Positions 1 to 38,639 of a stretch of 38,639 nt of DNA are shown here, piece by piece; within the stretch, counting starts at the first letter, position 1, and each line of letters begins with the position of its first letter. A model generated the notes under the pieces. The model made no database searches. It was not told the DNA's origin and saw only the letters and a program-made list of their open reading frames with translations. The translations under genes and the position numbers were made by a program. The DNA is from a virus (taxonomy: Duplodnaviria > Caudoviricetes), in the IMG/VR virus record IMGVR_UViG_3300005573_000172, positions 1 through 38,639 of that record; one strand, 5' to 3'.

Positions 1-121
1 CGGCTGGCAACTTGGTATCGCGCAAGCGTGCTGTTTCTGCATCCCCGGGGAGACGTATGAATCCCGAACGGATTGCCCCAGACGGTTGGGCGGCCGACGT
101 ACACCTCGTAACGCTCTGCCC
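1..121 (+). repeat. Terminal direct repeat, copy 1 (identical to 38519..38639; most likely assembly overlap)
   Basis: cggctggcaacttgg...cgctctgccc is identical at both ends and lies inside a CDS. Confidence 0.97.
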
Positions 122-167
122 GGAGGTTCACGACTCGCGTTTTCCCTACTTTCTGGCCCTCACTCAT
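1..167 (-). CDS. DUF4326 family protein, N-terminal part (continues across the junction to 38332; 117 aa total)
   Basis: ATG at 167 with GAGGAGG RBS gives MSEGQKVGKTRVVNLRAERYEVYVGRPTVWGNPF, in frame with ORF 38332..38622. Confidence 0.9.
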   Translation of the reverse strand, partial: MSEGQKVGKTRVVNLRAERYEVYVGRPTVWGNPFGIHTSPRGCRNSTLARYQVAS

Positions 168-351
168 AGCACGCCTCCTCGATCAACGCCTCGGCGTCGA
201 GCAGTTCGAACACGGCCATTTCGAACTGGTGCCTGGCATCGGCGTTGAAGAGGTTTCTCGGGTCGGTGCTGATGTATTCTGCGCGCGATCGGGCATTTCT
301 GATTTCTCTGATTGCTCTGCGAACTTTGTCGTCATCGATTGGTCGAGGCAT
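160..351 (-). CDS. Hypothetical protein (63 aa, MPRPIDDDKVRR...)
   Basis: ATG at 351 with GAGGGG RBS; stop overlaps the next start; only the 3' part of the 160..663 track ORF looks protein-like. Confidence 0.75.
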   Translation of the reverse strand: MPRPIDDDKVRRAIREIRNARSRAEYISTDPRNLFNADARHQFEMAVFELLDAEALIEEACYE

Positions 352-367
352 AGATTGCCCCTCTGAG

Positions 368-733
368 TCATGGCAGGAAGACCGTCCGTACCCCGCCCAT
401 TTGCCCGCATTTCGCGTGGTCGGGCCGAGAGACCCAGCGCGCGGCGCCGGGATCCTGGCGATTGCGGCTGATTCCGCGCCAGGCCGGCCGCGACCGTTCG
501 GTAGCTGCCTGGATCCGGGCGGCCTCATGCACGGAGCCACAGATCCGCACATATTTGAGATATTTGTGCTTGTTGATCTCGCCATCCACCACGAGGCCGT
601 GGCGGTGCAGCGCGCGCACCCCGGCGGCCGTGGCCACGAGCGCATCGCGCCCGGTATCGGCATGTACGGCGAGAATCTTTGAGTCGAGATTGGTGGGCAG
701 GTACTGCGCGATTTCGTGTGCAGGTATCCTCAT
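368..733 (-). CDS. Hypothetical protein (121 aa)
   Basis: Fits the minus-strand operon without overlap; normal composition. Confidence 0.65.
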   Translation of the reverse strand: MRIPAHEIAQYLPTNLDSKILAVHADTGRDALVATAAGVRALHRHGLVVDGEINKHKYLKYVRICGSVHEAARIQAATERSRPAWRGISRNRQDPGAARWVSRPDHAKCGQMGGVRTVFLP

Positions 734-836
734 GGCGAATGCACGCTTTGTCCGGGGAGTTGGCCGGGCCCTGAAGTGTGCCCCGTGTTGGTGCTGGCCT
801 ACGGGGCCAGAGGCCGCGAGCGCGAATTGTCCGAAG

Positions 837-1301
837 TCACCCGGCTATGTGTTGGCGGTGTGTGGCATTCGCGTCCTCATATATATAGGACACGGCAGGG
901 GCATTTTCTACAGTTTTCCACAGATTTTTTTTAAGTCGGCGAATTGCGCGCACGAAAAGCGCCTCTCCGTATGTGAATTCAGCCGGACTGTGACCCTGGA
1001 GCACCGCCAGGACGATCTGCCTGAGCTCCCACGGTAAGGCGTAGACTGCTCGATTGAAGTCGATATCTTCCTCGATATGACGCGGATTGCGGTACGGTTC
1101 GCGGTGTGGAGGGAGCGGTATTTCGCGATTTGTGGTCCTTTGCGCGCGCTTTATTCTTCTCCATACCGCTTTTCGGATGGCCATTTCGCTCAGGCCTTGC
1201 AGTGCGGCAAGCTCCGCCTCCTGCTCCAGGTCCGCCCGCTCGATCGAAGGCGGCAGCGCCCTGCCGCCCAGACAAAAGTCTACGCATTCTTTCGCCGTCA
1301 T
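837..1301 (-). CDS. Sigma-70/ECF-like protein, apparently degenerate
   Basis: Region-2-like DLEQEAELAAL and region-4-like AVYALPWELRQIV...GHS...RAIRRLKK; AAGGAG RBS. Confidence 0.55.
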   Translation of the reverse strand: MTAKECVDFCLGGRALPPSIERADLEQEAELAALQGLSEMAIRKAVWRRIKRAQRTTNREIPLPPHREPYRNPRHIEEDIDFNRAVYALPWELRQIVLAVLQGHSPAEFTYGEALFVRAIRRLKKNLWKTVENAPAVSYIYEDANATHRQHIAG

Positions 1302-1438
1302 CTCCGTGCTCCTTGGTTGGCGAGGTCTCGGCGGACCCCGATCCGGGAGCGACGCAGAGAGCCGTCTCTCCCGCGCGTTGTGCCGTCGCTGGCCGGCTTG
1401 CGCCGGCGGAATATCGAGCCGAGGCGCGGTTTCTTCAT
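1298..1438 (-). pseudogene. 46-codon ORF, probable N-terminal remnant of a tyrosine integrase
   Basis: MKKPRLGSIFRRRKPASDGT... directly downstream of the excisionase; the GSI[F/Y]xR start resembles integrase arm-binding N-termini; stop is ATGA-coupled to the next gene. Confidence 0.45.
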
Positions 1439-1447
1439 GTTTGCCGC

Positions 1448-1477
1448 ATTATATTACGCTCGGACTGTTCTTGTCAA
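1448..1477 (-). promoter_or_regulatory. Sigma-70 promoter TTGACA-N18-TATAAT
   Basis: Minus strand reads TTGACA agaacagtccgagcgtaa TATAAT; both hexamers are perfect in a GC-rich genome. Confidence 0.8.
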
Positions 1478-1721
1478 CATATTTGTCGAGCTCTGCCTGA
1501 TCCAGCAGTACCCGTCGTCCGTCTCTGATGGCCGGAACCCGTCCCTGGGCAATCATGTGCCTCAGGGCGTGCGTAGACCGGCCCAGGTACCGGGCCGCCT
1601 CCGCCACCGGGACCAGGCGACGCTGTTCCCGGCTCGCGCGGAGCTCTGCGAGGATTCTCTCCGCTACGCGCTCCGCGATCCGGTCGGCCAGGACGTCGAC
1701 CAGAGAATCAAGATTAAGCAT
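1449..1721 (-). CDS. Excisionase-family (MerR-like HTH) DNA-binding protein
   Basis: LVPVAEAARYLGRSTHALRHMIAQGRVPAIRDGRRVLLDQAELDKYV is the typical Xis/HTH_17 pattern. Confidence 0.88.
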   Translation of the reverse strand: MLNLDSLVDVLADRIAERVAERILAELRASREQRRLVPVAEAARYLGRSTHALRHMIAQGRVPAIRDGRRVLLDQAELDKYVDKNSPSVI

Positions 1722-1749
1722 TTTTAATGAGTTTTTTTATGGATCGCGC

Positions 1750-1778
1750 TTGACAGCACGGCCAGGTTGTGGCATGAT
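1750..1778 (+). promoter_or_regulatory. Sigma-70 promoter TTGACA-N17-CATGAT with extended -10 TG
   Basis: TTGACA 1750-1755, TG 1770-1771, CATGAT 1773-1778, upstream of the only plus-strand operon. Confidence 0.7.
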
Positions 1779-1910
1779 CGAGCCATGGAGACAGAGGCAC
1801 TACTGGGAGCCCATGTCCGCGTGGCACGACTCCGGCTACCAGGCAGCAGATTTCCGCCACGAGCACAGCGCCGCACTGCAACAACTATGGCGGGAGGCAG
1901 CGAGGACAGC

Positions 1911-2195
1911 ATGAAACACAAATGGGCAATTGTTCCTTGCGGCCGCCAGCGCTACCTGGTGCCAGACCCACCCGGGGGGCCGGTTGAAATCCACCGCGCG
2001 TACCGCACGAATAAATCCTCTCCATGCCCCTGGAGAGCCTATCGCACATATCCTACCGCGTACTACGCCGAGGCGTTTACGCTTGAAGGGTTGCGCGCAT
2101 ACTTGGATCAAACCCTGGACCTGGAGGTAAAACTATGGAGCCACGACACTGGACGATCATTGACGGATATCAGCATTACCACTGCAACAACATAG
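1911..2195 (+). CDS. Hypothetical protein (94 aa, MKHKWAIVPCG...)
   Basis: ATG at 1911 with GAGGA RBS; start uncertain (upstream in-frame ATG at 1785). Confidence 0.6.
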   Translation: MKHKWAIVPCGRQRYLVPDPPGGPVEIHRAYRTNKSSPCPWRAYRTYPTAYYAEAFTLEGLRAYLDQTLDLEVKLWSHDTGRSLTDISITTATT

Positions 2196-2383
2196 AGGCC
2201 GACCTTTGTCGCCTGGGCGCTACAGCCCGGGAGGCAGACGGGCTAACAGACATCCTCCACTTCGAAGGATGGGGCGAACTGGCAGGCGATCCGGACCCGT
2301 CAGGCCGCTTTTCTGATGACTACCTGAAGTACAAGATCCTGTGGTATCGAGATTTTCGCGCTCAAGACGCGGAGGTTCGGTGA
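2135..2383 (+). CDS. Hypothetical protein (82 aa)
   Basis: GGAGGT RBS; stop overlaps the next start (TGATG). Confidence 0.75.
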   Translation: MEPRHWTIIDGYQHYHCNNIEADLCRLGATAREADGLTDILHFEGWGELAGDPDPSGRFSDDYLKYKILWYRDFRAQDAEVR

Positions 2384-2646
2384 TGAAAAAAAGCACAGAG
2401 AAGGAATACCACTTCAGTGTGGTAGACGAAGGTTCCGCCGTCGAGGTGCTGGTTGAGCGCTTCTACTCTGACAATGGGAGGCCTGCGGGGTGGGTGATCT
2501 ACCGCCGGGAGTCCTACAAAGAAACTCCTGGCCGCCGGATTGATGCAGGCAATGGCGCCTTTCCGTGGGGACGCGACGGTTTCCGTTGGGATCCCTGCGA
2601 CAGCAAGGAGCACGCAGAGTGCCTGCTCAACCGCAGGCTTCCCTGA
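2383..2646 (+). CDS. Hypothetical protein (87 aa, MKKSTEKEYHF...)
   Basis: GGAGGT RBS, translational coupling. Confidence 0.75.
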   Translation: MKKSTEKEYHFSVVDEGSAVEVLVERFYSDNGRPAGWVIYRRESYKETPGRRIDAGNGAFPWGRDGFRWDPCDSKEHAECLLNRRLP

Positions 2647-2651
2647 CCAAC

Positions 2652-2675
2652 AGGGCGGGCGCCAGCGCCCGCCCT
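2652..2675 (+). terminator. GC-rich hairpin (possible weak terminator or processing site)
   Basis: AGGGCGGGCG-CCAG-CGCCCGCCCT, a perfect 10-bp stem just after a stop codon; poor U-tract. Confidence 0.45.
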
Positions 2676-2716
2676 TCCCCTCACCGAAGGGGGCTGCGCA
2701 GAAAGGACGCAGAGTT

Positions 2717-2929
2717 ATGAGATATGAGCAGGTCGACGGGGCGCCGGCAGGCGCTATCAGGATTGACGGCGGAGCCACTCTCGGTGACGGTTCCGTCGAG
2801 TTTCGATACCTGGATGGGGACGAGGACACGGGATTCGTCCCCATCTACTATTCGCTCATCGTGCGCCCGGGCGCCGGGGGAGTCCAGTGGTTTCGACTGG
2901 TGGACGAGCCTGCATTGCATGGGCTATGA
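2717..2929 (+). CDS. Hypothetical protein (70 aa, MRYEQVDGAP...)
   Basis: AAAGGA RBS, ATGA coupling to the next gene. Confidence 0.7.
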   Translation: MRYEQVDGAPAGAIRIDGGATLGDGSVEFRYLDGDEDTGFVPIYYSLIVRPGAGGVQWFRLVDEPALHGL

Positions 2930-3219
2930 GCAAAATTCACAACTTGGTGGGCCGCGTATTTACTCGGCTAACCGTCCTGTCGCTGGCCGGCTACCGCGCC
3001 GCCCATGCGGTGTGGCACTGCCGTTGCGAGTGCGGGCGCGAAGTGGACGTGCGCGGCACGCATCTCGTGTCCGGGCGTGTGCGCTCCTGTGGCTGCCTGC
3101 GTGCAGACCCAGCCATTCGTGCAGCCGCCGCGTTGAGCATTCCGAAGCGCACCCGCCGCGAGCACGCGCGAGCCGCGGCGGCGGCCAGGTGGGCGGGCCA
3201 TCATTCACCCGCGCCGTAG
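2926..3219 (+). CDS. CxC..SCGC Zn-binding protein (HNH/AP2 homing-endonuclease N-terminal type, no nuclease domain)
   Basis: NLVGRVFTRLTV...WHCRCECG...L.SG..RSCGC followed by a basic RREHARAAAAARW tail. Confidence 0.8.
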   Translation: MSKIHNLVGRVFTRLTVLSLAGYRAAHAVWHCRCECGREVDVRGTHLVSGRVRSCGCLRADPAIRAAAALSIPKRTRREHARAAAAARWAGHHSPAP

Positions 3220-3620
3220 CGCGGCATATCGTCCAGGTCGGCTCTCCCGAGCTCATCGAAGTGGATCAGGGCCTGGATGTTGAACACGATCGCGGCCAGG
3301 TGATCCTCGTCCCGCCAGCCCATGGCATACTTGACTGCATGGCGCATTGCCGAGGCCCAGAGCGCGGAGAATGGCATGCCCTTCTCCCAGTTCCGATCTC
3401 CGTACTTCTGCGCACCCATGGCGAGCCAGCGCCCAACCCGGTACAACGCGAATGGCGAAATGAGATCGGGCCTCTCCTTATCGTTCGCACAGTCACGCAC
3501 CGCGCCGGTCGCAAACTCGCGCCGCTCGCCGGAATCCTTGAGCTCGAACGCCCGGTGCACCGGGCATGTTCTCGTCGTCTCATCGAAGCAGGTGCACCCG
3601 GTCTTCGCATCCGCTAACAT
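3201..3620 (-). CDS. dATP/dGTP diphosphohydrolase-domain (DUF5664-type) protein
   Basis: F.TGAVRD...K.RPDLISP.AL..V...L..GA.KYGDRNWEKG....SAMRH......DEDHLAA..FN motif. Confidence 0.88.
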   Translation of the reverse strand: MLADAKTGCTCFDETTRTCPVHRAFELKDSGERREFATGAVRDCANDKERPDLISPFALYRVGRWLAMGAQKYGDRNWEKGMPFSALWASAMRHAVKYAMGWRDEDHLAAIVFNIQALIHFDELGRADLDDMPRYGAGE

Positions 3621-3877
3621 GCTCTCCTCCTCGTCATCCTCTTCATTCGGTCTGGGTCGATTATCCTGATCTCAATCACGTTCGCCCGCGGGATCGTGAG
3701 CCAGAACCTTCCCTGCTCGCCGCCATGATCGAGTTCCATTGCGATCGTGAGACATTCCTCGTCCTGTTTCGCGAGCCAGCCGACCGACTCGAGCTCGATC
3801 GGGCCATGCACGTCGGCGATCGAACCGTCGGCGACCTGATAGTTCGCGTCCTTCCAGCGCACGATCGCGATCTTCAT
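3614..3877 (-). CDS. Conserved small phage protein (W.DA...SVGWL type, 87 aa)
   Basis: MKIAIVRWKDA...ESVGWL...TIPRANV; ATGA overlap with the upstream gene. Confidence 0.75.
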   Translation of the reverse strand: MKIAIVRWKDANYQVADGSIADVHGPIELESVGWLAKQDEECLTIAMELDHGGEQGRFWLTIPRANVIEIRIIDPDRMKRMTRRRAC

Positions 3878-4140
3878 TGCTTTTTCTCCGGAAGCCAGAA
3901 GCATTTCGTCAGTACGCGGTGGCCGCGCGCGTCCTGCGCCCACTTCTTTCCGGCCACCAGGACTCCCTTTGCGACCAGCGCTCGAAGTTGTTGTACGGCG
4001 GTGGTGTACCCCAATCCGTATCTCTGCACATAGTCCGAGGTTGTGAATGAGCGATCCGGGTAAGGATCCACCTCTCCGAGGACCTTCTCTCGGGCAGCGT
4101 CTACCTCGGCCCATGGCGATGATTTCGTCTGCTTGATCAT
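3874..4140 (-). CDS. Putative winged-HTH protein (88 aa)
   Basis: FTTSDYVQRYGLGYTTAVQQLRALVAKGVL wHTH pattern; ATGA-coupled on both sides. Confidence 0.65.
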   Translation of the reverse strand: MIKQTKSSPWAEVDAAREKVLGEVDPYPDRSFTTSDYVQRYGLGYTTAVQQLRALVAKGVLVAGKKWAQDARGHRVLTKCFWLPEKKQ

Positions 4141-4970
4141 CGCATCGTTACCTCCCAGTGTCCGTTTCTCTCCAGTATTATGCGCCCCATCATGGTGTCA
4201 CTCGGGCTCATCGCTGCCGTTTCCGCGTAGCTGTTCCAGTACTCAAGGAAGCTCGAGCTCATAATTCCAGCGATCTTCTGGAGCCGGATTTTCCCGCGGC
4301 TTCGAAGTTGGCGCCAATCGAAGAGCACCATGGCGTCGTGTAAATGGCCGACCATATAGCACGAGGAATCGGCTTGTGACATAAACCGGTGCAGCATCTG
4401 CGCCTTCGCGCCCTTGGTCCGTGCGGCGCCGCCCCCGTGCCAGACGCTCAGCCGGAATGGTTTGTGCTCGCCGTACCAAACGTCGAGCAACTGCACGCCT
4501 CGCGAGTATGGCACGCCAATCTGTTTCGCGATCAGTCGACCGACGTCGCCGAACGTCCGCATTGTCCTGCGCTCGTGGTTGCCTCCGACATACCCGAGGA
4601 GTCGGTGATCTTTGGCCAAGGGCGCAAGTAGCTCGACCACTTCCGCGACTTGGTCGATCGGCTCGCCGGTGTTCTCGTAGGGCGAGGCTACACTCAGCAC
4701 GGTCGCAGCGTCGATCAGGTCGCCACCGAGGATGGCGTAGCGATAATCGCACGAGAGGATCCACTCCATGTAGGCCCGGAATCGCGCAGCCATGAAATTC
4801 CGGTGTCCGTACTGTAGATCGGTAAGGTGGCTGATCTCGATGCGGTCCGCTTTGCTCCTGCGCAGATCGACACTTACCAGCTTGGTCTCGTCGCCCGCTT
4901 TGTGCAGGTCGGCAATCTGAGGGGCGAATGCGGCGACGCGGGCCTTGCTTACCTCCGACCAGTCGGTCAC
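4137..4970 (-). CDS. Calcineurin-like metallophosphoesterase
   Basis: Motifs TDLQYG, GGDLID, GNHE, WHG, GHLH in canonical order. Confidence 0.92.
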   Translation of the reverse strand: MTDWSEVSKARVAAFAPQIADLHKAGDETKLVSVDLRRSKADRIEISHLTDLQYGHRNFMAARFRAYMEWILSCDYRYAILGGDLIDAATVLSVASPYENTGEPIDQVAEVVELLAPLAKDHRLLGYVGGNHERRTMRTFGDVGRLIAKQIGVPYSRGVQLLDVWYGEHKPFRLSVWHGGGAARTKGAKAQMLHRFMSQADSSCYMVGHLHDAMVLFDWRQLRSRGKIRLQKIAGIMSSSFLEYWNSYAETAAMSPSDTMMGRIILERNGHWEVTMR

Positions 4971-5179
4971 TGCTCGGTGATCCCTTCCAGCCGGTCAATG
5001 CGTCGAAGTGTCTGATCATACTCGTGACGCCAGACGTAACGGCCGTTCAGTTCCTTGAGCAGGCGGAGCTCGAATGCCGCGAAGTCCGACCGGACCTTCG
5101 CCGCCAGAATGCCGACCAGCAGAGGGGCGGCCACTCCGACTGCGCTCACAACGATATTGATAATGTTTTGGATTTCCAT
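4967..5179 (-). CDS. Small membrane protein, holin-like (1 TM + coiled coil)
   Basis: N-terminal hydrophobic helix IINIVVSAVGVAAPLLVGILAA, charged tail RIDRLE; lies after the fibre genes. Confidence 0.6.
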   Translation of the reverse strand: MEIQNIINIVVSAVGVAAPLLVGILAAKVRSDFAAFELRLLKELNGRYVWRHEYDQTLRRIDRLEGITEQ

Positions 5180-5181
5180 TG

Positions 5182-6423
5182 TCAGGCCCCCGGGCAGCTC
5201 GAGCTCTTGGTGTTGTTCTGGATCACCGCTCCCTGCGGGGGGGAACTTTCGTAGACAATCGACTGGCAGGAACTGGAGCCGCAGAGGAAGTTGTTGCGGA
5301 CGGTGATGTTGGGGGCGGTGCCGATGGCGATGCCGGCGTAGAAGTAACCCTGGATGCTGTTGTTCTCCACCAGGGTGGTTTTGCCGCCGACTTCGATGCC
5401 GTAGCCGTAGCGGGAGCCGGAGCCGGCGGGAGGCTGGGCGATGAGGGTGTTGCCGCGGATGGTGGTGTTGGAGCCGCCGTCGACCACGATGGAGAGGCCG
5501 AAGGTGTTCCAGAAGGGGTTGATGAAGTTTTCGAAGCGGTTGTTTTCGACCAGGAGGCCCTGGGTGTTGGCGCCTTGCATCTCGATGCCCATGCGGTGGA
5601 CGCGGGTGCCCTGGTTGCCGCTGATGACGATCTGGTCGTAGGGGCCGGCGCCGTCGAATTGCAGGGAGATGGCCTGGTTGACGAGGTCGAAGGTATTGTT
5701 GGTGATGGAGACGTTGCGAATGCGCCAGCCTTGGATGGCGTTGGCGTTGCAGTCGACGTAATCGGTTTTGCCGCCTTCCAGGATGTTGGAGAAGCGGTTG
5801 CTGGAGATGGTGGAGTTCTGCATGCCGGCGGGGAGGAAGATGGCGTTGTGGACGGTCCAGTTGCCGCTGGCGTTGGTGATGTTCTGGAAGGTGCAGTTGG
5901 TGATGCGGATGTTGTCGGCGGCGCCGGTGGAGCCATCAAAGCTGATGCCGGCGGCGTCGAAGGTAAGGCCGTCGATCGTCATGTTGCGGGCGCTGTTGTA
6001 GGGGGCGACGGCGAGGAAGTAGCCGGCGGGGCCGAGCAGGACGGCGCCGGGAGCGCCCTGGTAGGTGCGGTCGGAGAGGAAGTTGAGGGTGCGGGTGACG
6101 CGGTAGTTCCCGGCGGGGAAAGAGACGGTGCCGCCGGCGGGGGTGGCATTGATGGCGTTTTGGATGGCGGTAGTGTCGTCAGTGCTGCCGTTTCCGGTTG
6201 CGCCATAGTCTTTCACGCTTTTTGGGGTCGAAGTCGGAGCGGGAGTCGCGGGCGTGATCGCGCTCAGTGTGGCCTTGCCGTCTTGGATCGTCAGCGCCAA
6301 ACCGGATCCGATTTGCGCGAGGTAGGCGCTTCCATCTGGTGTCACAACGACCACCGTTCCCGCGGTCTGCGCCATCAGCATTGCCGACGTCAGAGCCAAA
6401 GCAACCAGGGCTATCTTCTTCAT
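5182..6423 (-). CDS. Signal-peptide-bearing right-handed beta-helix protein (pectate-lyase/tailspike-like depolymerase)
   Basis: MKKIALVALALTSAMLMA|Q leader; SVKDYGATGNGSTDDTTAIQNAIN...FPAGNY cap; Asn-ladder repeats (I.NN.F). Confidence 0.88.
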   Translation of the reverse strand: MKKIALVALALTSAMLMAQTAGTVVVVTPDGSAYLAQIGSGLALTIQDGKATLSAITPATPAPTSTPKSVKDYGATGNGSTDDTTAIQNAINATPAGGTVSFPAGNYRVTRTLNFLSDRTYQGAPGAVLLGPAGYFLAVAPYNSARNMTIDGLTFDAAGISFDGSTGAADNIRITNCTFQNITNASGNWTVHNAIFLPAGMQNSTISSNRFSNILEGGKTDYVDCNANAIQGWRIRNVSITNNTFDLVNQAISLQFDGAGPYDQIVISGNQGTRVHRMGIEMQGANTQGLLVENNRFENFINPFWNTFGLSIVVDGGSNTTIRGNTLIAQPPAGSGSRYGYGIEVGGKTTLVENNSIQGYFYAGIAIGTAPNITVRNNFLCGSSSCQSIVYESSPPQGAVIQNNTKSSSCPGA

Positions 6424-7028
6424 TTAGAAACCTCCAAATATTTACCGCCGGGACTCTCTGTTGTTCGGATGCCGGCGGTAAGCGCCCGAACGTCCACAAA
6501 TTGGTATGCGATTGTTGCGCTGACTTCCACGTGCACGGGCTTGCCGGTATCGTTGAGCCAGGAGGCGATTTTGACGACCAGGACGTTATCTTCTTCGAGC
6601 AATCCTCCCGCCGACAGATCGGCGCCGAATGGCGCCCGGCGCGGAAGCCCCCGGGAAACTGCGTCCTGGATATAAAGCATGGTATTGTCGGCGATCAGAT
6701 CCGCGCGCGCACTGCCTTCCGGTGCTGTCGTCTGAAATCCAAGTAGCACGCCAGCATAGGTATCCTCGGGCGCGCCGCGTACCCAAGCGACCAGATCTCC
6801 GTGAGCACGCAGGATTCTTACGCGGCAGCCCGACGGAGGAGCGAATGTGATCTTCCAGATTGCAACGTCTGCCGTGCCCCACGTTCCCGACCGCGTGTCT
6901 TTCGCACCGTACAAATCGTACGCAAAGTTGAATGCCCCGGACAACGGCCTGGAATCGCATTTCTCTGCGCCGATCAGCGGCGTCAACGAGAGAACAACGA
7001 GCGCGATAAAAAGGCTGGTTCGTTTCAT
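6420..7028 (-). CDS. Secreted hypothetical protein (202 aa)
   Basis: MKRTSLFIALVVLSLTPLIGA leader; ATGA coupling on both sides; GAGG RBS. Confidence 0.8.
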   Translation of the reverse strand: MKRTSLFIALVVLSLTPLIGAEKCDSRPLSGAFNFAYDLYGAKDTRSGTWGTADVAIWKITFAPPSGCRVRILRAHGDLVAWVRGAPEDTYAGVLLGFQTTAPEGSARADLIADNTMLYIQDAVSRGLPRRAPFGADLSAGGLLEEDNVLVVKIASWLNDTGKPVHVEVSATIAYQFVDVRALTAGIRTTESPGGKYLEVSK

Positions 7029-7333
7029 AACGGCCTCAACCACCTCAGCACGCGTATCCTCGCCACTGTGGGCGGGGGCAGAACGATCATGGTCCCGGTC
7101 GCGATTGCCGTGCTGGACCCGGCACTAAGTCCGGAAGCGAGAACAACCTGCGGAATCCAGGCCGTACCGGAGAGCACAGCCGCGCCCACCGCCGATCCCT
7201 GTGCACCGTAACGACAAGCCGCGGTTGCGGACGCGGTCCCCTGGCCCGTCGATGCACCGGATATGCTGTTGGTACTTGGGGGCTCTCCGCCGAACAGCGA
7301 TTCGTTGAAGAGCGATTCGTTGAATGTCGGCAC
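7025..7333 (-). CDS. Minor virion/fibre-associated protein (102 aa)
   Basis: FNESLFNESLFGG N-terminal motif and G/S/T/A beta-repeats typical of phage fibre genes; GTG start. Confidence 0.6.
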   Translation of the reverse strand: MPTFNESLFNESLFGGEPPSTNSISGASTGQGTASATAACRYGAQGSAVGAAVLSGTAWIPQVVLASGLSAGSSTAIATGTMIVLPPPTVARIRVLRWLRPL

Positions 7334-7353
7334 GCAACAGTCCTATCGGAGCT

Positions 7354-9957
7354 CTAGTATCGACTCAGCCCGGTGCGTTGTATCTCAAACTTATCAACCT
7401 GCATATACTTTCCTGCCGTCGTGTCTGTGGCAATCATGACTGCCGGAGTAAGTGCGGCTGTAGGAACATTTGTGTTGATTGTGGTTTCACTGCTACATGC
7501 GTTCAGACAGAACGCCCACGTTCCGGTTGCTGTTCCTCTCATACGAACCCGGTAGTAGGTCATTGTTGCTGGAGTTACCCCGGATGAGGTGGTCGTGCAT
7601 GTGCCAGAAGCGCAGGTCTGATACATGAATGCGGTATCCCCAGCGTTTGTGTCGAATCGCAATCCGACGAAGTTGGACGGCGTGATCGTGTTGGCCTGAT
7701 CGGCTAACCCGACCCTGATTCGTATGTTTGTGTTGGAGTACTCAAGCGCGAATATGTACTCAACCTGCCATAAATAATTCGTGTTTGGATTCGCTATTTG
7801 CCCAGTAGGGTACTCGTAGAAACCGGTACCCTGTCCCACTGAAGACCCGGTTCCAAGCCGCGCTGTGCATATATTCTTGGCGTCTCCTGTGTTTGCGGCA
7901 GCGATGGCAGACCCTCCTCCAATTCCTGCGGTTCCCCATCTGGTCTGTGTTCCAATAGCGACCGCAGCGTCCGTGGTTCCACAAAACTCCTCTACCTCGT
8001 GGAACACGGTATGATCGAAATAACTTACCCCTCCCCCGCTTCCGCACGCCGCGCTGGTTCCATTCACCAGCACGCAATTCGTATCGCTGCCGCTAACGGC
8101 AACCACATTACCACTTGAATCCGCAGCGAGAGCCTTCGACGCTGCATAACCCGAACCCTTGAATGGCACAGAGGCGCTGTCGACGATAAACTGATTGCCG
8201 GTCTGGGTAAGTCCCGTGCCGGCGGAGTAAACCGAATTGGATTGGAACGCGCGATAATCCAGCCCGCCACCGGAGTCCCAAGCTCCGCTCACCGCGTCGA
8301 TGCGCCAGAGCGGAATCACGTCCGCTGGCCATGTGGTCACCCCACTCACCGCAGTACAATGCGAGTCACAGGCCAGAGTGACGTTGTGCCCTACCGTCAG
8401 CACGCCGGCAGACGTGACATAGACATACGCCGTCCCAGTCCCCGACGTGAGCGTCACTACCGCGCTCGCCGTGATTCTGGTGGTGGTCGAGCCAAAGCGG
8501 ATATTGCACGGCGTACTGGCCGAGCACGCCGGGCCAATCGTCAACTGGGTAGCGCTATCCCTCCGGACCGTCAAATCGCCCAGTGCGGATGCCATCGTGG
8601 CGCCGGAACCGGACACGGTTCCGGGTTGCCACTGGCTGTTCGACGCGCTCCACACAAGGGCCTGCGCATCGCTCGGGGCAGTGCTGGCGACGGCCCGGCC
8701 CTGGAGCTTGCCGACCGTCGTGCTCGCAATGTCACCTGTCACGTCCCCGCCCAGGGTGTGGGTGTGCGACGTGGCGGCCTTCCCGTTCAACTGGGTCTGA
8801 ATGTCGCTCACGACATTGGCGAGATAGCCGAAGACCGTGTTGCTGACCGTCCCGCTACCAATCTTCGTCGCATCCACCCCGGAGGCGATCTGGCTGTTGG
8901 CCACCGTTCCGGAGATCTGGCTGAAGGAGTAGTCTCCGGTCTGGGCGACTACCGCGCCGGTCCGGCCAAACACGCTGGTAACCGCCCCGGAGCCGCCGCA
9001 GGCAGCACTTGTCCCGTTGACGAGCACACAGTCTGTGGCATTACCGGATACTGCAACCAGGTCCCCGTTGGCGTTCGTTGCGATGGCCTTGGAGGCCGCG
9101 TAGCCTGCGCCCTTGAAGGGCACGGAGGCGCTGTCCACGGTGATCTGGTCCCCGGTCATCGACAGGCCCACGCCGGTCGTAATGACCCGGTTGGCGAGGA
9201 ATGCCCGGAAGTCCAGCCCGCCGCCAGTGTCCCAAGCTCCGCTCACCGCGTCGATGCGCCAGAGCGGAATCACGTCCGCCGGCCACGTGGTTACCCCGCT
9301 GACCGCAGTACAATGCGAGTCACAGGCCAGAGTGACGTTGTGCCCTACCGTCAGCACGCCGGCAGACGTGACATAGACATACGCCGTCCCGGTCCCCGAC
9401 GTGAGCGTCACTACCGCGTTTGTCGTGATTCGGGTAGTCGTCGAGCCAAAGCGGATATTGCAGGGTTTGGCGGTTGAGCAGGCCGGGCCAATCGTCAGTT
9501 GAGTGGCACTATCCCTTCGCACTATCAAATCGCCCAGTGCAGCCGCCATCGGGCTTCCGATGTTGCTCTCAATTGCCTTGATCTCTGCGGCAAGCTGGTT
9601 GTGATGCCAGGCGACTATATTACCGCGCACCTGTGCGCCGTTGCTGTGCGTAGCGGCTGTTGTGCCTCCGAAGCCTCGGCCACCAGAGCAGACGTTCAGG
9701 GTGTTCGCGTTCACCGAGCAGATCAGAATCTGCTCCTGATCGATCGTCACTACTTCATATCCGGTGAACTTGGTTCCATCGGCAACAGGAATCGCGGTAT
9801 CTCCGGCCCCGATTCCAGCCGTGAGCGTCGACGACGACAGATCCTTGCCCACCAGAAGATCCTGATCAGTTGCGACCGACGTGGGGAATTTCGCCGTGTT
9901 CGGGTTCTGGGCCAAAGCGCAGAGAGAGAAGCCGATCAAAAATGCAAGTGTGCGCAT
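7354..9957 (-). CDS. Fibre-like protein with signal peptide, internal duplication and paired cysteines (867 aa)
   Basis: MRTLAFLIGFSLCALA|Q leader; RGFGGTTAATH..GA.V and HHNQLAAEIKAIE..IG virion-fibre motifs; VTSVFGRTGAV fibre repeat; C-terminal beta-sandwich-like domain. Confidence 0.85.
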   Translation of the reverse strand: MRTLAFLIGFSLCALAQNPNTAKFPTSVATDQDLLVGKDLSSSTLTAGIGAGDTAIPVADGTKFTGYEVVTIDQEQILICSVNANTLNVCSGGRGFGGTTAATHSNGAQVRGNIVAWHHNQLAAEIKAIESNIGSPMAAALGDLIVRRDSATQLTIGPACSTAKPCNIRFGSTTTRITTNAVVTLTSGTGTAYVYVTSAGVLTVGHNVTLACDSHCTAVSGVTTWPADVIPLWRIDAVSGAWDTGGGLDFRAFLANRVITTGVGLSMTGDQITVDSASVPFKGAGYAASKAIATNANGDLVAVSGNATDCVLVNGTSAACGGSGAVTSVFGRTGAVVAQTGDYSFSQISGTVANSQIASGVDATKIGSGTVSNTVFGYLANVVSDIQTQLNGKAATSHTHTLGGDVTGDIASTTVGKLQGRAVASTAPSDAQALVWSASNSQWQPGTVSGSGATMASALGDLTVRRDSATQLTIGPACSASTPCNIRFGSTTTRITASAVVTLTSGTGTAYVYVTSAGVLTVGHNVTLACDSHCTAVSGVTTWPADVIPLWRIDAVSGAWDSGGGLDYRAFQSNSVYSAGTGLTQTGNQFIVDSASVPFKGSGYAASKALAADSSGNVVAVSGSDTNCVLVNGTSAACGSGGGVSYFDHTVFHEVEEFCGTTDAAVAIGTQTRWGTAGIGGGSAIAAANTGDAKNICTARLGTGSSVGQGTGFYEYPTGQIANPNTNYLWQVEYIFALEYSNTNIRIRVGLADQANTITPSNFVGLRFDTNAGDTAFMYQTCASGTCTTTSSGVTPATMTYYRVRMRGTATGTWAFCLNACSSETTINTNVPTAALTPAVMIATDTTAGKYMQVDKFEIQRTGLSRY
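8042..9540. repeat. Intragenic direct repeat: ~545-bp units at 8042..8586 and 8996..9540
   Basis: Constant 954-bp offset; 89 bp identical (8348..8436 = 9302..9390); other differences mostly synonymous. Confidence 0.93.
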
Positions 9958-10340
9958 CAGTCCTCCGTCACCGTCAGTTGCCCGGTTGGAAATTTGATCT
10001 GATCACCAGAGTTTACTTGCTTGCTGGCCGTGAGGTTTCCAAAGTAGAGCAAGTTTCCGGCTGTCAGCGCGTCGTACAGTCCGAAACCGACTACCGTCCC
10101 CCAGTTCGCTGTTGCCTGCGGGAACGTAACATCCGCGCTGTTGGTCATGCTTCCGGAGCTTGGCGCGCCGAAAGTCACCGCAGTGCGCGCGTAACTGCCT
10201 CCCGACACCTCAACTCCGCCGGATCCGTTGTCGGCTGGCAGCGTGGTGAATAGTGCGACGTATACGTTCGCTACGGCAAGCGAAACGTTCCTCAGCGTGT
10301 TGAGTACGAGATTCTCGTAATAGTCGCTCTTGCCGGCCAT
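9957..10340 (-). CDS. Conserved virion protein found next to fibre genes (127 aa)
   Basis: SDYYEN..LN...YVALFT..P...G.EVSGGSYAR..V.F...N...V.FP.AT..WG.V..FG.YDA.T.GN.L pattern. Confidence 0.8.
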   Translation of the reverse strand: MAGKSDYYENLVLNTLRNVSLAVANVYVALFTTLPADNGSGGVEVSGGSYARTAVTFGAPSSGSMTNSADVTFPQATANWGTVVGFGLYDALTAGNLLYFGNLTASKQVNSGDQIKFPTGQLTVTED

Positions 10341-10341
10341 C

Positions 10342-10620
10342 TCAGTTTGTCCTTACGATCGGACGCGTCAGGCGCTCGAGTTCTGCGTGCTTTTCCTGAA
10401 TCGCGCGCTGGGCCGCTTGCATTTCCGGCGTCGGGTCCTGCTGAAGGTGCTGCGCGAAATTCGCGCTCAAGATCTGAGCCACCAGGTCAGCCAGCGTTGG
10501 AAACATAGGCTCGATGATAGTTACTCCATCCTCCCGCACCACCGGAGGCTTGGTCATCCGCGCGCAGACGCGCTTCAGCCGTTCTGCCACGGCGTCATCA
10601 ATTTCGATCGTGATCGTCAT
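10342..10620 (-). CDS. Hypothetical protein, possible fibre/tail-tip chaperone
   Basis: Directly follows the tail-tip gene; helical; AGGA-type RBS. Confidence 0.65.
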   Translation of the reverse strand: MTITIEIDDAVAERLKRVCARMTKPPVVREDGVTIIEPMFPTLADLVAQILSANFAQHLQQDPTPEMQAAQRAIQEKHAELERLTRPIVRTN

Positions 10621-10635
10621 GCTTCTCTTTCCTCT

Positions 10636-13600
10636 CTATGTCTTGCCGGTGTACACTCCACCGTAGAACCACAAGTACCCGGTAGACTGATCTGGCTTCA
10701 GATAGGGAACAGATTCGGTTGCGCCGTACCGCCATGCGCCGCTGTAGTAGGTATTGAACCCTGCTCCGCCTACCCCGTAGCTGGGACAACTTACTCCGTG
10801 GCCGACGAATGCGGAACTGGAATCGATTGCCTGAATGCTGTTAACCTTTAATTCCCGGACGAAATTGGCTCCTCCAGCGGTGATATGGCCTCTCCAGTAC
10901 CCGCTGCCGTAGTAGTCTCCAAACAGTTCGATTCCAGAAGTTCCCGACACATCGCTCAGAGTAATCGCACCGCCATTCCCAGATCCGAGGCACCTCAGCG
11001 AAATGCTTGACCCAGAACCGTTGCTCCGCATGTATATTTGCGGAGCGTAGCCCGAAATTCCAATGTTCACGCGGTTGCTCGACGCATCATATACCTGAAG
11101 CCCGGCTGGCCACCCGTCTGGACTGCCGTTGTCGATCTTGGTGGTGATTCCGTTTGTCGCGAGCGTGAATGTGGCGCCGCCGATGGAGACGTTCCCGCTC
11201 GAGTCTGCGATGAGCTTCGCATCCGCGGCGCTGGTTCCACCCACACGGAATTGCTTGAACCAGGCGCCTTCGTAGCCGCTCTCGACTCCGATAAATCCGA
11301 TCTGTTGCCCCGACGCATTGTACACAGCGAATTTGCCAGGCTTTCCGCCTCCACCACCCACGTTGATAACCGTCGCGTCCAGCTTCGCACTGGATACCGA
11401 CCCGGCGGAGATTTCATTGGCGGCAACCGCATTCGCTGCGATCTTTCCGGCGATAACCGCGTTCGCCGCGATCAGATCCGACGTGATGGCCAGCGCCTGT
11501 ATTTTCGGAGTGCTGATCGAATTGTTGGCGATCTTCGTCTCGGTGATCGCGCCAGTGTTGATCTTTATCTCCGTTACGCCCGACGGGGAGATGTCGAACA
11601 CTCCGCCGACGTTCGCAAAGGTTGCGGCGACCGAAGCGCCCAGGAACTTCCGCAAATCGAGCTGCCCCGCCGCGCTGCCCACGATAATATCTTGATGCGG
11701 TGTTACCGACCACAGCGGGATATTGGCTCTGTTATTGACATCGAAGCTGACAGCATAGACGCTGTATGTCTGAGCGAATGCCTTCGCGGACAGCTCGAAC
11801 GTAACCGGAGACTTCTGCGTGCTCGCGCGAGTGGTGAAAGTATATCCTCCATCCTCGCTCACCCGAAGTTCAACGCCGCCCCATGTCGGATCTGACGGCG
11901 GCGTGAATGAGCTGGTGATGAGCGCGACGTAGGTTCCATCAGCGGTGGCGGGATACGAAACGGAGACGGAGAACCCGGTCACATTTGATGTGTACTCGGA
12001 GCCCGCCGGTCCGAGCTGTGGAGATGGCAGGACCACCGTGGACGATGGAGTTATTCCGGCCTGATAAGTGTTACGCCGGTTGTTGGTGTCGACGCTGAGC
12101 GCGTAGAATGTGACGCTGGAGGCCGTCGATGGGAAATAGGACGTCTCCCATTTCAGCGACGTTCCGCGCTCAAGCCCCGTGAGTTGAAACGTGTTACCGT
12201 CGTACCAATCAACGAATATCACTACTCCGCCAAAGCGGACGTCGGCCGGGTTTGTCCAGGAGAGATTCACCCGCAGGACCTTCTGCCCGTCGGCATTCAC
12301 CGCGTAGGCCGGCGTGGCAACCACAGCGCTGAATCCGGTAACTACCTCGCAATATTCTTTTCCGGTGGTTCCACCGAGGCGAGAGATTGTTACCTCTGCC
12401 ATCGGAGTTGTGCCGGGCACGATGGCCGCCACCGTTCCATCGCCGAAAATTGGAGTGGCGTAGATCTGAACGACCTTCGTGGCCTCGGGCAATGGCCAGG
12501 CGTCGGTGCGGAACGTGGTGGCGCCTTCGCCCTCGTCGGCGAGCGGAATATCCTGCGCTCCCCACCCTCGCATGATGATGCGAACCCCCTTGTAGCGAGG
12601 AATGGGCGCATTGGTCCAGGAGCCGACGAGGCGGAACATCTGATCGCCGCTCTCGGTGGTCTCGATCACGACAGAAGCAGAGAAGCCGGAGACATAATCT
12701 GACTTCGCGAGCGTCTGGAGATCGACAGCGACCCCGGCGGGATTACCGTTCACGTCAGTGTTTGGAGTTCCGAATCGGTTCAGGCTTACAGCGATGATTG
12801 ACCATGTCTCGGGCGGATCGGGCACGCTTTCGGGTGCAATCGCGATAGTGTCGTAATGAAACCTCGCGTCGCCCGATTGATCGAACATTGTCGAGTCAAT
12901 CGTGTCGGTGGCCTTCGCGTACTTGAAGCCAGAACCGTCGGGAGATTTGATCCAGATCTGTACTCCGCCCCAATTCGACGTGTCGGACGGCAGCATGCAC
13001 GCCCAGTCGATCAGCATCATCTGCCGGCGACTGTCCCAGTACATGGTGGAATCGAACGTGCCATCGCCGTTCGATTTGCCTGCCTTGAACATCACGACAT
13101 TGGGGGCCGACTCGAAGTAGGGTTCTCCGGGCACGGGCTCGGCGACCACATCCGCCGGCTTTGGGCCGATCGCGAGATCGTACATTGAGTCCGTGGTCGT
13201 GCGGCCTTGGATGTCGATCGAGTAGTCCTTGTTCAGGCGCCAGGAAGTGACGCGGAACTCGCCACTGCCGCCGGGCATGTCCGGGTGCGTCATCGAGCAG
13301 ACCATGCCGGGTTCGGTATTCAGCGCCAGCGCAGTCGTCTTGAATGATATCTGGCGCGCCGCCTTCCATTCGGCCGGCGTGATACCGCCGAGCTCCTCGC
13401 GCAGGCGTACGGTAATAATGCGGGCTGCCTGAGATTTGGAGGCCGTACCCGATAGATTGACGGTGGACTTCAGAAATAGCGGCCCGGCGCCGCCACCCAG
13501 AAGCGCGGCGTGGTCGATGTCGTAGAGCGAGATCGAGTTCGCTACGAAGTCGAAATCCTCATCGGCGAAGTTGGCCGTCAGATGGTTGAACGAGGGTTTC

Positions 13601-15492
13601 AGCGTCGCAAGCTCGAGGCTGCGGAAGAGGATGTTGCCCTCGGTGAAGGCTTCGACCGAGGACGAGTTGATGCGGATACCAAGCTTCAGTTTGCCATTCG
13701 CGAACGTGTAATAGCCCAGGCAGTTCATCAGCACTTCCTGGAGCCAGTCGCGAAGGGGTTTCTCCTCTTGAAGCACGCCGCGAAACTTGAACTGGGTCTC
13801 GGTGCCCGTGCCGACGAGCTTGGTAACCTGCTGGTCGCAGATCGCCGAGGCCATCGTAATCGCGCTATCGACGTCGAAATACTGCTCACAGGTTGCCGCA
13901 TCCGCGAATTGCAAGCCGCGCGCGCGGAGCAGCATATTGACCGCAATCCAGATCGGATTGATCAGCGCGCCCCATGTACGCACCCCGGGAGCGCTCCACA
14001 TCCAGCCGCTCATGCCCACCGACACCACTGCCTGCATCTGATGCTCGGTGAGCCGGGAAGGCTGAAAGCCCTTCGCGTCGGTACGGCGAATCTCGATGAA
14101 GGCGGTCCCCGCAGCGCGTTCCGGTCCCCACACCTGGGGCGTCCCCTCGCCCAGGGAAAACGAGTCCGGGTTGGGGTCATTGCCTAGGCTTGTGCGCAGA
14201 CCCAGATCGCCCGGCCCGTGATTGGGCTGGTTATCTAGCAGGTGACCCGACCCGTACGATCCGAGCGGGCCTGCACCCACAATGCCCAGCGCATCGTAGA
14301 ATTCGCTCTCCTCGCGGCCGGCGGCAATCTTGCAGTTCACCGGCATGGGCGAGTCAGTGTAGATCTCCGGCAGAACCTGATCGTAAATCGAGTCGGCCAC
14401 GAGCGAGACGCTTGTGATTGGAGAGCGCCCGAAACCCCAGGTGCCAGTGGAATTGTCCTTGATACGCACACCCTGGGGCTGGGCAACGATTCCGCCAAAG
14501 TAATTGTCCATGCCGTGCGTACGGCAGCCGTTGGGCGTATCGAAGCCCTTGTCGCAAGAGGTGTCAGATCCGACGTAGGGGCAAGCTGGCCCCTTGAACT
14601 GCTTCCAGCACGTGCGGGAGATCTTGCGGGTGGGATACGGCAGGTTCAATTCGTACAGGCCGTCGGCGGCGGTGACTTTGAACTCCGGGCCAGCGTCGCA
14701 AGACCAATTGACGAGGTCGCCCTTCCAGAGATCGAGCTTGATGCCGGTTCCGACATGGAAGAGCGAGAGGCTGATCGCCGCGCGGTACAGGTCGACGTCA
14801 TTAGCGAGCGCGCGCATAACGCGGTCTGCGTTGCCGAAGGTGAATTGCGCCTCGTCGGCTTCATTGCCGATGGACTGCGAGATGCCGTCGAACTCGAGCA
14901 GCCGCGCCTGATAGAGTTGGCCGCCAACGGTGCAGCGGCGATCCGAAACGTAGATTGCCGGGTAGCCCGACTCGAGCGGCTGGATGCGGACGAGCGGAAT
15001 GATCTCCTGAACCTGCGAGAGAAGCGCGGTCTGAAGCGCGGTGGGCGGGAAGCGATTCGCTGTCTGGTTGAGCGTGTAGGTGGGCGAGGAGGAGGGAATC
15101 TCGATGAGCGTCACGCCGAGCGAGCAGGCCCAGTCCGCGACCATTTCCCAGGACAGCGGCTCGTTGGCGAAGCGGCAAACGTAGGGCGTGGTCCCGTTAC
15201 CGTCGTCATTCGGCGCGTTGTAAGTGAACGCCCCGTAAGGGCCGTAACTCGTCTCCCAGAAGTTGCACAAGGCAGTGCGGTCGGAATCGCGCAAGAAGGC
15301 CCGGCGCACGGTGAAGCGCTTGGCGCCCGTCCCCAGGAGATAACGCTGCTCAATCTTCGCGTTGCCCGAGCCGAACTGGTGGATCACCACCTCAGGAGCG
15401 CTGGCGCGACCGTACCCGTAATCGGGAACGATGGGAAACGTCCCGCTTGGCGCGATCTCTGAAACCGCAATATTGCCGATGTAGTCAGACAT
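10636..15492 (-). CDS. Tail tip/central fibre protein (gpM-like + gpL-like + gpJ/Tal-like multidomain, 1618 aa)
   Basis: Downstream of TMP and Dit; four-Cys cluster CWKQFKGPAC...SCDK...NGC; FN3-like repeats; IT..KI.A.AI beta-repeats; variable C-terminus. Confidence 0.88.
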   Translation of the reverse strand: MSDYIGNIAVSEIAPSGTFPIVPDYGYGRASAPEVVIHQFGSGNAKIEQRYLLGTGAKRFTVRRAFLRDSDRTALCNFWETSYGPYGAFTYNAPNDDGNGTTPYVCRFANEPLSWEMVADWACSLGVTLIEIPSSSPTYTLNQTANRFPPTALQTALLSQVQEIIPLVRIQPLESGYPAIYVSDRRCTVGGQLYQARLLEFDGISQSIGNEADEAQFTFGNADRVMRALANDVDLYRAAISLSLFHVGTGIKLDLWKGDLVNWSCDAGPEFKVTAADGLYELNLPYPTRKISRTCWKQFKGPACPYVGSDTSCDKGFDTPNGCRTHGMDNYFGGIVAQPQGVRIKDNSTGTWGFGRSPITSVSLVADSIYDQVLPEIYTDSPMPVNCKIAAGREESEFYDALGIVGAGPLGSYGSGHLLDNQPNHGPGDLGLRTSLGNDPNPDSFSLGEGTPQVWGPERAAGTAFIEIRRTDAKGFQPSRLTEHQMQAVVSVGMSGWMWSAPGVRTWGALINPIWIAVNMLLRARGLQFADAATCEQYFDVDSAITMASAICDQQVTKLVGTGTETQFKFRGVLQEEKPLRDWLQEVLMNCLGYYTFANGKLKLGIRINSSSVEAFTEGNILFRSLELATLKPSFNHLTANFADEDFDFVANSISLYDIDHAALLGGGAGPLFLKSTVNLSGTASKSQAARIITVRLREELGGITPAEWKAARQISFKTTALALNTEPGMVCSMTHPDMPGGSGEFRVTSWRLNKDYSIDIQGRTTTDSMYDLAIGPKPADVVAEPVPGEPYFESAPNVVMFKAGKSNGDGTFDSTMYWDSRRQMMLIDWACMLPSDTSNWGGVQIWIKSPDGSGFKYAKATDTIDSTMFDQSGDARFHYDTIAIAPESVPDPPETWSIIAVSLNRFGTPNTDVNGNPAGVAVDLQTLAKSDYVSGFSASVVIETTESGDQMFRLVGSWTNAPIPRYKGVRIIMRGWGAQDIPLADEGEGATTFRTDAWPLPEATKVVQIYATPIFGDGTVAAIVPGTTPMAEVTISRLGGTTGKEYCEVVTGFSAVVATPAYAVNADGQKVLRVNLSWTNPADVRFGGVVIFVDWYDGNTFQLTGLERGTSLKWETSYFPSTASSVTFYALSVDTNNRRNTYQAGITPSSTVVLPSPQLGPAGSEYTSNVTGFSVSVSYPATADGTYVALITSSFTPPSDPTWGGVELRVSEDGGYTFTTRASTQKSPVTFELSAKAFAQTYSVYAVSFDVNNRANIPLWSVTPHQDIIVGSAAGQLDLRKFLGASVAATFANVGGVFDISPSGVTEIKINTGAITETKIANNSISTPKIQALAITSDLIAANAVIAGKIAANAVAANEISAGSVSSAKLDATVINVGGGGGKPGKFAVYNASGQQIGFIGVESGYEGAWFKQFRVGGTSAADAKLIADSSGNVSIGGATFTLATNGITTKIDNGSPDGWPAGLQVYDASSNRVNIGISGYAPQIYMRSNGSGSSISLRCLGSGNGGAITLSDVSGTSGIELFGDYYGSGYWRGHITAGGANFVRELKVNSIQAIDSSSAFVGHGVSCPSYGVGGAGFNTYYSGAWRYGATESVPYLKPDQSTGYLWFYGGVYTGKT

Positions 15493-15893
15493 TAAGCCAA
15501 CTCGATGAGCGCAATCTCTGTGTCGATCCGGCCCGGATTTGCGGCCTGATTCCAGCCGGAATCAAATCGCACGGTATGACGGCCGGTGGTCGCCACGCCG
15601 GTCGGATCCCAGGAGAATTTCGGCGCCGTCTCGTAGGGATCATAGAAGTAGAACGGTTCAGTCGGCCCCTTGCGGGCGTCGTAGAAGTCGCGGAGCGCCG
15701 CGAGCTGCGCCGGCGGGAGCCGCTTGGTGAGCCGCCAGCGCTTGCGGCTGGTTGTCGCCTCGACCGATCGCTGCGACTCTCCGTTGCGATACTCGTTGTC
15801 GAGCACCGGGTATTCGCGCTGATGGGAGAAGGCACGCGACAAGGTCGCCGGCAGCACTGTCAGCGGCACTGCATTCTGCACCGATCCGGGCAT
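15492..15893 (-). CDS. Distal tail protein (lambda gpM/DUF2460-like)
   Basis: NGESQR...RKRW.L....L.DFY.AR.G..EPF.F.DP pattern, just downstream of the TMP. Confidence 0.8.
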   Translation of the reverse strand: MPGSVQNAVPLTVLPATLSRAFSHQREYPVLDNEYRNGESQRSVEATTSRKRWRLTKRLPPAQLAALRDFYDARKGPTEPFYFYDPYETAPKFSWDPTGVATTGRHTVRFDSGWNQAANPGRIDTEIALIELA

Positions 15894-15903
15894 GGTAGAG
15901 CCT

Positions 15904-16086
15904 TCAGCGGATAATGAGGCGCAGCAGTCGGTCCGCAGCTTGGTTCACGTCGGAGGTGCCGCCGATGGCGGTAACAGACAGTGTAAGCCGCTGAATGGTG
16001 ACCGTCTGATTAGGCGCAGTGGTGGTCGCGGTTAGAGTAAATGCCGGATTGCGCCGGAACAGTAACATGCGCTTGCTGGAAGTCAT
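15904..16086 (-). CDS. 60-aa ORF, possibly a collapsed remnant
   Basis: AGGAG RBS; fills the TMP-Dit gap. Confidence 0.5.
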   Translation of the reverse strand: MTSSKRMLLFRRNPAFTLTATTTAPNQTVTIQRLTLSVTAIGGTSDVNQAADRLLRLIIR

Positions 16087-16096
16087 GCTGAAACTC

Positions 16097-19000
16097 CTAT
16101 GCCGTAAGCAGCCCGGGGCTTAACTGAAGCGCAGTCATTTCGCGGCGCCCGGCGTTGCTCTTCATAGCTGTAATCGCGCCCTGAGTCACCACCCGCCCGT
16201 TCTGGATGATCACACTGCCAACCGCCGTAGAATCGATTTGGAGCGGAATCACCACCGCGCCAGCATTGGACGCGACGCCGCTGCCAATTCGATCGAGCGA
16301 CGGCAGTCCGCCGAGCCCGGGAAGTGCGGAGCCGTTCTGATACGTAGGCGACTGGAACAGCGAGCCTCCGGTCTGGACCAGAGAGACGGGCGTCACGTTG
16401 CCGGGTATGCCGGTTGCCTTCTGCCCGCTGCTCATGGCGTACAGTTCAACGAGATCTCTGATCTGCGGGCTTCGAATCGCAACGTCGAGGTTGCCACCGA
16501 ATGCCTGCTTAGCAGTCTCCACGATCTGGCGCAGAATACCCTGATCGCTGATATCTACGCCGTAAGTGGCCTTGATTTTCTCGCGGGCTTTCTTTTCGGC
16601 GCTCTTGTGGAAGAGCCCGAACAGCCCGACAAAAGCCCCAATGCCCGCCGCGGCGATCCAACCGACTGGACCGGCGGCCACCAATGCAGGGAACATCGAG
16701 GTCAGCGCACCAAAACCGAGCAGGCCGCTGAACGCACCGAGCCCCGCTCCGCCCACCGCGCCCAAGCCACCGTTCTGCCCGAGTCTGTATGCGCCAGACA
16801 GTCCGAGCAGCGACGCGCCAAGCCCAAGCGGAGCCAGGCTCGACGCGGACCAGCGCGAGACGGATAGCGCCCCAGCAAGTCCCGCTGAGCCGGGGCCACT
16901 TCCAGCGGAGCCAGGGATAAATGGCGGCGTACCCCACCCCCCGGCCGCGCCTCCCGGGATAGGCCCCCCACCAGCGCCTCCGCCCGCTCCGAACACCGGC
17001 ACGGCGCCAATTCCGAGCAGGCTACCGAGACGCCCGAAGATCCCGGTCGCAGACGAGCCGCCCCCGACCATGGACACCGAGGTGCCGGTGAATAGCTGCA
17101 TGAGCATTGCCGCCACGCGGCTGCTCAGCACGTCCTTGATCGCGGTGAGGATCGCAACCTTGAAAGAGTTGCCGATCGCCGACCAGATCGACTGCGACTT
17201 GGTGAGCAGCGTGTCAAATACGCCGCCCGCCTGCTGCTTCAGCGACTCGAAGATCTGCCGGTTGTGATCGCGGATGAGCTCCGCCTGGCGGAGGGCCGCG
17301 TTCTCGCGCGCCGCCTGGATCCCCGCATCCGTGGATTCCTGTTGCTGCTGCCGCAGGTCCTCGCGCTGCTGAGCCAGTTCCCCAATCCGCGCCTGGATCT
17401 CGTCAGCGCGGTAGCCCAGGCGCCGGAGGTTGGCCTCTTCTTCCAGGACCACCCGCGAGGTCTCCAGATCAAACAGCCGCAGCTTGATCTGGTTCACGCG
17501 CTCCAGGTAATCAACCTCGATCTCCATCTTGCGCTGTTCCACCCAGACCTTCTGTTGGAGCGTCTGCGCGTCCGTCGCCTCGACGGCCCGCAACTCAGCA
17601 TCACGCCCATAGCCCGCCCGCTGCTCTTCAAACTGATAAACCTCGGTCAGATGGTCAATGTTCTGCTTTGCGATCTGCTCATCGTTGGCCAACCGCTTCT
17701 GATACAGATCCGACTCCCAAGCCAGCCGCTGCTCATACGCCTCCTGCTGCTCCTTCAGGTAGGCCGCAGCGTCTTCCTTCTCCATCTCGCGCACCTTGGC
17801 GCGCAGTTCGCGCTCGAGGTTCTCGCGGGTCTGCGCAGTCAGACGCATCTGGTGTGCTACGCCGCGATCATCCACGAAAGTCGTGTACTTCGCGATTTGC
17901 TTCTGGATTTCGAGCAGGATCTTCGCCGGGCCGGTAACGGCGCGCGCTTCGGCGGCCAGTGCCGCCTCGAGCGAGTCCCTGTCGATTTCAGCTTGGCGCT
18001 TGCGGATCTCCTGCGCGCGCTTCAATGCATCAATATCGGGCTGGTTGATCGCGCTAACCTTTGGCCCGCCAACGTCGAACGACTCGCCGGGCGAGATCGG
18101 TTTACCGGCGACCAGCGCGCGGATCTGATCATCGGTCATGCCTCGCTTCCGCAGGTCGTCCACTTTGACCTTGCCTTTGAACAGATCCTCGCGCAGAGCC
18201 TCCTTCTCCATCGCATCGGCGCGCGCCTGGAGTTGTTCCTGCGTGCCCTTCCAGTTCGAATACAGGATGGCGCCGGCCGCAAGCACGCCGGTGGCGAGCA
18301 GTGCAAACGGATTCAGGCTGGCCAGTCTGAGCGCGGCGATGGATTTGGCCAGTTCCATGATCTTCGTCGCCAGCCCATAGGTAGCGAGAATCCCGGCGAC
18401 CCACAAGGCTGTCTCGCCGAACTTCACCAGCAGATCGGTGTTGTCTTTCAGCCACCCGACCAGATCGCGGAACGCCTGCACGGTGGCCTTGAACGCATCC
18501 TGGAACTGGGCCCCCATGGCTTCCCGCAATTCGACCACCTCGCGGCCTAATTCCTGCATCTGAAATTCGGCGGTTTCGACTGCTCCCGCGTGGGCCCCCT
18601 GGATCGCGGCCGCCGCCTGCACCACTGCGTTGTACCGAAGTTGGACCTTCTCGTTGTCGGAAAGCGTGCGGCCAAGCTGAAGCTCCCGGATCTGGATTTC
18701 TTTCTCGAAATCAACCCGAAGGCCAGCAGCCCGCAGTGCTCGGGCGTTTCCGAACTCGATGGCCTGAAGAATCTTCTCCAGAGCCTCTCCTGGAGCAAGG
18801 TTCTCAATGGCGGCGGCGTCTTTCGCAATCTTGGCCAATCCCTGGGCTCTGGACAAATCGAGATCAGCCACGATCATCCGGTCGATAGTGTGAATGGCTT
18901 CTTCGCCATGGAAGCCGATCTTGCGGACTGCCTCCACCGCTTCATCGAACGCCCCGGCCAAGATCCCATGCGCCTTGGCAAGCGCCCGCCCGGAGGCTTC

Positions 19001-19273
19001 GAGTTTGATCTCGTGCGCGGCCATGTTTGCCGCTTCGACGGTCCAGCCCTTTACCGACTCGATGGCCTGCTTGATCGCATCCGCGAGGAGATTGCCGGCT
19101 GTGGCTCCCTTCACCATGCTCATGGTCATGCCGTCGATTCCCTGCGAGGCGCCACGCGCGCTCTTCGCCGCCGCGGCTTCCATGCTCGACAAGCTCGCAT
19201 TGACGCTCTTGATGGACGCATTGGCCCGGTTCGCATCAACTTCGACGACGAGCTCGAGCTTGTTGTCTGCCAT
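16097..19273 (-). CDS. Tape measure protein
   Basis: 1058 aa, helical Ala/Glu/Gln-rich with hydrophobic and Gly-rich segments; follows the chaperone pair. Confidence 0.93.
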   Translation of the reverse strand: MADNKLELVVEVDANRANASIKSVNASLSSMEAAAAKSARGASQGIDGMTMSMVKGATAGNLLADAIKQAIESVKGWTVEAANMAAHEIKLEASGRALAKAHGILAGAFDEAVEAVRKIGFHGEEAIHTIDRMIVADLDLSRAQGLAKIAKDAAAIENLAPGEALEKILQAIEFGNARALRAAGLRVDFEKEIQIRELQLGRTLSDNEKVQLRYNAVVQAAAAIQGAHAGAVETAEFQMQELGREVVELREAMGAQFQDAFKATVQAFRDLVGWLKDNTDLLVKFGETALWVAGILATYGLATKIMELAKSIAALRLASLNPFALLATGVLAAGAILYSNWKGTQEQLQARADAMEKEALREDLFKGKVKVDDLRKRGMTDDQIRALVAGKPISPGESFDVGGPKVSAINQPDIDALKRAQEIRKRQAEIDRDSLEAALAAEARAVTGPAKILLEIQKQIAKYTTFVDDRGVAHQMRLTAQTRENLERELRAKVREMEKEDAAAYLKEQQEAYEQRLAWESDLYQKRLANDEQIAKQNIDHLTEVYQFEEQRAGYGRDAELRAVEATDAQTLQQKVWVEQRKMEIEVDYLERVNQIKLRLFDLETSRVVLEEEANLRRLGYRADEIQARIGELAQQREDLRQQQQESTDAGIQAARENAALRQAELIRDHNRQIFESLKQQAGGVFDTLLTKSQSIWSAIGNSFKVAILTAIKDVLSSRVAAMLMQLFTGTSVSMVGGGSSATGIFGRLGSLLGIGAVPVFGAGGGAGGGPIPGGAAGGWGTPPFIPGSAGSGPGSAGLAGALSVSRWSASSLAPLGLGASLLGLSGAYRLGQNGGLGAVGGAGLGAFSGLLGFGALTSMFPALVAAGPVGWIAAAGIGAFVGLFGLFHKSAEKKAREKIKATYGVDISDQGILRQIVETAKQAFGGNLDVAIRSPQIRDLVELYAMSSGQKATGIPGNVTPVSLVQTGGSLFQSPTYQNGSALPGLGGLPSLDRIGSGVASNAGAVVIPLQIDSTAVGSVIIQNGRVVTQGAITAMKSNAGRREMTALQLSPGLLTA

Positions 19274-19283
19274 GATTGCCTAC

Positions 19284-19313
19284 TTGACTTGCTCCGGGCT
19301 GTCGTGGTATAGC
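19284..19313 (+). promoter_or_regulatory. Putative moron promoter TTGACT-N18-TATAGC with extended -10 TG
   Basis: TTGACT 19284-19289, TG 19305-19306, TATAGC 19308-19313, just upstream of ATG 19323. Confidence 0.5.
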
Positions 19314-19322
19314 AAAAGAGCC

Positions 19323-19604
19323 ATGAAATGCCCGGCTTGCGGTCTTGAAAACGTCCCTTCTGCGGAGTGGTGCGACTGCGGATATGCTTTCGCCGATCGA
19401 CCGCCGCGAACCTCGGCAACTCCGGAAAAAACCTGCGACATGTGCAAGAAACCGATTCCGCCAGGAGCGGTGATATGCCCCTATTTCCGCGCGCCAATGG
19501 GCTGGCGGGCCGGCTTGAATCTATGCCTTGTAACCATTGCCGCGGTCGCAACGGCCATCATGCTTTACTACTCCGTGTTAGTTGTTTCCCCCCTGATCAG
19601 ATAA
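19323..19604 (+). CDS. Double zinc-ribbon membrane protein (moron, 93 aa)
   Basis: MKCPACG...CDCG...CDMC...CPYF then a C-terminal TM helix; opposite strand within the tail operon. Confidence 0.75.
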   Translation: MKCPACGLENVPSAEWCDCGYAFADRPPRTSATPEKTCDMCKKPIPPGAVICPYFRAPMGWRAGLNLCLVTIAAVATAIMLYYSVLVVSPLIR

Positions 19605-19916
19605 GCGCTCGCGCTCCATCTGGTCGTGCTCCTCCTCGACCACGAGCATGGCGTAAAACTCGTCTGCCCGAACCTCATCCAAGCCAACCCGCAATCCGAG
19701 CTTGAGTGCTGCCCGGAGATCCAGCGCGCGGCGAATCAGCAGGCCCGCGGCCGAGTACTGAGCCGCATCGAGCATGTCCAGCGGGCAATGATCGCACCGG
19801 CCGCCATCCTCGTCGGGAGCGTCAGGACAGATCCCCGGGTCACAGAGTTCTTCGCGGCGCAGCGACCAATGCACCAAAAAACGCAGGGAGGGCTTTTCGG
19901 GCCACTCCCTGCTCAT
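19578..19916 (-). CDS. Tail assembly chaperone gpT-like segment (reached by -1 frameshift)
   Basis: In the -1 frame relative to the upstream gene at the slippery site; lies between chaperone and TMP. Confidence 0.85.
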   Translation of the reverse strand: MSREWPEKPSLRFLVHWSLRREELCDPGICPDAPDEDGGRCDHCPLDMLDAAQYSAAGLLIRRALDLRAALKLGLRVGLDEVRADEFYAMLVVEEEHDQMERERLSDQGGNN

Positions 19917-19925
19917 CAGTTTGGG
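19876..19925 (-). promoter_or_regulatory. Programmed -1 frameshift signal: C CCA AAC + 6-nt spacer + hairpin
   Basis: X XXY YYZ heptamer at 19919..19925 just before TGA; stem GCAGGGAG/CTCCCTGC at 19883..19912. Confidence 0.88.
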
Positions 19926-20524
19926 CCCGGCCCATCCTGGAGCCCAGCGTCCAGCGCATCGATCGCGGCCTTCACCGCAACCGCCTGGTGAATGATCGGC
20001 GCCTCCCCGTCCCCCGCATATCCCTCAGTCGAAACCACCAGTTTCTTGTACAAAGCGCCAGCGGCCGCCAGGTTGATGGTAAGCTCCTGGCGATTGTATG
20101 GCAGATCGAGCACCCGCGCGAAGCCACGGCGGTATTCGAAGACATCCTTGGCCGAGGGCATCCGCAGCATGTGGCTCACTGTGCCGCCCAGGACGCGCAG
20201 CGTGACACGGAAGGCATCGCCCGCTTGGACCACGTCGTCCACCTCTGCCTGGCTCAATTGCTCGATGATGCGGCTCGCCTCGAACGGATCGACGTCTGAC
20301 GCAGCGCCTTCCTGCACGCGGATCTTGGCGAGTAGCGCGGCGTCGACGTCCTCCGTATTGCCGAGGATCGTTTCCGATACGCCGCGCCCCAGTTGCTTGA
20401 TCGTGATCTTGCGTCGCCGCTGCCGGTCGGTCCACTCGTCATCCGTTGGAAATCGCACCTCGATCGATTTCACACCCTCTGGCGTACGGAGATGAACGGT
20501 AATGGGTTGCTTTGCATCAAACAT
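19916..20524 (-). CDS. Tail assembly chaperone gpG-like (202 aa, MFDAKQP...)
   Basis: GAGGAG RBS before ATG 20524; between tail tube and TMP; ends in the slippery site. Confidence 0.85.
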   Translation of the reverse strand: MFDAKQPITVHLRTPEGVKSIEVRFPTDDEWTDRQRRRKITIKQLGRGVSETILGNTEDVDAALLAKIRVQEGAASDVDPFEASRIIEQLSQAEVDDVVQAGDAFRVTLRVLGGTVSHMLRMPSAKDVFEYRRGFARVLDLPYNRQELTINLAAAGALYKKLVVSTEGYAGDGEAPIIHQAVAVKAAIDALDAGLQDGPGPN

Positions 20525-20535
20525 TCGGCTCCTCT

Positions 20536-21576
20536 CTATTGCGCGATCCCGTCGATGTTGCACTTGGCAACAGCCGAAACGACCCCGTTCGTAGCGTCCC
20601 ACATGGGCAAACAGTCGACCGAGACTGTTACAATGCCGTCCGTCTCGCCCACCTCGGCCGCGGAGAAAGCAACCTTCTGCCATGTGATCGCCAGCGAGTT
20701 GTTGGTGTCGTAAGTGAGCGTGATGGTCGCCGTTCCAGTGGTCTGGGCTTTGAGTTTGGTGAGCTCGGTCGAGCCATTCTCGAATCCGGCGACGAACCGC
20801 AGCGTGCCCTGGCGGTTTCCGAACAGTAGCCGCCCACGGATCGCGCCGCTCGTGGCGTCACCTGACGCCTGGAATCCGGAGCCCGGGTAAAAACCTTCGT
20901 CGGGCTTCAGGTTGTTCTTCCAGCCCGTCTCAAGTGAGATGATGTTCTTGTTCGCGACGTAGTCCACCCCGTTGATCGTAAGCGCCAGCGACGCTGAAAG
21001 CAGTGTTTTCTCTACGGTGGCTGCCGGAACAGTGATCCCGGATGGCTCGGTGTACTTGCCCGAGCCAATGAACTCGACGGTGATCTTGCTGTTGGCGCGC
21101 CCCGGCCCGCGCCCGAGCGCGATCGTCCATCCCTCGACGGCACAGCCCACGGCCATGCGGTCGAGCACCACGCCAGCGCCCGGACGGATTTGCTCAATGA
21201 AACTGAAGTAGGGCAGCTCCGCGGAATCCCCGTTCGCCGGCACCAGTGGCGTGCAAGTGTAAGTGAAGTTCGGCGTCGTGCCCGACTTCACTACCTTGCC
21301 CAATCCGAACGCCATGGCCCAGGCGCCAATCTCGGCGCTCAGATACTTCTCAAGCGTCCCGGTGACGTCCCAGGACGTCTGGAAAGATTGGGTGGCGAAC
21401 TCGTGTCCCTTGCCGTACTCCTCAGCGTCGTTTTCGGTGTTGAGCTTCGGGTTGGCAAGCCCGGCGTTCAGCTTGCGAAGCTGCCACATCGTCCCGACGG
21501 TGTTCGGGGTCGCGATGTCGGTCTGCTTGCCCTTACCGAAGCAGATCAGAATTTCCTGCATCCGTGCTACGGACAT
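20536..21576 (-). CDS. Major tail tube protein
   Basis: 346 aa, Thr/Gly-rich beta protein in the canonical position; GGAGG RBS. Confidence 0.82.
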   Translation of the reverse strand: MSVARMQEILICFGKGKQTDIATPNTVGTMWQLRKLNAGLANPKLNTENDAEEYGKGHEFATQSFQTSWDVTGTLEKYLSAEIGAWAMAFGLGKVVKSGTTPNFTYTCTPLVPANGDSAELPYFSFIEQIRPGAGVVLDRMAVGCAVEGWTIALGRGPGRANSKITVEFIGSGKYTEPSGITVPAATVEKTLLSASLALTINGVDYVANKNIISLETGWKNNLKPDEGFYPGSGFQASGDATSGAIRGRLLFGNRQGTLRFVAGFENGSTELTKLKAQTTGTATITLTYDTNNSLAITWQKVAFSAAEVGETDGIVTVSVDCLPMWDATNGVVSAVAKCNIDGIAQ

Positions 21577-21700
21577 CAGGCGTTACCTCCTCTTGTTTTT
21601 GCTGCCAACCCCGAATCATGAGCGGCACGAGCACATCGGGGCTGGCATCGACCTCGCGCGCCTCGCCGTCGGGCGAAATCATAATTACCTTGTCATTCAT
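21533..21700 (-). CDS. Small hypothetical protein (55 aa, not in the ORF track)
   Basis: MNDKVIMISPDGEAREVDASPDVLVPLMIRGWQQ...; start overlaps the upstream stop; GGAG RBS. Confidence 0.65.
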   Translation of the reverse strand: MNDKVIMISPDGEAREVDASPDVLVPLMIRGWQQKQEEVTPDVRSTDAGNSDLLR

Positions 21701-22163
21701 CTCCCATCTCCGTGAAAGCCAGGGATACCTCGAAGTAATCGAGCCCCTCTGCGTCTGTCTGTCGCTCGATCGATGGGGGATCCATCGGATAGCATGACGA
21801 GTGGACAGTTGCGTTCGACATCGGCACGCCGAGCGATGCTGGCACGCCCTTGTAGATCAGATTGAACAGCTTGTAGTAGGCCGTCGGCGGGGTCTCTGTC
21901 GTCTCGCGCGCGCGTAAGTACAAGCTGAGTTGGTGGCGCCAGACATCCACGCCGCCGAAACTTCCCGGTGCCGTGCCCCGCCAAGCAACCATGATCGACG
22001 GCGCGGGCATCTCGTGGATTGCTGTAACGAGGCTCGATCGCTTCGGATAGTGATCATGGTAGGCGTAGACGCGAGTCGAATCTCCGTCCATCTCGGTTAC
22101 GAGGTCAGCAATGCCGCGCAACAGGGTGACCAGATTGTCGATCAGAACACTCGGGTCGATCAA
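21693..22163 (-). CDS. Tail terminator (gpU-like)
   Basis: Position before the tail tube, 156 aa, P.I.V.W...L..Y alpha/beta pattern. Confidence 0.65.
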   Translation of the reverse strand: MIDPSVLIDNLVTLLRGIADLVTEMDGDSTRVYAYHDHYPKRSSLVTAIHEMPAPSIMVAWRGTAPGSFGGVDVWRHQLSLYLRARETTETPPTAYYKLFNLIYKGVPASLGVPMSNATVHSSCYPMDPPSIERQTDAEGLDYFEVSLAFTEMGDE

Positions 22164-22762
22164 TTTCTTTTCCTCGCCTGCCAGTTACCGAAGTCAATTA
22201 CGCGCGAGTGATCGCAGGGAACAAAGTATCGCCAGGGCAACAGCGGATAGGGCTCAAGCTCCGCAAAGTGCCGCCCTAATCGCTCCTCGATACGATAGAC
22301 TGTGTGAAAGAACGACCCCCGATCGAGGCCACCCCGCACCGCGTTCACGCAGTCGCGCCATTCACGGCCTTCCACGTGATGGGCGAAGAAAACATCCGCC
22401 TCCAGCGTCGAGAGCATCTGGCGCGCCTGTATCTCCACGTCTGCAACGTAATCCTCGTGCGGAGTCCAGACATTAAGTTCTCCATGCCGCTTGCGCCCGT
22501 TCGGCAAGTATCCATGCGCGATAAACATCGTGCGCAGCCCGGAGTGCGCGCGACACTGGTGATATTTGCCCAGCACTGCACGGAAACAGTAGCGATAAAC
22601 GCAAGCACAAACCGTCTGTCCGGCCTGAACATTCCTCACGCCGGTGCCCCCGCACAACGAGCAATTGCTGGAGGCATAGACAAGACAATCCCGAGGCGAC
22701 CACTGCTTACCCGTAACGCTTCTGACCTGTTGATTGAAATCAACAGCCAGCGCCGCGCTCAT
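22160..22762 (-). CDS. Zn-finger + sigma4/HTH-like putative transcription regulator (200 aa)
   Basis: CSLCGGTG...CAC; then LSTLEADVF..HHVEG.EW..C....LDRGSFFHTVYRIEERLG; start ATGA-coupled at 22762. Confidence 0.65.
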   Translation of the reverse strand: MSAALAVDFNQQVRSVTGKQWSPRDCLVYASSNCSLCGGTGVRNVQAGQTVCACVYRYCFRAVLGKYHQCRAHSGLRTMFIAHGYLPNGRKRHGELNVWTPHEDYVADVEIQARQMLSTLEADVFFAHHVEGREWRDCVNAVRGGLDRGSFFHTVYRIEERLGRHFAELEPYPLLPWRYFVPCDHSRVIDFGNWQARKRN

Positions 22763-23214
22763 TGCTGCCTTGCCCCCAATGCGCCCTCGAGCAGCAACCG
22801 CTTCTTGATTTCGGCGAGTATGCGCCTGGCCGCCTCTGCGGTCGCTGCCCGGTTCTTGGGAGAGAATACCATCCACTCCTCGATCCTCTGATTGAATCGA
22901 CCTTTGCGCTGCTCCTTGCGCGAGGTAAGCGCTGCCTTGGCCCGGTTGTCGCTCACCGTGCGTACCTGGAAGTTGCGCAGCATGTCGCCGGTGAGTTCAA
23001 GGTTCCGCCGGTTGCCCCTGCCCAACTTCGTCTTCTGAATCGCGTAACGCTTGGTGAGCGGCTTCGCTGGCGCGTCCTCGGGGCCTTGGGCGGCGGCCAG
23101 CCGGTTCTTCACCGCCGCCACTCCGACATTACCCAGCTTGAACATTTCCTGCTGCTTGAAATTCAGTAAATCAAACCGCAGTTGTTTCTTCTGGTAGACG
23201 CGGACGCTGGGCAT
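22759..23214 (-). CDS. Tail completion/virion morphogenesis protein
   Basis: Basic; KPLTKRY...K......NL.LTG.ML motif; neck region. Confidence 0.78.
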   Translation of the reverse strand: MPSVRVYQKKQLRFDLLNFKQQEMFKLGNVGVAAVKNRLAAAQGPEDAPAKPLTKRYAIQKTKLGRGNRRNLELTGDMLRNFQVRTVSDNRAKAALTSRKEQRKGRFNQRIEEWMVFSPKNRAATAEAARRILAEIKKRLLLEGALGARQQ

Positions 23215-23217
23215 GGA

Positions 23218-23511
23218 TCAGTCCTTACGGAGTCTGAGTAGGGCGGCCCCGCTGACGTCCGTCTCGGTTGCGAACAGCTTGTACTGCGCGCCACCGACCT
23301 GCACCTTGTCTCCAAGGACCGGCGCCGCCGGCAAATCCTCCGGATGAACAAACAGGACAGCGTAGACTCCCGGCGCCGCGTCTTCGGCCTCGTGCACGGC
23401 CTGGAATACGCCGCGGACCGAAACCTGCCCACCAGCCGTCGGCAGATAGACAATGTCACTGCCGAAGGCCGTCAGGCAGGCTCGATCCATGCTCGCGAAG
23501 TCCTGGAGCAT
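23218..23511 (-). CDS. Head-tail joining protein (gpFII-like)
   Basis: FG..I.Y.P..G....V.GVF...P..GD.V.V.G..Y pattern. Confidence 0.82.
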   Translation of the reverse strand: MLQDFASMDRACLTAFGSDIVYLPTAGGQVSVRGVFQAVHEAEDAAPGVYAVLFVHPEDLPAAPVLGDKVQVGGAQYKLFATETDVSGAALLRLRKD

Positions 23512-23512
23512 C

Positions 23513-23860
23513 TCAGTTCGCCAGCAGGACGTTGATGGTTCCGGTGCCGCCGCTGCTCACGGTGCCCAGGGCGTAACCGAAGAAGGCACCAGTGTTCTTC
23601 TTGCTCAGCTTCGGCGTGTCGGCGTCGACGTAGTAGATCTTGTCTCCGACCGCTACCGCCGAGTTTCCGCCGCCGTCCACTCCTTTTACGGAAACGGAAA
23701 CGACGCCGTCGGTCCGGACCACCGTGTTGCCATCGCTCTGCTTCGCAGCAACGGCAACTCCGCAAAAGGCGCCGATGCGAACCGGGTCGCCGGATGCCGG
23801 AGTTGCCGGATCGCTGACCGCAATCGTCAGCGTCTCGGGTTCTTGTACGAAATTCTTCAT
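23513..23860 (-). CDS. DUF2190 capsid decoration/cement protein
   Basis: MKNFVQ...SGDPV.IG...GVA...GV..V...VGDKIY...G.A pattern, after the capsid gene. Confidence 0.9.
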   Translation of the reverse strand: MKNFVQEPETLTIAVSDPATPASGDPVRIGAFCGVAVAAKQSDGNTVVRTDGVVSVSVKGVDGGGNSAVAVGDKIYYVDADTPKLSKKNTGAFFGYALGTVSSGGTGTINVLLAN

Positions 23861-23886
23861 GTTGTCCTCCTCTTTTCTCCCTGGGA

Positions 23887-26097
23887 TTACGCTCCGGCGT
23901 TCTTATAGAGCCCGCGCCAGTCGATTGCCTTGGCGCCGAAGTCCAGCCACGCTTTGATCTTCAAGCCCAGCGTGTCATCCGGATTTTCGATGCGCTCCGT
24001 CTGTGGGCCCTGTGCGCCCTCCAGGTAGGCGTACTCGACGGTCGGAATGGCCATCGGATCGGCAGCCAGGTACCATGCCGTCGTGCTCGCGGTGTCGAGA
24101 TTGGCGTCGGTGACGACCTCGAGAACACCCGCAAACGGGTTGAAGTCGCTCTGTTTCGCCACCACGATGTTCGGCACGTTGGTGTACTGAATCGCGGTCA
24201 CGCGCTTCGCGACCGGGACCAGCAAGAATCGCGGGGCAACGTTGAGCGGAGTCACCCCGTCGAGGCCCTTCTGTGTCATCATCGCCGCGGTCCCGGCATC
24301 CAGCGTGCTGATAGCAATGGCGCCGCCGCTGCCAGCCAGGTTGCCATGGTTCGCGTGGAACAGCGCAACGCTGTCGCTCATGGTCGGATTGCTGGTAAGG
24401 ACGGTATAGACCGTCTTGTTTTCCAGCATCGCGGCCTGAACGCCGATGCCGGCAAAGAGCTGCTGAATCGCGCCGAGATCATCATTGATGATCATCTCGC
24501 GAGTGATGAGCAGGCCCTTCGCATAAGTTGCGATGGCATACTGCTCTTTGCTCTCCGAGGTGCTGCCGAATGTGATCGTTCCACCTTCGGCCAGTTGCTG
24601 GAACTGCGGGAACTCGCCGATGCGCAGGCGCGAGACGGTCTTGAAATCCGGGACGGTGCTCTGTTTCGCCCAGCGCTTGTACGTGGGTGCGGCGTACGCG
24701 TAGGCGTCAAGCAAGATCTTATTGGCGACGTTCGCCAGGATATTCGGGAAGTCGCTCGTCGAGAGCGCGAACTTCACCAACTGGTTCGGGTCGCGCGGGC
24801 GCCCTCGGCCGGCCAGCGTCACGCACTCCTCCGCCATGCGCGAAAGCCGCATGCCACGGTACTCATTCTGCGAATCAGCTTGGTACTTGCCCGGCGCAAC
24901 CTGGAACAACAAAGCCGCGGTCATCGCCTCGACGCGCTTGTCAACGGCGTCGTGCGCGACCGTGGCGACCTGCGATCGCGTGGCTGTCTGTTCGTATCGC
25001 CGGATGAGCTCGTCGCTGATCTCTCTCCGGGCATCCTCGATCGTTGCGCCGCTGGCGCACAACTGGTCGGCGAACTGCTCGCCGAGCCCAGCGGCGCGCA
25101 CCGCGGTGCGAATCTGCTGTTGCTCGGCCGCGATCTGCGCACGCAGGGCGGCCTCGTCAACGGGCTCGCGGGTCTGTCCACCCGCCACGATTGTCTCTTC
25201 CATTTTTCGCTCCTCTTTGGGTTTGCGGGCTTCAACCCGCGGAAAATCTTGTGACAGAACGGTGGCTCCGGGATCGGCCGGCACGGGAACCATTGAGATC
25301 TCCATCGGCTCCCAGTCGGTCGCGAGGAACGAGCCGTCCTCTTGCTTGTCGCGCTTGTAGATCAGCGCGCCAATCGAAACGTTCCGGATGATGCCGGCGC
25401 GGATGTCCTGCCAGATCGGTTCGACCTCGGCCCGCTCGCTGAATCGCAGGCGGGCCAGGAGTCTGCCGCTATCAAGCCACGCCCTTTCGACCACGCCAAT
25501 CTGATCGCCAATCGTCTCCGCCGCGTGAGCGTTCAGGACAGGCGCGCCGGCCAAGCGTCCCATGCGCACTTCGCCATCGCCCAGGCCGAGGCGAAGTCGG
25601 TACGTGTCCCCAGTCCAGAAGTCGATGCGCGTCACCGTCGCCCCAGAGTAAGCGACGACATCGACCGATCTCGCTGCGGCGTCGACTGTCGTCGGGGGCG
25701 CAACGGACGCCGCAAGCTCGATGTGCTCAGTGGCGCCGCTCACTCGCATCAGTTCCGGCGGTTCTTTGCCTCCGTCGCGCAAGTGCGCGGCCAGGTGGTT
25801 GTACACCCCCTTTCGGTCGGCGTCGGGAATGTTCGCTCCGCCACGCCCGCCGTTCAACACTCCAATCCCGGCCGAACAACCCGCCAAGTTCGCCGCTCCC
25901 GGATCTCCGCCTTCGCTCACCTCGTGATGCGGGAATTTGTAGGCTGCCTTCGTGGTCTCGTCCGCCCCGGGGTCGCGCCACGCGTACATGCGGGCGTAAT
26001 AGGCGCCGTCCTCCCCCGATCGTAAACGTTTCTCGTTCACACCGGCGTCCCAGGCGGCGTCGGACGTCCCGGTGTGATGCACAGCAATCGCTGGCAT
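23887..26097 (-). CDS. Prohead protease-scaffold-major capsid fusion with extra N-terminal domain
   Basis: PVLNAH...IGVV...GIIRNVSIG...W.P.EIS.VPVPAD protease; STSDFP.IL...DFK...INDDL...YAYL.G..GP..DFGA..ID.RG..K..G capsid. Confidence 0.93.
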   Translation of the reverse strand: MPAIAVHHTGTSDAAWDAGVNEKRLRSGEDGAYYARMYAWRDPGADETTKAAYKFPHHEVSEGGDPGAANLAGCSAGIGVLNGGRGGANIPDADRKGVYNHLAAHLRDGGKEPPELMRVSGATEHIELAASVAPPTTVDAAARSVDVVAYSGATVTRIDFWTGDTYRLRLGLGDGEVRMGRLAGAPVLNAHAAETIGDQIGVVERAWLDSGRLLARLRFSERAEVEPIWQDIRAGIIRNVSIGALIYKRDKQEDGSFLATDWEPMEISMVPVPADPGATVLSQDFPRVEARKPKEERKMEETIVAGGQTREPVDEAALRAQIAAEQQQIRTAVRAAGLGEQFADQLCASGATIEDARREISDELIRRYEQTATRSQVATVAHDAVDKRVEAMTAALLFQVAPGKYQADSQNEYRGMRLSRMAEECVTLAGRGRPRDPNQLVKFALSTSDFPNILANVANKILLDAYAYAAPTYKRWAKQSTVPDFKTVSRLRIGEFPQFQQLAEGGTITFGSTSESKEQYAIATYAKGLLITREMIINDDLGAIQQLFAGIGVQAAMLENKTVYTVLTSNPTMSDSVALFHANHGNLAGSGGAIAISTLDAGTAAMMTQKGLDGVTPLNVAPRFLLVPVAKRVTAIQYTNVPNIVVAKQSDFNPFAGVLEVVTDANLDTASTTAWYLAADPMAIPTVEYAYLEGAQGPQTERIENPDDTLGLKIKAWLDFGAKAIDWRGLYKNAGA

Positions 26098-27530
26098 TAT
26101 GCCCCCTCCTTTTGCCCCGAGCCTGTTTGAGTTACTTTGCGCGGGTCACAGTCAAGCACGATCCCGGCTTTGTCAAACGCCTGATTCGTCTCTGCGATTT
26201 CGGCAAGTTGCTCGTCGGGATCATATCCCATCTCGCTAACTGCCTCTCGCCAGGTCATCAGGCCGTTCCGCACATGTACCTGATACGCCTTTGCGTCCGC
26301 CTCTGGATCGACCCAGTCCCATTTCGGCGGGGTCCAGACCACAGGTGCTTCGACTCCGGATTGAGACATTATTCGATCCCAGACAGGCTGACAAAATTGC
26401 GGGATCAAAACCTGCCAACGAAAGGCTTCGATCGTCCGCCGAAACTCCAACATCCCGGCCCGGATGGACGAGTAATTCGTCTGCTTCAGGTCGCTGGTGA
26501 GGACCTCGTACGGGATGCCCAGGCCAGCCGCTATGGCGCGCAGTTGATGACGCACGTACTCGGGGTAATCGGCGCTCGGCTGCGGCGTCGCAAATCGCAC
26601 GTCCTCCGTGTCCTGTAGGTAGGCGATCATCCCGGGCTCAAAGCTCTCAACACGTTGAGATGTCGTCGAGTCAATGCGCGAAGATCCCAATGTCCGCGAG
26701 GGGTCTCCGCCGACCACGAATGCCGCAAAGCACGCCTCAATCTTCTTGCGAACGAGCTCGGCCTCCTCGTAATCATCGAGGTCGCGCAGTCGCATTACCA
26801 CGGGAGCCAGCCATGGAGCGCCGCGCTCCTGGCCCGGGCGATCCTTACGATAAATGTGCAGCACCTCGCTCGCCGGGACCAGCTTGCTCACCGGAAGAGA
26901 GACGCCAACCAGCGATGACGCCTCGCCCGGGTGCTGGCTGTAGAGCCAGTATCCGACTCGCCTTCCGATCAGATCGTACTGTATGCCCTGAATCGCGTAA
27001 CCGGTATCCGTCATCCCGGTCTTCGTTGAATCAAGATAGTCTGGCTCCAGCACCTGCAATTGCAACGGGGGCTCGATGCCGTCTTCTGGCCGGCGCGGGC
27101 GGAAGCGCACCAGGCACTCTCCGCTTTCCACCACGGTGCGCGCAATCAATGCCTGGAGCCCGTACCAATCGTAAGCTCCGTCGGCGTCGCACTGCGCGAT
27201 CCACCGGCGCCATATCGCGGCAGCCTGCTTCTGCTGGGTACGCGCTACGATACCCGTGCCTACCGCATTCTGCGCAATGGCGGCCACGGCGCGCGCGGCG
27301 TAGGCATTGTTTCGGACGAGGTCCCGCGATCGAGCACGTAGCTTCCCCGCTGCCCCGGCAATCTCGGCGTTGGGCCCAGTCTCATATGCGAGCCAGCCGG
27401 TGGTTCGACGGGTACTGCGCGCCGCCTCGTAAGAGAGGCGCTCTGCCGCGCGCATGCTCATGCGAGCATGAACCCGTCTGCTCGCCCGGGCAGGGTCAAA
27501 CCAGCCGATTAGCTTATCGATCCAGTTCAT
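26097..27530 (-). CDS. Portal protein, lambda family
   Basis: LRARSRDLVRNN.YA, EVLH.Y...RPGQ.RG.PW, NYSS.RAG..EF, WVDP..D motifs. Confidence 0.96.
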   Translation of the reverse strand: MNWIDKLIGWFDPARASRRVHARMSMRAAERLSYEAARSTRRTTGWLAYETGPNAEIAGAAGKLRARSRDLVRNNAYAARAVAAIAQNAVGTGIVARTQQKQAAAIWRRWIAQCDADGAYDWYGLQALIARTVVESGECLVRFRPRRPEDGIEPPLQLQVLEPDYLDSTKTGMTDTGYAIQGIQYDLIGRRVGYWLYSQHPGEASSLVGVSLPVSKLVPASEVLHIYRKDRPGQERGAPWLAPVVMRLRDLDDYEEAELVRKKIEACFAAFVVGGDPSRTLGSSRIDSTTSQRVESFEPGMIAYLQDTEDVRFATPQPSADYPEYVRHQLRAIAAGLGIPYEVLTSDLKQTNYSSIRAGMLEFRRTIEAFRWQVLIPQFCQPVWDRIMSQSGVEAPVVWTPPKWDWVDPEADAKAYQVHVRNGLMTWREAVSEMGYDPDEQLAEIAETNQAFDKAGIVLDCDPRKVTQTGSGQKEGA

Positions 27531-27536
27531 GCCTGA

Positions 27537-27728
27537 TTATCCCTTTGTGAACTCGGAGTAACTCATGCTTCGACCGGTTTGTTGAAGGCGCGCGATTTCG
27601 CTATCAATTGCGGCGAGCGCCTTGGTCTGATCGGAGTACTGCACACTTCGCTCACCGAATTGAACCCGGTAAACCCCGATCGTGGCGAGTATCTCTTCGC
27701 GGCGTGCCTGAAGATCCGCCAGTGTCAC
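27537..27728 (-). CDS. gpW-like head-tail adaptor
   Basis: 63 aa, GV..VQFGERSVQY...L..ID.EI; between TerL and portal. Confidence 0.88.
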   Translation of the reverse strand: MTLADLQARREEILATIGVYRVQFGERSVQYSDQTKALAAIDSEIARLQQTGRSMSYSEFTKG

Positions 27729-27744
27729 TTACCCCTCCCGTGGC

Positions 27745-29574
27745 TCAGATCTTGAGCCAGCCTTTGCGGTCACCCACCCACTTAGATTCTGCCACACGCG
27801 GCGCCGGAGACGAGCCAGAAACCATGGCCTTCATTCGCGCTGCATGGTCGGACAATTTTAACCCCGACATATACAACGCATGCAGCGCGGCTGTAGCGTA
27901 TGCTCGACAGTCAAGTGCTTCATTCCGAACGCCCTCCGGCTTCGCAAAAAATCTCTCCAAACGCCCGTGAACGCTTCGCGTCTTAATGCGCTCCGCGGTC
28001 AACATTTCGAACCAGTCGCGTTGGCGGTCCAGCGGAAAGTGACAGAATCCAGAACCCGGCGAATTGACTCGTAGCTTCGAGTAGACCTTCTCCTTGGCAG
28101 TATCTACGCCGATCAAGAAGAATTGCCCGCGGTGAACCCCTTTCGACGCGCGGCGAGGCCACACTGGCTTACCGAATCCGGCCGCGCCCTTTACCGCGTA
28201 GACTCTCCGGTTCTGCCGGGGGCGGCAGAACTCGAGCACCTGTGCCATTTCAAAGCCCGCGTCGACACACGCTGCGGTGATGGATACGTCGAGTCCTGAC
28301 TCGTGTTTCCACGAGCGCACCAACAGTCGATCCAGATCTGCCCACACGGCAGATTGCCCAGTGTCTCCGTACAGGACGTGATACCCAATTGACCAGGATT
28401 CCTCTCCCTCGCCCCACCCTACGATCTCAATTTCAATGCGATCGGTCTGGACGTCCGCGCCGGCGGTCAGCAGGCACGCTCCCGTCGGAACTTCTGCTCC
28501 GAAGGGCTCGCGACGCGCATACAATGCGTCTGCATCGAGCGGCAATGCCGCTTCATCCTTCCACGTTTCGCCCCAGACGGTATTACAGAATACTTGCAAA
28601 GTCTCGCGGCTCTTGCGCGCCTCCAGGAACTCGGCCGCCAGATCGGCCCACGACGGCCACCCAACCGGCGCATACAACGCGCTGATATGATATCCGCGGG
28701 TCTTTCCGTCCCCCGTCGCAGTGGCCCGCCACTCGCCACACGCGAGCATCTCGGTCTTCTGCCAATTCTCGATCAGCGCCTCGCATGCCTCGCAGCGATA
28801 CCGCGCTGTCTCGGGCTTGTCTTTCTCCCACGTCACGCCGACCCACGTCAGCACCTGGTAGTGGCCGCAACGCGGGCACGGAACGAAGTACCTCCGCTGA
28901 TCGCTCGCTTTGTAAAGCGCTTCGATCCTGCTCAGCCCCTCCAGCGTCGGAGTGCTCACCGCCAGGATCTTGCGCTGCGAGCCGAATGCCACGGTGCGCT
29001 TCACCGCAAGTTGAAACGGATCGCCTTCTCTATCGGCGTCTGCGGGCCACCCATCCAGTTCATCTGCCAGCACGTATTTTGCAGGCAGGCTCCGCAAGCC
29101 CACGGCGCTGTTCGCCCCGGTTAAAATCAGCACGCCGCCGGCGAACTCCTTCATCAGGATCGTGTTTCCCGAGTCGCGCGAGCGCGAATCCTTTACTCGC
29201 CCACGTAACGCCGGCGTGCTCTCGATCAGCGAGTCCAAGCGCTGCTTCGAGAATCGCTTCGCCATCTCAACGCTCGGCTGAATCATCAGGGTCGGCGCTG
29301 GCGCGTGGTGCATCAGGTATCCGCAGGCGTTGAGGAGCACCTCGGTCCCCCCGCACTGAGCCGCTTTGACAAACACGACGCGCTCGCATGGAGCCCCGGG
29401 CGTGAGGCTGTCCATGATCTCGCGCAGGTACGGAGTGCGGTCTGTTCTCCATGGTCCAGGCTCCGGCGACGTGTTGTCCAGCACCCGATACGTATCAGCC
29501 CACTGCGATATCGTCAGATCCGGCGGCGGCAACAGCACGTCTGCCGCCAAAATCTGGATCTCGTCAACGCGCAT
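27745..29574 (-). CDS. Terminase large subunit, lambda gpA family
   Basis: G.WRT.RTPYLREIMD, KAAQCGGTE Walker A, LADELD Walker B, STPT, CP.CG, AG.DVQ.DR, RNEALDC; likely start 29574 (MRVDEIQ). Confidence 0.96.
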   Translation of the reverse strand: MRVDEIQILAADVLLPPPDLTISQWADTYRVLDNTSPEPGPWRTDRTPYLREIMDSLTPGAPCERVVFVKAAQCGGTEVLLNACGYLMHHAPAPTLMIQPSVEMAKRFSKQRLDSLIESTPALRGRVKDSRSRDSGNTILMKEFAGGVLILTGANSAVGLRSLPAKYVLADELDGWPADADREGDPFQLAVKRTVAFGSQRKILAVSTPTLEGLSRIEALYKASDQRRYFVPCPRCGHYQVLTWVGVTWEKDKPETARYRCEACEALIENWQKTEMLACGEWRATATGDGKTRGYHISALYAPVGWPSWADLAAEFLEARKSRETLQVFCNTVWGETWKDEAALPLDADALYARREPFGAEVPTGACLLTAGADVQTDRIEIEIVGWGEGEESWSIGYHVLYGDTGQSAVWADLDRLLVRSWKHESGLDVSITAACVDAGFEMAQVLEFCRPRQNRRVYAVKGAAGFGKPVWPRRASKGVHRGQFFLIGVDTAKEKVYSKLRVNSPGSGFCHFPLDRQRDWFEMLTAERIKTRSVHGRLERFFAKPEGVRNEALDCRAYATAALHALYMSGLKLSDHAARMKAMVSGSSPAPRVAESKWVGDRKGWLKI

Positions 29575-30064
29575 GCTGGACAGCGCTCCGGGCATCAGTC
29601 AGCAGCACGCGCACTTCCCGCATCAGCACCTCCCGCACCTGGCGCTCGTCGGTGATCGGAGCAATTTCAGGCGCGACGCGGTTCGGCCACGCCATCACTG
29701 TCTCCCGGACCCCAGAGAGGATTGCCTCGATCCGCCGCCGGAAGAGTTCCGTCTCCATCAGCTTGCCCGATTTCTGGTCGTACGCGAGCTTCCGAAGACG
29801 CGCGCGAAAAACCATGTCGGCGGTTTTGGCCTGGGCATAGGTCGTGGCCCCGGCGGCAACCTCCTCAGGCGCAGCAGCCAGCGCGGCAGCGACTCGCTCA
29901 GAGACCGGCTCGGGCTTGTCGTCGAGCACGGCGTCCGAAGCCGCGACATCAACGCGGCTGCCACGCATTACCAGTATGCCGGCCTTCGCCAGCTTGTTGA
30001 TGTACTGGCGACTCGTTCCCCGGTGGCGGGCATATTCGGCTTGGGTCATCAGATTGGGCGGCAT
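29564..30064 (-). CDS. Terminase small subunit (Nu1-like)
   Basis: N-terminal HTH MTQAEYARHRGTSRQYINKL, coiled coil; overlaps the TerL start. Confidence 0.88.
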   Translation of the reverse strand: MPPNLMTQAEYARHRGTSRQYINKLAKAGILVMRGSRVDVAASDAVLDDKPEPVSERVAAALAAAPEEVAAGATTYAQAKTADMVFRARLRKLAYDQKSGKLMETELFRRRIEAILSGVRETVMAWPNRVAPEIAPITDERQVREVLMREVRVLLTDARSAVQHAR

Positions 30065-30152
30065 ATCTTCGTACCTGAACTAAGAGCCGCCAGCAGCACA
30101 TCGGTCGGCACGGCGACCGATACCGTGACGTAGCGGCGGTTGTCTGCTCGAA

Positions 30153-30269
30153 CCATGGATCGCGCACTTCCTCTGCGACAACGCTGGCCTCGAGCAGCGA
30201 GCGCTCGTCCCGGGTAAGCTGTCGCATGTACTTGCGCAGCTCTGGTTCGATGCAGATTGGTGTGCTCAT
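30153..30269 (-). pseudogene. ParB-like N-terminal remnant
   Basis: IEPELRKYMRQLTRDERSLLEASVVAEEVRDP resembles ParB-N starts, then similarity is lost before any DG.NR motif. Confidence 0.5.
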
Positions 30270-30466
30270 TTCTTGATGTAGGGCGCCTCGGCCGGCGTGC
30301 CGTCGGGATTGGCGAAGTGCGCCAGGACTCCGGTGGCGCCCTGAACCGCCGAGAGACCGACGAGTGCCCAGAACCTACCACGCGGAGGCAGGACGGGTAC
30401 AGTGGCATTGAGACACTGCATGATAAGCATCAGCGTCTGCGTGACTGCATTGGTATTGACAGTCAT
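30266..30466 (-). CDS. Holin-like two-TM protein (66 aa)
   Basis: Two hydrophobic helices, C-terminal NPDGTPA..PY; ATGA coupling. Confidence 0.6.
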   Translation of the reverse strand: MTVNTNAVTQTLMLIMQCLNATVPVLPPRGRFWALVGLSAVQGATGVLAHFANPDGTPAEAPYIKK

Positions 30467-30624
30467 TTCTTCTCCACTTGCTGGGCAATCCCGGCCCAAA
30501 TCGGGGACACGAATGCAGCCCAATCTTGCCATGCCTTCTGGCGTACCTCGACGGGCTGATCACCGTAGATCAAGTTGAAGGTCTTCAGGCCCTCAAGCAC
30601 AATCTGTAGAATCAGCAAAGTCAT
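30463..30624 (-). CDS. Small amphipathic protein (53 aa, not in the ORF track)
   Basis: MTLLILQIVLEGLKTFNLIYGDQPVEVRQKAWQDWAAFVSPIWAGIAQQVEKK; GGAGG RBS; ATGA-coupled. Confidence 0.7.
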   Translation of the reverse strand: MTLLILQIVLEGLKTFNLIYGDQPVEVRQKAWQDWAAFVSPIWAGIAQQVEKK

Positions 30625-30755
30625 ATCATTTCCTCCCTATCGATATTGTTGACAACACATATCTATCCTGGCGAGAACGATTTACGTCCTGCGGCTTCAA
30701 GTTAGATCGGCGCCGGAGTAAACGCCCCGTCACCCTGGGAAAAACCCCCTGACGC

Positions 30756-30809
30756 TAGCGAAATCGTGCCACCATGCTACCCGCCGGCCGGCGCCGCCAG
30801 GTAGGACCC
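30756..30809 (-). promoter_or_regulatory. Candidate cos packaging site (lambda-like)
   Basis: Minus strand GGGTCCT (= lambda cosQ)...GGGTAGCATGGT...TTTCGCTA in the non-coding gap upstream of a Nu1/gpA terminase. Confidence 0.6.
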
Positions 30810-30848
30810 ATGGGGGCACTAAGCGAATGCATGAGGAGGCGCGCAAAC

Positions 30849-31037
30849 TCATAGCAACCGCTCTACCATGCCCGCAACGTCATTCAGCTTGCAGATGACT
30901 CCGGCTAAGTTCTCACGTATGTGATCGGGGTCCGTGTTGCGTGTTACGTCCCCAGAAACCGCCTCCAGGATGAGGACACACAACCGGATGTTGGATAGCA
31001 CATCCTCCAGTAGTTCGTCCTGCTCACTTTCTCTCAT
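30849..31037 (-). CDS. Hypothetical protein (62 aa)
   Basis: ATGA-coupled to VRR-NUC; helical. Confidence 0.65.
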   Translation of the reverse strand: MRESEQDELLEDVLSNIRLCVLILEAVSGDVTRNTDPDHIRENLAGVICKLNDVAGMVERLL

Positions 31038-31396
31038 CTTCCGCGCCCCCTTTCCGCTTCCACGTCGCCAAGCAACTCCAAGCGAATGATCCCCGCATCT
31101 ATCCCTTCGATCACGTAACGCACTTGGTCAACACTCGTGACTACCGTCGCAACCGCGCCGGCTTTCCTCCATTCCTCGATGCGCCTCAACTGAAGCGCCG
31201 TCGGCCTTGCGCCCGGACGCTTCACCTCGAGCTGCAAGCTGCGGCCCCGATAGCAAGCGTCGACGTCAGGATCGCCACCCACGCCCATACCGCCGCCCCA
31301 ACGTTTACGCGCCAAACAGTGCGGCAGACCATTGAGGTATTTGAGGATCGCTTTGACAATGGTGCGCTCGAGCGGGCGATTCAGGTTTCTCGGCAT
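31034..31396 (-). CDS. VRR-NUC (PD-(D/E)xK) nuclease, probable resolvase
   Basis: E..I...I..YL, G.PD, LEVKRPG....LQ....W..AG...V..SVD. Confidence 0.92.
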   Translation of the reverse strand: MPRNLNRPLERTIVKAILKYLNGLPHCLARKRWGGGMGVGGDPDVDACYRGRSLQLEVKRPGARPTALQLRRIEEWRKAGAVATVVTSVDQVRYVIEGIDAGIIRLELLGDVEAERGRGR

Positions 31397-31590
31397 ACCT
31401 CGCACTTCTCCTCGATCGAGCCAAACGGCTTCTGTGTTGGAACACAATCCGGTTGAATGCCATCACGGGGTGACCACGCGGAATCTGCCAAGGAGCAGCC
31501 ACAATCCTCGCGACAAAGACCGTCGGCACCAATCTTGTGCAAGTGCCCGGCGATTATCTCTCCGACGCGCATCTTCTCTGGTTGTGTCAT
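31381..31590 (-). CDS. Small Cys-rich hypothetical protein
   Basis: GADGLC..DCGC.L.D...DCVP pattern. Confidence 0.6.
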   Translation of the reverse strand: MTQPEKMRVGEIIAGHLHKIGADGLCREDCGCSLADSAWSPRDGIQPDCVPTQKPFGSIEEKCEVCRET

Positions 31591-31610
31591 TGCTGTCACT
31601 TCCCTCACCA

Positions 31611-32177
31611 CTACGCACTGGCCCAGGTATCACCCGGGTATAGCTCCGCGAACCGCGCGAGAAAGCGCGCCTCTGATTCCTCGATGGACCACGGCCGCAC
31701 GATTCTCATCTTCATCTCGCGCGTGCCGATTGCGTCGAGCCGTTGCTCCCAGCCTGGAGATAGCGGCCCCATTAGATCGCAAGCCTCGATCGCCAGCATT
31801 CCTTTGTCCGCGCGCGTCACCGACTCCGGTTGCTCGCCGTGCAGCCCGAACTTCTCAAGGATGAGTTGCTGAAGTCTCTCTTCCGCTTTCCGGTACGCCT
31901 CCATTTCGGGGAGCTGCTTGATGGGCCTGGCTATGTCCACTAGGTACGCCTCGCTCGCGTCGTGCAGCAGCCCCCATAGAGCGTCTTGGCTGTCCGAAAG
32001 ATAGCTCACACGAACCGAGTGCTCGGCCACGGAGTAAAAGCCACGCACGTGGCCGCTGAAGCGGCACTGCCTGGCTAGCGCATGCGCGATGTCGTCGATC
32101 AGGATGTCTTTCGGGTCGGGATCAAGCGGATTGAACTTCACCCCCGAGAAAGTCTGAATCCACGGCCGATCTATCAT
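31611..32177 (-). CDS. HD-domain phosphohydrolase (YfbR/5'-deoxynucleotidase-like)
   Basis: IQTFSG..F....P....I.DIAHALA..CRF.GH...FYSVAEHS...LLHDASEAY..D; start at 32177. Confidence 0.93.
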   Translation of the reverse strand: MIDRPWIQTFSGVKFNPLDPDPKDILIDDIAHALARQCRFSGHVRGFYSVAEHSVRVSYLSDSQDALWGLLHDASEAYLVDIARPIKQLPEMEAYRKAEERLQQLILEKFGLHGEQPESVTRADKGMLAIEACDLMGPLSPGWEQRLDAIGTREMKMRIVRPWSIEESEARFLARFAELYPGDTWASA

Positions 32178-32458
32178 TGCAGGCCCTCCTTGATCTCGAA
32201 CCACCGATAAGCCTGCGCGTGCAGCCATATCCAGAGCTTGCCTCTTCGATCTTCGCCGAAAATCACCCTCCCTTTGTCGTCGGAGCCTCGGATCCACCAC
32301 TCCAACGGGACTATCAGGCAACAGCGGTGGAGCAAGAGCCAGATCGGCGCCGCTAGATAGCGCTGCCATGCTGGCCGCTTGGATGGCCCGGAAATTAGTG
32401 CTTCGATTAAGTTTTCGCGTGTCCTTACCACGGCAATCTCTTTCCGTTTGTTCGTCAT
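32174..32458 (-). CDS. Hypothetical protein
   Basis: Fills the operon; stop overlaps the HD start (ATGA). Confidence 0.6.
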   Translation of the reverse strand: MTNKRKEIAVVRTRENLIEALISGPSKRPAWQRYLAAPIWLLLHRCCLIVPLEWWIRGSDDKGRVIFGEDRRGKLWIWLHAQAYRWFEIKEGLQ

Positions 32459-32474
32459 TGTCAAATGTTCGTCG

Positions 32475-32870
32475 TTAACGAACCGCCACCGCAGATCGTC
32501 TCCGCGCTGGCGCGGTACCCAATTTCGCGATGTCGAGATAGTTCACCCACTGGTACCCTTCGTCATTGAGCACCAGTGGGAGATCGTGCAATTTCAACGC
32601 GGAAGCCGAGCGGATCAATGCGTCCATATCCACGCTGGGCGGATAGCCCAGTGCGAGTTGCCCGTTCGGCAGCCGCACGATGCGGATGCGATTCTTGTTC
32701 ATCCACTCGCCGGCGCGGAGGATCGCGACCAATTCTTCCTTGTTCTCACGCACGACTGCCTTGATGTCGTCCGGCGCGCCCTTGTCGATGCGAAGGGCCC
32801 CTGAACCGTCGAGGCGCACCGCGACCTCGGCCTCGCCAAGGCGGTCGAAAACCAGCTTGATGTCTGTCAT
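32475..32870 (-). CDS. Hypothetical protein with TubC-N-like N-terminal domain
   Basis: L....V.V.L...G.LRI...AP......VRENK.EL..IL pattern; immediately downstream of the origin. Confidence 0.7.
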   Translation of the reverse strand: MTDIKLVFDRLGEAEVAVRLDGSGALRIDKGAPDDIKAVVRENKEELVAILRAGEWMNKNRIRIVRLPNGQLALGYPPSVDMDALIRSASALKLHDLPLVLNDEGYQWVNYLDIAKLGTAPARRRSAVAVR

Positions 32871-32895
32871 TTTTTGCGCGAATCCCTCCGATTCT

Positions 32896-33177
32896 GTGTG
32901 CCAGTCTTGGGCCATTCCCACAGACTGGAACACATACTGGAACACCATAACTTATTGATAACGCGCGAGTTAACCTGCCCGTGTTCCAGTGCTCCAGTGT
33001 TCCAGTCGATCCCTATAGAGGCTATACGTTATGCACTACATCTACGCCTCTCATGTACGCGCGCGTGCACACATACTGGAACACTGGAACACGGGCGGTA
33101 AACACGCGTGGAATGATAGGGTTACGGTGTTCCAGTATGTGTTCCAGTCTGCCTTTTGGACTGGCACACTGGAACAC
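32896..33177. repeat. Replication origin candidate: 12 ACTGGAACAC-type iterons in inverted arrays plus an IHF site
   Basis: Copies at 32896, 32924, 32936, 32981, 32989, 32997, 33075, 33083, 33127, 33139, 33160, 33168 (three with one mismatch); TATCAATAAGTTA (minus, 32948..32960) matches WATCAANNNNTTR. Confidence 0.85.
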
Positions 33178-33180
33178 CGG

Positions 33181-34506
33181 CTAGATCGCCTCGCCGTCAT
33201 CCTCGACCTCCCGCGGAGGCCTGTATCGCCACTCGCGCGCCCCCCTCGGGCCGGAGAAATATCGCTCCCAACCGCTTGATTTCAGGCACCTTGCCACCCT
33301 GTGTCGATCGCTCTGGGTCCACATGTCCACTTTCTTCTGAATGCACTGTGCCAAGATCTCCGGGATCGAAACGGACTGCCGGCCGTCGATCCACTTGAGG
33401 ATTACCTCGTCCCACGGATCACCGTCATAGCGCTCAGATTGGACTTCTGCGGCCTGGCGATTCAGCTCAACAGAATCCAACCACCAGGGCGAGCCCGCGC
33501 GATATCGCGTCAATGCCTCGGCCCACAACTGCCCCCGATCGCGGGCCAAGTCGTCGATCACGATATCCGCGCATGCAACCGGCCAGAAGCGCCGGCCGCC
33601 GGTCTCGTCCCGCAGGTACGTGTTGTGATTCACACTTCCAGCGAACACGCATTGCCGGGGCGAGACGATCACGCGCCGTCCGTACGGCGGGCGGAATCGA
33701 TCCACTGCCCGGCTCATGAACGCCTTGACTCGGCCCACGTCAGCGCGAGTCATGCTGTCGAGTTCAGCGATTTCAATCACCCAAGCTCCGAGCGTCTGGA
33801 GCGCGGCGTCCTTGCTGCCGAGGTCGGCGATCTCGTCGGTGAACCACTCGCCGGCGAGCGTCTTGAGTGCCGTCGATTTCTTCGATCCTTGCGGCCCTTC
33901 GAGGATCAAGCAACAGTCCGCTTTGGCGCCGGGGTGGAAGACTCGCGCCACAGCAGAAATGAGCCAGCGTGATCCAACCGCCGCGGTGTAGTCATTCTGC
34001 TCTGCCCCGAGATACGTATTGAGCCACGTGTCAATGCGCTTTGTGCCGTCCCATACCAGAGAGTTCAAATAATCGCGGACAGGGTGGAATGGCCGGTCCT
34101 TCGCGACAGTCTGAACCGCCTGGCCGGCGATTTCCACCGAGACGTAGATACCCTGTTGTTGCAGCCAGTTGGCTGTGAGACGGTCCTCGTGATCGGTCCA
34201 TTCTCCCTCCTTTTTTGGTGTGCCCCATGGTGGCGGGCCCAGGGCCACCGCTCCGAGAGAAAACTGATTGAAAGCCAGGACGCCAGCCCATTCGGGCGCG
34301 AAACGTAGCGCGGTGATCGCGTTCGTCAACAGGGGCCTCGGAGCGCCCTGGTTGTTCACGATCAAGTTCGCGCGCCAACTTGTTCCCGGCTCAGGTGGCG
34401 CCGATTCTACTGGCGCCGCCTTCCGACTGGTCCGGCGCCGAGCGTCTTTTGCCGCCCGTGTGTACTCGCGTCGGAGCAAGTCTTCGAATGGAACCGGCTC
34501 TTTCAC
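33181..34506 (-). CDS. VapE/VirE-family helicase (P-loop NTPase)
   Basis: FHPVRDYL..L.WDG..R, LEGPQGSKKST Walker A, IEIAEL, F.GS.N...YL.D.TG.RRFWP; probable GTG start at 34506 coupled to the upstream stop. Confidence 0.94.
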   Translation of the reverse strand: MKEPVPFEDLLRREYTRAAKDARRRTSRKAAPVESAPPEPGTSWRANLIVNNQGAPRPLLTNAITALRFAPEWAGVLAFNQFSLGAVALGPPPWGTPKKEGEWTDHEDRLTANWLQQQGIYVSVEIAGQAVQTVAKDRPFHPVRDYLNSLVWDGTKRIDTWLNTYLGAEQNDYTAAVGSRWLISAVARVFHPGAKADCCLILEGPQGSKKSTALKTLAGEWFTDEIADLGSKDAALQTLGAWVIEIAELDSMTRADVGRVKAFMSRAVDRFRPPYGRRVIVSPRQCVFAGSVNHNTYLRDETGGRRFWPVACADIVIDDLARDRGQLWAEALTRYRAGSPWWLDSVELNRQAAEVQSERYDGDPWDEVILKWIDGRQSVSIPEILAQCIQKKVDMWTQSDRHRVARCLKSSGWERYFSGPRGAREWRYRPPREVEDDGEAI

Positions 34507-35075
34507 GCCGCGCTCCCAAGGTACTTCGCCAGCGCTCGAATCTCCGCCCGCTCCTGATTTTTCGCCCATGCAATGAGTCCTGCGCAGTGCTTTGGAAATT
34601 CACTGCGCCACCACCGATATTCGTCTACTACCGCGCTATCTGTGCCGTGCTCCAGGCGCGCGAGGAGCGAAGTGCAGAAACGGATCAGGCCGGTATCTGC
34701 GGGGCCCCCCCCAGCCTGATCCAACAGCTTCTGTTTCTCCTGCTCGAGCATAACGTCCAGTACAACAATCATGCCCCTGAGCCAGTACCGCGCTGCCGGC
34801 AGGTCGCGCTCGAACTCCCGTCGCGCGCGTGCCCACTGCCGGCGCTCTGCAGGCGTCCACTCTGGCTTTTCATGCTCTGGCCAGAGGCCACGCGAGCGTA
34901 GGGCTTCGATCACGTCGGCCTGCGAGCAGCCCGCGTGACAGTGCAGGAGAATCTTGCCGTCGCGCTCGCCGATACTCAAGCTTGGTGAGCGATCGTCATG
35001 CGCGGGACAGCGCGCGACATAGCCGAAGCCGCTCCGCCTGCCGCGGAGCTCGCGCGCGATATGCTGCGCAGTCAT
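34503..35075 (-). CDS. CHC2 zinc-finger (primase ZBD-like) protein without TOPRIM
   Basis: CPAHDDRSPSLSI.....LLHCHAGC, then a helical domain. Confidence 0.88.
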   Translation of the reverse strand: MTAQHIARELRGRRSGFGYVARCPAHDDRSPSLSIGERDGKILLHCHAGCSQADVIEALRSRGLWPEHEKPEWTPAERRQWARARREFERDLPAARYWLRGMIVVLDVMLEQEKQKLLDQAGGGPADTGLIRFCTSLLARLEHGTDSAVVDEYRWWRSEFPKHCAGLIAWAKNQERAEIRALAKYLGSAA

Positions 35076-35086
35076 TACGCCGGCTG

Positions 35087-35857
35087 TTACACCACCTCGG
35101 TTGCAGCGTCGACCGTACCGTCCGCCGGCTCAGGCACGTCCTTGCCCCCGAGCATTGCCGGCGCCGCCTTGAGAAACGGCTCGATAACCGCCGCGTACTG
35201 TTTCACGAGCGAGGCTTGTTCCGGAGTGAGGCGGCCGCCAGAGGCGAACGTCGCGCGCGAGTACACGATACCCTGGGCGTTCTTCGTCTTTTCGAGGCCG
35301 ATCTGTGTGATCAGCCCATAGCACGGTACGCCTTTCGAAGCCAGGCGCATGAAGTACTGTCGCGCGGGCTTGAGCGAGCTCGCAGGAAGGCACACGATCT
35401 CCGGCAGAAGGTTGTCCTCCCGCAGGAAGAAGAGTTGCCGCACCAGCTTACACGCTTGGCCGACGCCCTTGGCGTCGCTGCCGAACTGCGCGAACGGGCA
35501 CTTGTGGCAATCGCCGCCCGGCTTGCCGATCCCGGTGCGTGCGTCGACCGAGTAGCAGTCCGGCGGCGCGTTGCCGTCCGCGTCTTCCATGGCCGTCTGC
35601 CAGTATGCCCGGGTCTCGCGCCAGGCAATAATGATCCCTGAGAGCTCCTTGACGGTCTCTTCGCCGTCCAGCGTTTGGATTTCCCAGGCCGTGCCTCCAC
35701 CGGCCGGAATCTTGATGCGCTCGAAGTCGGCGGTGCTCATGCCGTCTTCGCCGAGATTGGCCGCTATGGCGTCGCGGATCGCGGCTACCGGGGTTTGAAA
35801 GATTACGAACGGGCTGATTTCCGCTGCGCTGTTCTTTTTGATCAGTTCTTTGCTCAT
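35087..35857 (-). CDS. Putative ssDNA-binding/replication protein with four Cys
   Basis: RAYW...PPDC.S.D...G...C..CP..QFGS...ACK..R.L...P....LP.SS; acidic tail. Confidence 0.7.
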   Translation of the reverse strand: MSKELIKKNSAAEISPFVIFQTPVAAIRDAIAANLGEDGMSTADFERIKIPAGGGTAWEIQTLDGEETVKELSGIIIAWRETRAYWQTAMEDADGNAPPDCYSVDARTGIGKPGGDCHKCPFAQFGSDAKGVGQACKLVRQLFFLREDNLLPEIVCLPASSLKPARQYFMRLASKGVPCYGLITQIGLEKTKNAQGIVYSRATFASGGRLTPEQASLVKQYAAVIEPFLKAAPAMLGGKDVPEPADGTVDAATEVV

Positions 35858-35860
35858 GGG

Positions 35861-36019
35861 TTAGCCTCGCTTCTGCTTGCCGCGCACGACCCATTGCGTT
35901 GGACGCCACGGCCCTTCTGGGTGGTTGTACGTGTAGGTGCACTTCTGAGTCAACGCTGTCACAATCCATGACGTCGGCCTCCAGGCTGGCGGCGACGGTT
36001 GATTCTTTTTGCTTGTCAT
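35861..36019 (-). CDS. Small protein (52 aa, not in the ORF track)
   Basis: AAGGAG RBS; MTSKKNQPSPPAWRPTSWIV...GPWRPTQWVVRGKQKRG exactly fills the intergenic gap. Confidence 0.6.
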   Translation of the reverse strand: MTSKKNQPSPPAWRPTSWIVTALTQKCTYTYNHPEGPWRPTQWVVRGKQKRG

Positions 36020-36023
36020 GCGT

Positions 36024-36410
36024 TTAGGTTCTCCTTATTCTGAGTTTGAAGACTTCACTGACGTCGAGTACCGCGGCCAGCGTGCGCGGCAGCGGCCGGC
36101 CGTCGCGATCCAGTTCCCGCACGTACGCGCTCAGCGAGTTGGTGTTGAACGTTTCTTCAACATAGTCGCCGAGGCGCGCGCGTCTGAGCGCCTTGCAGAC
36201 GGCGGCCTTGTCGCCGTCCTTGGCCCGCGCCCAGAGCTTGCGCTCGACGTAGACGGTGCGCCCGTCGATCGAAACGCGCTCCACATCGAATTCTGCGAGC
36301 AGGCGTTGCTCGAGCTCCGCGGCTTCGGCCTTGATCGTATCGATCTCGGCCTCGAGCTGGCGGCGGCGTTCATCGAGTGCTATGTAGCGCTTGAGTTCGT
36401 CGGTATTCAT
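36024..36410 (-). CDS. Conserved phage replication-region coiled-coil protein
   Basis: N-terminal coiled coil, then L.D.V..T.N...L.AYV.E; AAGGA RBS. Confidence 0.8.
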   Translation of the reverse strand: MNTDELKRYIALDERRRQLEAEIDTIKAEAAELEQRLLAEFDVERVSIDGRTVYVERKLWARAKDGDKAAVCKALRRARLGDYVEETFNTNSLSAYVRELDRDGRPLPRTLAAVLDVSEVFKLRIRRT

Positions 36411-37782
36411 TTGAGCTTCCTTCTTTGAGTTGTTGCAGCACGCTGTTTACCACGTCGGCGCGCGCGGCCAGCGCGCGCATGATCTTCTCGTCAACCGTTC
36501 CCTCTGCCAGGAGGTGAATGTATTCAACCGGCCGCGTCTGGCCTGGCCTGTGCACCCGCGCGAGGCTTTGCTCATATGAGCCCAGCGAGAAACCCAGCGA
36601 GTAGTAAATCGCGTACCGTGCGCGGGTAAGGTCGATCCCGAGCCCGCCGGATTCGATCTGCACCGCAAGCAGCGGCGCCTCGCCCGCTTGCCACCGGTCG
36701 AGGTGATTCATGCGGCCAGACAGCTCGAGCGATCGGCGCCCGAGCTCGTCGGCGACGCGGTTGACTGCGTCCAGATCCTTGTGAAACCGGCAGAAGACTA
36801 CCACGGGCTCTCCGGGCGCGATATCTTCGAGCACCTCGCGCAGCAGATTCATCTTCGACGAATCGACCTGAACGTCCTGGCCGTCGTCGGTGCGGATATA
36901 GCCGCCTGTGATCTGCTGGAGCCGGAGCAGTTTGACGAGCGCGTTGGCGGCCGTGACCTCTCCGGATTCTACTTCCGCGATCAGATTGCGCTCGAGCGAG
37001 CGGTACGCGCGAAGGCCCTCGGAGCCGAGGCGGCATGTGTACGTGGCGTGCATTTCGGGCGGGAGGTCCAGGACGTCTTTGGCGCACGGAAAGGTAACCG
37101 AGTAGAACCGCCGGTTGAGCTCATCCAGATTCCGGTAGTCGACTACCTGGCGGTTCTGGTAGCCGCCCATCACCGCGTAGTGTCGCCGAAACTTGTTCCA
37201 TCCCCAACCGAAGATCGACGGATCAACGAATCGGAAGTAGGCGTAAACGTCGAGCGGCGAGTGCGGCATGGGCGTGCCGGATAGGCCGAGTCTGTAGGGC
37301 GTATGCTGGCCTAGCCGGGCCACGAAGCGGCTGGACTTGCCCCACGGAGCCTTCAGTCGGTGGGCCTCGTCTGCGACAATCAGATCCCATTTCTGGTTGA
37401 TCACCCACTCTGCGAACGGCGGCCGCCACACCGAATCGTAGTTGATGACGATCACGAGCGGCACTCCGCGTGCGCGCGCCAGAGCCATTTTTCGCTCTGC
37501 CTCCGTGCGCTTCGCACGTACAGAGGAGAAGGTATCGCCGAGCGGAACCACCAGGAACGGAATATCTGAATGCAGGGCGAATTGGCGCGGCCAGACGTGA
37601 ACCACTGGGAGCGGGCACAGGACCAGAATGGAGTCAAATTTCAGCCGGTCGCAGAGATAGACGGTCATCGCCGACTTCCCCGTGCCCATCGCCGCCGCGA
37701 TCATGGCGCCGCGGTGGCCATTGCGCCACACCGACTGCACGAATTTCACGGCTTCCTGCTGGTGCTTCCAGGGTCTCGTCAC
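36370..37782 (-). CDS. SNF2-family helicase
   Basis: MGTGKS, INYD, ADEAH, LSGTP, G.G.DL, QSLARVHRPGQ motifs. Confidence 0.95.
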   Translation of the reverse strand: MTRPWKHQQEAVKFVQSVWRNGHRGAMIAAAMGTGKSAMTVYLCDRLKFDSILVLCPLPVVHVWPRQFALHSDIPFLVVPLGDTFSSVRAKRTEAERKMALARARGVPLVIVINYDSVWRPPFAEWVINQKWDLIVADEAHRLKAPWGKSSRFVARLGQHTPYRLGLSGTPMPHSPLDVYAYFRFVDPSIFGWGWNKFRRHYAVMGGYQNRQVVDYRNLDELNRRFYSVTFPCAKDVLDLPPEMHATYTCRLGSEGLRAYRSLERNLIAEVESGEVTAANALVKLLRLQQITGGYIRTDDGQDVQVDSSKMNLLREVLEDIAPGEPVVVFCRFHKDLDAVNRVADELGRRSLELSGRMNHLDRWQAGEAPLLAVQIESGGLGIDLTRARYAIYYSLGFSLGSYEQSLARVHRPGQTRPVEYIHLLAEGTVDEKIMRALAARADVVNSVLQQLKEGSSNEYRRTQALHSTR

Positions 37783-37994
37783 TACGCTAGCCTTTTGCGC
37801 GCAGCCATCCGCGCTGGAATGCCGTCCCCATCCAAATAGCGGACCGGCATGTCGTCCATACCCACGGCGCGCAGGGCCTGGCGCAGCAAAGGGCGATCAT
37901 CGTCGCTCCAAATCAGGATCGTGGAGATTCCGTCGAGGCGCTCAACACGCACGCCGGCCCACTCGATCTCGAGCATTGCGACTTCGGGTGTCAT
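37782..37994 (-). CDS. Hypothetical protein (70 aa)
   Basis: Coupled on both sides; AGVR...LDG...IWSD.D...R.AL......PVRYLDG. Confidence 0.72.
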   Translation of the reverse strand: MTPEVAMLEIEWAGVRVERLDGISTILIWSDDDRPLLRQALRAVGMDDMPVRYLDGDGIPARMAARKRLA

Positions 37995-38335
37995 TGTTCC
38001 GCCACGAAAATGGTGTGGGAATCGTCTGCGATCAGTTCGTCAACGCGCCGTTCTGCGCGCTCCCTGGCTCGCCGTGCCTCCCGCTCCTGCGCACGTTCAA
38101 GCGCAAGATCCGCCTCGCGCCGTATCTCCTCTGAGAGCGTGCGCTCCGCGCGTGCTACCCGCTGCGCTCGTTCCCGGGCACGGCGCCGCCGCTGAGCTTC
38201 CACCATGTGCGCGCGCGCACTCTCGGACACCCGCCGGCGGGGACGCGGAGTTTCCTGCGCCGGCGGATCTGGACGTCCGCCGAATAGCTCTGGCAGCCAC
38301 CACCGGAGAGTGGCAAACCATCCCGCTTGCGTCAT
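37991..38335 (-). CDS. Arg-rich helical protein with NUMOD3-like motif (114 aa)
   Basis: Start ATGA-coupled at 38335; RRRVSESARAHMVEAQRRR. Confidence 0.65.
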   Translation of the reverse strand: MTQAGWFATLRWWLPELFGGRPDPPAQETPRPRRRVSESARAHMVEAQRRRRARERAQRVARAERTLSEEIRREADLALERAQEREARRARERAERRVDELIADDSHTIFVAEQ

Positions 38336-38639
38336 TCCGCCCCCTCCGCTACCTCGTCGACATCCTCGGAGTCCGCGATTTCTGCGAGCACGTCGCCGTG
38401 GCAGGGTTGCGGCTTGCACCAGCAGCCCAGAACCTTGCCGCGCAATTCTTTCCTGGCACGGGCGACCAGCGCCGGTTGCGCTAGAATCCATTCGCGATAC
38501 CGCTCGATTGCCTCCTGCCGGCTGGCAACTTGGTATCGCGCAAGCGTGCTGTTTCTGCATCCCCGGGGAGACGTATGAATCCCGAACGGATTGCCCCAGA
38601 CGGTTGGGCGGCCGACGTACACCTCGTAACGCTCTGCCC
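38332..38639 (-). CDS. DUF4326 family protein, C-terminal part
   Basis: YVGRPT.WGNPF...YREW...LRGKVLGCWCKP.PCHGDVL. Confidence 0.92.
   Translation of the reverse strand, partial: AERYEVYVGRPTVWGNPFGIHTSPRGCRNSTLARYQVASRQEAIERYREWILAQPALVARARKELRGKVLGCWCKPQPCHGDVLAEIADSEDVDEVAEGAE
38519..38639 (+). repeat. Terminal direct repeat, copy 2
   Basis: Identical to 1..121. Confidence 0.97.

Follow-up and report, generated by a model that had tools for sequence, protein, structure and literature searches.

Sec-type leaders in the tail-fibre locus of a siphophage genome and a possible route for its fibre to the particle at lysis

The window (the whole 38,639-nt stretch of DNA that was analysed) is a complete siphophage genome with 49 called genes, and the host is likely a member of Acidobacteriota. 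Leaders of the Sec/SPI type were called with a rule of our own, which requires a basic n-region, a hydrophobic h-region and small residues at -3 and -1. Exactly 3 of the 49 genes are picked, encoding the 867-aa, 202-aa and 413-aa proteins. These are the three leaders that the initial annotation had placed here, on the minus strand and in the same orientation as the late operon. The false rate of the rule is 1.6% (133/8200 shuffled N-termini) and it fires at 16 of 2311 internal positions. The 867-aa protein starts at ATG 9957 and has a 16-aa leader with the cut between Ala and Gln. The 202-aa protein starts at ATG 7028, not at the upstream GTG 7043, and has a 21-aa leader cut between Ala and Glu; the 413-aa protein starts at ATG 6423 and has an 18-aa leader cut between Ala and Gln. 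Inspection of the three leaders found no lipobox or twin-arginine motif. Each of the three genes has a GGAG/GAGG site at its start and overlaps the gene before it. The locus had been described as leaving no room for moron promoters or terminators; a promoter scan of 3000-11000 gave 2 sites against 2.0 expected, none inside the locus. Terminator-like sites numbered 4 in the same scan against 5.8 expected, with one on the coding strand, within the 102-aa gene. All features are listed in Table 1. The hub/tip protein is possibly the primary receptor-binding device and could suffice for adsorption.

Table 1. Features of the tail-fibre locus, in coordinates of the window.
Feature	Coordinates	Strand	Basis
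413-aa protein: 18-aa leader, ~50-aa segment unshared with homologues, beta-helix from residue 69	5182..6423	-	
Beta-helix-coding DNA of the 413-aa gene, aberrant codon use	5238..6219	-	99% identity in contigs whose flanks differ
202-aa leader-bearing single jelly-roll protein	6420..7028	-	leader rule, structure model
102-aa leaderless protein: N-terminal triple pentad, G/A/S/T-rich rope-like middle, basic C-terminus	7025..7333	-	
Triple aromatic pentad FNESL-FNESL-FGG, residues 1-16 of the 102-aa protein; predicted docking peptide	7286..7333	-	
867-aa fibre gene: leader, anchor domain, two duplicated beta-rich modules, shaft-like motifs, lectin-like C-terminal head	7354..9957	-	
C-terminal domain of the 867-aa protein	7354..8025	-	features 0.97 to viral clusters
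Duplicated module, copy 2 (residues ~455-641)	8035..8595	-	954-nt spacing, 70% over 300 nt
Duplicated module, copy 1 (residues ~137-323)	8989..9549	-	954-nt spacing, 70% over 300 nt
Anchor domain (residues 17-132): arm, beta-barrel, HHN helix	9562..9909	-	GP4 tail-fibre N-terminus fold
Sec/SPI-type leader of the 867-aa protein, 16 aa, predicted cut after ALA, before Q	9910..9957	-	leader rule, homologues
127-aa leaderless GP4 gp80-type chain-fibre unit	9957..10340	-	PF23140 E 1.9e-41; 8jou_a E 7.3e-8
Hub/tip protein, 1618 aa, leaderless, C-terminal fibre-like part	10636..15492	-	context

The mature 867-aa chain contains 20 cysteines arranged as 10 neighbouring pairs, and the anchor domain has a Cys80-Cys90 pair. 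The anchor model (pLDDT 86.7) matches 8jov_1 with Z 11.0 and an rmsd of 1.7 A over 95 aligned residues. This chain is the GP4 tail fibre AXG67771, present in 18 copies in the portal-tail complex, and the alignment spans model residues 19-116, that is, the barrel and the helix. A capsid insertion domain (9in6_M) scores equally well (Z 11.1), and the barrel by itself is a repeat that occurs commonly. By sequence the anchor weakly matches two GP4 fibre genes (E 1.2e-3 and 1.3e-6) in a search of only 10 proteins. A profile search across the whole PDB gave no match to any GP4 chain, and the 867-aa protein has no solved-structure match by sequence. The C-terminal domain, which is likely the receptor-binding head, is without a Pfam or PHROG match of its own; PF22237 (SO2946-like_C) is found on 37% of one viral cluster resembling it. 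No Pfam match to the YadA-type C-terminal membrane anchor of trimeric autotransporters was found. Among the supposed hallmarks of a virion fibre, HHNQLAAEIKAIE was found and is conserved. VTSVFGRTGAV, described as a repeat, occurs only once (residues 326-336). The shaft-like G.GL motif, said to be shared with the 413-aa protein, is present in two copies in the 867-aa protein owing to the duplication of the module that carries it, but the copy in the 413-aa protein is longer-spaced and only a loose match.

The leader of the 867-aa protein is conserved in 59 of 105 non-redundant homologues (52 strict calls and 7 relabelled by hand) and in 75 of 84 homologues of a second, partly overlapping set, both shares being inflated because 11 of the 14 query rows were leader-bearing. 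Three loci identical to the window were left out, as were L003-L005, capsid proteins with only the barrel in common. Gln stands at +1 in 49 of the 52 strict homologues under a rule that itself favours Q. In the 46 leaderless homologues the start coincides with the leader end of the others: 41 begin at most 4 residues from the mature end, many with MPNPN or MANPN, and the other 5 have non-hydrophobic N-terminal extensions. The cysteine pair is found in 41 of 59 leader-bearing but in 0 of 46 leaderless homologues (second set: 66/75 and 0/9), and is missing in 11 of the 59 leader-bearing rows. Even cysteine counts are seen in 18 of 23 leader-bearing and 12 of 32 leaderless proteins from complete loci. 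On the tree the leader state switches at least 11 times, with only 4 switches forced, and the cysteine-leader link, with 4 independent pairs, is not significant (p 0.25). Between the P22-type adaptors and the nozzle, one and the same position is taken by a leader-bearing protein in L022 and L068 and by a leaderless one in L035, L054 and L056. Taken together, the conserved leaders, their exact register with leaderless homologues and the cysteine pairing uphold the earlier claim of export. Of 401 genomes of the class, 3 contain the anchor at E 1e-15, and no RNA holder is among the matches listed. The anchor, the hub and the 202-aa protein are all missing from cultured phages, so that the Tunturi phages do not lend themselves to a direct test of the family.

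The 102-aa protein has no family match; its middle consists of small-residue repeats and its basic C-terminus is conserved. The pentad lies at the start of the gene next to the anchor in 14 of 47 loci against 4 of 395 controls, and is missing from that gene in the other 33. It accompanies both classes of anchor (6 of 19 leader-bearing and 8 of 28 leaderless loci), and in L022 and L035 it is located on head-tail adaptor-like proteins. A first, loose count was noisy (49/1331 near, 31/2129 far) and was replaced by stricter tests, the strict rule being shaped after examples had been viewed. The groove residues of the anchor do not split clearly between lineages with and without the pentad. One family, phrog_19041, is common to the pentad-bearing protein of L050 (E 0.003) and the GP4 gene beside gp80 (E 1.7e-26).

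A complex of the anchor trimer and the 102-aa protein was predicted as bound with a score of 0.93, while the best of 3 controls scored 0.02. This mark is attained by 116 of the 157 solved pairs and by 2 of the 215 mismatched ones in a calibration set from which the run differs (a trimer, with its own alignments), and a similar complex of known structure may have informed the prediction. Contact agreement between runs was at least 83% and partner pLDDT at least 60; the three anchor copies modelled with the peptide reached pLDDT 96-97, and the score is given for the partner alone. In the predicted interface residues 1-16 of the partner lie across all three anchor copies, held by mature residues 21-26, 55, 60 and 95-103. 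The initial annotation had the exported proteins dock on flanking leaderless proteins. For the 867-aa and 102-aa pair this is backed by the co-located motif and the controlled complex prediction, but the 127-aa protein more likely threads on the 102-aa protein than binds the fibre. The 102-aa protein itself, we infer, is present on the particle.

The 202-aa and 413-aa proteins were assigned the same fate as the fibre. Both are very probably exported, but their joining of the virion is unsupported so far, and the chance that they end up on the particle is put at about even or less. The strict leader rule is passed by 15 of 30 homologues of the 202-aa protein, and most of the others are hydrophobic at the start by eye. 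Its model (pLDDT 96) matches ssDNA capsids (Z 10.4), TNF-type proteins (Z 9.0), cement proteins (Z 8.0-8.1) and XepA (Z 8.0). Because many jelly rolls match alike and Atlas matches fall below 0.9, it is left without a family assignment. The 413-aa protein does contain the tailspike-like beta-helix ascribed to it, which is right-handed (PF12708, PF13229, phrog_2234), and has no recognised head-binding domain. In several of its top homologues the leader directly precedes the beta-helix. A search of 17,250 ORFs and proteins gave no relative of residues 20-60; by eye only, these resemble two leader-bearing proteins of L138/L139. The beta-helix DNA was likely captured recently from a bacterial secreted-enzyme gene, to go by its sequence, and 401 genomes of one order contain no near-identical donor (best 65%). 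The 413-aa protein is as likely a free, putatively polysaccharide-degrading enzyme released at lysis as a part of the particle.

The best reading, and a probable one, is that the 867-aa fibre is exported, folded with disulfides and docked at lysis. The host Sec system would likely export the protein; the leader would be cleaved before Gln17, which may then become pyroglutamate, and in the periplasm the chain would likely fold as a disulfide-bonded trimer. In the cytoplasm the 102-aa protein may serve as a rope that is fastened to the tail and on which dimers of the 127-aa gp80-type protein are strung. Such a particle would exit the cytoplasm with bare, fibre-capturing peptide tips. Lysis would mix the compartments and let the fibre join the particle, the anchor trimer gripping residues 1-16 of the 102-aa protein with a predicted one pentad per subunit.

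Three other explanations have to be weighed. The proteins could be exported yet never be found on particles, acting as decoys or as receptor-masking or capsule-stripping factors, with the anchor retained as a trimerisation domain. The 413-aa beta-helix, which resembles leader-bearing bacterial secreted enzymes and whose DNA looks recently captured, and the generic jelly roll of the 202-aa protein would both fit this, as would the absence of a leader-bearing fibre from the slot in many sister phages: among 37 sister-hub loci that extend 3 kb downstream, only 4 show a leader-bearing gene in that stretch, and many have a leaderless distant homologue. Secreted phage-like trimers that work without a virion are known from the Bdellovibrio MAT fibres, as described in a part of PMC10769870. 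This explanation is nevertheless rather unlikely: the pentad is retained next to leader-bearing anchors and also occurs on adaptor-like core proteins, the complex prediction passes, the genes lie within the late operon without a promoter-like site, and phage phi10:1, discussed below, offers a precedent.

Signal peptidase I cleaves on the periplasmic face, and we know of no way back across the membrane for a folded, disulfide-bonded trimer. Both points argue against an exported fibre meeting the particle ahead of the burst, whether by way of holin lesions or during an envelope-linked assembly step that has the fibre tethered to the inner membrane by its leader. So do the holin-like gene that comes after the locus and the PF05105 holin of sister phages. 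The complete genome yielded no recognisable endolysin, which may point to an atypical release, and a conserved basic stretch ends the 102-aa protein; even with these points in its favour a pre-burst encounter is very improbable. About as improbable is a cytoplasmic virion form, with the leader unused or with a second start just before Gln17 that gives a leaderless isoform. Cytoplasmic folding of the domain is possible, as the leaderless homologues prove, and in the window a TTG lies two codons ahead of the cut. However, a start codon is near the cut in only 7 of 27 leader-bearing loci, a ribosome-binding site precedes it in 1 of the 27 and not in the window, and the cysteine pairs go with the leader.

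The usual assumption is that the particles of tailed phages reach completion inside the cytoplasm. If true, the Sec routing of a fibre would mean a second compartment with access to disulfides, in which adhesins and glycosidases are held apart from assembly and for which host secreted enzymes can be recruited. The predicted interface is small (a 116-aa domain and a 16-residue peptide) and, if real, would make a compact trimer-capture tag. The chances are evenly balanced that Acidobacteriota tailed phages of all three tail types share two-compartment host-recognition gear, in which periplasmic disulfide-locked trimers snap onto a tag at lysis. The 15-residue triple-pentad tag would then be portable, moved between ropes, adaptors and hubs, host secreted enzymes could be captured as ready-made appendages, and fibres could be exchanged in the lysate between co-infecting phages or prophages.

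The closest known system is Ralstonia phage GP4. In the GP4 paper the fibre is said to dock on the nozzle. The tail fibre AXG67771 (8jov chain 1) has the same N-terminal anchor fold with a weak sequence link, and fibre I consists of gp80 dimers on a rope protein (8jou), a gp80-type neighbour being present here also; such rope-and-dimer chains are described in a section of PMC13730344. The GP4 fibre genes are leaderless with 0-1 Cys, whereas the 867-aa protein has its 16-aa leader, and the pentad of the 102-aa protein is absent from ten GP4 tail-region proteins. In the cultured siphovirus Cellulophaga phage phi10:1 (KC821618), the tail-end genes gp091-gp094 are annotated as structural by MS/MS, and all four products have a leader by the rule, followed by Q at +1. 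They show no homology to the anchor, contain 0-2 Cys and come from a phage of Bacteroidota. No pentad is found in the first 40 residues of gp091-094 or gp090, the leader-bearing proteins could be co-purified, and no paper remarking on their leaders was found. Substrates under the Q-rule of Bacteroidetes have a Gln at +1 that a glutaminyl cyclase of the host cyclises; the part of PMC5837995 that was covered does not mention Acidobacteria.

Bdellovibrio MAT fibres are bacterial surface adhesins and not virion parts, whereas the 867-aa protein is proposed to be a virion fibre. P22-type tailspikes are cytoplasmic and leaderless; the 413-aa protein shares their beta-helix but bears a leader. The P22-type tailspike trimer is added last and can attach to finished heads in vitro, so late docking is feasible. 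Inovirus coat proteins pass through the host Sec pathway into a virion that is extruded without lysis. Other Sec-routed phage proteins, described in parts of PMC6116005 and PMC10367356, are Lys44 of fOg44, SAR endolysins, the T4 antiholin RI and Q-rule proteins of Porphyromonas phages. All of these Sec-routed proteins are lysis or envelope factors or belong to an extruded virion, and no anchor-bearing fibre of a tailed phage is among them. The titles and abstract openings searched contain no description of Sec-exported tail fibres, a search that could miss a remark in full texts or supplements. What is known, then, is the folds of the parts; what is new is the export route and the docking peptide.

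The three leaders that the initial annotation placed in the fibre locus are real. With a self-written rule for the n-, h- and c-regions of a Sec/SPI-type signal peptide, exactly 3 of the 49 genes in the window were positive, those for the 867-, 202- and 413-aa proteins, as were 133 of 8200 shuffled N-termini. Each of the three has a ribosome-binding site and overlaps the preceding gene, and the presence of three leader-bearing genes in the fibre locus is confirmed. VTSVFGRTGAV, described earlier as a repeat, occurs in a single copy. The shaft-like motif common to the 867- and 413-aa proteins is visible as a likeness, but the match is loose.

The two ends of the record overlap and the genome is therefore complete and circular. 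Its minus strand encodes a terminase, a lambda-type portal, a protease-capsid fusion, a tail tube, a distal-tail-like protein and a 1618-aa hub/tip protein, with a 1058-aa gene in the tape-measure position; this set of head and tail genes identifies a siphophage. Two of the three matches to the anchor (residues 17-132 of the 867-aa protein) in named genomes are from Acidobacteria assemblies, the third lying on a 10-kb contig labelled Mycobacterium, and two proteins closely homologous to the 413-aa protein bear the name Bryobacteraceae. From the Acidobacteria and Bryobacteraceae matches we infer that the host belongs to Acidobacteriota. No endolysin was recognised in the complete genome, and the lysis-type genes of sister (hub-sharing) phages that were tested by TBLASTN have no relative in it.

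Coordinates of the features in the window and in other loci
Locus	Position	Strand	Feature	Observation
Window	3201-3620		dATP/dGTP diphosphohydrolase-like gene (PF18909)	No pathway for modified bases recognised in the rest of the genome
Window	4967-5179		70-aa holin-like gene	Besides this, only the genes at 30266-30624; no recognisable endolysin
Window	5182-6423	-	413-aa protein	Leader
Window	5238-6050 or 5238-6217		Matches to contigs in three other runs	99% identity, then unlike sequence
Window	6420-7028	-	202-aa protein	Leader
Window	7025-7333	-	102-aa protein	Leaderless
Window	7354-9957	-	867-aa protein	Leader
Window	7354-9560		Mosaic pieces of the 867-aa gene	Different flanks in other runs
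Window	9957-10340	-	127-aa protein	Leaderless
Window	10342-10620		92-aa gene	Leaderless, no family match; conserved immediately downstream of the hub in several of the phages that share this locus
Window	10636-15492	-	1618-aa hub	Leaderless
Window	30266-30624		Two small hydrophobic genes
L010	8782-12425		Three tandem paralogues of a leader-bearing anchor gene	Downstream 385-aa protein with two triple pentads
L068	6391-7599		402-aa gene	Leader; after the coat gene in a P22-like prophage
L139	347-6400		Six or seven leader-bearing late genes	Sister siphophage, upstream of the distal-tail gene; part of the run is also in L138
L162	7804-9978		Second leader-bearing family
L189	15348-21037		Representative of a large uniform sister group	Includes many of L131-L209
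L200	9382-9996		Second leader-bearing family

The anchor has a predicted fold (pLDDT 86.7). Its model aligns with the resolved N-terminal part of 8jov_1, the GP4 tail fibre AXG67771 (18 copies per portal-tail complex), over 95 residues of barrel and helix (Z 11.0, rmsd 1.7 Å). In the fold search a capsid insertion domain ranked equal first, and the barrel on its own is a common repeat; the modelled likeness to GP4 rests on the barrel-plus-helix span. In three loci (L003-L005) the same beta-barrel is an insertion in major-capsid-like proteins, as in the VP1 capsid match. The anchor family profile detected two GP4 fibre genes among 10 proteins (E 1.3e-6 and 1.2e-3); run against the complete PDB, it retrieved no chain from GP4. 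The remainder of the 867-aa protein contains a duplicated module and a C-terminal domain resembling viral clusters, in one of which 37% of members carry PF22237 (SO2946-like_C). SO2946 is a trimeric sugar-binding jelly roll. The 20 cysteines of the mature protein form 10 neighbouring pairs. The mosaic pieces of the gene suggest module shuffling among relatives.

Leader conservation was checked in two sets of homologues. The main set (171 full-domain matches, 105 at <90% identity) left out three capsid loci that match through the barrel alone, and also three copies of the window itself. Leaders are present in 59 of its 105 members (52 by rule, 7 relabelled by eye), while 41 begin within 4 residues of the mature end, many with MPNPN or MANPN in place of QNPN, and 5 have non-hydrophobic N-terminal extensions. 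A second set, which overlaps the first in part, gave leaders in 75 of 84, among 135 of the 150 matches listed and with a query biased towards leaders (11 of 14 rows). The pair Cys64/Cys74 (mature numbering) is complete in 41 of 59 leader-bearing (48 if one column slip is allowed) and 0 of 46 leaderless proteins of the main set, and in 66 of 75 versus 0 of 9 in the second. An even cysteine number marks disulfide-bonded exported proteins; in complete loci it was found in 18 of 23 leader-bearing versus 12 of 32 leaderless homologues. The tree requires 11 changes of leader state, 4 of them forced by strong branches, and over 4 independent pairs the leader-cysteine link is not significant (p 0.25). 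Leader-bearing anchors occur in siphophages, P22-like podophages and one baseplate-J prophage, and the slot between adaptors and nozzle is filled by leader-bearing and leaderless anchors alike.

The leaderless 102-aa protein begins with three aromatics spaced five apart (FNESL-FNESL-FGG). By a rule shaped after examples had been seen, the gene that comes next after the anchor gene starts with such a triple pentad in 14 of 47 loci (6/19 leader-bearing, 8/28 leaderless), and a gene behind some other gene does so in 4 of 395 controls, 3 of which look like true nearby instances. Its carriers are rope-like proteins, adaptor-like proteins or the interior of hub-like proteins; most T4-like loci lack it. 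The suggested complex with the 102-aa protein was modelled from three anchor copies and its residues 1-35, and binding was predicted at 0.93 (best control 0.02), in a job set up unlike the calibration and possibly drawing on a similar solved complex, although no pentad is present in ten GP4 tail-region proteins. In the calibration, 116 of the 157 solved pairs and 2 of the 215 mismatched ones reached the mark. Contacts agree between runs by at least 83%, partner pLDDT is at least 60, and residues 1-16 are placed on all three anchor copies. The prediction supports, and does not demonstrate, binding of the 102-aa N-terminus by the anchor trimer. The 127-aa protein belongs to the gp80 type, of which dimers are threaded along a rope protein in both GP4 and A1002 (PMC13730344). 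The 102-aa protein would be, we infer, a short rope that captures the fibre with its free end.

Probably, then, the fibre would be exported and folded outside the cytoplasm as a disulfide-bonded trimer, the triple-pentad tag would stay cytoplasmic, and the fibre would dock on it once lysis mixes the compartments. An exported fibre that is absent from the particle shares the export step and is an unlikely alternative. Envelope-linked joining of fibre to particle, earlier than lysis, is considerably less probable. A cytoplasmic isoform ranks marginally lower still: a second start codon near the cut is present in only 7 of 27 loci, 1 with a ribosome-binding site, and is not a conserved escape.

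A single jelly roll is predicted for the 202-aa protein, which could not be assigned to a family. Half of its homologues (15 of 30) pass the leader rule, most others having hydrophobic starts by eye, and in 3 viral loci the homologue follows large tail-region genes. In the 413-aa gene, codon usage shifts after codon 70 to ~80% C-ending codons. One of the unlike flanks of its beta-helix DNA, read by hand, contains an in-frame hydrophobic leader-like stretch, and a homologue at 65% DNA identity has its own leader and non-phage surroundings. Because of the codon shift, the 99%-identical contigs with other flanks and this leader-bearing homologue, the beta-helix was likely acquired in recent times from a secreted enzyme of a bacterium; a phage leader and then a 50-residue segment likely now precede it.

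The hub identified 79 sister loci, 37 with 3 kb downstream. Only 4 of these 37 have a leader-bearing gene of at least 150 aa among the next six, which counts against generality. Many sister loci instead have a leaderless distant homologue, and in some the leader-bearing genes are upstream of the hub. In sister phages (L200, L162 and 7 more loci) the interval from the distal-tail gene to the hub contains a second leader-bearing family of 199-724 aa, whose tested members have no Pfam or PHROG match. The L068 402-aa protein is perhaps an exported decoration protein. The uniform L189-type group combines the hub with a TIM-barrel_NCTSP protein of 1270 aa and a leaderless anchor homologue of 622 aa, has variable reverse-strand inserts after the hub, and may be a prophage family or a domesticated cluster.

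No Sec-exported tail fibre was found described in the titles and abstract openings searched, and 'signal peptide' does not occur in the main text of the Tunturi phage paper (PMC11924767). The phage proteins known to take the Sec route are lysis factors (PMC6116005). The Q-rule has been reported in Bacteroidetes (PMC5837995), proteins that follow it but have no assigned function are encoded by Porphyromonas phages (PMC10367356), and Bdellovibrio secretes phage-like fibres (PMC10769870). The parts of the system are known folds; the export route and the tag are undescribed in the literature searched. In the cultured Cellulophaga phage phi10:1, gp091-094, annotated as structural by MS/MS, and also gp095 satisfy the leader rule and have Q at +1, and the remaining 17 of 22 genes tested fail it. 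These proteins have no homology to the anchor.
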